Shown here: positions 1 to 64,000 of the stretch, piece after piece
How positions within the stretch are numbered: the stretch's first letter is position 1
Layout of the letters: every line of letters begins with the position of its first letter
Assembly: GCA_963695345.1 (NCBI GenBank)
Contig: OY968769.1
Span: 1,888,001 to 1,952,000, forward strand
DNA from: an uncultured Methanomassiliicoccales archaeon
Lineage (GTDB): Archaea > Thermoplasmatota > Thermoplasmata > Methanomassiliicoccales > UBA472
Direction of reading: 5' to 3'
Length of the DNA: 64,000 nucleotides
Translations under genes and position numbers: made by a program
Notes under the pieces: generated by a model
The model's database searches: none
What the model saw: only the letters and a program-made list of their open reading frames with translations
What the model was told of the DNA's origin: nothing

Positions 1-538
1 CCACGTTGGCGAAACGGTAGATGACCGCCTCCATGTCGAACGTGTACGCGTAGGACGAGATCAATGCCTCGCAGGCGAGCTTCGACGCACCGTAGATGCT
101 TATCGGCACCAGCGGTCCATAGTCCTCCATGGTGGGGATCTGGGCCGCTTCTCCGTATATCGTCGATGTGGACGGGAAGGCGATGTTCTTGACCTTGAGG
201 TCCTTCATCGCCTCCAGCACCCGGAACGTCACTTCGATGTTCTGCTCGAAATGGGTGCGGGTGTTCGATGGACCCTGACGGACATCTGGGTTGGCGGCGA
301 AATGAAAGACAACGTCGCAACCGTTCATGGCCGGGGCGATGTCGTCCTTCAGCAGATCCAGGGGAATGAACGTGAACCGCTTCGAACGGCTGGCATCGTT
401 CAGGAACGTCATCTTGCCCGCGGAAAGATTGTCAACGCCGACCACATCGTTGTCGTTGCGAAGCAGCGCGTCGACCATGTGGCTGCCGATGAACCCGGCA
501 CAGCCGGTGACGAAGACCTTGCGGCCGCTGAGCCGCAT
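1..538 (-). CDS. NAD-dependent epimerase/dehydratase (UDP-glucose 4-epimerase-like), 3' end runs off the window
   Basis: Manual minus-strand translation: MRLSGRKVFVTGCAGFIGSHMVD (GxxGxxG), AANPDVR, STSTIYG and YGASK (YxxxK). ATG overlaps the stop of the upstream gene. Confidence 0.9.
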   Translation of the reverse strand, partial: MRLSGRKVFVTGCAGFIGSHMVDALLRNDNDVVGVDNLSAGKMTFLNDASRSKRFTFIPLDLLKDDIAPAMNGCDVVFHFAANPDVRQGPSNTRTHFEQNIEVTFRVLEAMKDLKVKNIAFPSTSTIYGEAAQIPTMEDYGPLVPISIYGASKLACEALISSYAYTFDMEAVIYRFANV

Positions 539-1107
539 CACTTGTCCCCCATTCTCCATCTGAGCTGTTCGACCAGTTGCTTCATGGCGATGCCCCTGTG
601 GGAGACCTTGTTCTTCTCGTCCATGCTCATCTCGGCGAAGCTCTTGGTCGAACCATCTGGAACGAAAACCGGGTCGAAACCGAACCCGCCCTTACCGCGC
701 TCGGTGTAGTCGATCCAGCCTTGGCAGGCACCTTTCACGAATATGCGGCCCACATCCTGGATGCTGCATCCGATGACGCACTCGAAGTGCGCGCCCCTTT
801 CCGGTTCCCGGTCCAGCAGCTTGAGGATGCCCTTGCATCCGATGGTCTTGAACGCGTATGAGGAGTACACACCGGGGAATCCGTCATAGTCGTGCAGGAA
901 CAGACCGGAATCATCCAGTATGAAGCTCGTGTACCCCATGAGCTCGACCTGGGCCACACAGCTCTTCACCACCTCCTCCAGGGTATCGGTCTGGATCTCA
1001 TCGCATTCCACGTCGACCTGGGCCACCTTGAAGCCCAATGGTTCCAACCCAGCCTTGTATTCCCTCATCTTGCCTGCGTTAGACGTTACGATGGCGATAT
1101 CTTTCAT
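538..1107 (-). CDS. rdgB: Non-canonical purine NTP pyrophosphatase (RdgB/HAM1 family)
   Basis: TSNAGK, DDSGL, GFPGVYS, GFGFDPVF and KNKVSHRG motifs. Confidence 0.95.
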   Translation of the reverse strand: MKDIAIVTSNAGKMREYKAGLEPLGFKVAQVDVECDEIQTDTLEEVVKSCVAQVELMGYTSFILDDSGLFLHDYDGFPGVYSSYAFKTIGCKGILKLLDREPERGAHFECVIGCSIQDVGRIFVKGACQGWIDYTERGKGGFGFDPVFVPDGSTKSFAEMSMDEKNKVSHRGIAMKQLVEQLRWRMGDK

Positions 1108-1718
1108 GTGTATCTTCCCCGGTCCTCTATCTCCTTGATCTTCTTCAGAACCTCGTTCCCCCTTTCGAAGTTGGAGCAATAGGAATCGAGGATGACATGG
1201 TACATCGGCAGTATCTTGGAATGGGCCGACTGGAACGCCTCATGCAAGAGGTGCAGGTCGACCCCCATCTCCTCTATCATGGCGTTGCGGGTCCCCAACG
1301 AGAGATCGATGAACCATATCTTGCCATCTCGGAGTATCATGTTGGAGGTGGTGAGGTCCCCATGGGTGATGGCTCCCTTATGGAGCAAGGCCACCAGCCT
1401 CCCGATCTCTCTGCACACCTCCTGGCAGGTCTTCTCGTCGGTGCTGTCGAGGACGTCCTTGACCCGTTCGCCCTCGATCTCCTCCATCACTATCTTCCCG
1501 TTCTTGAGGTCGATGTCATAGATGATCGGTGTCGGGACCCCATGCCTTCTGGCATCCTGGATAAGGCGCGCCTCGTTCTTGGTGCGGACTACCTTTAGGG
1601 AAGCGTCCAGATCCGGATGGCGATAGCCCTTGGTCACTCTGCTCTTGACGATGACCTTCCGCCCCATCCATACATCACGGGCGATCTCGGCCTCCGCGCC
1701 ACGTCTGATGACTTCCAC
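1104..1718 (-). CDS. bud32: KEOPS complex kinase Bud32
   Basis: RGAEAEI, K-R-K-YRHPDLD, HGDLTTSN, IDLSL and C-terminal RGRY. Start uncertain (GTG at about 1718). Confidence 0.92.
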   Translation of the reverse strand: MEVIRRGAEAEIARDVWMGRKVIVKSRVTKGYRHPDLDASLKVVRTKNEARLIQDARRHGVPTPIIYDIDLKNGKIVMEEIEGERVKDVLDSTDEKTCQEVCREIGRLVALLHKGAITHGDLTTSNMILRDGKIWFIDLSLGTRNAMIEEMGVDLHLLHEAFQSAHSKILPMYHVILDSYCSNFERGNEVLKKIKEIEDRGRYT

Positions 1719-1800
1719 GGCGAGAAAACCAGTACTCGATGTATTAACCTTTTGCATTCGGACCGGCCAATGGAAGGCCGCCGGCATTGGCCGGCGTCCT

Positions 1801-3725
1801 TCAGGGTCGGGCATCACCGGCCTTCACGGGTCCGAGGGTTTCACTTTCCTTTGCCGGGTTCGGGGGATCCGCCTCCGGTGTCTTGCCTTCATTGGCATGG
1901 AAGACCTGAAGGGTGGCACCAAGATCGCCCACCTTCTCGATCCGGAAATCCTCGGGGAAGGCAGACTGCATCGATGGCATGAGGTATCTTTCATCCAACA
2001 GGACCATGGTGGCCCGGTCGAACTCGCTCCGTATCGCCCTTCCGGCGGCCTGCAGGACGCGGGAGACCGCCGGGTATGTCGACACGTACAATATCGCCTT
2101 CCGAGCGCCATACCTCTTCTCAAAGCGGGACTTCATCACCTCCCCTTCCATGGTGGGGGGTGAGAACGGGAACCCGGCCACCACGACCGAGGACAGTAGG
2201 TTGTCGCTGAAGTTGACTCCCTCCGCGAAGGAACCTCCGATGGTGGCCATGAGCAGGGCGCTCCTGTCCCTTCTGAGGTCGGAGATCATCGCTTCCTTCT
2301 CGTTCTTTCCGAACTCCCTTCGCTCCATCAGGATTCGTTTTCCCATGCATGCATTCCCGGATGAATGGTTCCACCCGCTGCATGAAATCGTAGGAAGGGA
2401 AGAAGGCCGCGACATTGCCTGGGGTCATCTTGCAGGTCTCCACGATCTTGACGGCCATGGTGCGGAACATGTCGTCGGTTCGCAGATCATACTTCGACGA
2501 CACTCCTTCGACCCCCAGCACCAGGCGATTGCCTGGAGGAAACGGCGAAGGGTAGCGGCGGCAGGCGCAGCGGTCGGAGAGGCCGAGCACGTCCGCGAAC
2601 ATCTCCGGGGGATGAAGGGTTCCGGACATGATGAGGCGAGCATCGCACCCGGTCGAACACCGAGGACGATACCAGGGAAGGCTCTATGAACCGGGTGACT
2701 ATCCGGGCCGGATGCCGTTCCGCGTACCTGACGGTGGAGTCCCCGAAGGAGCGCCAATTCGCCAGGAACGCGATCAGTTCCTCGACCGAATGGCGGCTCC
2801 GGCCGATGAAGTACCGATCCATCTCGTCGGCCACCTGGGCGCAGTCGACGGAGAACTCGGACAAGAGCATCTCGTCCAGCGCGGCCGTTTCCAGGTACGG
2901 GTCGCTGGCCAGCGACGATATGTCATCCAGCCTTCGTTCCAGCGACTCGAAGATGGAACGGAATCGTCGGTTGCCGGTACTGTTACAGGCCCGCTGCAGC
3001 ATTTCCCGGGTCAGGACGTGGCTGTGGTTCTCCATGATCCGGGCCGGGAGGTTGTGCCCCTCATCGACCACCACGATCATCTCCTCCGGTGCCCGTGCCG
3101 GTCCGGTCGAACAATGCCGTGTTCGCGATCCCCGAAAACCTGGTTGTAATCGCAGACTGCTATGTCCGCCATGGTCAGGGCCTTCATCGCGGCATGATGG
3201 GGGCAGGCACCCACTCGAATGCACATCCGGATGACCTCCTGGACGTGAAGCGGATATTCCAGCAGCTTGCCCGCGGCCTCATTGATCCTGGCCTCGTCCA
3301 GGAAATAGCAGTCGCCCGAGGATAGAGCAGGGCACCCCGCTGCCCTTCTTCCGGCAGAGGCAGGTGTCTTCACGGGAGATTATGTCCACCGCCTTGACCC
3401 GCTCCTTCTTCCATATGTGGCGGAGCGTCTCTATGGCCGCGGCGTGCTGTGACTGGCGGGAGGTGAGGAAGAATACGAATCCGTCGTTCTCCAGCGAGGT
3501 CTCGAGGGCGGCGGTCAGTGCCACCGCGGTCTTGCCCAGGCCGGTGGGGGCATGGGCCAGAAGGTTGATCTTGTTCCTCATGCATGATCGGGCGTCCTCC
3601 AGGAACTGTCGCTGGCCTTCCCTGACGAGGTCGTAAGGGAACAGGTCCGCCGGGCATTCCAGGGTGCTGCTGTCTAGGCACTTCGTTTCGGTCATGATGA
3701 TTTGGAACGGTCCCGGGAGATGCAT
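1801..3725 (-). CDS. XPD/Rad3-family ATP-dependent DNA helicase, split by several frameshifts
   Basis: APTGLGKT (motif I), Fe-S Cys region, DEGHNL (II), MSGTL (III), FFPSY, GSFAEG and QAAGRAIR (VI), spread over consecutive minus-strand ORFs. Confidence 0.88.
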
Positions 3726-3907
3726 ATCCGCCCTGCTAGAGTAAGGCTACCCAAATGCTTCGGTCTCGAAGGGGGACGCCGCCATTCCTTTTCGAGTACA
3801 TCCGATAGCCTCTCGTCATAGGCCGATCTGTTTCGGGCCGTTCATGTCCAGTCATCAGACGGGTGGATTCTGGAAAGACTTTAACGTTGAGAGGATGTTC
3901 ACACCTC

Positions 3908-4578
3908 GTGGAATATATCCCGACCGAATGCGGGGCCCTCGACGCGATGCTCGGAGGGGGCATCGAGACCAGCTGCATCACGCTGCTCTACGGCGAGGCC
4001 GGGACCGGGAAGACCAACCTATGCCTGGTGCTCGCCCGGAACGTGGCCAGGTCGGGGAAGAAGGTAATCTACGTCGACTCGGAGGGCGTTTCGGTCGAAA
4101 GGCTGCGCCAGATCTCCGGGAAGGACTATGAGGAAGTGACCCGGAACGTGCTGTTCTCGGAAGTGCACTCGTTCACCGAGCAGGAGACGATGGTGGACAA
4201 GGCCATCAAACTGGCGGAAGGGAATCCCGGATTTTGGCATGATCATCATCGATTCCATGACCATGTACTATCGGCTCACGTCGCGGGAGGAGGAGCGCAG
4301 CGAGAGAAGGTCGATCGCCGGCATGAGCGCGCGCCTGCTGACCCTGGCAAGGAAGAAGGGATTGCCGGTCGTGGTCACCTCCCAGGTGTACACTGATGTC
4401 GACAAGGGGACCTTCGAGGCCCTAGGGCGGCAATGTGCTCATGCACAACTCGAAGACCATCATCAAGCTGGAGCGGGTTGGGACCGGCCGCCGCCGGGCC
4501 ATCATAATGAAGCACCGGCATCTGGCGGAAGGAAGGTCGGGCGAGTTCGCCCTGGTGGATTGGGGCATCACCTGCTGA
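3908..4578 (+). CDS. radB: DNA repair protein RadB, frameshifted
   Basis: LDAMLGGG, GEAGTGKT, YVDSEG, IIIDS and C-terminal KHR motif across ORFs 3863 and 4239 plus a third frame. Confidence 0.9.
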
Positions 4579-4613
4579 CGACCCGCTTAGAAATATTGGA
4601 TGGAAAGAAGGTT

Positions 4614-5605
4614 TCAAGCCTCGCGTCCGACCGCGAAGTCCACGAATGCGGCGAGCACGTCCTTCTCGCGGCTTGGTTTGAGGCAATCGAGCTTCTGCTT
4701 GGCCTCGGCCGCGTAACGCAACGCCTCGGTCCGGGCGTACTCGATCGAACCGATCTTATCCAGGACCGCCTATGGCAGCGCTGACCTGGACGTCCGTCGC
4801 CTTCTCGTTGCCCAGAGCGGCCAGGAGCGTCGCCTTGTCCTTGGAGCCTTCCTTGAGGTGTTCCATGGCGTGCACGATGATCAGCGTGCGCTTGCCGTTC
4901 CTGATGTCGGAGCCGACCGGTTTTCCGGTCTTCTTGGTGTCGCCCTTGATGCCCAGCACATCGTCCCACATCTGGAACCCGATGCCCATCAGGCGGGCGT
5001 ACTCCTTCATGTCGGCGACCTGCTTCTTGGTGCCGCCGCCGATGATCGCCCCGCCCTCGGCGGCGCAGGCGAACAGGACGGCGGTCTTCTTCTCCACCAT
5101 CTCCACGTACTCTTCGATCTTGACCGTGACCGTGCCTTCGAAATCGACGTCCATCTGTTGGCCCTCGGCGATCAGGTAGACGGTCTCGGAGACGGAATGG
5201 AAGTATCGTGCGCAGGTCCTCCAGGCCGACATCGGTCTCGGACAGTACCTCGTAGCCAACGGCGAACAGAGCGTCACCGGCGATGATCGCCGTGGGCACG
5301 TCGAATAGAACATGGACCGCCGGCCTTCCCCGCCTGACCGGGTCCTGGTCGATGACGTCGTCGTGCACCAGGGTGAAATTGTGGATGATCTCGAGGGAGC
5401 AGCCGAACGGCATGGCCTTGCTGCCCTTCTTCCCGACCGCCTCGGCGACCAGAATGGCCATGACCGGGCGCATGCGCTTTCCGCCCGCCTCCGGGTAGTG
5501 TTTCATGGCCTTCCGCAGCTTCTCATGCTTCCCGACGTCCAGATAGGCCATCAGGCTTTTGTCCACATCCTTAGCGATAGTGATCATTTCCTTAGGGAAC
5601 TCCAT
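4614..5605 (-). CDS. idsA: Polyprenyl (geranylgeranyl) diphosphate synthase, frameshifted
   Basis: GGKRMRP, HNFTLVHDDVID..RRG (first Asp-rich motif), GQQMD, KKTA and FQMWDDVL. Confidence 0.92.
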
Positions 5606-5606
5606 T

Positions 5607-6675
5607 TCACATCCCCTCCTCGTCCTTCTGGCTGATCCACTCGGCGGTCTTGCCGGTCACGATGCAATCCTTGGAAGACAGTGATGCCACATTAGCTGAG
5701 CCGGTCAAGAACATTGCGGCCCTCAGCTCCTCCCTGATCAGGATGAGCTTGTCCTCGACGGCCTTCGGGGAGATCATCGCCTCCTTGAGCACTCCTCGGG
5801 CGATGCCTCCGCACTTGGCCCCAAGCGCCAAGGCCTTGGCCACCTGCAGTCCGTCCTCGACCCCTCCGCTGGCGATGATGGGCAGACCAACGTTCGCCTC
5901 GAGCACCGAGGCCGGTGCCGGGATGCCCCAATCGGAGAACAGCCTACCGATGGCGGCGCAGCGCATGTCCCCCGCCCTTTCGGCCCGGAACCGCTCCACC
6001 GCTGAGAAGCTGGTCCCGCCCGCTCCTGAGATGTCCATGCCGATGATCCCGCTCCCCTTGAGCTTCATGGCCACCTCGTGGGATATTCCCGCCCCCGTCT
6101 CCTTGACTATAGAAGGCACCTTCCTCGCCACGGTCCTGATGGCGTCCAGACAGCCCTTGGCGTTCGTGTCGCCCTCCGGTTGTGCCACTTCCTGCAGGAA
6201 GTTCAGGTGGATCGCCATTACGTCTGCGTCGATCATGTCCATGGCCTGTTCGACCTGGTCCACGGAGAAGGCCTTCTTGCGGTTCTGCTTGATCAGCTGA
6301 GGCGCTCCGACGTTCCCGATCATCAGCGGCACGTCGTAGTCCTTCAGGACACGTGTACGACGCGTCGACACCATTCTCCACTGCCGCCCTCTCGGAGCCG
6401 ACCCCCATCCCGATCTGCAGCTTCTGGCACGCCTCGGCCAGGTTCTTGTTGATCTTTTCCGCCTTGGAGTAGCCTCCGGTGATGGCGGTGACGATCAAAG
6501 GAAATGCCAGTTTCTTCCCGAACAGCCTGCATGAGGTATCGATCTCGGACATGTCCACTTCTGGCAATGCGCAATGGGTCAACTTGACGTCGTCCCAGTA
6601 ACGGTATCCGCAGCAGACCTGTTCCTCCAGGGCTATCTCGATGTGGTCCGATTTCCTTTTCTCGATCTGCTTCAA
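5607..6675 (-). CDS. fni: Type 2 isopentenyl-diphosphate isomerase, frameshift near 6355
   Basis: RKSDHI, AITGG, GVGSERAA, HLNFLQEVAQPEGD, VKETGAG, GAGGTS and IASGG. Confidence 0.95.
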
Positions 6676-6676
6676 T

Positions 6677-7454
6677 TCAATTACCTCCGATGATGCGGGA
6701 ACAGACCGCCCTGCGGTCGGCGATGACGTCCGCCAGCCTACCCTCGGCGTTCCCGTTGATGATCTCGCATTCGCCGGCATGCTGGGCGATCTGGAGCATG
6801 TACTCGATCTTGGCATAGATGCTGCCGGTGACGTCGACGCAGCGTTCTGTGCGGGGAATGGTGGCAAGCGTGTTGTCGTCGACCTCTTCGATGAGGGTCG
6901 CATTCGGATCGCAGTTCGGGTCGGCGGTGAACAGTCCGTCCACATCGGCGCAGAATATGACCTTTCTGGGCTGGAACCGTTCCGCCAGCCTCATCATCAG
7001 TTGGTCCCCGGAGCAGATGCTGACCCCCTTGTCGTCGTCCAGGGCCACGTCCCCGAAGGTGACCGGGGTGATGCCGATACTTCAGGAAACGCTCGAACGG
7101 CCAAAGGTCCATCTTGGACAGGACTCCATTCTTCATGATGGCGGAGGAACCGGGGGGGACCGCCGCGGACCACATGCCCTCATCGTTGAATGCCCCGACG
7201 ACCAGGTTGTCCAGTTCCCGGACGTCGTGCATGACCTTGGCGACGCCCTCGATCTGGCGTTTCTCTTTGAGGCCGGATTGCAGGGCGTACTCCTTGGCAT
7301 AGATGTGGCCAAAGGAGCCGGCTCCATGAACAACGATCTTCTCCTCGTCGGTGGTCATCATCTCCCGGGCGAGCCTGCGGACCGTTCCCTCCCGGAATGT
7401 ACGGTAGGTGGTCTTGTCGGTGATGACGCTGCCCCCGAGCTTGACCAGTATCAT
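6677..7454 (-). CDS. ipk: Isopentenyl phosphate kinase, frameshift near 7082
   Basis: KLGGSVITDK, HGAGSFGH, SGDQL, DVDGL and DVTGSI. Clustered with fni and idsA. Confidence 0.92.
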
Positions 7455-7547
7455 TTGAGACTCATTCGAGCATGAATCCGTCGATATAAAAAATGTTCTG
7501 AATTCTATTTTTCGAACCTGGCTCCGCACTTGACGCACACCGGATCA

Positions 7548-8453
7548 TCATCCGTGGCGACGGCCCCGCACTCGGGACACTGGTAGTGCCGTCTTTATCT
7601 CGGTCCCGCACTTCCGGCAGAAAATCATCCTCAAGCGACACTTCGGCCCCGCAGTTGGGGCATTCCGGTTTGCTCTCGACAGTGTTACCGCACTTGGCGC
7701 AGAAGTTATCATCATCCTTGGCCTTGGCCCCGCACTTAGCACAAAAGGCCGCATTCTCGACCTACCTTCAACATCGTCTTGGCGACCGTTGCCGTTCGAT
7801 CGTTGGACTCAATCGGTCTTCGGTTTCTGTAGTTCCAACGGCGCCTCGATGCCTTTCTTGGCCTTGAGCGATTTCTTGAGCGCCAGATCATAGTCCTTGC
7901 ACTCGAACGCCATCTTCGCCTCGTCCAAGCAGGCAGACCGATGCAGGTCACGTCCTTGCCCCGCCGATCGACCGCTCTCGATCTCATCTCCAGCGGTCGC
8001 GATCATGAATTTGGATTCCAGGTAATTCGGCGGGAGCTTCCTCGTCTCCCCGATGTTCGCGTGCTCCTGGACCTCTTCCTCTTCACCGATAGGCTGGACC
8101 TTCAATGGAACCTTCTTCGGCTCGACCTCGAATGCCACGGTCGGAGCCTCATCCAAGAGCTTCTTCGCCTTTTTGACCGATTCAATGCATTCCAGATAAT
8201 TGCGCCGATCATATGCCAAACTGGCCCTTAGGAGTTCCATCTCCGCCGGACCGGTGTCTCTGCCTTTGTCCTTCAAAGCCCGGCTAACGGCCTGGGTGGT
8301 ATTGAGCGCATTGAAAGCCTCATCCTTGTCCAATGCACGGTCGATGTTGTCGTCCTTCTTGCCTCTGATGTATTTGATCTCGATGAAGACGGCGATTGCG
8401 AGGACTACCAAGAGAACAATGATCAGCGTTAGGTCCAGATCCATCTTCGGCAC
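7548..8453 (-). CDS. Membrane-anchored protein with duplicated helical segment and C-terminal double zinc ribbon, frameshifted
   Basis: N-terminal TM, two similar helical repeats, and a Cys-pair-rich C-terminus (CAKCG, CPNCG, FCRKCG, CPECG) read across frames. Confidence 0.6.
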
Positions 8454-8740
8454 CTTTCTTTTTCTTCGGTTGGATGACTACCAGTATCGATATTTATTAT
8501 ACTATTGGATGATTTCAAACTACGACCAGGTACTGACAGTCCGTGATTGTCTATTTCGTCGATCCACTGTTAAATTTTCCGTCCTGATTATCATGGTTCG
8601 TAGAACGGTCTGGTCCCCCGGGTATGGCGACATGAATAAAGGTTCATAGAATCCCGCAGGAAAATCGATGGTCATTCCCAGCACGGCAGTTCTTAGGAGG
8701 AAATCAATTGGTCGGCAGAGGTATGATGAAAATAAGAATG

Positions 8741-8860
8741 GCTGACAGCTTTCGGAGGTTCCCGTGGGCTCGCGCACCACAGTACAGCGCCAAACGACGG
8801 CAGGCTTAGCTTCTGGGTTCGGATGAGACCAGGCGTATCCCCGCCTCTTTGGCCGTCATA
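8741..8860 (-). rRNA. rrf: 5S rRNA, copy 1
   Basis: Reverse complement UAUGACGGCCAAAGAGGCGGGGAUACGCCUGGUCUCAUCCGAACCCAGAAGCUAAGCC...GUACUGUGGUGCGCGAGCCCACGGGAAC...GCUGUCA fits the archaeal 5S consensus. Ends approximate. Confidence 0.96.
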
Positions 8861-9035
8861 CCATTCTTAATTCCCGTGACGCAAACATGATATTTAATAT
8901 TTTTCCCACCCGAGGGTGCCAGACGACCTGCCCGCCCTCAGACACGGATCGGTCCCATCGGAGAGCGATCGGGACCCATGGCATGATTTGCACGAAGATA
9001 TCACTAAGATATGAGGTATGATGAAAATAAGAATG

Positions 9036-9155
9036 GCTGACAGCTTTTGGAGGTTCCCGTGGGCTCGCGCACCACAGTACAGCGCCAAACGACGGCAGGC
9101 TTAGCTTCTGGGTTCGGATGAGACCAGGCGTATCCCCGCCTCTTTGGCCGTCATA
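9036..9155 (-). rRNA. rrf: 5S rRNA, copy 2
   Basis: Identical to copy 1 except one base (8753 C vs 9048 T). TATA-like TTTAAATA upstream near 9186-9193. Confidence 0.96.
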
Positions 9156-9189
9156 CCATTCTTAAATCACCGAAGCAAACGGTCGTATT

Positions 9190-9722
9190 TAAACATTCTG
9201 GGACTGCAGAGGTTTTTGCAGCACTTGGACGCAAGGAACCGATGTCGATGCGTTCCTTCTCTTCCACGATGCTCCCTTCCTTTCCTAGATGTGCCATCTC
9301 CTTCTCGTCCCAGACCCTGAGGGTCGATCATTATGAAGCCTATACCGCGATGCAGCGCCACGGATTCATAGATGAATCCGACCAATCGCAGGACCTTGGG
9401 GAACTCGTTCTTCTGCTTCAGCAGGCGGAGGTCCTCCATCAGGAAGTACCGACTTTCCTCCAAGCTCGAAGAACTTGGTGATGGTATCTGTCAGGACCAT
9501 CAGGTTCTGGGGGTCGACAGAATATGGTCCGACCGTTTCTGACAGGGTCAGGACGCATTCGGGAGAAACCTCCAGGTCGTGCATGACCGTTTCCGGATCC
9601 CGCGGCGAGACGATCAGAAGGCGATATCCGGCTGATCTAAGGCCAGCTATGAGCTCACGGCCCCGACCTTCCTCCTTCCCCTTCAGGAAGTAGAGTGTGC
9701 CTGGCTTGATCTCTTTCTGCAT
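9190..9722 (-). CDS. DUF835-like protein, frameshifted, 3' end approximate
   Basis: LIVSPRDPE...SVDPQNLMVLTDTITKFF...EDLRLLKQKNEFPKVLRLV...IMIDP pattern typical of DUF835. Confidence 0.6.
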
Positions 9723-9779
9723 CCTTCCTCTCCAACCTGTATGACAATGGGATATTGATAGATAATTAATGGCCTGCCC

Positions 9780-10512
9780 CTAGACGAAATGGAGGAGAAG
9801 GACCCCGACGACCGTGCCGATGGCCATCGATGAGACGTTGTTGCCGAGCTTGTCCACCATCTTCCAGGTCTCGAACGTCGCTCCGATGAACGAATCGACC
9901 ATGCATCCGAACACGCCCATGACGATGGGTATGAAGACCCTTCCGTCTATGGCCATCCCCGGGAAGAGGACCGACCCAGCCGGCGATCGAAACGAACATC
10001 GACGCCATTATGGCCCAGAACGTCCCGTAGACGGAGATTCCTCCGTCAGTACCCGCCGGCACCTTCTTGAAATTGGTGATCAAACGGACCTGGGGGCTCA
10101 GCACGCCCAGTTCGCTGGCGATGGTGTCGGCGGCGGCCACGCTGATGGAACAGAGATAGGCGAGCACGGCGAGGGGCTGGTTCTGCATGCCGGCGGCATA
10201 CGATATCACGGCGATCAGCGCGGGCACGAAGGCGTTGGCGAAGACGTTCTTGTAGGTCCTCTCTCCCTTCTTCCCTTCCTGCAGGCCGTTCTTCATCTTG
10301 ACATCTATCTTGTACCGGGTCACCACGAAACCTGCCAGGGCGAACGCGATCAGCATGATCAGCCAGTTGATCGACCCAAAGACACCGATGACCACTCCCA
10401 TGACGAACGATGCGGCGCTCCCGCTGGCAGTCAGGAGCCCGAACTTATAGGAGATGAGCGATAGCAGCGCGCAAAGGGCCAGGACTATCGCCAGGTTCTC
10501 GATGACCGACAT
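9780..10512 (-). CDS. DUF92 (TMEM19-like) membrane protein, frameshifted near the 3' end
   Basis: LTASG, RTYKNVFAN, ADTIASELG, RLITNFKKVPAGTDGGISVYG. Confidence 0.88.
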
Positions 10513-10558
10513 TGCCCAGCTCAACGGTATGCGGATATAAACCCATTGCTCGGATGGC

Positions 10559-13500
10559 TCATCCTTTTCCGAAAGGCCCGCTGCGCCGGACCAGCGGATC
10601 GACCGCGTCCTTAATTCCCCGGACCTTCTCCAGGTCTCCGTTCCACCCTTTCAGTGCCGGTCCGAAGTTCGTTTGGATATCGTCGATCACCGATTGCATG
10701 CGACCCGGCACCGACCCGGTCCGGTTCGAATGAAGTACGACAGCCAGATAGAATGATTCCCCTTTCTCGACGAGGATCTTCTTCTCGCCAAAGTCGAGGC
10801 GATTGAGCCCGGTGGAGGACTCATCCTTGAACGAATCCTTGACGAACATCTGGATAGCCACGAACATGGAGGCCAGGATATCATCGTCCATTCCCGGCTT
10901 TATACGCCTGGTCTGGTGCGCCATCAATTGGCCGTCCTGGAAGATGATGAACACCTCGTCCACAGGGACCAGGCTCCGATAGACCAGCAAGATCAGGACC
11001 GAGATGATCAGAGCTACAGCGGTCAAAATGGCCAGCTGCTCGGCGGAAATCCCCAAAGGAGCGGCCGCCTTTATATTCAACTGGTAGGTCTGGGTGGAGT
11101 AGGGGTTGTTGTTCTCGTCAATGGCGATTATGCTGTATGAAACGTTGGTGTCGGATGCCTGGGCGGGGATCTGACCGTAGAAGGTGTTCGGTCCGTTCAT
11201 GGGCGTCATCGCTATTGACAGCTCGTTGCCGTTGTTGATCCGGTATAGTAAGGTCACATTCCTGACTCCGAACAGGTCCGTCACCTTCGCCATGATCGTT
11301 ATCGCCTGGCCAGCGGTGGCATTGGCACCGGTGGACTCCAAGACCACCGTGGGAGAGGTACGGTCCACCAGGACTATCCTCTGCTCCAAGGCCGAGCCGG
11401 ATCCCCATTGGTCCCTGACCATCAAGGTGATGTTATACCTGCCATCACTGGCGAACTCATGCGATACGATCAGGTTGCTGGCGGAAAAGGCCGTCCATCC
11501 GCCCTGGTCTCCGAAGTTCCATCCATATGTCAGCGATGCGATATCGGAGGGGGTATCGGTCGACAGCGTGGCGTCGAAGAGCACCTCGCCGCTGTTCCGA
11601 GTGGAGTTCTGCGAGCTGAAGTGGGCCACTGGAACAAGGTTCTTGACCTGCACCTCTAGGTAGGCCGAGCACTCGGAGAACCCGTCATCATCCCATACCC
11701 TGACCTTCAGCCAGTGGATGCCCGGTTCCGTAAATGTCCAGGAGGTGTGGTTGGTTGCCAGCGGGTTCGATGCCACCCATGTCCCCCCGGTATTGTAGTC
11801 GAAATTCCATTCGTATTTCGTTATCGGTTTATAGGAAACGGCCGAGGCCCAGAAGCCTGCCTCTTGGTCCAGGTCATAGGTCAGGCCATCCGATGCTCCG
11901 AATCCCAGGATGCGCGGGTTCGATTCTTGCACTTTGACGACCATCCCCACAAGGCGCCATGAGCCGTCCGAAGCGGTCACGTTCAGGCTCACCCATCGGT
12001 CCCCATTCTCCGAGAATGTGAAGGAAGCCCCAGCAATATCGTTGTCATATCGATGCCAGGTCTGGTTATTGTCATATGACCAGTTCCACGATACGACCGG
12101 ATTGTATGATTCCGTGGTCACCGTGAACCTGGTCACCTCTCCCTCTGAGGACGGTCCGTTCAGTTCCAGGGACACCATCGGAGGCGTCGGTTGGACGTAC
12201 AGCCACTGTGCGGCCTCATCGGTGAATCCCTGCTCATCGGTCACATTGAGGACGATCCTGTACCATCCCTTCAACATGAATGCGTGGGTCACCCCCGTCG
12301 CGGTTCCGTTCGTTTCCGATCCATCCCCGAATGTCCACCGATAACTGACGATGGGGGTCCATGAGAGACCGCCGGTACTGTTGAAGAACGAGAGCGAGCC
12401 TACCCGGTTGATGGCGCTCTGGAAAGCGGCCGAAGGTTTCGCTTCGGTGACATGGAACGACCACAGGGTGGAATTCGAGATCCCGTCGTCGTCCGTTATG
12501 GTCAACCTGACAGTGTGCTCCCCGGCCCCGAAATTCTGCTTCGCGTCCTGGGAGCCATTGGCGTGGACGCCATCGAACTCCCATTGCCATGAACTGACGG
12601 CGGCATGGGAAACACCAGATGGCTGGCTGGTATCATTGAAGGAGACCCATCTCCCTTCGGACGGAGAATCGGGCCAGATGGTACAGCTTGCTGACGGGTA
12701 GGTCTGGTCGATCACGATGACCCTATTGTCAATGCTCTTAAGCCCTCCTCTGTCCGTGACCGTCAGACATACACAGTAGGTGAGGTTGTCCAGATATCTG
12801 TGGGTGACCGTTCTTCCATAACCGGTCCCCCCATCCCCGAAGTTCCAGGTATAGTTCAGGGTAACGATGTCCGAATACGAATCCAGGCTGGAGGCGCCGC
12901 TGAACGAGGCGTACTGGCCCCTATACTGGTGGGACGGCGCGGTCATCACCGCTACCGGGGCCAGATCGTGCTGGAACCAGATGCTCACGGAATGGCTGCC
13001 CGGTGAGCTGCAGACGATATCCGTCCTGCCGTCACCGTTGACATCCTGGGCCATTATGCCGGCCGGGGATGATCCGGTGGAGAGGTTGAAAATATTGACG
13101 AAGGTACCGTAACCGGTCCTGAGATATGCGGCCAGGCGTGGCGAATCAGAGTAACCGACAAGGACATCGGAGAGGCCATCATCGTTCACATCGCCGATGG
13201 TCAGCGAGGAGGATCTGCCCCTCAATGATAGCGAGGTTTCCGGGAAGAAGGTGGTATCGTCGAATCCATAGCTGGGCTGGATGAAGACCAATAGCCTCCC
13301 GTTCTGGGTGACGGCGGCGATATCGTCCTTTGCCGTGCCCCCGAGGTCCCCCAGAGCAATGGTTCGCATCAGGTCAGCGGACCCGGTGCTGAGGTTGGTT
13401 TTCGGAGAGTGCTGATAGTAGGAGCCCGGACCGCCCGGCAGGTTCCTGAGGTAGATCTCCACCTTGTTCATGCCTGTGTTCAGCAGGGCAATATCGGAAC

Positions 13501-15352
13501 TGTCGCCGTCCATGTTGAAATCGCTTACAACGATGTTCTCCCGGTCCCCGGCTATCGCACCGCCCAGGGTCTCGGACGAGGTCTGGTTGAAGGGCTGGCC
13601 GTCGCCGGTGTTGAAAAGAATGTAGCAACCTTGGCCATAGCCGACCATCAGGTCATCGAACTCCCCTCCTCTGAGGCATTCGGCCGACATGCATAGGGGA
13701 TCCGAGAAAGGAAGGGAGATATTCTTGTACGGCTGGCTGCCGGAAAAGAGCTGGGACCCGCGATAGAGGCTGATCGTGTGGGAGGCCGCATTGAGCACGG
13801 CCAGGTCTTCCACGCCGGTCAAGCTGAACCTGCCGAAAGCCACCGCGACCGGTCCATTCTGGGTTTGCATGGTCCATGTAGTGTTGGTCCTCTGGTTGTA
13901 AAGGAGGACCTTGTTCGCGGCGGTCAGGACGGTGGCCATGATGGTGTCGCCATTCGCCAGTTTGTCCGAGGCGATCGCCGTCAGCTTGTAGGAAGCGGTA
14001 AAGAGGTTCCTGCCGGCATTTCCGGTCAATCTCGGATTTGCGTTGAACCAGGTGAGCGACCCGTTCTCTCCTGAGGTCCCCTGGCATAGGATGAAGAGGC
14101 CTTCATGGCCGGCAATGGAATCGTCGATTATGGCCTTCAACGGCGATTCGTCAACTGGAAAGGTGAGGTTCGAGTATTGGCCAAAGAACCCGACCCCGTC
14201 CTGGAAGAACGTGCTTGCATTGGCGTATGCGTACGAGAGGGCGACCAAATCAACGGTAGGGTCATCGGATAGGTTCCCAACTGCCACGGAACCAAGCCCC
14301 AGAGGGGTTTTCAGAGGCGCATGCGGGGGATTGGTCGGAAACCCATTCCCGTCGTTCGGATAGATGCGCAGGGTCGAGTATCCCCCGGAGTTGCTGGAAT
14401 CTGCGAAGATCAGATCGCACCGGCCATCTCCATTGACATCGGCCAGCTGCACATCGGATGCCGATCCGGCGATCGTCTTCAACGATGTCGTCCATGCCGT
14501 CTTCCAAGTAGCTGGTTGGATCGCGATGAAGACATCCGTTCCGCTCTTATTGCCCACGATCAGGTCCATCCGGTCATCCCCGTCCACATATCCAGACGCT
14601 AGAAACTGGCTCTTGGTGAAAACGGGGTCTCCAGCGATCGAGATAGGTATTCTCCAGAAGTTGGTGGACGGATTCGAGAATGGGTATCTCCAGATGTTGA
14701 TGTTGTCGTCCTGGTCGACAGAGCCGCCCATGCAGACGGTGGCGATGCAATTGACCGCGCCGCCGTACCTGCCAATCACAACATCATATGGCTGGGCATC
14801 CACGTTCAGCTGAACACAGGTTGATGGACTGAAATGGGGGAAGCTCGCCGACTGATAGAAGATCGCAATATGTCCATTGCCCAACGAATCATTGTAGCTC
14901 ACCACGATATCGTTCAGTCCGGCTCCATCCAGGTCATAGATGACGATACTGCGCATATCGACAATATCCGACTTTGAGAGCATCCAAGGATTGCCGGAAA
15001 GCGCACCGTTGGCGCTCCTGTTGTAAATGCAGATCTCATTGGGCTGTTTGCTGATCACCGCGGCATCGCTCAGACCGTCATTGTTGAGGTCACCCATGGC
15101 GAAGTCTTGGCTGAGACGGTCAACACTGAGGACATACGATTGGTTGTCGAAGACCGTTCCAGACTGGAATTGCTTCGCCGGGGTGAACGTCTCCTCCAAA
15201 GGACCAGAGGGAATTATGTTCGATGGCGAGGCGGCCGCGGTCGTCTTTTCCACCGTCAGGCCATTTTGGCTGGAGCCGGAGCTAAGCCCCGTCGCCAGCA
15301 AGAGCGCGACCATAAGCAATGCTACTGCCGCAGTGCCTAACGCTTTCCTCAT
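10559..15352 (-). CDS. Large surface protein with FG-GAP/VCBS repeats, multiple PKD domains, TM helix and cytoplasmic C-terminal domain
   Basis: Signal peptide, repeated GDLNNDGLSD/DVNGDGRTD motifs, YTWNFGDG/WTFGDG PKD motifs, TM near the C-terminus. Confidence 0.85.
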   Translation of the reverse strand: MRKALGTAAVALLMVALLLATGLSSGSSQNGLTVEKTTAAASPSNIIPSGPLEETFTPAKQFQSGTVFDNQSYVLSVDRLSQDFAMGDLNNDGLSDAAVISKQPNEICIYNRSANGALSGNPWMLSKSDIVDMRSIVIYDLDGAGLNDIVVSYNDSLGNGHIAIFYQSASFPHFSPSTCVQLNVDAQPYDVVIGRYGGAVNCIATVCMGGSVDQDDNINIWRYPFSNPSTNFWRIPISIAGDPVFTKSQFLASGYVDGDDRMDLIVGNKSGTDVFIAIQPATWKTAWTTSLKTIAGSASDVQLADVNGDGRCDLIFADSSNSGGYSTLRIYPNDGNGFPTNPPHAPLKTPLGLGSVAVGNLSDDPTVDLVALSYAYANASTFFQDGVGFFGQYSNLTFPVDESPLKAIIDDSIAGHEGLFILCQGTSGENGSLTWFNANPRLTGNAGRNLFTASYKLTAIASDKLANGDTIMATVLTAANKVLLYNQRTNTTWTMQTQNGPVAVAFGRFSLTGVEDLAVLNAASHTISLYRGSQLFSGSQPYKNISLPFSDPLCMSAECLRGGEFDDLMVGYGQGCYILFNTGDGQPFNQTSSETLGGAIAGDRENIVVSDFNMDGDSSDIALLNTGMNKVEIYLRNLPGGPGSYYQHSPKTNLSTGSADLMRTIALGDLGGTAKDDIAAVTQNGRLLVFIQPSYGFDDTTFFPETSLSLRGRSSSLTIGDVNDDGLSDVLVGYSDSPRLAAYLRTGYGTFVNIFNLSTGSSPAGIMAQDVNGDGRTDIVCSSPGSHSVSIWFQHDLAPVAVMTAPSHQYRGQYASFSGASSLDSYSDIVTLNYTWNFGDGGTGYGRTVTHRYLDNLTYCVCLTVTDRGGLKSIDNRVIVIDQTYPSASCTIWPDSPSEGRWVSFNDTSQPSGVSHAAVSSWQWEFDGVHANGSQDAKQNFGAGEHTVRLTITDDDGISNSTLWSFHVTEAKPSAAFQSAINRVGSLSFFNSTGGLSWTPIVSYRWTFGDGSETNGTATGVTHAFMLKGWYRIVLNVTDEQGFTDEAAQWLYVQPTPPMVSLELNGPSSEGEVTRFTVTTESYNPVVSWNWSYDNNQTWHRYDNDIAGASFTFSENGDRWVSLNVTASDGSWRLVGMVVKVQESNPRILGFGASDGLTYDLDQEAGFWASAVSYKPITKYEWNFDYNTGGTWVASNPLATNHTSWTFTEPGIHWLKVRVWDDDGFSECSAYLEVQVKNLVPVAHFSSQNSTRNSGEVLFDATLSTDTPSDIASLTYGWNFGDQGGWTAFSASNLIVSHEFASDGRYNITLMVRDQWGSGSALEQRIVLVDRTSPTVVLESTGANATAGQAITIMAKVTDLFGVRNVTLLYRINNGNELSIAMTPMNGPNTFYGQIPAQASDTNVSYSIIAIDENNNPYSTQTYQLNIKAAAPLGISAEQLAILTAVALIISVLILLVYRSLVPVDEVFIIFQDGQLMAHQTRRIKPGMDDDILASMFVAIQMFVKDSFKDESSTGLNRLDFGEKKILVEKGESFYLAVVLHSNRTGSVPGRMQSVIDDIQTNFGPALKGWNGDLEKVRGIKDAVDPLVRRSGPFGKG

Positions 15353-15598
15353 GCCATCCCTTACGGGCCCAAAAATGAAAGTGATGGTCCATATATAGTC
15401 GCTCTCAAATTCTACCTCCTGTAAATATCAAGCGATCCTCATCCCGGATCATCCCCAAGGTCTGATTGAGAACTATCGAATTCCGACCTATCGTATCAAA
15501 TATCTTAGTACTGGCTACATTAAGGTGGGACTATTATCACTATCAGTCGGGAGAATCTCGAGAATATCACTTTATATAAATCCGCCCGTTCAATAGGT

Positions 15599-15967
15599 TT
15601 GATGGAATCGAAAGCCGTGGGGTTTGACCTCGCGGAATTAGCGCTTGACGCCGATGCCGCGAAGATCCTAGCTCTAACTTACACCAACCCAAGAGGGGTG
15701 AGAGAGCTCTGTGATGTACTTAAGATACCGCAGGTCAAATGCTATAGGCGCATTAAGGACCTGGAGAAATTGGGGCTACTGAAGGGAATTGGATCAAACA
15801 AACGAAATAGGACATACTCGTCGAACATGGAACGCATGTCGCTGATCATCAACGACAGTCGCATGGTCTTGACGACAGAATTCAAAGATGGTGGAAAGAG
15901 CAGCTTCGACCTAAAATTGAATCCAGAAAGCGGTTCTTCCACCACCAACCACCAGACCAATCAGTGA
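15599..15967 (+). CDS. Winged-helix (ArsR-like) transcriptional regulator
   Basis: KILALT...VRELCDVLKIPQVKCYRRIKDLEKLGLL HTH pattern. TATA-like TTTATATAAA upstream. Confidence 0.75.
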   Translation: MMESKAVGFDLAELALDADAAKILALTYTNPRGVRELCDVLKIPQVKCYRRIKDLEKLGLLKGIGSNKRNRTYSSNMERMSLIINDSRMVLTTEFKDGGKSSFDLKLNPESGSSTTNHQTNQ

Positions 15968-15984
15968 TATTGAAAGGACATATC

Positions 15985-16257
15985 TCAACTTTCTAGGACC
16001 GCATAAGAATAGATCGATTCTGCCAATTCCCGAACCGCTTCCTTGTCGGTCGCTGGGGTCACCAGCAGCCTTCCGTTCGTGTACAATGTTACCTCGATAC
16101 CTTCCCTTTTTGCGATGATCATCACTGGATTCTGGTCCACCTCAAATCCGTTGGCGCGGAGGGACTCCGAGGTGCGATCGAGATTGAATCGTATCGGCGT
16201 CTGGGGCACCGCCGACATCGCCTCGGACTTGCATATTCGGATGATTCGGAACTTCAT
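15985..16257 (-). CDS. Hypothetical protein (small alpha/beta, ThiF C-terminal/TBP-like)
   Basis: EVTLYTNGRLLV...DKEAVREL pattern in a compact ORF. Confidence 0.55.
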   Translation of the reverse strand: MKFRIIRICKSEAMSAVPQTPIRFNLDRTSESLRANGFEVDQNPVMIIAKREGIEVTLYTNGRLLVTPATDKEAVRELAESIYSYAVLES

Positions 16258-16296
16258 CTGCTAAGTCATTGATGACCGTCTATTGAATACATGCTC

Positions 16297-16470
16297 TCAT
16301 TCGGGACCTGTGATTGACCTTGAAGAAGATCCTCGGCATATCGCCTCAGGCCCTATTGTCCGATGGATGGCCGCCGATCCGCTTGAATGTTCTAACCGCA
16401 GGGCATCGTAGTCCGCCAAACATAAGGGCATCATGGTCCTGGGCCGAGCTACCCTGACCTCTTTGTTCAT
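16297..16470 (-). CDS. Possible small hypothetical protein
   Basis: ATG preceded by GAGG. No recognisable domain. Confidence 0.3.
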   Translation of the reverse strand: MNKEVRVARPRTMMPLCLADYDALRLEHSSGSAAIHRTIGPEAICRGSSSRSITGPE

Positions 16471-16548
16471 TGACCTCAGAGGGTCGAGGATGTCCCGTCT
16501 CTGGAAGTGCACTCATCTGTATCGGACCAGCAGACACAAATGTCTTCG

Positions 16549-17082
16549 TTACGGGATCGAGTCAAGCATTTGCGCGCATCCGGACCTGAACTCTGCCAAA
16601 GTGCCCTCGTTGATGATCATCAGGTCCGCCAACGCTATCAACGATCCCAGTCCCCAGGACAGCTCCCGTTCGTCCCGGGCATCGAACTCCTCCCTGCTTC
16701 CCGGAGCATCTTGCCGGGCGCGCTTGACCAGGCGGGGATGCCGTGTGCGGGGCGATGAGTGTATCGCAACCAGTTTGATGTCTAACCCGAAACGCTCCTG
16801 GTAGACCTTCAGTTCCATGATCCCGCGCGAACCATCAATTATCGTCCTTTCCGATTTGACCCGATCCAAGCAGCGTTTTGCCCAGATGTCATAGCCGTAC
16901 TTCTGCCTCTCCGCGTTGGCGAATCCGCCTACGCCCTTGTCGCTGACCCCTGCGGAAGTACTAGCGGCGAACTCCCTGACCACGTCGCCCATCCTCACCA
17001 CCTGGAAACCTCTTTCGATAGCAACCGAGACGAATTCTTCTTTCCCCGCCCCGGGCATCCCTGCGATCACGATAAGGACCAT
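16549..17082 (-). CDS. UPF0200 P-loop kinase (dephospho-CoA kinase-like)
   Basis: GMPGAGK, MGDVVRE, IDGSR, RDERELSWGLGSLIALAD. Confidence 0.85.
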   Translation of the reverse strand: MVLIVIAGMPGAGKEEFVSVAIERGFQVVRMGDVVREFAASTSAGVSDKGVGGFANAERQKYGYDIWAKRCLDRVKSERTIIDGSRGIMELKVYQERFGLDIKLVAIHSSPRTRHPRLVKRARQDAPGSREEFDARDERELSWGLGSLIALADLMIINEGTLAEFRSGCAQMLDSIP

Positions 17083-17185
17083 GTTGTCAATCCCGAATTT
17101 ATCCCTGAAGATATTAAGAGTTCTCCAGTTTCTCGAATTTCATAAATCAGAGAAATGACAGAAACATATTAAATGGAAACAGGAT

Positions 17186-17629
17186 ATGGTATTTGGACTG
17201 AGTGTAGGGTCAGGGGAAATTTTCGGAGGTATGGGATTGCAGGGAACGAAATCTGTTGAGAATGTTCTTGACGAAATAATCAATGCTGAGTTCGGAAAGG
17301 ACCAGAAGATCGAGAGCGTCTCGGTCGTGTCCAAGAGCGGCCTCATCATCACAGGAGATCCAACCAGATTGCCGGCCAAGCCTGAGATGTTCTCGGCAAT
17401 GATCTCCGTTATCTTCAGCTCAGCCGAGTCCTCCCGGGTAGAGCCGAAGAAGGACAAACTGGAATATGTCATTGGCGTGTACAAGACGAAGAAGATCTTC
17501 GTTTGGGAGCTCTCCCAGAGCCTTATGATCGCGCTGACCTGCGACCGTGACATACCGGATGAAATGATGCTCGCAAGGATACAGAACGTGGCGAACAAGA
17601 CCAAGGAAGAACTGGTCTGGCTGCGTTGA
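17186..17629 (+). CDS. Roadblock/LC7 domain protein
   Basis: IESVSVVSKSGLII...EMFSAMISVIFSSAE pattern. Confidence 0.75.
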   Translation: MVFGLSVGSGEIFGGMGLQGTKSVENVLDEIINAEFGKDQKIESVSVVSKSGLIITGDPTRLPAKPEMFSAMISVIFSSAESSRVEPKKDKLEYVIGVYKTKKIFVWELSQSLMIALTCDRDIPDEMMLARIQNVANKTKEELVWLR

Positions 17630-17754
17630 ATTTCTAGGCATCTTCCCTTGCCAGAGGGAGTGAACTGGCATCTGTTTCTGTAGCGAATCTTCAGGTCCGG
17701 GGGTTATTCCCCGCCAGAATCGTCCTTTTGCTTGATGGATACGGTCTGGGAAGC

Positions 17755-18213
17755 CTATAGCAGGTTCTCTCCGATGTCCTCGACGATGCGGTCGCAATAT
17801 ATGCAACGCAGCACCGGGGGGTTCTTTGATTCGACGACGAACTCTGGCTCCACCGGCTCGTTGAGGTTGGTGATGCAATTGGGGTTGCCGCACTTTGCCT
17901 TGCCGCGGACGATGTCCGGTAGCCTCACGTGGTGCTTCTCCGCCACATTGAAATCGCGGATGATGTTGATCGTGGCCTTGGGCGATATCAAGGCGATCTT
18001 GTCCACATCCTTGGGGTCGAGTTCCCGGTCCTCCACCTTGACCACGTCCTTCCAGACGGCCTTTTTCGAAGGTACGTGCATGAGGACGGATACCGGTGAC
18101 TGGACGTTACCTTCCTTCAGCCCGATGATCCTTAGGACCTTGAGCGCCATGCCGCAGTCGATGTGATCGATGACGGTCCCGTTCCTGATCGGTGTGACCT
18201 TGAACTCCTTCAT
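17755..18213 (-). CDS. pyrI: Aspartate carbamoyltransferase regulatory subunit
   Basis: IRNGTVIDHI, CGNPNCIT, CIYC. Confidence 0.97.
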   Translation of the reverse strand: MKEFKVTPIRNGTVIDHIDCGMALKVLRIIGLKEGNVQSPVSVLMHVPSKKAVWKDVVKVEDRELDPKDVDKIALISPKATINIIRDFNVAEKHHVRLPDIVRGKAKCGNPNCITNLNEPVEPEFVVESKNPPVLRCIYCDRIVEDIGENLL

Positions 18214-19142
18214 TACAATTCACCTCCGAGCACCAGGTTCAACAGGGCCATCCGCACCGGGACTCCGTTGAACGCCTGTTCGAAGTACTTGGCGTGCTGC
18301 GTGGTATCGACCTCCGGGGCGATCTCATCCACCCGGGGCAACGGATGCATGACGATTAGGTCGCTCTTGGCCTCGCGCAGCAATGAGTTGTCGACGCGAT
18401 ACATGCCAGCCACCTTCTGGTATTCAGCCGCGTCGGGGAATCTCTCACGTTGTATCCTGGTGATGTATAGAACGTCAGCGTCGGCGATGACCTCGGACAG
18501 CTTGACCCTGAGCTTTGGTTTCCCGCCGTTCTTCTCCACCTGCTTGATCGTCTCCTTCGGCATCTGCAACGTCGAAGGTGCCACGAAGGTGAGGTCGGCC
18601 CCGAACATGGTAAGTGCCTCGGCCAGGGAATGCACGGTGCGACCGTACTTCAGATCCCCCACCATCGCCACCTTGATGCCATCAATGGACTTCTTGGAAC
18701 GTCTGATGGTGAATAGGTCGAGCAGGGTCTGGGTCGGATGCTGGCCTGCGCCATCTCCGGCATTGATGACCGGCTTTGTGGAGAACCGCGCCGCCAACCG
18801 CGCCGCCCCTTCATGCGGATGACGCAGAACGATGACATCGGAATATGACTCGACCATGCGGATGGTGTCGGCCAGTGTCTCTCCTTTGACTATGGAGGTC
18901 ATGGAAGGCACACCCATGTCGATGGACTGACCATGGAGCCTGCTTATGGCCGACTCAAACGACATCCTGGTGCGGGTGGATGGCTCGAAGAACAGGTTCG
19001 CCAGGATCCGGCCGTCCAGGGCCTTGGTGAACTTCTCCCCTTTGGCGTAGGGGATCATTTTCTCGGAAAGGTCCAGGACAGTATCGATCTGCTCCCGGCT
19101 AAGGTCCCTGATAGAAACGATGTCCATACCCTTGAAGTTCAT
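18213..19142 (-). CDS. pyrB: Aspartate carbamoyltransferase catalytic subunit
   Basis: FFEPSTRTRMSF, NAGDGAGQHPTQ, MHPLPR. Confidence 0.98.
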   Translation of the reverse strand: MNFKGMDIVSIRDLSREQIDTVLDLSEKMIPYAKGEKFTKALDGRILANLFFEPSTRTRMSFESAISRLHGQSIDMGVPSMTSIVKGETLADTIRMVESYSDVIVLRHPHEGAARLAARFSTKPVINAGDGAGQHPTQTLLDLFTIRRSKKSIDGIKVAMVGDLKYGRTVHSLAEALTMFGADLTFVAPSTLQMPKETIKQVEKNGGKPKLRVKLSEVIADADVLYITRIQRERFPDAAEYQKVAGMYRVDNSLLREAKSDLIVMHPLPRVDEIAPEVDTTQHAKYFEQAFNGVPVRMALLNLVLGGEL

Positions 19143-19233
19143 GTTCTCGGAATCGGTATGCTTCGGTGGCATATATTACCCTTGGTAGAATTGCTGGCAT
19201 GTTTAGGTGGCAATAATCGGGGGGAAGTCCCGC

Positions 19234-19611
19234 TCACTTCTCTGGCCGGTTATCCGCCGGTTCCCCGAACTTGGTCAGGATGAACTGCATCCTCTCATAC
19301 CAGTCGTCCACGCAGTGCTTCAGCTTCTGTTCCAGCTCGGCCCGGCTGATGGCCCGATAGAGGTGAAAGTAGCCCCCGCGCTCGATGCTCTTGGTCTCTC
19401 GGAAGCACATGCCGCAGGTCATCATCTTCTGCAGCGCCCGATAAACCGTAGACCGGTCCTTGCCCATCAGGTCAGCCAGGTCATCCGCTCTTTTCGGTCC
19501 GACGGCAATCAAATGGTTAAATACATCTACCTCGAACTCGCTCAAAGAGAAGGCGCACTGGACAAGATCCTTGCAATTAGAAACGTTGTTTATCATCTTT
19601 TCCGGGAGCAC
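19234..19611 (-). CDS. TrmB-like HTH transcriptional regulator, Cys-rich
   Basis: CKDLVQCAFSLS...DDLADLMGKDRSTVYRALQKM...GGYFHLY. Confidence 0.8.
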   Translation of the reverse strand: MLPEKMINNVSNCKDLVQCAFSLSEFEVDVFNHLIAVGPKRADDLADLMGKDRSTVYRALQKMMTCGMCFRETKSIERGGYFHLYRAISRAELEQKLKHCVDDWYERMQFILTKFGEPADNRPEK

Positions 19612-19620
19612 GGTTCACTC

Positions 19621-19685
19621 CTGCGCTTTTGTGCAGTAAGTCTTATAAACTCGCAGTTATATAAGATTGTTGCACAACCGTGCAA
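19621..19685. promoter_or_regulatory. Divergent promoter with back-to-back TATA boxes and two TGCRC-N4-GTGCA palindromes
   Basis: CTGCGC-TTTT-GTGCAG (19621-36), CTTATAAA (19642-49), TTATATAA (19657-64), TTGCAC-AACC-GTGCAA (19670-85). Confidence 0.7.
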
Positions 19686-19701
19686 AACCGAAGGGACCAA
19701 C

Positions 19702-19932
19702 ATGCAGAAAGATGAGACATTGGACTGCAAGGGCCTGATGTGCCCGATGCCTATAGTCAAGCTGGCTAAAAAGATGAAAGAGCTTCCGGCAGGGAAGGTT
19801 CTCGAGATGGTATCAGATGACGTTGGCTCCAAGGAGGACGTCCCAGCCTGGTGCAAGAGGACGAACAATGAACTTGTCGAGATGAAGGAAGACAAGGGCG
19901 TCTTCTACTACTACATCAAGAAGCTGGCATGA
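19702..19932 (+). CDS. tusA: Sulfurtransferase TusA family protein
   Basis: LDCKGLMCPMP (CPxP motif), DVPAWC. Confidence 0.93.
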   Translation: MQKDETLDCKGLMCPMPIVKLAKKMKELPAGKVLEMVSDDVGSKEDVPAWCKRTNNELVEMKEDKGVFYYYIKKLA

Positions 19933-20039
19933 GGGAGAAGGGGCCGCTCAGGAGCCCTCCGACCCCATTGACGGGGTCATTGTGGTCAACCCAAATTAGA
20001 AAAGTTGGGTGCGGCCAAGAACGTCCGATTGATTGATCG

Positions 20040-20468
20040 ATGGAAGTGATTCGAATGGTTGAAAAAGCTAAGAGATTGGTCATCGTAGTGTCCGAGGACA
20101 AGTTCGACAAGGCGATGATGTCATTGATGATGGCGAACACCGCTGCGAGCATGGGCATGGAGGTGCACGTGTTCCATTCGTTCTTCGGGCTAAGCCTGCT
20201 GAAGAAGGGCAAGCTGCCAAAGCTGGGCGGCATGATGCGTCTGTTCACGGGAGTGTTCGTGGGAAGGATGAAGGCGGTCGGGATTGAGAATTACCCCGCC
20301 CAGCTGGCGATGGCGATGGATCTGGGTGTGAACATATACGCCTGCAGCACCACGATGGCCCTGATGAGGATAAAGAAGGAGGACATGGTCGACGGCGTGA
20401 AGATACTGGGCGCGGCCGGTTTCATGGACATTGCGGCGGATGGCGACATATCGCTGTTCATCGGTTAA
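20040..20468 (+). CDS. DsrE/DsrF/DrsH-like (DsrE2) protein
   Basis: ANTAASMGMEVHVFHSFFGL, YACSTTM, ILGAAGF...LFI. Confidence 0.88.
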   Translation: MEVIRMVEKAKRLVIVVSEDKFDKAMMSLMMANTAASMGMEVHVFHSFFGLSLLKKGKLPKLGGMMRLFTGVFVGRMKAVGIENYPAQLAMAMDLGVNIYACSTTMALMRIKKEDMVDGVKILGAAGFMDIAADGDISLFIG

Positions 20469-20479
20469 GGTGATAAAAC

Positions 20480-20785
20480 ATGACATCAATCCTATTCCTG
20501 CTGTTCAAATCGCCGCATGAATTCGGAGCATCGCTGGACATGATCGATAAGATCGCTGGCGACGGGGAGCGGGCGGCCATCCTGTTCGAGGACGCTGCCT
20601 ATTACGCGGTGGACAAGAAGAACGGGGCGAAGTTGCTCAGTTCCGTGAAGGAGGTCTTCGTCATGAGCGATGACCTACAGGCCAAGGGCTTCGGCGGAAA
20701 GGCGATGCCCGGATTCAAGGAGATCGAGTATCCAGAGGCTGTCGAGCTGATCATGGAACGGTTCGACAAGACCATCACTTTGTAG
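20480..20785 (+). CDS. DsrH/TusB family sulfur relay protein
   Basis: KSPH, ILFEDAAY, DDLQAKG, IEYPEAVELI. Confidence 0.8.
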   Translation: MTSILFLLFKSPHEFGASLDMIDKIAGDGERAAILFEDAAYYAVDKKNGAKLLSSVKEVFVMSDDLQAKGFGGKAMPGFKEIEYPEAVELIMERFDKTITL

Positions 20786-20787
20786 GT

Positions 20788-21150
20788 GTGACGATGAAAA
20801 TACTGACTATCCAGATCAGGACGGGGACCATGATGAACATGGACACGAACGTCGCGATGAAGTTAGCGGCCGCGGCCATGGGCAAGGGATATGGTGTCCG
20901 TATCTTCGGCTATGGCGAGGGCGTTTGGCTAATAAAGAACGGTCAGCTGCCGAAGCGTTTCCCCAACGTTGGGAACGAGGCATCGGCATTGGCCGAAAAG
21001 GGAATGGAGATCGCTGTTTGCAACACCTGCTGCGCCGCTCGCGGCCTGAACCGGGGCGAGGAGATCCCGGGGGGGAAGCAAGGCAGCCTGGCGAACGACC
21101 TGACCAGGTTCGTCGCGGAGAGCGACCGCATGGTCACCATTGCGAGGTGA
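20788..21150 (+). CDS. DsrE/TusD family protein
   Basis: IFGYGEGV, VCNTCCAARG, GSLANDL...ESDRMVT. Confidence 0.85.
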   Translation: MTMKILTIQIRTGTMMNMDTNVAMKLAAAAMGKGYGVRIFGYGEGVWLIKNGQLPKRFPNVGNEASALAEKGMEIAVCNTCCAARGLNRGEEIPGGKQGSLANDLTRFVAESDRMVTIAR

Positions 21151-21155
21151 GCAAA

Positions 21156-21515
21156 ATGGCACAGAGCGTTTTGGTTATGATAATGAAGGCCCCATACGGC
21201 TATGAAGAAGGATTTGCCGGAGCCCGGCTGGCCCTGTCTCAGCTGGCGGGCGGGATGATCACGAAGTGCAATGTCCTCCTGGTCGGGGACGGCACGCTGA
21301 ACGCAATAGCCGGCCAGAAGCCAGAAGCGATAGGGATGCCCTCCAACGCAGACTCGCTTGTCGACCTGATGGACTTCGACGCCAAGGTCTACTGTGTGAA
21401 GGAGGACCTGCAGGAGCGCGTCGGGGACGTCGCCCTGCTGGAAAGCGTCACCGGTGTCGACTGGCAAGAGGCCCGGAAGATCATCGCAGACCACGACATG
21501 GTGACCTCGTTCTGA
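21156..21515 (+). CDS. DsrF/TusC family protein
   Basis: KAPYG, LLVGDG, AGQKP, VYCVKEDLQER, DMVTSF. Confidence 0.82.
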   Translation: MAQSVLVMIMKAPYGYEEGFAGARLALSQLAGGMITKCNVLLVGDGTLNAIAGQKPEAIGMPSNADSLVDLMDFDAKVYCVKEDLQERVGDVALLESVTGVDWQEARKIIADHDMVTSF

Positions 21516-21584
21516 AACCCCTTTTCCGTTTTTCCTTTCCCTATCATAGCAAGCGTTTTTATCCGGGGGCCGCATCAGAGCGGC

Positions 21585-23345
21585 ATGCTCGAGGTACTGG
21601 GCCGTTCCGGTGTCGGACGAAATGCAAGGTGGACCGCGTCGTCGTTCAAGACGCTCACTCCCAATGTCATCTTCACCGGAAACCTGAAAGAGCCGCTGCC
21701 CAGAGGATATGACCTCTCCATCACCGACAAGGGAAAGGCCCACAGTCTGCACGCTTCCATCGGGCCGGACAACGGCGATATACTGGTCCCGCATGGTTTC
21801 TATCCCCCGCTTTCCCAGATGCGCGGCGGAAGAACCGATTTCGGCTGCACTGAAGGCACCGGCGTCACCGTCGTGAGAGGAGACCCGAACGCCATCGCCG
21901 AACAGGTCAAGGCATCTGGCACGGAGATTGTCGTCCTGGGCAACGCGTTCGAGTACCGGAGGGACGCGAGGCAGTTCGCCGCGGCCATGGTCGCCCTTCG
22001 GGGAGGGATCGGGCATAAGCGCCTGCTCTACGCGCCAGGGATCATGGAGGTGAGCAACATGGCCCTGCTGGCCTACATGGGAGTCGACCTGATGGACACG
22101 TCCCTTCTCCAATACCGTTCTTCCAGGATGGAGGTTAGCATGACGGAGGGGGCGATCTCCGCCAGGGACTCAAAATGGATCGGCGCCGCGGTTCCAGAGG
22201 AAGCTTTCGCCCTAAGCCTGGAAAATGCCGCTAAGGAGCTCCAGCTGGTCCGTCACATGATCGAGAAGCAGCGCCTCCGGGAGCTGGTCGAGATGCGCAT
22301 CCATGCCTCGCCTTGGCTGGTCTCGGCATTGCGGATATTCGATGAGAGCCACTATAATTTCCAGGAGAAGTACTTCCCGGTGATCGGCCCCCAGTTCTAC
22401 TGCAACGCCAAACAGTCCCTGAGCCGGCCGGACATTCTAAGGTACCGGAAACGCATCATGGAGCGGTACCAGCGCCCTGCCGACAAGAAGGTCCTGCTTC
22501 TGATCCCGTGCTCGGCAAAGAAGCCTTATTCTTCTTCGAAGAGCCACCAGGCCTTCAAGCGCGTCCTAACCTCCCTGAGCAACTTCGACGTGGTCCATGA
22601 GGTCATAATAACCTCTCCTCTGGGCGCCGTTCCGAGGGAGCTAGAACTGTTCTATCCGGCAGCCCAGTACGACATACCGGTCACTGGTCACTGGGATCGT
22701 GAGGAGGTGGCCATGGTGCAGGAGATGGTGAGGCGCATCGTCTCGTTCGGCTATGATCACGTGATCTGCCATCTGGGCGACGAAAGCGAGTTCGTCCTGC
22801 CGGTTCTCGAGGAGTATGTGGACACGACGAAGACATCAAGCTGCACGTCGAAGGACTCACTGGATAACCTATTCTCAGTGCTGCAGAAGTACTGCGCTGA
22901 GTATCCTAGGGTTCCGAGGGGAGTGGACCGGGCCAACTCGATGAGGTCTTCCGCGATCTTCCAGTTTGGCGATGTTGGGGCGACCCTTACGGAAGGATGC
23001 GATGTATCTGGTAGCTATCCCTATTCCCGTTTCTTGGCCGGCAGGACCCAGATGGGAATGTTGACCCCGGACCGCGGAATGATATCTCTGACCTTGGATG
23101 GGGCGGAAAGGATCGCCTCGTCGGGCAAGTTCCTAGTCAATATGAAGGATTTCGAGATGACCGGGAACCTATTCGCGGTAGGCGTGGAGGGTGCTGATCC
23201 AGACATAAGGATCGGTGACGAGGCCATCGTGATGAGGAAGGGAAAGGTGGAGGCGGTCGGCGTCGCCATGATGAACGGGGAGGAGATGGCCGACAGCGCG
23301 AAGGGAGAAGCGGTGCGGATCCGGCATAAGAGAAAATCCGCCTAG
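21585..23345 (+). CDS. arcS: Archaeosine synthase ArcS (TgtA2) with C-terminal PUA domain
   Basis: LLIPCSAKKPYSSSKSH, TSPLGAVPRELE, YDIPVTGHW and PUA (DIRIGDE). Confidence 0.93.
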   Translation: MLEVLGRSGVGRNARWTASSFKTLTPNVIFTGNLKEPLPRGYDLSITDKGKAHSLHASIGPDNGDILVPHGFYPPLSQMRGGRTDFGCTEGTGVTVVRGDPNAIAEQVKASGTEIVVLGNAFEYRRDARQFAAAMVALRGGIGHKRLLYAPGIMEVSNMALLAYMGVDLMDTSLLQYRSSRMEVSMTEGAISARDSKWIGAAVPEEAFALSLENAAKELQLVRHMIEKQRLRELVEMRIHASPWLVSALRIFDESHYNFQEKYFPVIGPQFYCNAKQSLSRPDILRYRKRIMERYQRPADKKVLLLIPCSAKKPYSSSKSHQAFKRVLTSLSNFDVVHEVIITSPLGAVPRELELFYPAAQYDIPVTGHWDREEVAMVQEMVRRIVSFGYDHVICHLGDESEFVLPVLEEYVDTTKTSSCTSKDSLDNLFSVLQKYCAEYPRVPRGVDRANSMRSSAIFQFGDVGATLTEGCDVSGSYPYSRFLAGRTQMGMLTPDRGMISLTLDGAERIASSGKFLVNMKDFEMTGNLFAVGVEGADPDIRIGDEAIVMRKGKVEAVGVAMMNGEEMADSAKGEAVRIRHKRKSA

Positions 23346-23615
23346 GCCACTTTCGGCCATCTTTTCTCGTATCCAGTATGATTTTTAATGGACACTACTT
23401 TCACCCATCTCCGGCACTTCGGTATTTAAGTATCGGAAACCTACAGTGTTTCAAGAAGGCGTGCGCGGAAAGCGCACGGGGTCCGAAGCTCTATAACCAA
23501 TCCAGGGGAGGATGCATCGGCCCATCCCTAACTCTGAACAACCATCCCAAGGCGGGAGTTCTGCCCCGTTCTCCCGCCTTACCCCTCATTTCTTACACCT
23601 TTGATTTCTGGTACA

Positions 23616-24647
23616 TCAATATTGTTGGACATGCTGCCAACCTCCATTCCAGATGCCATTGAACCCGAACGTGCAATTTCCGACCGGGGTGACCAACAAA
23701 GCCTCAAAGAACACGGTCTGGAAGACGACGCCATCTCCAGCTCCTTCTCCATAATCCGGTATCTTTACCTCAAAGACGATAGTTCGAAGGGTATTATTCC
23801 CTGGGGTTAGCACCAGAGTTTCATTGTGATAGTTGTCCACCTTAGGATTTGTCATATTGATGAAATCATGGGCAGGGAACTCCGCGTAGCGGAAATCAGA
23901 GAAGAGCTCACAAACTTGATCCCCGATCATCCCTGGAGGCATACCCAATTGGAGCCTCACCGTGACATTGTTGTCAGGGTTGTTGGTTATGTTGATCTTT
24001 GCTTCCATGCTGCTGTAGTAGAAGATCGCTTCGCGGTCCAGGTCGAACTGAATCTTACGATCTGAGGCTCCAGAGAACTTAGGAAGGATTACATAATAGC
24101 CACTGGTCGCCATGGTGATCGACACGTCCGCATTCAACGTGTTGGGCACTGACGTGATTCCATTCCAGCTCATGTTCTTCGGAGATTCTCGGTCATTGAA
24201 ATAACCATAGTTGACCGTGGCCACTGGGATATCGGTACCAATCCTTCTGAAGAACAAGTTCTCATTAGAAAGATCCGCCATCGCCATGTCTGGATCGATG
24301 TCGTCGGGGATCTTGATGATGTCTATTTCTCCCTGACAATTGAAATGATACAGAGGCGAGCCATTCGGTTCGGTCACGTTAAACTCCACTCCTGGAGTTT
24401 TATCGATCAGCTTGAAAGTGACATTCTCACCCGCGTCATAGGAATGTTTGTCCACATGGACCGAGATATGCGCGGTCCGGCCGTCATGACCAAAGCCGTT
24501 GACGAACAATGCGGCCTCGAATCCTATGATCAGGATTCCCACCAAAATCAATGCAACAATCAATCTGACAGTATTCATTCTATTCTTCCCCGAGTCTTTA
24601 CCCATCTTCCCCAAGGATACCATGGGTGCGGGGGATGATAAATCCAT
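23616..24647 (-). CDS. Hypothetical membrane-anchored exported protein
   Basis: N-terminal TM followed by a beta-rich, Asn-rich region. Confidence 0.65.
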   Translation of the reverse strand: MDLSSPAPMVSLGKMGKDSGKNRMNTVRLIVALILVGILIIGFEAALFVNGFGHDGRTAHISVHVDKHSYDAGENVTFKLIDKTPGVEFNVTEPNGSPLYHFNCQGEIDIIKIPDDIDPDMAMADLSNENLFFRRIGTDIPVATVNYGYFNDRESPKNMSWNGITSVPNTLNADVSITMATSGYYVILPKFSGASDRKIQFDLDREAIFYYSSMEAKINITNNPDNNVTVRLQLGMPPGMIGDQVCELFSDFRYAEFPAHDFINMTNPKVDNYHNETLVLTPGNNTLRTIVFEVKIPDYGEGAGDGVVFQTVFFEALLVTPVGNCTFGFNGIWNGGWQHVQQY

Positions 24648-24686
24648 CTCACTCCGAATTGTTCGTTCACTGTTCGACCAGGCCGG

Positions 24687-27305
24687 TCAAGTGGACGAAT
24701 CGATCTCGTGTTTTGTTTGGCCGCCAGTCCGTTCTTCAGGGCTAGGCCTATAATCTATGGCCATGGTCTGTTTGATGGTCATGGCCAGCTCTTCCAGCGT
24801 GTAGGGTTTTGGCAGTACTCCAACAAAGCCGAACTTAGCGTAGTCGGCCATCACCGGATCATTCGAGTAACCCGAGGAAACGATGGCCCGGACACCCTTG
24901 TCCATTTCTAGCAGGCCAGCAATGGCCTCCTTACCTCCCATTCCCCTGATGTTGGTAAGGTCGACAAGAACGATATCATATCTACGCCCTGCCTCCATGG
25001 CCATTTTGTATTCCTTCATGGCTTCCACGCCATCCCTGGCCACACCTACCTCATACCCCAGGGCAGCCAGGAGTTCGGTGATGACGTCCAGTACGTACTC
25101 CTCATCGTCCATGACCAGGATCCGGCCTTGACCTTCCGAGATCACCGCCACCTCCACAGCGTTCACAACCGGTTGTTCGTCGGTCACTGGCAGGCATATC
25201 TTGAATGTCGTTCCCTTCCCTTCCTTGGATTCGACCTGGATGCTACCATTATGCCGGGTCACTGTCGCATATACTACGGATAGTCCAAGACCGTAGCCCT
25301 TTACCTTGGTGGTGAAATAGGGTTCGAAGATTTTTGGAAGAACCTCCTTGGGGATGCCTTTCCCTTCATCCCTGATGACGATCTCCAGGTATCGGCCAGG
25401 CTCCAACGTTGGGTTGGCGTTTATGTCGGCAATGATATTGGAGACGGTGACATCTACCATGCCCCCCTGTGGCATCGCGTCCTTGGCGTTGAGGAAGAGG
25501 TTCGTGAACACCCGGCCCATCTGGCCTGGGTCCACATACGCTATCCATAGTCCCTGGGGCATATGAAGGCGGCAGCTCACGTTGCTGTTCAGGAAGGGAT
25601 GATTGGAGGCCACCTGCAGAAGTTCTGAGATCGAGGTTGGTTTCCTGATAGGTGAACCTCCCTTGGCCAAGGACAGGAGCTCTTGGGCGATCTCCTTGGC
25701 CTGCATGATCGCCATCTCCGCCTCCTGCAGTCCTTTGTATGTCTCCGTTCCTTGCTCGGTCCTTTGTTTGGTCAATGACACATACCCGAGAACGCTGGTC
25801 AACAGATTGTTGAAATCATGGGCAATACCGCCTGCGAGCGTCCCGGTGGCTTCGAGCTTCTCTATCCTTTCCCGATCGGCCTCCGCATGGCGTCTCTCGG
25901 TGACGTCCCATCCCATAACGCAGATGGCCTTCCTTCCTCCGTACATGATAGGGCTGGCCGAAATTTCCAGGGTAATCTCTTTTCCTTCCATGCCAGTGGC
26001 ATTCGTTTCCAATAACACTCGTTCCCCCTTTCGGACCGTGTCCACGACCCTTTGGATGATGGAACCGTCGATGCCCTGGATCGAGCTCATCTTCAATCCA
26101 GCCACCTTGTCCTCGTCATATCCGAAGAAGCGGCAGAAGGATTTGTTGGCTTGAAGCACCGACCCATCAGCCATGTCGACCACAAATAACGACCCGAGGA
26201 ATTGATCAAAAATGGCACGATAACGCTCCTCGCTCTCCTTCAGGGCATCCTGGGCGATCTTCTTAACGCTGATGTCGCGGAGGATTATGACCCTGCCGAG
26301 AGGTTGTCCTCCGCTGTCCTCCATCCCATCCACTTGGCAATCGAAGTACCTGGTACCGGATATCGTGTCCAATACAACCACTTGGTTCTCCGACCTGATT
26401 CCATCCAGCACCTCCAGGATTGCTGGATGCCCCCTGAAAGCGGTGGCCGCATCTTGCCCGATGGAACGTGTGGAAAGACCGGTCAGGGTAAGCGCCTTGG
26501 GATTGAGGTCCACAAGTTTCCCGTTCTGGTCCAGGACCAGAATCGGATCGGAGGAGATATCCATGATCACTCCTCTAGCCACCGGCATTAGGGTGAGTAT
26601 CTGATAGCGGAACAGGGCAAATGCCAAGGCGAGACCGGTCGAAACGAATAATATCGGAGTGAAATCGAATCCGCCAGATTGTCCACTGACAACGATCGCG
26701 TTCCCAGCAAATGGTATCGCAAAGCCCACCAGGACGATGAAGTCCCTCCATCGATACACTCCGGCATTGTGGGCGATATGCCAGATCAGCAAAGCCAAGG
26801 TCGAAAGGATGATCACATACGAGTACGCGGTGTGTACCATGAATGCAGGTCCATATTCGAGGGCCAGGGATGAGAATCCTTCCGTATCGATCAGTCTGGA
26901 CCCGGTTATGAACCATGACGTCAAGCTGTTTGTCGCATCAATGAGGATCATTATCGATGGGATTGCGAACAGACCGGCTATCTTCCATCTGGAAAATGCT
27001 CGTTGCACGTTCAGGAGATAGACGATGGTCAGGAGGGTGACCACCGGGACTAACGCAACTATTCCTAAGACCACTTGGAATGCAAGGAGTTTGGCGGCAG
27101 GATCGTCCATGAGGCCCATCAAGGCAAAGAACAGGCACCAGAACGCGAACAGGTATACCATGACCTCGAACGGAAGCTGGGCTGGGACCGCCTTGTGGCT
27201 ACGTGAATAGACACCAACGGCGATCATGATTATCCCGGAGACCACCAAAGAAAGAAGGATCAGGCTAATCATGAATTCCAGAATCCATTTTCGATTTGAC
27301 AGCAC
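24687..27305 (-). CDS. Hybrid sensor histidine kinase (7TM N-terminus, PAS x2, HisKA, HATPase, receiver)
   Basis: 7 hydrophobic segments, AGGIAHDFNN, NAKDAM, FEPYFTTK..GLGLS and ILVMDDE...LPKPY. Confidence 0.93.
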   Translation of the reverse strand: MLSNRKWILEFMISLILLSLVVSGIIMIAVGVYSRSHKAVPAQLPFEVMVYLFAFWCLFFALMGLMDDPAAKLLAFQVVLGIVALVPVVTLLTIVYLLNVQRAFSRWKIAGLFAIPSIMILIDATNSLTSWFITGSRLIDTEGFSSLALEYGPAFMVHTAYSYVIILSTLALLIWHIAHNAGVYRWRDFIVLVGFAIPFAGNAIVVSGQSGGFDFTPILFVSTGLALAFALFRYQILTLMPVARGVIMDISSDPILVLDQNGKLVDLNPKALTLTGLSTRSIGQDAATAFRGHPAILEVLDGIRSENQVVVLDTISGTRYFDCQVDGMEDSGGQPLGRVIILRDISVKKIAQDALKESEERYRAIFDQFLGSLFVVDMADGSVLQANKSFCRFFGYDEDKVAGLKMSSIQGIDGSIIQRVVDTVRKGERVLLETNATGMEGKEITLEISASPIMYGGRKAICVMGWDVTERRHAEADRERIEKLEATGTLAGGIAHDFNNLLTSVLGYVSLTKQRTEQGTETYKGLQEAEMAIMQAKEIAQELLSLAKGGSPIRKPTSISELLQVASNHPFLNSNVSCRLHMPQGLWIAYVDPGQMGRVFTNLFLNAKDAMPQGGMVDVTVSNIIADINANPTLEPGRYLEIVIRDEGKGIPKEVLPKIFEPYFTTKVKGYGLGLSVVYATVTRHNGSIQVESKEGKGTTFKICLPVTDEQPVVNAVEVAVISEGQGRILVMDDEEYVLDVITELLAALGYEVGVARDGVEAMKEYKMAMEAGRRYDIVLVDLTNIRGMGGKEAIAGLLEMDKGVRAIVSSGYSNDPVMADYAKFGFVGVLPKPYTLEELAMTIKQTMAIDYRPSPEERTGGQTKHEIDSST

Positions 27306-27425
27306 TATGAAAATGAACTTGTTAAGTAGGTTTCACCATGATTCCTATTATTGATTGCAGAAATTGGACCACGATCCGCCTAACGGCTAACAAGTTATAA
27401 TGCCTGGACGATATCCGATGAGACC

Positions 27426-27680
27426 ATGCAGTACCAGATCAAGATGTCAGGGGATCCCGAAGAAAAAGTGAGGCAGGCCAAGAAGATCGCCGCTGAACAG
27501 GGAGTATTTTTTGTGGGGGATGGGGCCAAAGGAAAGTTCTCGGGAAGAATCATGGGAGGGAGGCTGATCGGGTCCTACAAGGTTGAAAAAGGCATCCTCC
27601 TGGTCACCATTGAGGAAAAGCCGCTTTTGACCTCCTGGTCGATGATCGAGAGTCAGCTCAAGGAGTTCTTGAAATCCTAG
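27426..27680 (+). CDS. Hypothetical protein
   Basis: Compact ORF with a TATA-like TTATAA upstream and normal composition. Confidence 0.6.
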   Translation: MQYQIKMSGDPEEKVRQAKKIAAEQGVFFVGDGAKGKFSGRIMGGRLIGSYKVEKGILLVTIEEKPLLTSWSMIESQLKEFLKS

Positions 27681-27761
27681 AGCACCCGTCGGGTTCGATA
27701 GAGCAGATACATATCTATCTCCAACGACCTTGATCCGGAAATGCCGTAAATAATCCCTCGC

Positions 27762-28083
27762 ATGGCCGTAATTATTTTCGCCATCTCAGTGGCCACTACT
27801 GTGTTCGCCCTGATGATCAACCTGCACATCGATCAAGCTCTGAAAGGCCGTCCTGCAACGGAAGCGTACAATACAGTACCGCATAACACAGTTATCCTAG
27901 CTTACCTATCAGTCATGCCACAGTATACGACGCAGATACTGAAACGCGTTCGCGGAAAGCGTGGATTTCGTCTTCCTGATCAGAGGGGCCATACTATTGC
28001 TGATGGCCTCGGTGACCCTGTTCCTCAAATGCCCGATCGCGAAAACCGAGGAACCGCAGGTCCAGACGGCAAAGGAGCCCAAG
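27762..28083 (+). pseudogene. Fragment resembling the last TM helices of an MFS transporter, fused in frame to the downstream USP (1-nt frameshift near 27942)
   Basis: Removing one A joins ...TTQIL-NAFAESVDFVFLI...TLFLK, which continues into the USP ORF. Confidence 0.4.
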
Positions 28084-28515
28084 ATGTATAACCGGATATT
28101 GATCCCAACGGATGGTAGCGAGCATTCAAAAGAGGCAACCGACCATGGATTGGCCCTGGCAAAGATGACTGGAGCGGAGGTTACCGCCCTGTTCGTCGTC
28201 GATGAGGGCTCCATCATCGCCCGGAACGTGCCAAACGCCCCCAATCTGGCTCAGACCCTGGAGGATGAGGGCAGCAGGGCTGTGGCCTATATCAAGAACG
28301 AGGGCGAGAAGAGGAGGGTCAAAGTGAAGACCAGGATCGAACACGGCTCGGCAGCCCAGGTGATCATAAAAGATACCAGGGACTTTGACCTCGTCGTCAT
28401 GGGAACCCACGGTCGTTCAGGGGTCTCAAAAATAGTAATGGGAAGCGTGGCTGAGAAGGTCATTAGGATGTCCGAATGCCCCGTGCTCGTCGTAAGGCAG
28501 AACGCATTGCGTTGA
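28084..28515 (+). CDS. Universal stress protein
   Basis: RILIPTDGS, DLVVMGTHGRSG...MGSVAEKV...CPVLVV. Confidence 0.93.
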   Translation: MYNRILIPTDGSEHSKEATDHGLALAKMTGAEVTALFVVDEGSIIARNVPNAPNLAQTLEDEGSRAVAYIKNEGEKRRVKVKTRIEHGSAAQVIIKDTRDFDLVVMGTHGRSGVSKIVMGSVAEKVIRMSECPVLVVRQNALR

Positions 28516-28768
28516 AGATTAGAAGTGGAATAAGCTCTTTCTGCTCGAACTGGACATCAGGAGCGGAAGCTGAGCCTTTCGCTCATTACCACAACAATTC
28601 GCATCTTATGGTTAGCCAAGTTAATCGCTCTCTGTGAGAAACCATTAGGATCGAACAGAAAGAGAGGACCGAAAGGGAGAAAGTGGGAATATGGCCACTA
28701 GTTTTCTTGATTTCAGAGCATCGGTTTGAGGACCGACAAAAAAATGGATAGCTGGATATGCAAAAAAG

Positions 28769-28864
28769 TGCAGGTGTCGGGATTCGAACCCGAGTGTTTA
28801 GCTAGCCTCGTCCCCATTTCTGGGGCATGGAAGGCTAAAATCCTAACCGCTAGATTACACCTGC
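28769..28864 (-). tRNA. tRNA-Gly(TCC) with a 24-nt intron (28804-28827) at position 37/38
   Basis: Acceptor stem GCAGGTG/CACCTGC+A, T-loop GGTTCGAATCC, anticodon arm TTAGC-CTTCCA|intron|A-GCTAA, canonical BHB, upstream TATA and downstream T-run. Confidence 0.93.
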
Positions 28865-28965
28865 GAGTTGGGCGACCTAATGGTTCATTGATATAAAAAA
28901 CTTCTATCGCCGGTCCAATAGCCAGCCCATTGTGTCATCCTCGATCGCCGGCCATATGCAGCCTA

Positions 28966-29400
28966 TCAAGCCGGTCTTGCGGTAGGTTTGCGGTTCTTTT
29001 GCATCAAGACCACTAGGACAGTAATGAGCCCAATGGCCATAAGCCATTGGAACTCGACCGCCAGAAGGTTCGGTTCTGCCATCATCATGACGACCGCAAT
29101 CATGATCACCGCGATGATCAAGGTCAATGGCCCGATGTTCGCGATTCCCTCATTCTTCCTGATCGATCCGGTCTTTGCCCACCGCATGACCTTATTACCC
29201 AGCCAAATGGAGATGGTGCCGATGGTGACACATAACAGCAATGTCCCTACCGCTGAACCATCCATTCTTACGGTAAATCCAGCTAAAGCTGCCATGATCC
29301 CGAAGATGAGGCTGATCGCTCCGACCATCAGCATGATCCAACCGATGAGCTCGATGTCGACAGGGTCCTCTATGACCGAGCTCAACCTAGATTTCGCCAT
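28966..29400 (-). CDS. Hypothetical membrane protein (4 TM)
   Basis: Four hydrophobic segments. Confidence 0.65.
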   Translation of the reverse strand: MAKSRLSSVIEDPVDIELIGWIMLMVGAISLIFGIMAALAGFTVRMDGSAVGTLLLCVTIGTISIWLGNKVMRWAKTGSIRKNEGIANIGPLTLIIAVIMIAVVMMMAEPNLLAVEFQWLMAIGLITVLVVLMQKNRKPTARPA

Positions 29401-29550
29401 AAGCGTTGATAATATTGTCGTAGGTGCTTAATGAACTAATCCATTTTTCAGAATAAGCAATAAGAAGTTTTTGGGGTGGGGGACGAAGGTCCCATCCTCC
29501 GTCGTCCTCCGAGTCGTTATCAGAACAGGCATTGTTGTCAGATCAACGCC

Positions 29551-29727
29551 CTAATTGTCACCTATGACACGTAGGTCGTTGATGAGGCACCAAAGCTCTT
29601 TGAGATCGATCCCTTTCGAGTCCATGCCTTCCGCGATGTGCGCAAGGTCATTGATGGTGTGGGTTTGCATCCACTCCAGTACGTCAAGGCCGATTCCATA
29701 TTGTGCTGATATCTCCTCAAGCCCCAT
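29551..29727 (-). CDS. Small hypothetical protein (58 aa), below the ORF-track cutoff
   Basis: MGLEEISAQYGIGLDVLEWMQTHTINDLAHIAEGMDSKGIDLKELWCLINDLRVIGDN*, with an AT-rich TATA region upstream near 29791-29800. Confidence 0.5.
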   Translation of the reverse strand: MGLEEISAQYGIGLDVLEWMQTHTINDLAHIAEGMDSKGIDLKELWCLINDLRVIGDN

Positions 29728-29991
29728 TGCATCCCATTCCTTGAGTTTTGTCCGACTTTATGTCTGACAAGAACTGATACAGGATATTCTGTATATAATT
29801 GTTTTTCCCTGATATCTTATTTTGAATACCAGTACAATATTCAACATGGAATTGAACTTTTTAATGAGGTCATTCCTCATGATTTTTCTCGTCCGACATT
29901 CCATCAAATTTAGCTGACATTATAAATTCATAAGAATCCAGTGAAAAGGTTTTAGTGCAATCACGCTGATTATCGACCCAACGGTGATGGG

Positions 29992-32900
29992 ATGGGACTC
30001 CTGAACCCTGGCAAAGAGACCGACATCAAAGCGGTCCGGAAAGCACAGAAATCAATGGAAGTTGCAGAGCGTTACATTCTCGCAAAGAACCTCGACGCGG
30101 CCATTTCTGAATTGACCAAGGCACGCGATGCGTTGCTCGGCGTGGCCGCCGAACCGACCCAACAGGCTGTCCTGGTAGAATCGCTGGTTAGACTTTCTAA
30201 GGACTATCTGGACTGCGGGATGACCCTCGACGCGGCCAACGCCGCCGATCTGGCCTTGAAGTCGGCACCGGCCGACCTGACCGCCATGCTGGCATTCGCC
30301 CGGGCACTGGTCAAGAAGGGAGAGGTACCCCAGGCGATCTCGATTCTGGACAAGGCCACCCTGCTACCGGGATCGGACAAGAGCGTCTGGCTTTTCAAAG
30401 CCGATCTTTACGATCAAGAACGGAGGCAGGACATGGTGTTGTTCTGTCTGAAGAAGGCCGCCGAGCTCGATCCGTCCGACGTCACCATCCTCGACCGCAT
30501 GATCCAGAGGTCTGACGATAAGGTTCCTCTGTTGAAAAGGAAGGCCGACCTGCTGGTCTCCCAAGGTCTGAACGAGGAGGCCCTGACCGCGATCGACCAG
30601 GCCGTGATCCTGATGCCCAGGACCGTCGAGCTCATGCTGCGGAAGGGGGAGATCCTGACCCTTCTCAAGCGGAATGACCAGGCCATGCTCATCTACGACG
30701 ACGTCCTGGCACGAGACTCGGCCAACGCCCTGGCACATCTGTACAAGGCCCGCAACTTCAAGGACAAAGGGGACAAGGCCGCCGCCCTGGCCCAATACAA
30801 GGAATCGCTCCGTGCCGATGGCTTGAACAAATTCACCTGGGCGGAGGTCGCCGCACTTCTGTTCGAGATGGGAAGGCTGGAGGAGTCCTCCACCGCCTAC
30901 GACCGGGCCCTGGCAATAGACTCCGAGCTTATCCTGGCGATCAATGGCAAGCTGCAGGTGGCGAAGAAGAACGGAGCAGACGAGGACATGGTCCTTTACG
31001 CGGGCAAGCTTCTCGATAGGAAGGTGGAGGATCGTTCCATCTTCCTTGAACGCATTGATGCCTTGATCAGGCTGGGAAGGTTCGAGGAGGCCTCAGAGAC
31101 GGTCGATCTGGCCATCAAGAGATACCCATCGGATGATGAGCTGCTGGTCAGAAAACGCAAGATCATGCTTCATACCGGGAACACGGAAGAGGTCATTTCC
31201 CTGGCCGAGGCCAGGCTGGCCAAGGAGAAGGATGACTTCCAGGCGCTCTTGGACCTAGGGTCGGCGTACATGAAGGCCACTCGGTTCCGCGATGCCTTGA
31301 AGCCTCTGGAGAGGGCAGCGAAGGTACAGCCCTCCAACGAGGCGCCCCTCATATGCATCAAGGAAGCGTACAAGCACATTGGCAAGGACAAGGACGTTCT
31401 CGATTCGTGCGACCGGATACTGCGGGTAAATCCGGTCAACGAAGGGGCGCTCTTCGACAAGGCGGTCGCCCTGGACCGGATGAACCGGAAGGACGACGCG
31501 GTCGCGCTCTATGAGCAGGTCATGGCGTTGGACCCGGACGACAAGGACAATCTCAAGGACCTTTCCCTGGCGTTGTATTCGATGGGCCGGTTCGAGGAGT
31601 CCCTGGCCAGATCGACATTGGGTACCCAGATGTATCCGAACCAGGTCGCGTTCTGGAGGGTACAGGGGGACAGCAACTTCGCTCTGAAACGCTATGCCGA
31701 CGCGGTCATATCGTTCACCAACGCGGTGAAGCTTTCGCCGGGAGAGAAACGGCTCATCTACTCTCGGGGGCTGGCACTGGAGAACGCCAAACGGTACGAG
31801 GAGGCGGTCGCCTCCTACGACGAGGTGTTGGCGATCGACCCCAAGGACAATGCCGTATGGCTGAGCAAGGGGGTGGCGCTAGAATGGCTGCAACGCCATC
31901 CACAGGCGCTCGACTGTTATGAAGAGGCGATCCGTTTGGACCCCGGCAACAAGTTCGTCCTGGTCCGGATCGGCCAGGTGCTTGCCAAGATGAACGACCA
32001 TGAGGCTGCCATAAAGTCCTTCGAAAAGGCGCTGGAAATGGCCCCCAAGGACATCGGGCTGCTCGAGATGAAGAAGGTCTCGCTGAAACACACTGACCGC
32101 CTGGAGGATTTGGTCAAGATCTGTCAGAGAATAATCAAGCTGGATCCGAAGAACCGGAACGCCTACGTCGACCTAGGGGTGGCATCCCACCGCCTGTCCC
32201 GCTTTGACGACGCCATCGAGTCCTTTGACTCCGCTCTGCGTATCGATCCGGCGAACATCGCCATTCTCCATTACAAGAAGACCTCGGTGGTCGCCAAGGG
32301 CGTGGCCGAGGAGATCATCGAGGTATGCGACTCGATCCTGAAGGTGTCTCCGAGCGACAAGCCTGCCCTCATGGACAAGGCTTTCGCGCTGGAGCGGATG
32401 GGCAGGCTGGCCGAGGCCAACGACACCTACACCATGGCGTTGGCGGTGGACGACCGGGACAAGGAACTGCACAACCGCAAAGGCCTGGTGCTGATCGGCC
32501 TCGGGCGATACGCCGACGCCGTCGTCGAGTTTGACCGAGCCTTTACGCTGGACAATTCCGACCTGATGCCGCTCGACAATAAAGGACGGGCGTATCTTCT
32601 GATGCGCGAGTACGATCGGGCATTGAAGGTCTTCGACGAATGCGTGAGGGGGCAACCTGGCAACCCCCGCTTCCAAAGTGACCGCGGAAGGGCACTGGCA
32701 TCCCTCGGCAACCTGGCCGATGCGGTGGATGCTTTCGATGCCTCCCTGGCGGTGGACAAGAGCGACCCCCAGACCTGGAAGTACAAGGGCAACGTCATGT
32801 TCAAGCTGGGCCAGTTCCAGGACTGCGTGGTCTGCCTGAACCGGGCTTTGGAACTGGGAGCGGAGGAGCAGGGCATCTACAAGGCGAAGGGCCGGGCTCT

Positions 32901-34403
32901 TGAGGAGCTCAAGCATTACAATGACGCGCTGGACTCGTTCCTGAGGGCGGTGGCATTGGACGCCACCGATGCCAGCGCCTGGGAGCGTATTGCGGTCATC
33001 CGATCGCAGCTGGACGATCCGGCCAACGCCTACGAGGCGATCAGGAAGGCACTGGCCTGCGATCCCAAGAACCGGCGCATGCTCATGGAGAAGGGGGACA
33101 TCTGCCAGAAGATTCAGCGTCCGGAGGAGGCCATCAAGAGCTACGATGCGGCCATCGCCCTGGACCCGTCGGACCCGTTCGCCTACTATGGCCAGGGGGT
33201 CTCCTATCTGAAGATGCGGAGATACTCCGATGCCCAGAGTGCCCTGAGAAAGGCCTTGGAGCTCAACCCCAACTTCGACCAGGCTAGGGAGTCGCTGAAG
33301 GCGGCTGACCAGAAGTTGCACGAGATCGAGGTCCTCAACCAGGCCACCAGCGTACTGGAGTGCGAGTACCGGCAGAACCGGCGCATGTCCAAGGAAGAGA
33401 TGTTCAAGGAATGCGGCATTCCATACAATAGCCTGGACGAGGTCTCCTCGTTCCTGGACCAGCGGGAGCCGGTCAATGTCGAACTGATGAACGATGCCGA
33501 CCTGGATCAGTACGAGGAGGATTCCCGCTACGTCCTGATGGCGGCCGCCCGGAACCCGCGGGTCAAGGAGACCGGACTGGGGCTTTCGGACGTCATGATG
33601 GCTCTGCCAGGCAAGGATATCGTCCGGGCGAAGAAGGTCCTCAGCTACGTGGAGCGGGTCAACAAGATGGACCTGAACCACACTATCATGGACGGTCGGA
33701 CCGAGAAGCTGCTGCGGACGGCCATGAACCTGCCCGACGAGAAGCGGAACGTGATGGGGATCATCGAGACGCTGGGGGTGGGCATATACACCGCCCGCCG
33801 ACTCATGGCGGTCATCAAGACGCTGAGGGCCAACGAACCGAAGCAGACTCCGGTGGAGGCCGCGAGGAGGTGCCCCGGCCGAAGCACAAGCCGGTCAACC
33901 CCAAGGAATGGGTGGAATCAGATGAGCCGATCGCGCTGCCGGAACAGAGGCCCAGGAGGGCCCGCCCCGAGGCCGAAGCAGGCACCCGCGGTCGAGTACC
34001 AGGTGGAATCCGGCGTCCCCGTGATGGAGAAGAAGCCGACCCGCGAGCCGATCATGTTCGGGGACGAGCAGAAGGACCTTTACCAGACGTTCTACAATCC
34101 GGAGAAGCGCCCGGCCAAGGTGGACGCCTCGGACGTTCTGGGAAGGAGGTGTCTGTTCCATGGCGAGGCGGCGGTGACCGCCTGCTCCAATTGCTCGTCG
34201 CTGCTGTGCGAGGAGTGCGTCAGGGGAGGGCTGTGCCCTCGCTGCCACGCTCCTATCGAGGGAGCGCCGTCAAGGCCAAGAAGGCGGCGCCGGCGGCGAA
34301 GAAGGACCCCAGGACGATACTTGAAGAAAGCGACGGTGAGGAGCCGCAGGTCGCCGAGGAATCGGAGGAGGACAGGCAATCCAAGGACTGGTCCAGGCTG
34401 TAA
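29992..34403 (+). CDS. Very large TPR-repeat protein with C-terminal zinc finger, frameshifts after about 33870
   Basis: About 30 TPR-like units. CLFHGEAAVTACSNCSSLLCEEC..CPRC near the C-terminus. Confidence 0.88.
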
Positions 34404-34441
34404 ACCCTTTACATCCATCCTAAAAGAGGAGAACCAAGACC

Positions 34442-35754
34442 TCAGTAGTCGAGCAGGTCCGATTTCATGAACTCGCGCAGCATCACGGTGGCGTAGCAGC
34501 CCTTGCCCAGGGTGAACGCTATGTCGACGTTGTCCTCGGCGCATTCCAGCTTGAGGTCCCTGAACGGGGCCAGCAGCTCCCGGCGCGATCCCTTGGAGTT
34601 GCACTCGGCGATCTGGGGCACGATGAAGTCCTTGAGTTGGACCCCTTCCGCTGCTCGACGACCTTGCGCTCTATCTCGCCCATCTCGCCTTCGGCGTACT
34701 TCGACTCTGAACCGAACAGCACTCCGGAGAGGTACGCCTTGCGCTCGCGCACGCTCTTCTCCACCAGGTCCAGGTTGAACTTGGTGACCGGCACCGGCTT
34801 GTCATGGTCCGCATAGCCGGTCCGGTCCGCCGGCAGCACCACGTCGCCGACGATCGGGCGGTCCAGCGGGATGCCCCGTCTGATCCGCTCGCTCAGGATG
34901 AGGTTGAACAGATATGACTGGTAGGCATGGACGAACATCATCTGCAGGTTCGGGGGCAGTGTCCTTATCGCGCCCGACCAATCACCTGGGTTCCGGAGCA
35001 GCCAGCCGATCAGCATGCGCTCGAACGTGAGCGTGCGGGGAAACTCCCTCATGGCCGCCTCGAGGTCCATGGTCTCCTGGAGGCGCTGGCGTGGCAGACG
35101 GGAACATCTCGTCCTCTTCCTCGTTCGGGTTTCCGATGTAGACCATGACCGCCTTCTCGAAGTCGCCCTGCACGATGTGCTTTCCCACCAGATGGGTTAC
35201 CGGCCGTATCGAGCCGAAACGCTGGACCCCGAAGAAGTTGGGGAATCCGCCGAGCGTCTCCAGTTCGCCCCTGGTCTGGGAGACGGGATTCGGCCAGTTC
35301 CGCTCCCTTGAGCGCGGTGTTCCGTCAGCTTGATCTGGAAGGAGTTGCCGATCAGATCGCCGATGGTGATGTGTTTCTTTGAAGCGTAGACATCCTCGAC
35401 TACCGTACCTGATGCATGCTCAACGCCTGGACCGCCTCCACCGGCGCCTCGATGGAGAACAAGCTGGGAAGTGATCGCCCGCTTGTCCTTGGTGCCGGCG
35501 AAGGTGATCTTGTTGCGGGTGATGCCCAGGTTCTTGGAGATCATCCTCACCAGTCGGTTGGTCTCCCAATTGGTGGAGGTGATCTTGGCTATGGCATATC
35601 TGCCATTCTCGGTCCTCTCCGGGTAGATGGAGATCTCATTGACGATGAAGTCCTCGTAATTGACCTTGAGGCGCCCTCCCGTCCCTTTGGTGGAGGTATA
35701 AAAGACCTCAATGCCAATCTCCCGCTCTCGGTTCGGATTCTCGGAATAGACCAT
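34442..35754 (-). CDS. truD: tRNA pseudouridine(13) synthase TruD, frameshifted
   Basis: EDFIVNEI, AGTKDKRAITSQ, GDLIGNSF, PNFFGVQRFG, HAYQSYLFN and FTLGKGCYAT. Confidence 0.93.
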
Positions 35755-35756
35755 GA

Positions 35757-36032
35757 CTACTTCAGGTCCTTTTCGAGCTTCTCTCGAGCTTCCTTGAACT
35801 CGTTGGAAAGCGCCTTGGCCGCTCTCTTCAGAGCCGTTTGGGGCTTGCCGCTCTTGACCTTGACAAATAGTGTTGGGATCTCCAGGTCCGGGTGTCCAGC
35901 GGTGTACTTCACCTCTGAGACCATTTCGTCCTCGAGAAGCTCCTTGACCAGAGGTGAGATCAGGGTCATGTCGGCCTCCTTGATCTGGATAAGGATCGAA
36001 TCCTTGTCCTTCTCTAGCTGTATAATCTCCAT
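35757..36032 (-). CDS. rpoL: RNA polymerase subunit L (Rpo11)
   Basis: Size, YTAGHPDL, KPQTALKRAA. Confidence 0.88.
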   Translation of the reverse strand: MEIIQLEKDKDSILIQIKEADMTLISPLVKELLEDEMVSEVKYTAGHPDLEIPTLFVKVKSGKPQTALKRAAKALSNEFKEAREKLEKDLK

Positions 36033-36473
36033 GAGGGGCACCTATACTAGAGGAGGGTATAAAAGTTTTCATGCGGACATTTATTTGACTGGGTTGTTCT
36101 CCGGAAGACCGCTCCCACCTGTCCACTTGCACAGAAAGGACGGGTTGGATATCACACGTCCCCTCCAGTGCGCCGTTCCGTTGGACGAACACAGAAGCAA
36201 CATCGTCAGGGAAAGGAGGAAAGGCCTACGACCTCCGTCCGGAATGAGAACGAGGGCGGGAGGGCCCTGTGTCCTGCTTTTCCCATGTTAGAACCGATGT
36301 TGCTCGTTGGTCCCCCAAACGCCGAACAGTGCTTGGACCTTCGACATGATTCGACCGGGGTGATGCCATTCACCCGCATTGGAACCTCGATTCACAACAA
36401 AGAATTAAACCTGCAACATCATCCATATCCGCTAGACCTTATTCGTATTGTTTAGGCGGACGGAGGAGAGCAT

Positions 36474-39401
36474 TTGGCAAATCATCTAAGGAACGCAAAG
36501 ACCACGATCATTGTTTTGATGTTGATCTCAAGCGCATTCGTTGTTGCCTCCAGCGCAACTGAGGGGGCGACGCTCTCTACCACGTCATACCGGTATGAAA
36601 CGATCAACGGAACAGAGGTCAGGATCACCGATTACATAGGGCAAGGCGGGGTGGTCGCCATACCGGATTCCTTGGGCGGCAAGCCCGTTACCGAGATCGG
36701 GGATTCGGCGTTCTCCGATAGCACGAGAATAACCTCAGTCTCGATCCCATCCACGGTCAGGCTCATCGACGATTACGCGTTCGCCTATTCAGACATGATC
36801 GCCAGCGTGGTCATCGGGTCCAACGTTTCGGTCATCGGGAACTACTCTTTCTTCCACTGCATCTCCCTATCGTCAATATCGGTCCCTTCGTCGGTCTCTT
36901 ACATAGGAAGCTCCGCGTTCGCTGATTGCACCATAATGGCATCAATCGATGTGAACTCGTCGAACGCGGCATATTCCAGTGTAAGTGGTGTGCTCTACGA
37001 CAAGGCACATTCAATATTGATCCAATGCCCCTCTGGCAAGGTCGGGCCGGTCACGATCGAGAACGGTGTCACAAGCATTGGCGCGCAGGCTTTCTACTCC
37101 TGCCGCCTCATGACCTCAGTGGCCATACCCAACACCGTCAGCACGATAGAATTTGAGGCATTCTATTATTGTAATGGCTTGACGTCGGTGACGATCCCAG
37201 CCAGCGTCACCTATCTTTCCTTTGCCATATTCTACTCCTGCAGTTCAATGACATCCATCAGCGTGGATCTGTCCAACCCGAGCTTCAGCAGCATCGATGG
37301 CGTGCTTTACAACAAAGCCGCCACCACCTTGATCCAGTATCCTATCGGCAGGACCGGGGCCTTCACCGTCCCGGGCGGTGTCACTTCGATCGGCAGCATG
37401 GCTTTCTATAACTGCGCAAACCTGACCTCAGTGACGATCCCTAACGGGGTCACCAGAATAGACAGTTACGCGTTCCAGAACTGCAAGAGCCTGACCTCTG
37501 TGTCCATCCCGGGCAGTGTCACCGTGATCGCGTACCAGGCTTTCTCCGCCTGCATTTCCCTGACCTCAGTGACGATCCCTAACGGGGTAACCACATTGGG
37601 AGGGTATGTATTCGCGTACTGTGAAGCCCTGACTTCGATCAATGTACCATCGAGCGTTGCATCGATAGGCGACATGGTGTTCGGTTATTGCAATTCGCTA
37701 ACCGGCATCAGCGTGGACCCAGGAAGCCTCATGTTTGCCGGAATCGACGGCGTGCTGTACAATAAAGCCACCACCACCCTGATTGCCTATCCGGCGGGAA
37801 AGCAAGGCGCATTCACTGTTCCGGAAACGGTCAAGACGATCAAGGACCGGGCGTTCTCCAACTGCGATGCCTTGACATCGGTGGTCATAGGGAGCAACGT
37901 GACCGTGATCGGGAACTACACGTTCTACTATTGCACGGACCTGAAATCGGTCGTCATCTCCAACAGTGTATCCTACATCGGAAACAGTGCATTCTACTAC
38001 TGTCGGAACATGACCTCCCTCAGCCTGGGCACGAACGTGACAACGATAGGCGTGGAAGCGTTCAATAACTGCAACTCGCTGACCGCCGTGACGATCCCGG
38101 GGAAGACAAGCTCGATCGGTGCCCAGGCGTTCGGTACCTGCCAGGCTTTGAGCTCCATAGGGGTGGCTGATGGAAATATCAAGTATTCCAGTGACGACGG
38201 CGTTCTCTATGACAAGAACGTGTCGACATTGATCCAGTGTCCGGGCGGCAGGTCCGGTGCGGTCACTATACCGGCCAATGTCACAAGGATAGAGGAGCGC
38301 GCATTCTCCGGATGCTCCCGCCTCGCCTCAGTGACCATACCAAGTGGCACCACCGAGATCGGGGACGGCGCATTCTCCGGATGTTATGCATTGAGCTCCA
38401 TCGAAGTGCCCAGCAGTGTCACCTCCATCGGGGACGGGGCCTTTTCCGGCCTGACCTCGCTGGATCACATCGATGTCAAGGGCGGCAACAAGAACTATGC
38501 CAGTGTGAACGGGGTACTGTTCGACAAGAAGGTCGACACATTGATCGCCTTCCCCTGTGCCAAGACCGGGTACTTCGCCATACCGAAAAGCGTCACCAAG
38601 ATCGGGGACTCCGCTTTCTTCCTGTGCAATCTGACCTCGGTCATTATCCCCAGCAGCGTGGCGGAGATCGGGGAGCGGGCGTTCACCAGCTGCCATCAGT
38701 TGACCCAGATGCAGTTCGATGGGAACACGCCCATATGCGATAAGGACTGGGTGTCATCGGAGAACGCCGCTCTGAAGATAAGCTACATCAACGGGACCTC
38801 CGAGTTCACCAGCCCGACCTGGTTCGGTGTAACGACCGTGGCCATGTTCCCGGTCACTGGAAACATCGTCGATGTCAACGGGAAGGGTCTGGCGAATCTG
38901 ACGGTAGCTCTGGAGAACGGCGCATCGGTGATCACCGAAGCCAACGGCAGCTTCACCATCCACGCCACCCCGGGCACCCATTCTCTCAGCATCAGCGGCG
39001 CCGGGATCGACAGAAGGACGGTGGAGGCGAAGGTGACCGGAACCGGCCTGGCCATGGGAAATATCGTCATCGGGAACAACGGATTGGACCTCGGACTATT
39101 GATCCTCATCCTGATAGGGGCGATCGCCATCATCCTGGTCCTGGTTATGGTTTTGATGAAGAGGCGCAGAGGTAGAACCCCGACGGTAATATCTGGTTCT
39201 TCGACCAACAAGCCCTGGAAAGAAGAGCCGGAGAACCAGCCGCCGAAGGTCGATGCCCCTTCCCAATCAGGGCCCGTAGGAACCGCGCCGGGTCCATCGC
39301 AGGATCAGGTCATGGGCTGTCCAAATTGCGGGACGGCAACCAATGGAACCCCTTTCTGCGGGAACTGCGGCAAGAAACTGGACGAGCAGGTTCAAGGGTA
39401 G
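36474..39401 (+). CDS. BspA-like leucine-rich-repeat surface protein with TM and C-terminal zinc ribbon
   Basis: Repeated LTSVTIPxxVTxIGxxAFxxC and SIDGVLYNK units, TM, CPNCG..FCGNCG. Confidence 0.92.
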   Translation: MANHLRNAKTTIIVLMLISSAFVVASSATEGATLSTTSYRYETINGTEVRITDYIGQGGVVAIPDSLGGKPVTEIGDSAFSDSTRITSVSIPSTVRLIDDYAFAYSDMIASVVIGSNVSVIGNYSFFHCISLSSISVPSSVSYIGSSAFADCTIMASIDVNSSNAAYSSVSGVLYDKAHSILIQCPSGKVGPVTIENGVTSIGAQAFYSCRLMTSVAIPNTVSTIEFEAFYYCNGLTSVTIPASVTYLSFAIFYSCSSMTSISVDLSNPSFSSIDGVLYNKAATTLIQYPIGRTGAFTVPGGVTSIGSMAFYNCANLTSVTIPNGVTRIDSYAFQNCKSLTSVSIPGSVTVIAYQAFSACISLTSVTIPNGVTTLGGYVFAYCEALTSINVPSSVASIGDMVFGYCNSLTGISVDPGSLMFAGIDGVLYNKATTTLIAYPAGKQGAFTVPETVKTIKDRAFSNCDALTSVVIGSNVTVIGNYTFYYCTDLKSVVISNSVSYIGNSAFYYCRNMTSLSLGTNVTTIGVEAFNNCNSLTAVTIPGKTSSIGAQAFGTCQALSSIGVADGNIKYSSDDGVLYDKNVSTLIQCPGGRSGAVTIPANVTRIEERAFSGCSRLASVTIPSGTTEIGDGAFSGCYALSSIEVPSSVTSIGDGAFSGLTSLDHIDVKGGNKNYASVNGVLFDKKVDTLIAFPCAKTGYFAIPKSVTKIGDSAFFLCNLTSVIIPSSVAEIGERAFTSCHQLTQMQFDGNTPICDKDWVSSENAALKISYINGTSEFTSPTWFGVTTVAMFPVTGNIVDVNGKGLANLTVALENGASVITEANGSFTIHATPGTHSLSISGAGIDRRTVEAKVTGTGLAMGNIVIGNNGLDLGLLILILIGAIAIILVLVMVLMKRRRGRTPTVISGSSTNKPWKEEPENQPPKVDAPSQSGPVGTAPGPSQDQVMGCPNCGTATNGTPFCGNCGKKLDEQVQG

Positions 39402-39448
39402 CCCGATCGCGATCGAACATCGAGGAGCACGGCTTCGGCTGCTCCCGA

Positions 39449-41458
39449 TCATAGTTCGGCCAATCGCAGTTCCACGACGAAGGACGCACCCAAGGACGGA
39501 CTCCCAGGCACTCTGTCCTCCACGCTGACCTTGCCGTGGTATTTCTGGATCAGGGCGGAGACGATCGAAAGGCCGATCCCGGTGCTCTTTGCCACCTTGC
39601 CGGTCGGCTCGGAGAATCCCCTTTCAAAGACCAGCCCTTTGTTTTCGTCTGGTATTCCGGGCCCTTCGTCCTCCACTGTGATCTTGACCAGGCCATTCTC
39701 GATGGTGTCATGGACCCGAATGACCACCGGCCTCGGCATTGAATGCTTCATCGCGTTGGTGACAAGGTTCGTGAATAGATGATGGAGGGCGTTATCGGCC
39801 ATGACGTTCACGCTTCCGATTCCGTCGGGCACGATCAGTTCCACCGCACCGCCGTTATACCGGCTGATGGATACATCAACGGAATTTTTTATCTCATGCA
39901 TCAGGGGGACCGACATCAGACAATCGGTCTTGGTGTTCTTGGCGTACATGAGAACCCTGACGTCCTTGATGAACTCATTAAGCGCATCATCGCTGATCAT
40001 GATGCGGTCCAGGTACTCCCGCCCTTTGGCTTCGCCATACTCCCTTTTCTTAAGCAGGTCCAGATATGCCTTCATGGGGACCAGGTAATTGGAGATGTCG
40101 TGGAGTAGGATATCGTTGAAAAGCGAGAGCTGCTCCTTTGACTTGCGGAGGCTCTCGGCCAGACCTATGTTCTCATAGGCATATCCAAGCATGGAGATCA
40201 CCCCCACCATGGCATCCTTCTGGTTCTGGGAAAGGGCTATCTCTTTCTCGGATCCGATGCAGATGTATCCGACAACCCCTCCCTTTCCCCTAAGTGGGAG
40301 AAGCCCCAAACTCCTCAATCCACCTCCAAACGGTACCGCCTCGATCATCAGGTCATCTGGAAAATAGACCGGTTCATAGAAGTCCTCGATCTTGCCCGTT
40401 ATCCATTTATTGATCTCCTCAAACGCCAACCTATCGCCGACGATGGCCAGGGGGGCACTGCCATTCTCCGATCCCAGGTCCATGGCGAACCCCTCCTCGT
40501 GGCCATACATCCTGAGGATATGGTCCAGGGCGCTTTTCATCATCGAATGGGAATCCACCGATGTGGAGGTCAGTAGGGAGATGGTGTGTTCGATCTCCAG
40601 CATCATGCTCATCGAATGGTAGAGGGATTCCAGCTGGAACTTCGAGGTGATGTCATGGCCGATCGCCAGGACCCCGGAGACCGATCCGTCACTTTCCTTC
40701 ACCGCGCTCAAGTACCACGAGACGACCATCTTCAGGCCATCCTTTGTCCATGCGGTCGATTCGATTCCCCGGCGTCCTTCGCCCTCGCTGGATGCGACGA
40801 TGCCCTGCATGGCATCGATCACATGGGAGTCTACGATGTCCAGGAGCCTGATGTCCTTTCCTACCACGGAACCTTCCGGATACTTCAGGCTTTCTTTGAA
40901 CCCTCTGTTCGCCAATGAAATGACCAGGTCCCGGTTCAGGACCAATACTATGCTGGTGCTTTCACTGACCAGATCGAAATACTTCCTTTGTTCGGCAGTG
41001 AACCTGCTCTCGAGAACCTTCAGGCCGGTCAGGTCCCTGATGAAAGCGGTGATCAAATCCCTTCCATCATCTGTTTTTAAAGTAGATGTCACAATATCGC
41101 AGGTCATCCGTTTCCCAGATTTTGCCATCAGGTCCAAAATGTAGCGATGCTGGACCCCAACGTCCATCGCGGGGAGCCGCAATTGGTTCTTGATGATTTC
41201 GTGCGAATCCTCGGTAATGAATTCAAGGACGTTCATGCCTACGATTTCATTCGCGGTGAAGCCGACCAGTTCGTCGAGGGCATGGTTCGAATAAACTACG
41301 ACTCCAGAACGTTCGAGGATGGCTATCGCTTCCGGTGAACTTGACACCACGGTCTTGAAGTCGAGTACCGTCATCGGTCGTGAACCTTCAGGGAAGGTGT
41401 CAGGGGCCATTTTGGTGATATTGTCTTGGGTGTACGTATCATTATCGATACTGGCCAT
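39449..41458 (-). CDS. PAS/GAF sensor histidine kinase
   Basis: Two PAS domains, GAF-like region, HDISN, NLVTNAMKH, DEGPGI, STGIGLS. Confidence 0.92.
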   Translation of the reverse strand: MASIDNDTYTQDNITKMAPDTFPEGSRPMTVLDFKTVVSSSPEAIAILERSGVVVYSNHALDELVGFTANEIVGMNVLEFITEDSHEIIKNQLRLPAMDVGVQHRYILDLMAKSGKRMTCDIVTSTLKTDDGRDLITAFIRDLTGLKVLESRFTAEQRKYFDLVSESTSIVLVLNRDLVISLANRGFKESLKYPEGSVVGKDIRLLDIVDSHVIDAMQGIVASSEGEGRRGIESTAWTKDGLKMVVSWYLSAVKESDGSVSGVLAIGHDITSKFQLESLYHSMSMMLEIEHTISLLTSTSVDSHSMMKSALDHILRMYGHEEGFAMDLGSENGSAPLAIVGDRLAFEEINKWITGKIEDFYEPVYFPDDLMIEAVPFGGGLRSLGLLPLRGKGGVVGYICIGSEKEIALSQNQKDAMVGVISMLGYAYENIGLAESLRKSKEQLSLFNDILLHDISNYLVPMKAYLDLLKKREYGEAKGREYLDRIMISDDALNEFIKDVRVLMYAKNTKTDCLMSVPLMHEIKNSVDVSISRYNGGAVELIVPDGIGSVNVMADNALHHLFTNLVTNAMKHSMPRPVVIRVHDTIENGLVKITVEDEGPGIPDENKGLVFERGFSEPTGKVAKSTGIGLSIVSALIQKYHGKVSVEDRVPGSPSLGASFVVELRLAEL

Positions 41459-41480
41459 ACAAGGCGTTGATATCGTTTCC

Positions 41481-41819
<339 letters not shown>

Positions 41820-41824
41820 TCACC

Positions 41825-43159
41825 TCACGAGTATGCGGTCTCCCCGTGTTGGATGATGTCCGCGCCGACGCGTTCTTCTTCCTTCGTCATCCTGATGGGG
41901 GTGAACCGGCTCAGCACTTTAAGCATCACAAAGGTGACCCCAAATGCGAATATCCAAATGACTACCACCGCTATCAATTGTGCGGTAAGCAGTGTGAATC
42001 CGCCCCCGTAGAACAGCCCGTTGTTGACCACCGCGCTTTCATTGACCTTCTGCGTTGCCAACAGGCCGACAGCTATCATGCCCATCGTACCAGCCACGCC
42101 ATGGACCCCCCATACGTCGAGGGCGTCATCGAACCTGAATCTCTTTCTCACCAGAATCCCGCAGTAGCACAATACCCCGGCCGCCAGCCCGATAACGATG
42201 GCTCCTCTGGTATCGATATAGCCAGCGGCGGGAGTGACCGCCGCCAATCCGGCTACCCCTCCCGTGATCAGACCGAGGACGGACGGCCGGCCCAGATGAA
42301 GCCAGCTGACCAATCCCCAGGTGATGGCCGCCATTGCACCTGCGATATGGGTATTGGCGAACGCTTGCGCCGCCAAGGATCCAGATCCAAGGGCGCTACC
42401 TCCATTGAAACCGAACCAACCCATCCAAAGCAGTCCGCCCCCGAGCACGACCATGGGAATGTTATGCGGATGGTCCCCATTGCCGTTCATTACCGACAAT
42501 CTCTTCCCCAAAACGATACTGGCCGCCAGGACCGATACGCCTGCGGTGATGTGCACTACCGCTCCTCCGGCAAAATCCAATGCCCCGATCTTAGCCAGCC
42601 AACCCCCTCCCCAAATCCAGTGGGCCACCGGGAGATACACTACGCATGTCCAAATGCTGAGGAAGATGATCATCGCTTTCAGCTTCATACGTTCCGCGAT
42701 TCCGCCTATGATCAAGGCTGCCGTGATTATCGCGAACATCAGCTGATACATGGAGAATAGGATGGAGGGAATGGTCCTCGCATAGTCCGTATCTGGCAGT
42801 CCTCCGAGACGGTCCATTAGAAAGAAGTCAAAATTGCCGATGAGGTCGCTCCTGAAACCCCCGAATGCCAGAGAATAACCGAACACGATCCAGATCAGGG
42901 TCACGATTCCTATGATGATGACACTTTGTCCCAGCATCGAAAGGAATGATTCCTTCCTCAGCATGCCCCCATAGAAGAACGCCACGGCCGGGGTCATTAC
43001 GAAGACCAAGGCGGTGGAGATCAGAAGCCAGGCTGTATCGCCCTGATTGATATCGCTGGCCAGGCCATCGGTCGCCGAGACCGACCTGGAAAGCAATGGG
43101 ATCAGTATCATTCCTAAAGCCACCATCAAACCGATTCTTGCTGTTCTGGCATAGCTCAT
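41825..43159 (-). CDS. amtB: Ammonium transporter
   Basis: DFAGGAVVH, PHN, WFGFNGGS, DDALDVWGVHG. Confidence 0.97.
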   Translation of the reverse strand: MSYARTARIGLMVALGMILIPLLSRSVSATDGLASDINQGDTAWLLISTALVFVMTPAVAFFYGGMLRKESFLSMLGQSVIIIGIVTLIWIVFGYSLAFGGFRSDLIGNFDFFLMDRLGGLPDTDYARTIPSILFSMYQLMFAIITAALIIGGIAERMKLKAMIIFLSIWTCVVYLPVAHWIWGGGWLAKIGALDFAGGAVVHITAGVSVLAASIVLGKRLSVMNGNGDHPHNIPMVVLGGGLLWMGWFGFNGGSALGSGSLAAQAFANTHIAGAMAAITWGLVSWLHLGRPSVLGLITGGVAGLAAVTPAAGYIDTRGAIVIGLAAGVLCYCGILVRKRFRFDDALDVWGVHGVAGTMGMIAVGLLATQKVNESAVVNNGLFYGGGFTLLTAQLIAVVVIWIFAFGVTFVMLKVLSRFTPIRMTKEEERVGADIIQHGETAYS

Positions 43160-43332
43160 TTGACCACCTGTGATACATTCGTCGGAATATTGGAGATTCA
43201 TTGGAGACTCGGTGCATTTCATTTGTTTATTTGTCTCACTAACTTATCCATGGTTATCCAAAATAACAATAAAAGCTTTGCTAACGAGACATTTGTGCAA
43301 TGACAATCGGAATAATAGATAAATGTATAATT

Positions 43333-43346
43333 GGAATCGCACTTCC
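43333..43346. promoter_or_regulatory. NrpR-type nitrogen operator GGAA-N6-TTCC upstream of amtB
   Basis: GGAA-TCGCAC-TTCC is an exact match to the euryarchaeal NrpR box, next to TATA-like TGTATAAT. Confidence 0.7.
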
Positions 43347-43590
43347 GATAACCGCCAGCCTGCTTTTGAAGGACACAATTTATCTGGCTCATTCCGGTAA
43401 GTTTATCTCGGTCTGTTCGGCCAGCAGATTTAGATTTCAATCGGAATAAAACGTGACCTTAGGAATAATGTGTATCATCAATAGTGAAGAATCGACGGAT
43501 GTCGAGAGGGCCAGAACGTGGAACGGCCCATTCACGAAAATGGGCATGACCAACCGTCCAATGGACCAGGAAACCCGAATGCTGCCGATC

Positions 43591-45351
43591 TCAATCCTCT
43601 ATCTTCTTCAGCTGGGACCGGTACATGTTCTCCAGCTCATCGGTTGTGGTAGCTTCCCTCGGGCCTTTGTCATCCCGGACCTTTCCGGTAAAACGGGGAA
43701 ACCGTATGGCCAGGCCGGCATCCTTACGCACCCTTCCGAACGCGCAGGTATGGATCGGCGACAGGGTTATCTCGGCCCCGAGCACCTCCAGCACAATGCC
43801 CGGTTCAAACCAGAAGTCAGCCTGCATGTTGCTCCTGACCAGGTGGTGCCTTTCCGTGAGTTTGTACTTTTCCAGCAGGGTCAGCATTTGGGCGAGCGCG
43901 GCATCGTCGAAGCCGCTCCCCAGCTTGGAAACCGTCTCGAAGGTGTCCTCGCTCGAATTGTAGGTGGCCATGAGCAGTGCACCGTAGAATCCCTTCCGCT
44001 TGCCCCGGCCGGCGAAACCGCCGACAACCACCAGGTCGACCGTGTCGGTCATCTCCGAACGGTATTCTTTCTTGTACTTGATCCAGAGGAACCCGCGGCT
44101 GCCAGCGCGGTATACCGATTCCGGGGCGATGGACTTGGCCATAAGGCCTTCGCAGCCGTCCTTCAGCGCCTCCTGGAAGAACTTTTCCACGCTGGACTCG
44201 TCCGAGAGGACACGCATCTCGGACAATTTCACTGACTCCGTGAGTTGGATCGCCGATTGTAGGGCCGCCCTTCGTTTCAGCAGCGGCTGCTGAGAGATGT
44301 CCTCCCCTTCCAGATAAAGGCAGTCGAACAGGCACATCCTAACCGGATAATCTTCGATGGCCTCTTCCAAGCCATGTTTCCTCCCCCGCCTATGGGAGAC
44401 CTCCTGGAAGGGCAGGAACTCGCCCGTGTTGACGTCCACCGGTACGCATTCCCCTTCGACTATGGCGCTCTTGCCCTTGAACGATTCAAGCACGGCCTTG
44501 ACCACATCGGGGAACTGGCCAGTGAGGTCCTCCAATCGCCTCGAATAAAGCGTTATCTTGCCCTGGTCGATGTGCGCCTGGACCCGCACCCCGTCGTACT
44601 TGTATTCGAAGGCCGCGGTCCCGCCCATCCTCTCGAGGATCTCCTTCGGCGAGGGCAATCTTTCGGCCAGCATGGCCCTGATGGGATTCCCGACCTTTAC
44701 CTTCATCTCTTTGACGCCATCGATCCCCTTTTCCTGTACGATCTCCGCCACCAGTCCCAGATCGGAGGAGACGTTGTAGCCGTTCTCCACGATGTCGCGC
44801 TCGTCCTTGGTGGCATAGGCCAGGGCCAAAGAGTCGATTATGGTCATCGTCGCCACGCCCAGCCTCATCTTTCCGGTGACGATGCGAGAGATGTACTTTG
44901 CCTCTTCCGGATCGGCGTCCACGAGGATCCTGATGAGCAATTTCATCTTGGTGTCCTGCGAACCGCCTCCCTCCGACACGGCGATCTGCTCCAAGGCAGC
45001 GTAGACGCGGTCCAGCGTTAGGGGTTCTGATGTCAGCGTGGTCTGGGCCCGTCTTGGTATCAGGCGAAAAGCCACCAACCCCGGGTCGCCTTCCTTGATC
45101 ATCAGGTCTTGGATCGTGGATTCTCCTTTTCTGGTGATGAAGGCGAGGGCCTTGAATAGTAGCTTGTCGGCCATTCCCAGCTTCTGCGGGTTGAAGTCCG
45201 GGTAGAGCTGACCTTGGGTGAGGTAGACCGCCTTTCGCAGCGAGCCGCGGTCTGCCGATCTAAAGAACTGGGACAGGATATCGGTCATCTCGAGCCGACT
45301 CGATGTCCTCTCGAGCTTCTCGTATGTATCGACCAGTTCCCGGAACAGCAT
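43591..45351 (-). CDS. lig: ATP-dependent DNA ligase
   Basis: EYKYDG, EGLMAK, WIKYK, RFPRF. Confidence 0.97.
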   Translation of the reverse strand: MLFRELVDTYEKLERTSSRLEMTDILSQFFRSADRGSLRKAVYLTQGQLYPDFNPQKLGMADKLLFKALAFITRKGESTIQDLMIKEGDPGLVAFRLIPRRAQTTLTSEPLTLDRVYAALEQIAVSEGGGSQDTKMKLLIRILVDADPEEAKYISRIVTGKMRLGVATMTIIDSLALAYATKDERDIVENGYNVSSDLGLVAEIVQEKGIDGVKEMKVKVGNPIRAMLAERLPSPKEILERMGGTAAFEYKYDGVRVQAHIDQGKITLYSRRLEDLTGQFPDVVKAVLESFKGKSAIVEGECVPVDVNTGEFLPFQEVSHRRGRKHGLEEAIEDYPVRMCLFDCLYLEGEDISQQPLLKRRAALQSAIQLTESVKLSEMRVLSDESSVEKFFQEALKDGCEGLMAKSIAPESVYRAGSRGFLWIKYKKEYRSEMTDTVDLVVVGGFAGRGKRKGFYGALLMATYNSSEDTFETVSKLGSGFDDAALAQMLTLLEKYKLTERHHLVRSNMQADFWFEPGIVLEVLGAEITLSPIHTCAFGRVRKDAGLAIRFPRFTGKVRDDKGPREATTTDELENMYRSQLKKIED

Positions 45352-45430
45352 GTCCCATCTAATGGACTTACATTATTTAATCCTCTCACTTTGAATGGCA
45401 AAATCGGTCTTTCTGGTAGCTCCAGTACAC

Positions 45431-47038
45431 TCAGAAATCGAATAGTGAGGCTTGTCCGGGCTTTGTCGGCTTCTTGTCCGAATAAGGTCCTTCGTCCTTG
45501 TTTTGGGCTTTCTCTTCCTTGAGCTCTTCGCTCAGCGCCTTCAGCCGTTTGCGCATGGCCGATTCCTTCTTGACGCTGGCGTAGAAGTAAGCCTGGTCCC
45601 GGGTGTCCTTTGTTATCAGGATGACAACCCGGCCCGCTCGTTTCCTGCCCGTCCTTCCCCGCCGTTGGATCGAGCGTATCTCCGATGCCACCGGTTCGTA
45701 GAACACCACCAGGTCGGTCTGTGCCACGTCCAGTCCCTCCTCGCCCACGGACGTCGCCACGACCACGTTGTACTCTCCGTTCCGGAACTTGTCCAAGACC
45801 CCTACCTGCCCTTTCTGGCTCAATCCCTTTTCGCCGACCCGGTCGGCCTGCCCCACCAGCTTGGCCACTTTGACACCCGGTATGGATGACAGTTTCGTTG
45901 CCATAAGGTCGCAGGTGTCCCGATAATGGGTGAAAACCAGCACGCGGGAGTTGGGTTTGTCGTTGACCTGCTGTGAGACGATGCTCATGACCTTGGACAG
46001 CTTGGGGTGCTCGGAACGTATGGTCTTCATCAGTTCCAGGACGTCCTTGAACTGTTCCGAGGAGACCACCACCTTGGACGCCTTCGACCCCTCGTCCGAG
46101 TTCGCCTCCGCCACCAGTCGCTCGAAGTAGGCGTTGAGGGCCGATGTGCCTTGGGTCTCGGCAAGTCCCAGGGCATGCTCCATCTTGACCGCCATGGCCT
46201 GGAGGCTGAGGGCACGGTATATGTTCTTGTTCTTCTCACCGGAACGCAGGCGTGCCTGAAGGTTCGCCTGCAGGTCCAGAAGATAGCGCATGTTGACCGG
46301 TCTGCCTTTGTCCAACATGCCCAGGTTTGTCAGTTCTTTGATATAGGTTTCGTATAGGGAGGAAAGGATGGCTATTATCTTCCTCAGATCGATGGGCACA
46401 TCCACCTCGATGTGCTGCATCTGGACATCCTGCACATAGGGGGCGACGTCCGGGTCGAACTCGGTACGGACCTCGATGTCGACGATGCCCAGGCTCTCGC
46501 ACACCTCCTTGATCTTGGCCTTGTTACCTCCCGGGGAAGCGGTCATCCCGAGCACCAGACGGCCGTAGTCCTTGTACTGCTGGGCGACCGCCACGTAGGC
46601 ATAGCTGCCGACGGCCCTGTGAGCCTCGTCGAAAACTATCAGCTGAACGTCCTTGAGCGAGACCCTCTCCTGTTTCAGGTCGTTGGCGACCACCTGCGGC
46701 GTGGACACGATTATGTCGTTCTGGATCCAAAGCGCCTCGCGTTCTTCCGGGTCCACCTCTCCGGTGAGGACGGTGACCGTTTTTCCAATCACCATCTCCC
46801 TGAGGAAAGAGGCGTGCTGTTCCACCAGGGGCTTTGTGGGCGCAAGCAACAGTACCTTTCCCTTGCGCTTCTCCAGCACGTGCGCCAGGACGATCAGCGC
46901 GATGACGGTCTTGCCCATGCCGGTGGGCAGGACCACCAGGGTGTTGGAGCGCAGTGCCAGTCGGGCCAGATCTATCTGGTAGTCCCGCTTCTCGACCGCG
47001 TCCTTCTTTATCAGTGAGTGCTCCAAGAACACGTTCAT
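45431..47038 (-). CDS. hef: Hef/FANCM-like (ERCC4-related) DEAH helicase, helicase domain only
   Basis: LPTGMGKT, DEAHRA, MTASPG, ATSVGEEGLD, QRRGRTGR. No nuclease domain. Confidence 0.88.
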   Translation of the reverse strand: MNVFLEHSLIKKDAVEKRDYQIDLARLALRSNTLVVLPTGMGKTVIALIVLAHVLEKRKGKVLLLAPTKPLVEQHASFLREMVIGKTVTVLTGEVDPEEREALWIQNDIIVSTPQVVANDLKQERVSLKDVQLIVFDEAHRAVGSYAYVAVAQQYKDYGRLVLGMTASPGGNKAKIKEVCESLGIVDIEVRTEFDPDVAPYVQDVQMQHIEVDVPIDLRKIIAILSSLYETYIKELTNLGMLDKGRPVNMRYLLDLQANLQARLRSGEKNKNIYRALSLQAMAVKMEHALGLAETQGTSALNAYFERLVAEANSDEGSKASKVVVSSEQFKDVLELMKTIRSEHPKLSKVMSIVSQQVNDKPNSRVLVFTHYRDTCDLMATKLSSIPGVKVAKLVGQADRVGEKGLSQKGQVGVLDKFRNGEYNVVVATSVGEEGLDVAQTDLVVFYEPVASEIRSIQRRGRTGRKRAGRVVILITKDTRDQAYFYASVKKESAMRKRLKALSEELKEEKAQNKDEGPYSDKKPTKPGQASLFDF

Positions 47039-47099
47039 GAGAATAAGGTCTTATTAGAATAGGATTTGGGGCGGAGCCCCGTAAATGGTTGGTGTTTCC

Positions 47100-47420
47100 T
47101 TAATGGCATCCGCCGCCGCAGGAACTGCATCCTGCCATGTTCGGGTTGTGGACGATGAGGCCGGACCCATACGGGGTCTCGATAAAGTCCACAGTACAGG
47201 AGTCGAGGACTTCCTTCGTCTCCTTGTCGTAGAACAGGGAGAATTCATCGGCCTTCTGCTCCAAGTCTCCCTCTTTTGCCTTGTCCTGGAAGGACATCCC
47301 GAACTGCGGGCCAGAACAGCCCATTCCTGAAAGGTATATCCTGATCCCGAATCCCTGCTTGCTGTTCTTCGCTATCAGGTCCTTGATGTACTTAGTGGCC
47401 TCTTCTGTGACTTCCACCAT
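47100..47420 (-). CDS. HesB/IscA family Fe-S assembly protein
   Basis: VTEEA, GMGCSG, NPN...CSSCGGGCH. Confidence 0.88.
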   Translation of the reverse strand: MVEVTEEATKYIKDLIAKNSKQGFGIRIYLSGMGCSGPQFGMSFQDKAKEGDLEQKADEFSLFYDKETKEVLDSCTVDFIETPYGSGLIVHNPNMAGCSSCGGGCH

Positions 47421-47552
47421 GTCTTTCACCTAGTGGGTATCGAAATTCCACCGGATATATAATGTCTGTGCTATTGCATCGTGTTTTATCGCAGGACCTG
47501 ATTTTCTGACGGGCCGAATAGTATTTGAATTGAAGCCAGTCTACGATGTCCG

Positions 47553-48008
47553 ATGATCCAATTCCGGGCGATGAACCGCAGCGACATCCCGGCCTTGGTA
47601 AAAATGAGCCGAGATAACATGGCGAGCATAATACGCTCGGCATGGGGTCTTGAATGGCGGGACGAACCTTTACTGGAGTGGCTAACGTCCAAGGACGTGG
47701 AAACCGAGGTGGCGATGCTCGATGGGGAACTCGCCGGCTACGTCTCGCTGGAGGTGGTCGATCGCTACTTCTTTATCACCTCCATACAACTTTGGAAAGA
47801 CATGCAGCACAAGGGATTCGGCACCGAGATGATGAAGCACGTCGAATCCAAAGCCTTGGACACAGGCTTTGAAGGTGTGGAGCTCGTGGTGCAGATGACC
47901 AACGAAATAGCGTTGCGCTTCTACCGGCACCTCGGATACAGAAAGGTATGCCGCAAGGGCAACAACTACCTAATGCGTAAGACATTGATCGGACCAGGCA
48001 AAGGTTGA
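47553..48008 (+). CDS. GNAT N-acetyltransferase
   Basis: QHKGFGT, NEIALRFYRHLGY. Confidence 0.88.
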   Translation: MIQFRAMNRSDIPALVKMSRDNMASIIRSAWGLEWRDEPLLEWLTSKDVETEVAMLDGELAGYVSLEVVDRYFFITSIQLWKDMQHKGFGTEMMKHVESKALDTGFEGVELVVQMTNEIALRFYRHLGYRKVCRKGNNYLMRKTLIGPGKG

Positions 48009-48052
48009 TTAAACCGGTTAAAATAACTGAGACCAATGATGGGGTTAATGGA

Positions 48053-48865
48053 ATGAAAACCACTCGTTTCCTCTTTGTATTCCTGGTCATGAATTTGACC
48101 CTGTTCTCTATCCTCCCGGTTTCCATGGCCGCCGTGGTCCAGGTCGTTCCCTCCGAACCGTATGAGATAGGGGCTTCCAACTGGAACGGGGTCGCCCATA
48201 TATGGTGGAGGGAACCGAACCAGACCGGACCGGGGATAACCCATTACCTGGTCTACCGTCAGATCGATGACGCGGGAATGGTCCTCCTGGCCCAGTTGAA
48301 CGCGACGGACCTGGAGTTCAACGATCCGCTGCCTTCCTCCGCCTCCAGCGTAACCTACTGGATAGTGGCTGGGAACTCCCTCGGCCTGAGCAATCCGGGA
48401 GACCGGGTGACCCTGGTTCCGGGAGCGTTCCCCAGCACACCTACCGGACTCCGGGCAGAGGCCGGGTCCGACTATGTCGATCTATCCTGGAACACTCCAT
48501 CATCGAACGGAGGCAACAATATCACACAATATGCCCTGAGGCGGCAGTCGGCCGCGGGCGAGTCCATACTATTCTATGTCCAAGTAAGCAATAGTAATAT
48601 CCCGATCACCTCCGTTCATGACGATCAGGCCGGTTCCGGAACGGTCTACACATACAATGTTATGGCCGTGACCAACAACAGCGAGTCGGGCTGGAGCGAC
48701 AGCGTCACGGTGACCACGCCAAAAAAGGACATCAACGACAACAGCGGCCTGTTGTCCGTCTTTGCGGTGGTCATTGCGGTCATCGCCCTTCAGCTGGGGA
48801 TCATCGCTGTCTATGTGGTTGTGAACCGTAAGGCGTTCAAGCCAAAGCCGCCCCAGAAATCCTGA
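48053..48865 (+). CDS. Fibronectin type III domain surface protein
   Basis: Signal peptide, two FN3 units (LSWNTPSSNGG..ITQY, YTYNVMA), C-terminal TM. Confidence 0.85.
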   Translation: MKTTRFLFVFLVMNLTLFSILPVSMAAVVQVVPSEPYEIGASNWNGVAHIWWREPNQTGPGITHYLVYRQIDDAGMVLLAQLNATDLEFNDPLPSSASSVTYWIVAGNSLGLSNPGDRVTLVPGAFPSTPTGLRAEAGSDYVDLSWNTPSSNGGNNITQYALRRQSAAGESILFYVQVSNSNIPITSVHDDQAGSGTVYTYNVMAVTNNSESGWSDSVTVTTPKKDINDNSGLLSVFAVVIAVIALQLGIIAVYVVVNRKAFKPKPPQKS

Positions 48866-49106
48866 TACCGCCTGTATCGAAAGGTCGCTTGACTGGGATC
48901 GCCATTCATGCGATGGCACGGAAGACTCGATTTTGTCTATTGAACCAGGTCTATTCCCGCAGATCGGATCTTGGCTGGCCATGTTCAACCGGGAATACGG
49001 ATTCGACGTCATGTTCCATGAAGTATTGGCCTTAAAACTCTGGCCTTTGCCGTTTGACTGGCGAATATGGAAAGGATTAATAAACCCCATTTAATAAGGA
49101 GCCTGA

Positions 49107-51358
49107 ATGACAGAGCCGATGGAGCACAAGTCCGGTGAGGTAGAGGTCACCCTTCGAAGGGACCTTGGCCTGCTGGAGGTCCTTATGATCGGCATCGGTC
49201 CGAACATCGGTTCTACCATATTCATTCTCATAGGTGCTGCATCCGGTATTGCTGGACCCGCCGTCATTCTGGCGATGGTGCTGAATTTCTTCGTGACGCT
49301 CGCCACCGCCATGTCGTACGCCGAACTGTCATCCGCCTTCCCGGAGACGGGAGGCGGCTATCTCTGGATCAAAGAAGGGCTGTTCCCCCCATTCGGATTC
49401 CTGGGAGGATGGATGTCATGGGTAGGTCATTGCATTGCCTGTTCCGTGTATGCCCTTGGCTTCGGGGTCGGAGTGAATGTCTTCTTAAGCCTTTACAACG
49501 TCACACTCTTTGGACTAGACCCAGATACAATTTCAAAAATCGCCGCGGTCTTCATCGCAGTCGTTTTCGTCTATCTCAACTACCGTGGGGTAAAGAGCGC
49601 TGGAAGATCGGAGATCATCGTCTCGTTCATATTGATCGCTGTGATAATGATCTTCCTGGTATGCTCGGCGTACTTTGTGTTCACGCACGACACCGGTGCC
49701 AATTTCACACCTTTGATCCCCAAAGGGATGATATCCATCCTAATCTCGATGGGATTCACCTTCATGGTGTTCGAGGGTTATGAGGTGGTAGCCCAGACCG
49801 GTGAGGAGGCCAAGAACCCGGAGAAGAACGTGCCTCGCGCCATCTTCCTGTGCATCGTGATCAGCGCGGTCCTTTTCATCGCTACCGCCATTGTCGCCAT
49901 CGGGGTGTCCGGCTGGCAGCCGTTGGCGGACCAGAGGGGCGGAAGCGATCACCTATACAGCAAGTTTGTCTGTTCCATACCTCGGTGCAGCGCTTATCGC
50001 CTTCGGCATAGTCATTGGCTCGATCGCTGCTGTGAACTCCATTGTCTTCTCGGTGTCCAGAGTATCCTTCGCCATGGGTCGCGACGGTAACCTGCCGGCC
50101 ATGTTCGGGAAGTTACACCCGAAGAAGCAGACCCCCGCCGCCGCCTTGATCCTCAGCGGGATCATCATCATCGGGATGGTGGTGATTCTACCATTGAACC
50201 AAGTGGCTGCGGTCGCCGACATCCTGATCTTACTTCTTTTCACGCTGGTCAACATCTCCGCGATCTCCTTGCGGCGGAGCCGCCCCGACGTCAAGCGGCA
50301 TTTCCTGATGCCGTGGTTCCCATTGTTCCCGCTCATCGGAATAACTGCCAAGATGATCCTGGCGGTCACACTGTTCTTCTATGAGCCCTTCGCTTGGTAT
50401 ATGGCGTTCGCGATCATCAACGTGGGATTGCTGATCCACTACTTCGCCAAGGGCAAGAAGGAAATCGAAATGGTGCCTATCCCGATTCGCGCGCCTCGAA
50501 CCGAGGAGGAGCTGGAACGTTACCGTGTCCTCATTCCCATAGATGATCCGAGGAACATAGCGGCCGTGGACCTGGGATGCATGGTCGCCTCGGACCATAA
50601 CGGGGAACTGATGCTCATAAGCGTTGTCGAGGTCCCGAGCAGTGTCCCCATTAGCGATGTCGACCGGCGTCTGATCGATGACCGGAAGAAGATGCTGGAG
50701 AAGCTCAAGCAGCACGCCGAGATGAGCGGCGTCGTCACCCATGCGCTGGTCACCGTCTCCCACGAAGTTGTCACCGCTGTCATAGATACCGCCAAGGAAG
50801 AAGCGGCCAACATGATCATCATCGGCTGGAAGGGCTACACGCAACACCCAGAAGCGCATCCTGGGCCGCAAGATGGACCTGATCCTGCGTCTCACACCCT
50901 GTGATGTATTGTTCATCAAGTCGGATGAGAAGCTCAAACCGACCCGTATCCTGATCCTTTCCGGCGGTCTGTGGCACGTCAGTGCCGCCACCGGTGTGGC
51001 GGCCATGGTGGCGAGGAAGCAGGGCGCCCGCGTCACCATCCTGAACGTGATCGTGGACGAGAAGTACCTGGAACGCGCCAGGGAGTATTCCAAGCGCCTT
51101 ACCGGCATCCTCGAGGCGGAAAATGTTCCCGTGCTCACGAAGGAGATCCGTCCGGAGACCATTGTCGGCGGGGTCATCGGGGAATCGATGGACTACGACC
51201 TGCTGGTCATGGGTTCCAGCGCCGCCAAGCGCTGGGAGGCCTTTGATTTCGGTCCGCTCCAGGACAAGATCATCACCAATGCCAAATGTCCGGTCCTTGT
51301 CTACAAGCACGTGGTCAAGAAACAGATCGATGAGGACAAGACGGTCGAGGACGACTAA
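49107..51358 (+). CDS. APC-family amino acid permease with C-terminal USP domains, frameshifted
   Basis: LRRDLGL, SYAELSSAFPETGGGY, GEEAKNPEKNVPRA, SRVSFAMGRDG, then two USP-like domains. Confidence 0.9.
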
Positions 51359-52323
51359 CGGGCCACGGAAACGAACTCGTCGACGAACCTTTGGGTCCGT
51401 TCCACCGGTATCCTGGCACCAGCACTGGAGGGATGTCCTCCCCCTTCCAGCCCGTAGATCGACGTGAAATCCTCAATGAACCGACCCAGATCGGTCCCGC
51501 CCTCGCACATACCCCGCATAGAAATGGAGGAATGTATCTTTCGTTCGTTGACCATTATCGCGTAGCGGCAGCCGCGGCGGATAGCTACTTCGACGATCGC
51601 CCGGGTCCCGAAACCGTAGAGAGAACGGTTCTTCTCCGTGCCATCGAAAACCCCTACGCTGCCGCACACCTTCATGCCCGCCCGCGCCCGGGCCAGGGCC
51701 TTCGGCCATCGTTGTTCGTTGACCACCTGGATGAAACGCCTCTTGATGAGGCCCACCTGCGAAGGCCACAGGCCCTGGGACAGATGTTGCGCCGCCTGCA
51801 TACGGAAACAATCGTCGTCAATGTTCAATCTCCAGGAGAAATCCAGGACCCTTGATTCCTCACTCACCATCTGCTGTCCCTTGTCGTTGACTATTTCCGC
51901 CAGGATCGGGGTGCTAAAGTATTCCACCAGGTCGGCTATGGCGACCAACTTCTTCAAGCGGTTCGGGGAGCGAAGAAAATGGTACAGAACACCGGCCGCG
52001 CTCATTCCTTCGTTTATGACCTTCAACCCATGAGGACAGGCGTCGTTCGGCGTCGGGTGATGGTCGATCAGGAAGACTCTCTGTGTCTCCTTTCTCGTCG
52101 CCATGGCCTCGGCCACGTCTGGAACCAGCGCGACATCCGCGAGATAAATCTCATTCGAGGTGAAATCCATCGACAAAGCCCTGGCACCAGCGGTCGGGGA
52201 AGTTATGAAAGACACACGGGAGCTTGGATAACGGTTCAGAAAGATAGCGGCACTTACGATCCCGTCGACATTCCCACGAGTTATCAGGTGCTTTTCCCGG
52301 TCATCCCTGGATAAGCTATCCAT
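51355..52323 (-). CDS. DHH/DHHA1 family phosphoesterase
   Basis: NVDG, LIDHH, SAAG, SMRG and GGGHPSSAG. Confidence 0.82.
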   Translation of the reverse strand: MDSLSRDDREKHLITRGNVDGIVSAAIFLNRYPSSRVSFITSPTAGARALSMDFTSNEIYLADVALVPDVAEAMATRKETQRVFLIDHHPTPNDACPHGLKVINEGMSAAGVLYHFLRSPNRLKKLVAIADLVEYFSTPILAEIVNDKGQQMVSEESRVLDFSWRLNIDDDCFRMQAAQHLSQGLWPSQVGLIKRRFIQVVNEQRWPKALARARAGMKVCGSVGVFDGTEKNRSLYGFGTRAIVEVAIRRGCRYAIMVNERKIHSSISMRGMCEGGTDLGRFIEDFTSIYGLEGGGHPSSAGARIPVERTQRFVDEFVSVAR

Positions 52324-52435
52324 GTCCTCGGGAATCTTATATTCCGGTGTGGACTATTTAACAAATCTGTACTTGCTGTATTTACCGGAAATATTGAAGG
52401 GATTGTCATAATATCCGGGCAACGATAAGGTATCC

Positions 52436-53122
52436 GTGAGGTTCATAGGCATCGACCTGGCATGGAAATGCGTGGACCCTAGGCCTTTGAGCACGGCCGT
52501 ATGTATCATCGACGAAGCTGGAAACGCTGTCGTTGAGCTGGTGACCAGTGACCAAGAGATTCTGGCAATGATCGATGGCGGGGTGGATTGCATGGTCGGC
52601 ATCGACGCCTCGCTCACCGTCCCGAACCGGTCAGGGATGAGGTCGACAGAGATACTGGTAAGACGGATGGGTGTCAAAATACTCCCCACTTCGAAAACCT
52701 ACCTCGAGGATAAGTTCGGGGGATCGCGAGGGGAGCGTCTGGTACAGGCTTTGGAAGCCAAAGGGTTCCGTATGGCCAGACCAAATGACAGGTCCGGCCG
52801 TCTGATCTACGAGGTTTTTCCCCACTCCTCGGTCAGATGCCTGCTAGGCAAGCACCGGTACAAACGCGGTAGGCTGGCGGAGAAGCGGCAAGGTTGTCAG
52901 GACCTGTTCAGATCGATAAGGTCACAGAACCCCTGGTTCCAGTTCCCGGACGGACTGGAGGACCAAATGGCATCGGCAGATTCCGCAGCCATCAAGAAGG
53001 CCGCCGACATGCTTGATTCGATGCTATGCTCAATCTCACTGTATAGGCACGCGATATATCGTGGCCAGGCCACTCAGATGATCGGCGACGAGGACAATGG
53101 GTTTATCCTCCTATGCCGATGA
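52436..53122 (+). CDS. DUF429 family (RNase H-fold) protein
   Basis: FIGIDLAW, VGIDASL, YEVFPH, DMLDS. Confidence 0.85.
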   Translation: MRFIGIDLAWKCVDPRPLSTAVCIIDEAGNAVVELVTSDQEILAMIDGGVDCMVGIDASLTVPNRSGMRSTEILVRRMGVKILPTSKTYLEDKFGGSRGERLVQALEAKGFRMARPNDRSGRLIYEVFPHSSVRCLLGKHRYKRGRLAEKRQGCQDLFRSIRSQNPWFQFPDGLEDQMASADSAAIKKAADMLDSMLCSISLYRHAIYRGQATQMIGDEDNGFILLCR

Positions 53123-53135
53123 GAGGCTAGAATCG

Positions 53136-53828
53136 ATGACGACAGACGTACAAGATGGCATCTGCGCTTCTTTCCAGAGGGCGGGCAAGGCACATGGATA
53201 CGACAAGGTGAGCGCGAGCTTCTACCCGTTCAAGGATTTCAAAGCGTGCTGGCAAAGGACCGGTAACACCGCCGATTTTAAGGTGACGGACTATTTGGAG
53301 TGTGCCGATGGGCAGATCATCGATGAGTTCGCCGAAAACCTGTTCAAGCGGTTAAGGTCAAAGGCCAAGGTGGAACTGTACAACGACCGGATGAAGGAAT
53401 GGTTCCAGTCCCGGGAGTTCCTGGACATCAACCGTCCTGTATATCTCCGACGCAGCCGCAACCTGGCATATCGGTCCAAGGGAAGCAGCTATGAACTGAT
53501 GGAGTCATTCGAGAGACTACAGGACCAGGGGCTGGTCCCGGATATGCCTAACACCTACATGACCTGGACCAGGAACCCGAACAAGGCCCGTCTGGGCTAC
53601 TGCTCGATCCTGATGCGGGTCATCGCCATCAGCTCGGCGCTGGACACCGAGAAGGTACCAGAATATGTCACGGAGTATGTCCTGTATCACGAACTCCTGC
53701 ACCTGCGGGGCGGACTGAGGTCACTCGGCCGCTATCATGACAAGGCCTTCAAGGATTTGGAAAGGATCCATCCCCGCCACAGGGAGGCGGAGGACTGGCT
53801 GAAACGTGTGGCGGCGAAGAAGGTCTAG
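53136..53828 (+). CDS. SprT/YgjP-like zinc metallopeptidase domain protein
   Basis: RLGYC, YVLYHELLH..HDKAF (HExxH). Confidence 0.82.
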   Translation: MTTDVQDGICASFQRAGKAHGYDKVSASFYPFKDFKACWQRTGNTADFKVTDYLECADGQIIDEFAENLFKRLRSKAKVELYNDRMKEWFQSREFLDINRPVYLRRSRNLAYRSKGSSYELMESFERLQDQGLVPDMPNTYMTWTRNPNKARLGYCSILMRVIAISSALDTEKVPEYVTEYVLYHELLHLRGGLRSLGRYHDKAFKDLERIHPRHREAEDWLKRVAAKKV

Positions 53829-53882
53829 TAGATTCGGAAACTCGCTCCGGCATCAATATTAACCACCTATCATTAGGGACAC

Positions 53883-54863
53883 GTGGCAATCATGGCAGAA
53901 AAGAAGCAGTTCATCAGGGACCTTACCAAGGAGACCAAGGTCGACGACATGTTCTCGGTCAAGTTCAAGAAGCCAGTGCGCAAGAGCAAGAACGGTTTCA
54001 TGTTCGATGTCCGCGTCGGAGACAAGACCGGCGATATCGCGGTGAAGTACTTTGGCAACACCAACGAGATGGCGGTGCGCAAGGTATTCGATTCCATCAT
54101 ACCGGGAGGCGTTCTCCGCGTCAAAGGAAAGGCCCAGGAGTACAACGAGATCCTGGAGATCGCCATCAACCCGGACAACGGTGACATGGTGGTAGCCCTG
54201 GCCGAAGGCGAATATCGCCTCGAGGATTTCGTCCCGAGGACGGAGAAGGACATCAACCTGATGATGACCCAGCTGAATGGGTACATCAAGAAGGTCAAGG
54301 ACCCGAAGCTGCTGCAGCTGCTAAGCTATTTCTTCGCCGACGAGGCGTTCGTGGAGGAATTCAAGAAATGCCCCGCCGCAATAACCCATCACTGCAACTG
54401 GATCGGAGGGCTCCTGGAGCATACATTGGACGTCACCAAGCTCTGCGACACCATGGGAGACATGTATCCCCGGATGGACCGGGACCTGCTGCTGGCCGGC
54501 GCGATACTCCATGACATCGGCAAGGTGCATGAGTATGAGGTGACCACGAACATCGACTGCACCAACGAAGGAAGGCTGCGTGGCCATATCGTCATCGGTT
54601 CCGAGATGATCAGTTTCGCCATACGCACCATCCCGGAGTTCCCGGACAACCTGCGCATGAAGATCAGCCACATCATCCTCAGCAGCCACGGGGAACTGGA
54701 ATACGGTTCGCCGAAGGAGCCCTCGTTCCCGGAAGCGGTCGCAATAGCCCAGGCGGATACTCTGGACTCAAGGATACAGGAGATCGTCCGGGCCAAGCTC
54801 GATGCCAGGACCGAGGACGAGTGGGCTTGGAACAAGGAACTGGGCAGTATCTACCTGCGCTAA
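53883..54863 (+). CDS. YhaM-like 3'-5' exoribonuclease (OB fold + HD domain)
   Basis: DKTGDI, PAAITHH..GGLLEHT, LHDIGK, SSHG..YGSP. Confidence 0.9.
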   Translation: MAIMAEKKQFIRDLTKETKVDDMFSVKFKKPVRKSKNGFMFDVRVGDKTGDIAVKYFGNTNEMAVRKVFDSIIPGGVLRVKGKAQEYNEILEIAINPDNGDMVVALAEGEYRLEDFVPRTEKDINLMMTQLNGYIKKVKDPKLLQLLSYFFADEAFVEEFKKCPAAITHHCNWIGGLLEHTLDVTKLCDTMGDMYPRMDRDLLLAGAILHDIGKVHEYEVTTNIDCTNEGRLRGHIVIGSEMISFAIRTIPEFPDNLRMKISHIILSSHGELEYGSPKEPSFPEAVAIAQADTLDSRIQEIVRAKLDARTEDEWAWNKELGSIYLR

Positions 54864-54879
54864 AAAAAGGGTCCGTCCC

Positions 54880-55305
54880 TCAGGGGACGACCACCACCGG
54901 CATCTTCGCGTGTTGGGACACCTGGCTGGACACGCTGCCCATGAGGAACCCGCGGACTGCGCTATGCCCCCTCGTTCCCAGGACGATGAGGTCATATCCC
55001 CGCTCTGAAACGATGAGGATCTTCTCGGCAGCATTTCCGAACTCGATATCAGAGTCGGTACCAACGCCAGCCTCCGCAAAGATCGATTTTGCTTTCTCCA
55101 GGCGCTGCTCGCCAAAGCCCCTCTTCCCCTCATCCATGGACGTGGATTTCCCAGCAAGCATATCATGATCTGAGGAGGTAACAACGAAGATCAGCGTGAC
55201 ACTTGCTTCGAATTTCTTGGCAATTTGGGCGCCGAACGTGGCTGCTCTGTTTGAGTTGCTCGAGCCATCGATCCCGACGAGAATGCGCTTGATTTCAGTG
55301 GTCAT
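54880..55305 (-). CDS. Universal stress protein
   Basis: RILVGIDGS, DLIVLGTRG..MGSVS. Confidence 0.92.
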   Translation of the reverse strand: MTTEIKRILVGIDGSSNSNRAATFGAQIAKKFEASVTLIFVVTSSDHDMLAGKSTSMDEGKRGFGEQRLEKAKSIFAEAGVGTDSDIEFGNAAEKILIVSERGYDLIVLGTRGHSAVRGFLMGSVSSQVSQHAKMPVVVVP

Positions 55306-55457
55306 GTTATCAGTATATGTTCCGAGCACAAGCCACTTAAAGATATTGTCGGGCGATTGCGAGAATTAATATGAAGACTTAATTCTCGCATCCATTTTTA
55401 ACCATGTTTTCAATATTGATCTCCCAGCTGTTTGATATCTGGGACAATAGTTCGCCA

Positions 55458-55928
55458 TTACTCCTCGAACAGCTCCCTTCCCTTCGTGAATATCTCGAGA
55501 CTGTTCAACTCGCCTATCAGTTTTCCCTCACCATCAACGACAGGAAGATCGGTGAAGTGGTCCTCGACCATAATCTGCAACGCCTTGGTTAACTTGTCCG
55601 ATCGTTTCACCGTCGGGACCTTCTCGATTACTCCTTCGACGCCCTCCTTGAGCATGTCCCTCATGAGCCTCCACAGGGACCAGTTAGCGAATTCTCTAAC
55701 ACCGACACGGTAGCCCAGGAGTCGGAGCAGGGTCTCGGTGGTGACGGCCCCCAGGTACTTCCCTTCCTCGTTTAGGACATAGACCTTTCGGGATACCGGG
55801 TTTTTAAGGAACTCGTCGAAGACCTGGCGGATTTTCGCTCCGGAATCGATGGTTGTCGGGACTTTGACCACCAGATCGTAAACATCTTCGACCAGCAGGT
55901 CCGAGAAGCTCTTCTTCATCTCCACCAT
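55458..55928 (-). CDS. CBS domain protein
   Basis: Two CBS units (VYVLNEEGKYLG, LPVVDGEGKLIG). Confidence 0.88.
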   Translation of the reverse strand: MVEMKKSFSDLLVEDVYDLVVKVPTTIDSGAKIRQVFDEFLKNPVSRKVYVLNEEGKYLGAVTTETLLRLLGYRVGVREFANWSLWRLMRDMLKEGVEGVIEKVPTVKRSDKLTKALQIMVEDHFTDLPVVDGEGKLIGELNSLEIFTKGRELFEE

Positions 55929-55984
55929 GATGGTTAGTAGCGAAACAGGAATACTTAACCAAATCGCTCTGGCCAGTCGATTTG

Positions 55985-55994
55985 AAAAAAAGAA
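55985..55994 (-). terminator. U-rich archaeal terminator following the candidate ncRNA
   Basis: Minus strand reads TTCTTTTTTT directly after the closing helix. Confidence 0.55.
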
Positions 55995-56339
55995 ATGCGG
56001 AGTGTCCCCCACCCCAAACAGATTGGTTCATGGACGACATGACTGTCTGTTCTCCCCACACTGACCCGGGGCGGGGGTTTAGTGTCGTGCACCGGGGTTG
56101 TCCTCCAGTCATGACGCGATAGTCTCATCGCAAGTTCCTGCAGGGACCCAAATTACGGGCACTGTGCGCATTCAGATTACTGAGAGGTTCACAGGTCCCC
56201 TCTACTTTTACCGAATGCATGGAGGGAGAGGATTGACCTGAACTTAAATCCTCTCTAGCGGCTACGCCATCATTCGTGCCTATTCATGAACCGGTCAATC
56301 TGTAAGGCTGATCTGAAATCTGTTTGAGTCTCCCCGCAT
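55995..56339 (-). ncRNA. Candidate large structured non-coding RNA, unidentified
   Basis: Three nested end-to-end helices, at least five internal stems, complementary hairpin loops, G-U pairs only on the minus strand, and a U-tract immediately 3'. Confidence 0.7.
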
Positions 56340-56599
56340 AGCCTTCCAAAAAGTATAAGCTCCAGACATTATTTTCTCAATCTGGCTCAGACACAACTTA
56401 TCATCATGAAATCTCCTTTAAAGAATATTTGGGCTTGTGATCAGCTAACTTCCTTGAGTGACCTATATCCGGTCACTTGTGTCCACCTTGCCCAAATATC
56501 GTGACCGACCGATAGTGTAATCAAAGAGGAGTGTCAGTAATGACCGAAGACAACAATCACGGATTCACTGGGCGTGGCCCGGCATGGGGGTGTGAACAA

Positions 56600-57049
56600 A
56601 TGAACGAGTTTGAAGAGAACATGGAAGTCACGTTCGATCCAAGCAAGACAAAGGGATTTGGCTGGAGGGTGTCGACCTCAATCGTTACAGCGGTGGGATG
56701 GCTTTCTTTCGTGGTCCTATGGCTGTTCTTCTACGCGGACGAATATTCCATCTACCAGAACATAGGGGCGGTCATCGTTTCGCTGATCGTCTTCATCGGC
56801 ATCAATGGCGCCGTATGGGGAACCTGGGCCATGCGCATGGCCCCGAAGGATGCCATGGGCCCGTGGCGTCTCAGGGCGGTGGCATCGTTCATCTCCGGCG
56901 CTGCCTGGGTGGCATTCCTGCTGATCTGGCTGCTGGTCTACGCGGACAGCTACAGCATCTACCAGAACATCGCCGTCCTGTTCGTCTCGGTGCTGGTGCT
57001 GGGCGGCATCAATGGCGTGCTATGGAACAGGCATTCCCGCCCCTGGTGA
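56600..57049 (+). CDS. Small membrane protein made of two tandem repeats
   Basis: WR...S...W..F..WL..YAD.YSIYQNI....VS.....GING..W occurs twice. Confidence 0.8.
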   Translation: MNEFEENMEVTFDPSKTKGFGWRVSTSIVTAVGWLSFVVLWLFFYADEYSIYQNIGAVIVSLIVFIGINGAVWGTWAMRMAPKDAMGPWRLRAVASFISGAAWVAFLLIWLLVYADSYSIYQNIAVLFVSVLVLGGINGVLWNRHSRPW

Positions 57050-57101
57050 AATTGCAAACACCTTCCATCATCTTTTTCTGCTCGGAACTGCCAATAACAT
57101 A

Positions 57102-57990
57102 ATGATGACCGTAACGGTCGGCTGCAGCGGCTGGTCCTATGACGATTGGGTCGGTCGGTTCTTTCCGTTCGAGATCCGGGATGACAACGCCAAGCGTTTC
57201 GAGCACTACGCTGAGTACTTCAATTCGGTGGAGATCAATTCTACCTTCTACCGTATGCCCGGTGACAAGCAGGTCAACTCATGGGTGGAGAAGGCCAAGG
57301 TACATCCCGGGTTCGAGTTCTCGGCGAAGATGCCCCGGAGCGTAACCCACGAGGCACTGGTGAACGGAGATTGCAAGGAGGCGGTGAAGCACGCCCTGTT
57401 CTTCGAGCGCACGCTCGCCTTGCCATTGAACGAGGTCGGTGGCCTCGGCGCCATCCTGCTGCAGATGTCCCCCTCCTTTCATGACACGGGCGATTCCTTC
57501 GAACTTCTCACCCGATTCCTGGGCGAGCTGTCAGTCGGGGAATTCCACTACGCGATCGAGTTCCGCCACCGGTCCTGGCTCAACGACAAGCATCATCTGC
57601 TGGGAGACACCGTCAGGCTGTTGCGGGACAATCGCATCGCCAACGTCATCGTGGACGGTCCGGGTTTCCCCTACACGAGCGACCTGACGGCCGATTCCGC
57701 CTATGTCCGTTTCCATGGCCGGAACTTCGACATCTGGTATCATGATGAGAAGGAGGACGATGAGCGCATTGACCGGTACGATTACCTTTACACCGAGGAA
57801 CAGCTTTCGCCGTGGGTGCCCAGGATCAAGGAGATGGAAGACAGCGTGCCGAAGGTCCGGGTGTTCTTCAACAACCACGGTCGGGCCAAGTCGGCCAAGA
57901 ACGCCTTCGAGCTGATGGACATGCTGGGGATTCCGCACCAGTCCGAAGGTGGTGCATGTCCAGGACCAGGCAAGGATAGACGAGTTCTGA
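57102..57990 (+). CDS. DUF72 family protein, frameshift near 57945
   Basis: GCSGWSY..W, VEINSTFY, YVRFHGRN, YDYLY, FFNNH. Confidence 0.92.
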
Positions 57991-58045
57991 GCGCAAAACG
58001 AGGGCAAGCTATATCCATGGGACAATGCAATTGCGGGCGGAGAGG

Positions 58046-60157
58046 ATGAAGGAACTTTTCGAACCGGCAAGCATAGCTGTGGTTGGGGCGGCCAGGGAGG
58101 AGAACAAGGTCGGCCACATCGTTCTACGCAATATCATCAGCTCCGGCTTCACCGGAAAGCTGTATCCGGTCAACCCCAAGTCGACGGAGATTCTGGGGCT
58201 GAGATGCTATGCCAGCATCTCGCTTGGTACCGGACAAGGTAGACCTGGTCGTCGTCACCACGCCGGCCCGGATAGTACCAGGAATAATCGAAGAGGCCGG
58301 CCGTAAGGGCACCAAGGCGGCCATCATCATTTCCGCCGGTTTCAAGGAGACCGGCAAGGACGGGGCTGAGCTGGAACGCAAGGTCGGCGAGATCGCCCGT
58401 TCCTACGGGATGAGGATACTGGGCCCCAACTGCCTGGGCATGATCAACACCCACAGCAAGATCAACGCCACCTTCACCAACCAATACCCGCAGGCCGGCA
58501 TCGATCGCCATCACCTCCCAGTCAGGCGCCATCTGCTCGGTCATGCTGGACTGGGCCCGGCGTACCAGCGTCGGATTCTCCAAGTTCGTCAGCGTCGGGA
58601 ACAAGCTGGACATCGACGAGGCGGACCTGCTCGAGTACTCTCGCGATGACGATCCGTTGACCAAGGTCATCGGGATGTACATCGAGGGGACCAACCGCGG
58701 CATCGAGTTCATGCGTCAGGCCAGGCTGACAACGAGGGAGCAAGCCGATCATCGCCCTCAAGGCCGGAAGGACCTCGTCCGGGGCCAAGGCAGCATCTTC
58801 CCACACCGGCGCGCTATCCGGCAGCGACAAGGTTTACGACGCGGCCCTGGCCCAGTCCGGCATCATCCGGGTCAAGACGATCGAGGAGCTGTTCGACCAT
58901 CTCACCCTTTTCTCCAGCATGCCGTTGCCCGAGGGCGACCGCATCGCCATCGTCACCAACGCCGGCGGTCTCGGAGTCATGGCGGCGGACGCATGCTCCG
59001 ATTACGGTCTGACCTTGGCATCGTTCAAGCCGGAGACCATCGAGCTGCTCAAGACCAAGCTGCCGGAGTCGGCCAACTTCTACAACCCGGTGGACGTGAT
59101 CGGTGACGCCGATGCCGACCGTTACTCCTTCGCGATCAACGCCATAATGAAGGATGACAGCGTCTCATGCATCCTGGCATTGATGGCGCCCGACCGACAT
59201 CGTCGACACGGCGGCGGTGGCCACGGCCTTGGCCAAGTTCGCCGGCAATTCGCACCAAACCGTTCGTCACCGCATTCGTCGGAGGGGCTGGCCTGGAGAA
59301 GGCGATCGGCATTCTCAGGACATCGGGCGTTCCCAACTATGATTCGCCCGACCGGGCGGTGCAATCGCTCAGCGCGATGGTATCGTACAAGCGGTTCAAG
59401 GACTCCAAGGAGGACGAGGGACCGGTCTCCTAGCCAGGGGGACAAGGTACGGACGAAGGCGGTGTCTGGACAAGGTCCGTTCCGAGAACCGGCTGATGCT
59501 GTCGGAGACCGAGGGGAAGGAAATCCTGCGCGCCTACGGAATCGACGTGCCGCTGGAAGGGATGGCCAAGGACGCCGACGAGGCGGTCAGGGAGGCACAG
59601 AGGATCGGATATCCGCTGGTCATGAAGATCGAGTCGCCGGACATCGCGCACAAGACCGATGTCGGCGGTGTCGTGGTCGACATCAGGAGCGATGACGAGG
59701 TCAGGACGCAGTTCCAGCTCATCATGGCCCGGGTCTCCTCCAGGATGCCCCAGGCGAAGATCGACGGTGTTTCCCTGGAACGGATGGTCAAGGGAAGGGA
59801 GGTCATCGTGGGCATGGTCCGGGACAACCAGTTCGGACCGGTGGTGACGTTCGGGCTGGGGGGCATATTCGTCGAGATAATGCGGGACGTGACCCAGAGG
59901 ATAGCTCCTTTAACCCGGCAGCGACGTTAATTACCATGATACAATCGATCAAGGCGTATCCGATACTCACGGGGCCAGAGGGCAGGCGTCCGGCGGATAT
60001 CGCGGCGCTCCAGGAGGTCATCGGCAGGCTGTCGCAGCTGGCCATCGATTTCCCCGAGCTGGCGGAGTTCGAGATAAACCCGGTCATCGTCGGCGACGAG
60101 GGTCAGGGGGCGAGCGCGGTGGACGCGCTCGCGACGATCAGGAGGGAAACAGCATGA
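58046..60157 (+). CDS. Acetate--CoA ligase (ADP-forming), fused alpha/beta, frameshifted
   Basis: [61 protein letters not shown]. Confidence 0.92.
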
Positions 60158-61159
60158 GGTCATTGTTCTTGGGTTCGGCGGTGGAAAGGTCCGGAAAGAC
60201 GATGGTCACTCTGGGACTGGCGAAGAACTTCCCCGGCAAGGTCGGGTTCTTCAAACCGTTCAAGGAGACCCTAATGACGCTTGGACGACCGGGTGATCGA
60301 CCAGGACGCGTACCTGATGAAGAAGGCGCTGGGACTGCCCCAGACCGAGGAGGTCCTGAGCCCGTTCACCTACGACATGGAAAAACCGGTCGATATGGAC
60401 GAGATCGTCAAGGCCTACGAGAGAGCTGAAGGTGCAAGTGCGACCTGATGCTGATCGAGGGAACGAGGGAGATAACCACCGGTTTCCTGAACGACGTCTC
60501 CGGCATGGCCATCGCCGAGAACGTGCAGTCCGGACGTTGTACTGATATCGCGGGCCCGGTCATCGGACCTGGACAAGATCGCCATGCTGAAGCATATGAT
60601 GCGCCGCTACAAGGTGAATTTCCGCGGAGTCATCCTCAACATGAACGAGGACTCCAACGTGGTCAAGATGCTGGAATCGAAGCACATCCAGGTGCTGGGT
60701 TCGATCCCTCCGCTCAAGGAACTGTGCCGGTTCAGCGTGAAGGAGGTCGCGGACGCCCTGGGAGCGACGGTGATCGTGGCCGAGGACCGCACGGACCGGA
60801 TCGTGGAGGAGGTCATGGTCGGCGCCATGACGCCGGAGACGGCGCTGAAGACGATGAGGCGCTTCGCCAACAAGGCCATCATCACCGGGGGTGACCGTTC
60901 GGACATCCAGATGGCGGCCCTGTCCACCGACACATCATGCCTGGTGCTGACCGGAGGACTCTATCCCGACCGGCAGGTGGTGGCCAAGGCCTATGATCTG
61001 GGCGTCCCCATACTGCTGACGCGCCAGGACACCTTGAGCGCTTCCGAGACGATCGAGCACTTGATAGCCCGCATAGATCCGGACGACACCAAGAAGATCG
61101 AGCTGGTGGCCCGAACGGTGAAGGAGCATGTCGATCTGGATGCGGTGTATTCAGAGTGA
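60154..61159 (+). CDS. Phosphotransacetylase-family DRTGG/BioD-like protein, frameshifted
   Basis: SGKTMVTLGL, GFFKP, LIEG, VGAM, ITGGDRSDIQ, LVLTGG. Confidence 0.88.
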
Positions 61160-61237
61160 GCCGGGTCAACGGAACTCACGCACATGAGGGAATTTCTGGA
61201 ATAAGATTGATATCCCCCTTGGGCATTGTTCCTGGAC

Positions 61238-61537
61238 ATGGTAAAGGAAGTACATGCCGCGCACATCCTAGTCAAGACCCAAGACAAGGCCAAGGACCTC
61301 CTGGCCCAGATCAAGGCCGTTCCGCCGGCCGAGACGGGAAAGAAGTTCGGTGACCTGGCCAAGCAGTTCTCCGAGTGCCCCTCGGGCAAGAAGGGTGGCG
61401 ACCTGGGCTGGTTCACCAGGCAGAAGATGGTAAAGGAATTCGAAGACGAGGGCTTTGGCGGCAAGAAGGGAGACATTGCCGGGCCGTTCAAGACCCAGTT
61501 CGGATGGCATTTGATGTGGATCATCGATCAGAAGTGA
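61238..61537 (+). CDS. Parvulin-type peptidyl-prolyl isomerase
   Basis: AAHILVK, FSECPSGKKGGDLG, KTQFGWH. Confidence 0.93.
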   Translation: MVKEVHAAHILVKTQDKAKDLLAQIKAVPPAETGKKFGDLAKQFSECPSGKKGGDLGWFTRQKMVKEFEDEGFGGKKGDIAGPFKTQFGWHLMWIIDQK

Positions 61538-61627
61538 TCTAGACCCTGCTGAGGGGGCGCGGATGCTCTTTACCGTTCCGCGCCATCCTTGCCAACCTTT
61601 TTCTCGTCATTGACCATTGAGCAAGCG

Positions 61628-63065
61628 ATGAACGACGGTCAGGACGGCGTGGTACCTGAACCCCAGGTGCAGAACCCTTATGTCGACCAGAGGTACCAAT
61701 ACAGTTATCCGCGGCCACCTCCGAGGTCCGACAAGTCAACCGTGCTGATCGTGGTGATCATCGTCGTCGCGCTCATCGCCGTCTCCATCCTCGGTGCCTT
61801 CGTCCTGCTCCGATCGGCCAGAGACAATGACCCGGACGACAATGGGACGGTGCCGAACACCACCCTCACCGACCGGGACAACGATGGACACCCCGACAAT
61901 GTCGATCTCTTCCCAGACGATCCCTCGGAATGGTCGGACGGCGATGGGGACGGCATCGGGGACAATGACGACCCGCTCTTTGACGACCTCGATAACGACG
62001 GTTATCCAGACGCAACGGACCTGTTCCAGAACCGGGACGTAGGCATCCTGGTCAACCTGACGCGGGCAAATGTGATAGACTCGGTAGACTTTACGAGCAA
62101 CGAGGCCAATGTGTACTTCACCCTCTCCATCGATGGGGACTATAAAGGAAGGATCGACAACGGCGGGGAAGTCTGGGATGACAATGTCGGCAGTCCTTTC
62201 ACCATAGATGACAGCTACCGGTACAACGTGAACGATACCCAGCGGTTCACCAACATATCGATCTCGATGTGGGACGAGGATTTCGTTAGCAGCGACGACA
62301 CGATAGACATCGATGGCAGTTCCCAATCCGGGAGGTCCCTGGAGATCAGGTACGATCTGGTCACCGGGATCTGGACCGGCGATGATGCGACCGGAGTCGG
62401 CGTCCGGCTCGTTGGATGGGACGCAGTCCTCGGACGATGACGACGGATCGTTGTGGTATGGCGTTACCACGGTCACCATGCTCTCCAACAAGCATTACCA
62501 GTGGGAATATGGCGATGAGTCGTATTCACTGGACCTGAACGTGACGGCCAAGGACTACTACTCCTATCGCAACAACGGCGCCGACCGCAGCCCCCAGTTC
62601 GAATCGAAGATGGTCTCCTTCGTCACCTCCGGCGACCCGGTCGTCGTCGACCTGGCGCAGAAACTGAAGGCCATCGCCACCAGCAAAGGGTTCGACCAGG
62701 CGCAGACGGAGAATCTCGCGCTCGCCTTCTGCCAGGGCATCCTTTACTCGTACGATAACATCTCCGAAGGGCCGGACGAGTATTGGCGTTACTCGGTTGA
62801 GACATTGTACGATGAGACCGGTGATTGTGAGGACAAGTCGATACTCTTCGCCTCGGTCACCGAGGCGATGGGGTTCGATTCCGTGCTCCTGCTGATGACC
62901 GGGCACATGGCCGGCGGGATCGCGCTGGCCGGGGGCGACGGGACATACGTCGAGGAGGCCGGCGTGAACTATTACTACTGCGAGACGACCGGTGTTGGCT
63001 GGCTGGTGGGCGAGCTGCCGCCGGACATGGAAGGGGAAGAGGTCGAGGTCGTCCAGGTCTCCTGA
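61628..63065 (+). CDS. Membrane-anchored protein with Asp-rich Ca-binding repeats and transglutaminase-like domain, frameshift near 62400
   Basis: TM, DRDNDGHPDNVDLFPDDPSEWSDGDGDG, then ETLY..TGDCEDK, GHMA, YCETT. Confidence 0.8.
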
Positions 63066-63066
63066 G

Positions 63067-64000
63067 TCAGCTGATGACGGAGATCTCGCTGGAACCATCG
63101 GCCCTTTCCTTGATCCCAATGACGTTGCCCATGAGGTCCTTGACCTCCTCGAGGTGGGTGATGAGAATGATCTGGCCGAATTGCTTTGAGAGGCCGGTGA
63201 AGGTCTGCATGATGTTCCTCTTGCGGATCGTGTCCTGAGAGCCGAAGATCTCGTCCAGCACGAGGAAGTTGATGTTGCTCCCGGAGCGCTCCGCTATCAC
63301 TCGGGATATCGCCAGGCGCAGGCACAGGTTGGCCAGGTCCGCCTCGCCACCGGAGAACCGGTCCAACGGATACTTCTGGCCCTTGTCGTAGACGTTGATG
63401 TTGTATTCCTCGTCCAGCTCCATGCCGTTGTATTTTGCCTCGGTGAGCTCCTCAAAGAGGGCGGAGGATATCTCGGACAATGTCGGGATTATGCGTGAGA
63501 TGACGTTCGAACGGAACATGCGCATCACATCGCTCAGGACCATCAGGGTCTCGCTCTCGTTCTGAACCGCGCCCGCCCTTGACTCCACCTCGGCCAGCTG
63601 CTTCAGTTGGTCTTCCCTTCGGGATATCTCGGCCTTCTTTCTGTCGATGGCGTTCTGGAGGCCATACGTCTCCTTGGCCTTCGCCTCCCGCCTGTCCCGG
63701 ACCTCGACATAGGTGCGTTTCACCTTTTCCAACTGTTCATCGCTGTGGCCGGAGATCGTCATCCGCTCCTGTGCCAGTCTCAGTTCCTCCTGCTCCGTTC
63801 CGATCTGCCTTTCCAGGGAGGCCCGCTGGGATTCCACCTCCGGCAGGCGCCTCGCCTCGATGGTCAGTTGATTGTACTGGTCGGCTATCCTTTTCAGTTC
63901 CCCGAGCTCCTTCTTGAGCCGTTCATAGGCGACGGCATCGAAGTCGACCGTACCGATCCGGGCGATCGCTGATTCAGCATCAGCCATGTCGGTCCTGACG
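63067..64000 (-). CDS. Rad50/SbcC SMC-family ATPase, C-terminal part (5' end off the window)
   Basis: Coiled coil followed by FSGGE signature, LVLDEIFGSQD and LITH. Confidence 0.9.
   Translation of the reverse strand, partial: VRTDMADAESAIARIGTVDFDAVAYERLKKELGELKRIADQYNQLTIEARRLPEVESQRASLERQIGTEQEELRLAQERMTISGHSDEQLEKVKRTYVEVRDRREAKAKETYGLQNAIDRKKAEISRREDQLKQLAEVESRAGAVQNESETLMVLSDVMRMFRSNVISRIIPTLSEISSALFEELTEAKYNGMELDEEYNINVYDKGQKYPLDRFSGGEADLANLCLRLAISRVIAERSGSNINFLVLDEIFGSQDTIRKRNIMQTFTGLSKQFGQIILITHLEEVKDLMGNVIGIKERADGSSEISVIS

What the first reader, a model, noticed from the sequence alone, without database searches (positions are those of the whole stretch)
55985..56360. Unidentified ~345-nt highly structured intergenic RNA with a possible kissing-loop pseudoknot
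Seen in sequence (plus-strand coordinates): three nested long-range helices close the element: 55995-56002/56332-56339 (8 bp), 56013-56024/56317-56328 (12 bp) and 56025-56032/56285-56292 (8 bp). Inside are stems 56038-45/56106-13 (8 bp, enclosing CCCC/GGGG and ACACT/AGTGT), 56116-20/56127-31, 56146-50/56156-60, 56168-75/56211-18 (enclosing 56183-87/56199-203) and 56226-34/56247-55. The loops of the last two hairpins are complementary (CAGGTC 56192-97 with GACCTG 56235-40, plus adjacent GTTC/GAAC), which suggests a loop-loop pseudoknot. Five mismatches become G-U pairs only on the minus strand, and a U-tract follows the 3' closing helix. No credible ORF covers it. From established knowledge, it lacks the SRP helix-8 motif, the RNase P P4 strands and a tRNA-like T-arm. 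Inference: an independently terminated large ncRNA, possibly a new ribozyme or scaffold class in this archaeal lineage. The promoter is unclear: a TTATAC about 15-20 nt upstream is too close, and TTTAAA near 56417-22 would imply 5' processing.
Basis: partly seen in the sequence, partly recalled or inferred. Interest (0 to 1): 0.85.

Follow-up and report, generated by a model that had tools for sequence, protein, structure and literature searches.

The report
Three-hairpin H/ACA pseudouridylation guide RNA
The flagged region holds an ordinary but unannotated archaeal small RNA of about 225 bases, made of three H/ACA guide hairpins that most likely direct pseudouridine formation in 23S ribosomal RNA; it is not a new 345-base ribozyme.

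Summary
Only the inner ones belong to a conserved RNA. On the minus strand, window ~56218 to ~56003, lie three consecutive hairpins. Each has a lower stem, an internal loop, an upper stem with a K-turn or K-loop (paired GA/GA), and an ACA box.

The fold is strongly supported by covariation: 25 of 51 pairs on a MAFFT alignment, 47 of 51 on a class-wide alignment. The element occurs once per genome in 123 of 151 genomes of the class. No Rfam family matches. SRP and RNase P RNAs lie elsewhere. Cbf5, Nop10, Gar1 and L7Ae are all encoded.

- Hairpin 3's pocket is complementary to the helix 69 loop of 23S rRNA, as in Haloferax sR-h45 SL2 and Pab40 motif 3.
- Hairpin 2's pocket matches the A loop (helix 92).
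- Hairpin 1's target in this genus is unclear.

That DNA is not conserved even in the nearest relative and looks like a decayed inverted partial copy of the gene's 3' end.

Verdict: a new member of a known kind; low to moderate interest.

The parts
56243..56248 (-). TATA-like box (TTTAAG on the minus strand). Its first T lies 30 nt upstream of the first base of the hairpin 1 lower stem.
   Evidence: Read. A/T-rich boxes of the same type (TTTAAT, TTAAATA, TTAAAAT) sit at a similar distance upstream of hairpin 1 in relatives (by eye). Function inferred.
55990..56220 (-). Inferred transcript: a three-hairpin box H/ACA sRNA of about 225 nt. Its ends are not mapped.
   Evidence: Conserved block in 37 of 41 relatives and 123 of 151 genomes of the class. 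Fold z -3.10. RNAalifold gives three hairpins. Contigs of 168-267 nt from 4 RNA libraries cover 55990-56211.
56168..56218 (-). Hairpin 1.
- Lower stem 56211-18 / 56168-75 (8 bp)
- Pocket 56204-10 / 56176-82
- Upper stem 56199-203 / 56183-87
- K-loop 56188-98, with GA at 56196-97 and GA at 56189-90
   Evidence: All 13 pairs show changes on both sides in A2. Both GA dinucleotides are present in 52 of 54 sequences.
56163..56165 (-). ACA box of hairpin 1
   Evidence: ACA in 32 of 54 aligned sequences and AAA in 2. In 11 sequences these columns are gaps.
56087..56162 (-). Hairpin 2.
- Lower stem 56156-62 / 56087-94
- 5' pocket 56145-55, 3' pocket 56095-56101
- Upper stem 56138-44 / 56102-08
- K-turn: GA 56136-37, bulge 56111-13, GA 56109-10
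- Apical stem-loop 56114-35
   Evidence: 20 of 21 pairs change on both sides in A2. GA is present in 53 of 54 and 49 of 54 sequences. Pocket UGGGUC in 39 of 54 and ACAACCC in 45 of 54.
56083..56085 (-). ACA box of hairpin 2
   Evidence: ACA in 48 of 54.
56006..56077 (-). Hairpin 3.
- Lower stem 56069-77 / 56006-14 (9 bp)
- 5' pocket with GGGUCA at 56062-67
- 3' pocket with GUUU at 56016-19 (GUUA in most relatives)
- K-turn: GA 56053-54, bulge 56030-32, GA 56028-29
- Apical stem-loop 56033-52
   Evidence: 14 of 17 pairs change on both sides in A2. GA/GA in 54 of 54. GGGUCA in 53 of 54. GUUA in 43, GUUU in 10 and GUUG in 1 of 54.
56003..56005 (-). ACA box of hairpin 3, directly after the lower stem
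   Evidence: ACA in 44 of 54 in the reference columns. Most of the other 10 show ACA shifted by one inserted column, and one shows AAA (by eye).
55985..55995 (-). T-run (TTTCTTTTTTT), the likely archaeal termination signal, 7 nt after the last ACA box
   Evidence: T-runs within about 5-20 nt of the ACA box are seen in many relatives (by eye). Function inferred.
56285..56339 (+). NOT part of the RNA. On the plus strand this upstream DNA resembles the 3' end of the sRNA gene: the hairpin 3 K-turn strand, the 3' guide and the trailer. It looks like a decayed inverted partial copy.
   Evidence: local alignment score 23, reached by 2 of 1000 shuffles. It does not align in the 7 same-genus genomes.

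Best explanation
**What it is.** The element is a box H/ACA guide small RNA of about 225 nt on the minus strand. It runs from about window 56218 to just past 56003 and ends at the T-run 55985-95. It consists of three H/ACA modules in tandem.

**How each module is built and bound (inferred from known archaeal H/ACA RNPs).** Each module is a hairpin with a lower stem, an internal pseudouridylation pocket and an upper stem. The upper stem carries a K-turn or K-loop, which binds L7Ae. Each module is followed by an ACA box, which binds the PUA domain of Cbf5. Each module would assemble with Cbf5, Nop10, Gar1 and L7Ae. The two strands of its pocket pair with rRNA on either side of an unpaired uridine, which Cbf5 isomerises to pseudouridine.

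**Predicted targets** (23S numbering is this genome's own; E. coli equivalents are recalled):
- **Hairpin 3** targets the loop of helix 69, pairing GUAAC / UAUG / ACCC. That is U1962 and/or U1964, about E. coli 1915 and 1917.
- **Hairpin 2** targets the A loop of helix 92, pairing GGGUUGU / UC / GCCCA. That is U2596 or its neighbour U2595, about E. coli 2555 and 2554.
- **Hairpin 1**, in most of the class, targets CUUGC / UA / CUUCG at U2537, about E. coli 2496. In this genus its pocket has diverged and its target is uncertain.

**Shown:** sequence, fold, covariation, boxes, distribution, complementarity and presence of the protein genes.

**Inferred:** transcription ends, RNP assembly and the modifications themselves.
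For: **1. Conservation.**
- BLAST matches in 37 of 41 relatives, one per genome apart from one genome with two.
- Covariance model R1 matches 123 of 151 genomes of the class (this count includes the unpublished G135) and 55 of 121 of the phylum sample.

**2. Fold.**
- On the structure-blind MAFFT alignment A1 (28 sequences), 91.9% of cells pair, against 38-45% when partners are slid.
- In A1, 25 of 51 pairs change on both sides, and 0 of 500 shuffles reach this.
- On the model-fitted A2 (54 sequences), 92.4% pair and 47 of 51 pairs change on both sides.
- RNAalifold and the single-sequence MFE each give three hairpins independently.

**3. Boxes.**
- ACA follows each hairpin in the window.
- K-turn and K-loop GA dinucleotides are present in 49-54 of 54 sequences.

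**4. Geometry against the published rules.** The rules are a lower stem of 7-9 bp and 14-16 nt from the closing pair to ACA (PMC4652768 passages).
- Lower stems are 8, 7+1 and 9 bp.
- The spacing is 16 nt for hairpin 2.
- For hairpin 3 it is 14-15 nt if the CAG/CUG pairs predicted by RNAalifold close the pocket.

**5. Targets.**
- The hairpin 2 pocket gives 7 Watson-Crick pairs plus 5 pairs around U2596. This is the best hit among 23S, 16S, 5S, SRP RNA, RNase P RNA and 34 tRNAs.
- 48 of 54 guides keep that match.
- The 14-nt target is identical in 29 of 31 LSU sequences.
- Hairpin 3's GGGUC(A) and GUUA flank UAUG of helix 69.
- The helix 69 loop is identical in 23 of 24 LSU sequences.
- This is the same unpaired UAUG configuration shown experimentally for H. 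volcanii sR-h45 SL2 (PMC7075261 passages).
- Hairpin 1's pocket CGAAG/GCAAG matches U2537 in 16 of 54 guides, all outside this order.

**6. Proteins.** Cbf5 (403 bits), Nop10, Gar1 and two L7Ae-family genes are encoded.

**7. RNA libraries.** Short contigs from 4 RNA libraries of 4 studies cover 55990-56211. Loose ends that I recall as Illumina adapter abut 56200 and 56007. This is weak support, because the contigs come from relatives and DNA carry-over is possible.
Against: - No Rfam H/ACA family matches. Membership therefore rests on architecture, not on homology to a curated model.
- Hairpin 1 has 17 nt between its closing pair and ACA, one over the published range. Its upper stem to the G.A pairs is 8 layers rather than about 10.
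- In this genus hairpin 1's best rRNA matches are weak: SSU 406 with 4+6 pairs, LSU 2650/2651 with 3+6 or 4+5 pairs, many of them G-U.
- In this genus hairpin 3's 3' guide is GUUU, not GUUA. It gives only 3 pairs on that side plus 5-6 on the other.
- For hairpin 2 the canonical rule points to U2596, while the 10-layer rule would point to U2595. The pocket can also pair with GGGUU/UA/GACC at U2627 (5+4; 52 of 54 guides) and with LSU 296 (52 of 54).
- Guides and targets are almost invariant. There is therefore no guide-target covariation for hairpins 2 and 3.
- One genome (G053) has an altered A loop without an obviously compensating guide.
- Eleven of 54 class members have no ANA box after hairpin 1.
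- No transcript ends or pseudouridines were measured.
Confidence: 0.9

Rival explanations
1. One reading: an independently folded ncRNA of about 345 nt (55995-56339). It is closed by three nested long-range helices and holds a loop-loop pseudoknot. It would represent a new ribozyme or scaffold class.
For: - The complementary segments exist.
- The 376-nt stretch folds somewhat better than shuffles, z -2.2.
- No Rfam family matches.
Against: - The 5' strands of all three closing helices (56285-56339) and one arm of the kissing loop (56235-40) lie at or upstream of the TATA-like box at 56243-48.
- None of this sequence aligns in the 7 same-genus genomes. These are 91-95% identical over the core.
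- Nor is it part of the class-wide family.
- The segments are accounted for as a decayed inverted partial copy of the gene's 3' end.
- The conserved part is fully explained by three H/ACA modules with heavy covariation.
Confidence: 0.03
2. A cis-acting 5' leader, such as a riboswitch or protein-binding attenuator, of the CBS-domain gene. That gene starts at 55928 on the same strand.
For: - It has the same orientation as the gene, and the T-run lies between it and the gene.
- The gene encodes a CBS-domain protein.
- The downstream flank is conserved within the genus (by eye).
Against: - Outside the genus the flanks differ while the RNA is kept.
- ACA boxes, K-turns and rRNA-complementary pockets are not features of leaders.
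- No Rfam cis-regulatory family matches.
Confidence: 0.02
3. An H/ACA-type RNP that works mainly as an rRNA folding chaperone or scaffold, with one or more modules that do not modify. In this genome that would be hairpin 1 and possibly the weakened hairpin 3.
For: - Hairpin 1's pocket has diverged in this order and has only weak rRNA matches.
- Hairpin 3's 3' guide has lost one pair in this genus.
- Orphan and non-productive archaeal H/ACA motifs are described (PMC4652768 passages).
Against: - The pockets of hairpins 2 and 3 are nearly invariant across the class and match universally modified or functionally central rRNA loops.
- H. volcanii SL1 works with 3+5 pairs (PMC7075261 passages), so 3+6 pairs may suffice.
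Confidence: 0.05

Closest known systems
Pab40 / Pf7 / Pho40 / Afu4, the three-motif H/ACA sRNAs of Pyrococcus and Archaeoglobus (Muller et al. 2008, PMC2377435; passages read)
   Same: - Both have three H/ACA motifs in one RNA, each with a K-turn or K-loop and an ANA box.
- The last motif guides the conserved pseudouridine of the helix 69 loop (Pab40 motif 3, position 2016).
- The first motif of Pab40 guides Psi2588. The paper counts this site among the conserved domain V sites and lists four pseudouridines in helix 89.
- By my recalled numbering, the class-wide hairpin 1 target here (own LSU U2537) lies at the 3' end of helix 89, so it may be the same site.
   Different: - No sequence-level homology was tested. 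Those sequences were not on hand, the supplements are closed, and no Rfam model matched.
- The middle motif differs: here the pocket matches the A loop.
- In this genus hairpin 1's pocket has diverged.
Haloferax volcanii sR-h45, a two-stem-loop H/ACA sRNA (Majumder et al. 2020, PMC7075261; abstract and passages read)
   Same: - SL2 guides Psi1940 and Psi1942 of helix 69 with UAUG left unpaired in the pocket. Hairpin 3 here leaves the same UAUG unpaired between its two guide duplexes.
- SL1 guides Psi2605 in a UUUA context with 5+3 pairs. Hairpin 2 here can form 5+4 pairs with the equivalent GGGUU/UA/GACC (own LSU U2627).
   Different: - sR-h45 has two stem-loops separated by a 56-nt linker. 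This RNA has three, with spacers of 5-8 nt.
- In 7 of 31 LSU sequences of this class the U2627 equivalent is C, yet the hairpin 2 pocket is kept. The conserved target of hairpin 2 is therefore more likely the A loop.
Eukaryotic H/ACA snoRNAs for the same sites: snR191/U19 for helix 69 (named in PMC7075261) and snR10 for the A loop (recalled, not from a call)
   Same: The chemistry is the same, the pocket logic is the same, and the targets are the same functionally central rRNA loops.
   Different: Eukaryotic guides have two hairpins with H and ACA boxes, use Nhp2 instead of L7Ae and have no K-turn. No homology is implied.

Membership tests
Archaeal box H/ACA guide sRNA | A hairpin of about 65-75 nt with a lower stem (7-9 bp), an internal loop (pocket) and an upper stem | tested here: met
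   There are three such hairpins of 51, 76 and 72 nt, with lower stems of 8, 7+1 and 9 bp. Covariation. Independent predictions. Definitions come from PMC3608112 and PMC4652768.
Archaeal box H/ACA guide sRNA | [quoted passage not shown] | tested here: met
   GA...GA lies in the right register in all three hairpins. It is conserved in 52/52 of 54, 53/49 of 54 and 54/54 of 54 sequences. The 3-nt bulges end in U. L7Ae binding itself is not testable here.
Archaeal box H/ACA guide sRNA | An ACA (ANA) box immediately 3' of the lower stem | tested here: met
   ACA lies 2, 1 and 0 nt after the three lower stems. Across 54 sequences ACA is present in 32, 48 and 44 in the reference columns. After hairpin 1, 11 class members have gaps in these columns.
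Archaeal box H/ACA guide sRNA | 14-16 nt between the pair closing the pocket on the upper-stem side and the ACA box, and about 10 stacked layers from that pair to the second G.A pair | tested here: inconclusive
   - Hairpin 2: 16 nt and 9 layers.
- Hairpin 3: 14-15 nt and 9-10 layers if the invariant CAG/CUG pairs (RNAalifold) close the pocket, or 18 nt with the minimal structure.
- Hairpin 1: 17 nt and 8 layers.

Counts were made by hand on the sequence.
Archaeal box H/ACA guide sRNA | Two pocket strands complementary to a stable RNA on either side of an unpaired U | tested here: met
   - Hairpin 2: 7+5 pairs around LSU U2596.
- Hairpin 3: 3(4)+5(6) pairs around UAUG of helix 69.
- Hairpin 1: met for 16 of 54 class members at LSU U2537, but weak in this genome.
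Archaeal box H/ACA guide sRNA | The partner proteins Cbf5, Nop10, Gar1 and L7Ae are encoded | tested here: met
   All score over their curated cut-offs: TIGR00425 403.2 bits, PF04135 84.2 bits, PF04410 33.2 bits, PF01248 106.8 and 57.5 bits.
Archaeal box H/ACA guide sRNA | Guide-dependent pseudouridine at the predicted sites | not testable with these tools
   This needs pseudouridine mapping and a deletion or in vitro reconstitution.
Archaeal SRP RNA (RF01857) / archaeal RNase P RNA (RF00373) | A match to the curated covariance model | tested here: not met
   There is no match in 55850-56550 up to E 10. Both RNAs are found elsewhere in the genome, at G000:C1:62670-62979 and 2406189-2406481.
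Pab40/Pf7/Afu4 orthologue group | Sequence or model-level homology to those RNAs, beyond shared architecture and targets | not testable with these tools
Only the shared three-motif layout and the helix 69 target of the last motif could be compared.

The most novel reading that the evidence does not exclude
**An old, conserved three-module RNA.** This would be the Thermoplasmata-wide version of an ancient three-module H/ACA RNA shared with Thermococcales and Archaeoglobales. The order of modules would be fixed: helix 89, then the A loop, then helix 69.

**A new archaeal guide-target pair.** The middle module would be an archaeal RNA guide for pseudouridylation of the 23S A loop, about E. coli 2554/2555. 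My searches found no archaeal guide described for that site.

**A species-specific precursor.** In this one species, the inverted partial copy upstream (56285-56339) could be co-transcribed from a more distal promoter. It could then sequester the helix 69 guide of hairpin 3 in a longer precursor.
Probability: 0.12. Interest if true: 0.45.

Novelty: new member of a known kind. Interest (0 to 1): 0.25.

Why it matters
- **Annotation gap.** A single-copy RNA gene conserved in most genomes of a whole archaeal class is missed by Rfam. It gives a ready covariance-model seed (A1/A2, R1).
- **Testable predictions.** It predicts which 23S positions (helix 69 loop, A loop, helix 89 end) are pseudouridylated by the RNA-guided route in Methanomassiliicoccales and their relatives. 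No rRNA modification map for these organisms turned up in my searches.
- **Evolution.** It suggests that the three-module layout with helix 69 as the last target is old.
- **Correction.** It removes a false lead for a new ribozyme class.

Tried and rejected
**Rfam.** Nothing was found at gathering thresholds over the window. With E up to 10, nothing lay on the element, either over 55850-56550 or over 55985-56225. The only nearby hit was a weak C/D-like match at 56344-56411.

**Rejected targets for hairpin 3.**
- LSU 2069 (UAAUAG/UA/CUGGC, 6+5 pairs in this genome). The site varies among relatives without compensating guide changes.
- LSU 2646-2648 (the GACAGGUU region). The first unpaired base would be G, and pairing fails outside the order.
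- LSU 2490 (UAACUG). No unpaired U lies in the right register.
- A genome-wide pattern for a full GGGUCAG complement gave 100 scattered hits and none in rRNA.

**U2627 as hairpin 2's sole target.** Rejected because 7 of 31 LSU sequences have C there. LSU 296 (52 of 54 guides, mean score 9.1) was not examined further and is not excluded.

**Hairpin 1 in this genus.** SSU 406, LSU 2650/2651 and a weakened U2537 match (4+3 pairs, by hand) are all possible. None is convincing.

**Guide-target covariation for hairpin 1's 3' guide.** The result is mixed, judged by eye. Three genomes are compensatory (G029, G037, G079), one is a wobble (G060) and two are mismatches (G045, G059).

**RNA-library contigs.** In the four runs laid, no contig covered 55850-55981 or 56224-56500. 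Three runs stop at 56200/56201, inside hairpin 1, and one stops at 56211. I cannot tell an RNA end from an assembly break or a reverse-transcription stop.

**Literature.**
- Searches returned 0 papers, only because 'H ACA' does not match the printed 'H/ACA'.
- Searches found no description of H/ACA RNAs in Thermoplasma or Methanomassiliicoccales. There were 10 papers and 0 papers respectively. Of the 10 I looked only at listings, plus passages of PMC3608112.
- Subscription journals and supplements are not covered. The supplements of PMC4652768 and PMC2377435 (descriptors, Table S1, Figure S1) could hold sequences or predictions that bear on orthology.
- Hansen et al. 2002 on A-loop modifications in archaea is not held.

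Full report
**Observation**

The region was read and scanned for inverted repeats.
- 56015-24/56317-26 (10 nt, perfect)
- 56025-32/56285-92 (8 nt, perfect)
- 56226-34/56247-55 (9 nt, perfect)
- 56035-45/56106-16 (11 nt, 91%)
- the T-run at 55985-95

The 376-nt stretch folds only modestly better than shuffles: z -2.22 on the minus strand and -2.09 on the plus strand. Rfam gives nothing on the element at gathering thresholds or up to E 10. Archaeal SRP RNA and RNase P RNA are found elsewhere in the same genome at 158.6 and 208.6 bits, so the element is neither.

**Conservation**

I searched 41 relatives with window:55970-56370:-. A match was found in 37, one per genome apart from one genome with two.

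The seven same-genus genomes are 91-95% identical. Their matches begin only at query 100-120, i.e. window ~56271-56251. More distant genomes keep only query ~157-370, i.e. window ~56214-56001.

That third includes the 5' strands of all three closing helices.

**Anatomy**

The aligned sequences show three consecutive hairpins on the minus strand. In what follows, position i of L003:1520-1754:- corresponds to window 56224-i.

| | Hairpin 1 (window 56218-56168) | Hairpin 2 (56162-56087) | Hairpin 3 (56077-56006) |
|---|---|---|---|
| Lower stem | 8 bp | 7 bp plus one bulge (8 bp in relatives) | 9 bp |
| Pocket | 7/7 nt | 11/7 nt | see below |
| Upper stem | 5 bp | 7 layers | 3 layers (one G.A, two G-C) below the K-turn |
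| L7Ae-type motif | K-loop, GA...GA | K-turn: GA, 3-nt bulge CAU, GA, then an apical stem-loop | K-turn of the same kind, then an apical stem-loop |
| ACA box | 2 nt after the stem | 1 nt after the stem | directly after the stem |

A T-run follows 7 nt after the last ACA. A TTTAAG box lies 30 nt upstream of hairpin 1 (56243-48). Similar A/T boxes sit at a like distance in relatives (by eye).

**Test of the fold**

- On the structure-blind MAFFT alignment A1 (28 sequences, 27 distinct), my hand-drawn structure has 91.9% of cells paired. With slid partners the figure is 38-45%.
- In A1, 25 of 51 pairs change on both sides, and 0 of 500 shuffles reach the observed values.
- I built a covariance model, R1. 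It matches 123 of 151 genomes sampled from the class, one hit each. One of these, G135, is unpublished and enters only this tally.
- R1 matches 55 of 121 genomes sampled from the phylum. One family was 0 of 12 in the class sample.
- On the model-fitted alignment A2 (54 sequences), 92.4% of cells pair and 47 of 51 pairs change on both sides. That alignment leans towards the structure.
- RNAalifold on A1 and the MFE of the 221-nt core (z -3.10, 2 of 200 shuffles) each return three hairpins independently.
- The K-turn and K-loop GA dinucleotides are present in 49-54 of 54 sequences.
- ACA is present in 32, 48 and 44 of 54 at the reference columns.

**Comparison with the definition**

Reviews and analyses of archaeal H/ACA sRNAs were read as passages: PMC3608112, PMC4652768 and PMC7991803. 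They define the motif as follows:
- a hairpin of about 65-75 nt
- a lower stem of 7-9 bp
- an internal loop whose two strands form duplexes of 4-8 nt with the substrate
- a K-turn or K-loop
- an ANA box 14-16 nt from the pair closing the pocket
- about 10 stacked layers up to the G.A pairs

Two- and three-hairpin forms are rare but known.

The element meets the qualitative features. The spacing rule is met by hairpin 2 (16 nt). It is met by hairpin 3 only if the invariant CAG/CUG pairs close the pocket (14-15 nt). Hairpin 1 misses it by one (17 nt). Cbf5, Nop10, Gar1 and L7Ae genes are all present above curated cut-offs.

**Targets**

I took the genome's own 23S and 16S rRNA. I scanned them, together with 5S, SRP RNA, RNase P RNA and 34 tRNAs, for bipartite complementarity around an unpaired U.

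*Hairpin 2.*
- Its pocket (3' strand ACAACCC, 5' strand UGGGU) pairs with GGGUUGU / UC / GCCCA at LSU U2596. That is 7 Watson-Crick pairs plus 5, and the best hit of all.
- By position this is the A loop of helix 92 (equivalence recalled).
- 48 of 54 guides keep the match, and the target is identical in 29 of 31 LSU sequences.
- The same pocket can pair 5+4 with GGGUU/UA/GACC at U2627. That is the site guided by SL1 of H. volcanii sR-h45.
- However, 7 of 31 LSU sequences have C at that position while their guides are unchanged. The A loop is therefore the better conserved target.
- Whether U2596 or U2595 is modified cannot be told.

*Hairpin 3.*
- My first candidates failed (see Tried and rejected).
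- Applying the 10-layer and 14-15-nt rules redefined the pocket as GGGUC(A) and GUUA.
- A pattern search then found GUAAC / UAUG / ACCC at LSU 1958-1969, the loop of helix 69.
- This loop is identical in 23 of 24 LSU sequences.
- GGGUCA is present in 53 of 54 guides, and GUUA in 43 of 54. This genus has GUUU, which loses one pair.
- The unpaired UAUG is exactly the configuration shown experimentally for sR-h45 SL2, which makes Psi1940 and Psi1942.
- Motif 3 of the three-motif Pab40/Pf7/Afu4 RNAs also targets helix 69.

*Hairpin 1.*
- Outside this order its pocket is CGAAG/GCAAG. This pairs 5+5 with CUUGC/UA/CUUCG at LSU U2537 in 16 of 54 guides.
- By my recalled numbering this is the end of helix 89 and may equal Pab40 motif 1's Psi2588.
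- In this genus the pocket is UAAAAGU/CAGUAAU, and only weak matches exist.

**What the extra 120 nt are**

On the plus strand, 56285-56339 resembles the 3' end of the sRNA gene: the hairpin 3 K-turn strand, the 3' guide and the trailer. A local alignment scores 23, a value reached by 2 of 1000 shuffles.

It is species-specific. It lies upstream of the inferred promoter.

**Expression**

In the index, 15 runs on record as RNA held about a quarter of the words of 55950-56450.

Four runs from four studies were laid. They gave contigs of 168-267 nt covering 55990-56211 at 90-99% identity. Loose ends that I recall as Illumina adapter abut 56200 (X2) and 56007 (X10).

This fits a short abundant RNA in relatives. 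It is weak evidence, because these are contigs, from relatives, with possible DNA carry-over.

**Surroundings**

- Downstream on the same strand lies a CBS-domain gene starting at 55928.
- Upstream and divergent lies a 169-aa ORF with no Pfam family, followed by a DUF72 gene.
- The flanks are conserved only within the genus (by eye). This argues against a cis-regulatory role.

**Verdict**

This is a three-hairpin box H/ACA pseudouridylation guide sRNA (confidence 0.9). Its likely targets are helix 69 (about 0.8) and the A loop (about 0.6). Hairpin 1's target in this genome is open.

It is a new, unannotated member of a known kind, probably the Thermoplasmata counterpart of Pab40/Pf7/Afu4 and sR-h45.

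Noticed in passing
window 56344-56411 (-): A weak C/D-box-like match: Rfam snoR35, 20.9 bits against a gathering score of 40, E 0.063. It has AUGAUGA, CUGA, UUGAGA and CUGG boxes, but spacers of only 10 and 9 nt. It lies just upstream of the H/ACA gene.
   Followed up: no
window 56285-56339 (+): A species-specific stretch that looks like a decayed inverted partial copy of the 3' end of the H/ACA gene. It is absent from the 7 same-genus genomes.
   Followed up: partly
window 8740-8860 and 9035-9155 (-): Two tandem 5S rRNA genes (82.2 and 83.6 bits) lie away from the 16S and 23S genes. Those two genes are themselves about 45 kb apart elsewhere in the genome.
   Followed up: no
window 28769-28864 (-): A tRNA gene with a 26-nt insertion after the anticodon stem region, a likely intron.
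   Followed up: no
G000:C1:591455-594384 (-), own LSU ~2540-2550: The 23S sequence reads CUUCGCUGUCGG. Relatives vary at the two bases after CUUCG (CU, AC, AU or CC). By my recall these are the peptidyl-transferase-centre positions 2503 and 2504, which are usually invariant.
   Followed up: no
A2 alignment, junction of hairpins 1 and 2 (L035, L036, L038, L040, L047, L049, L051, L053, L056, L060, L061 and others): In at least 11 of 54 class members hairpin 1 has no ANA box before hairpin 2. Its pocket (CGAAG/GCAAG) is nevertheless conserved there.
   Followed up: partly
L088 (G053), LSU A loop and helix 69: One genome has an altered A loop (a C at the predicted target U) and a changed base between the two helix 69 uridines. 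Its hairpin 2 5' guide reads UGGUU instead of UGGGU.
   Followed up: no
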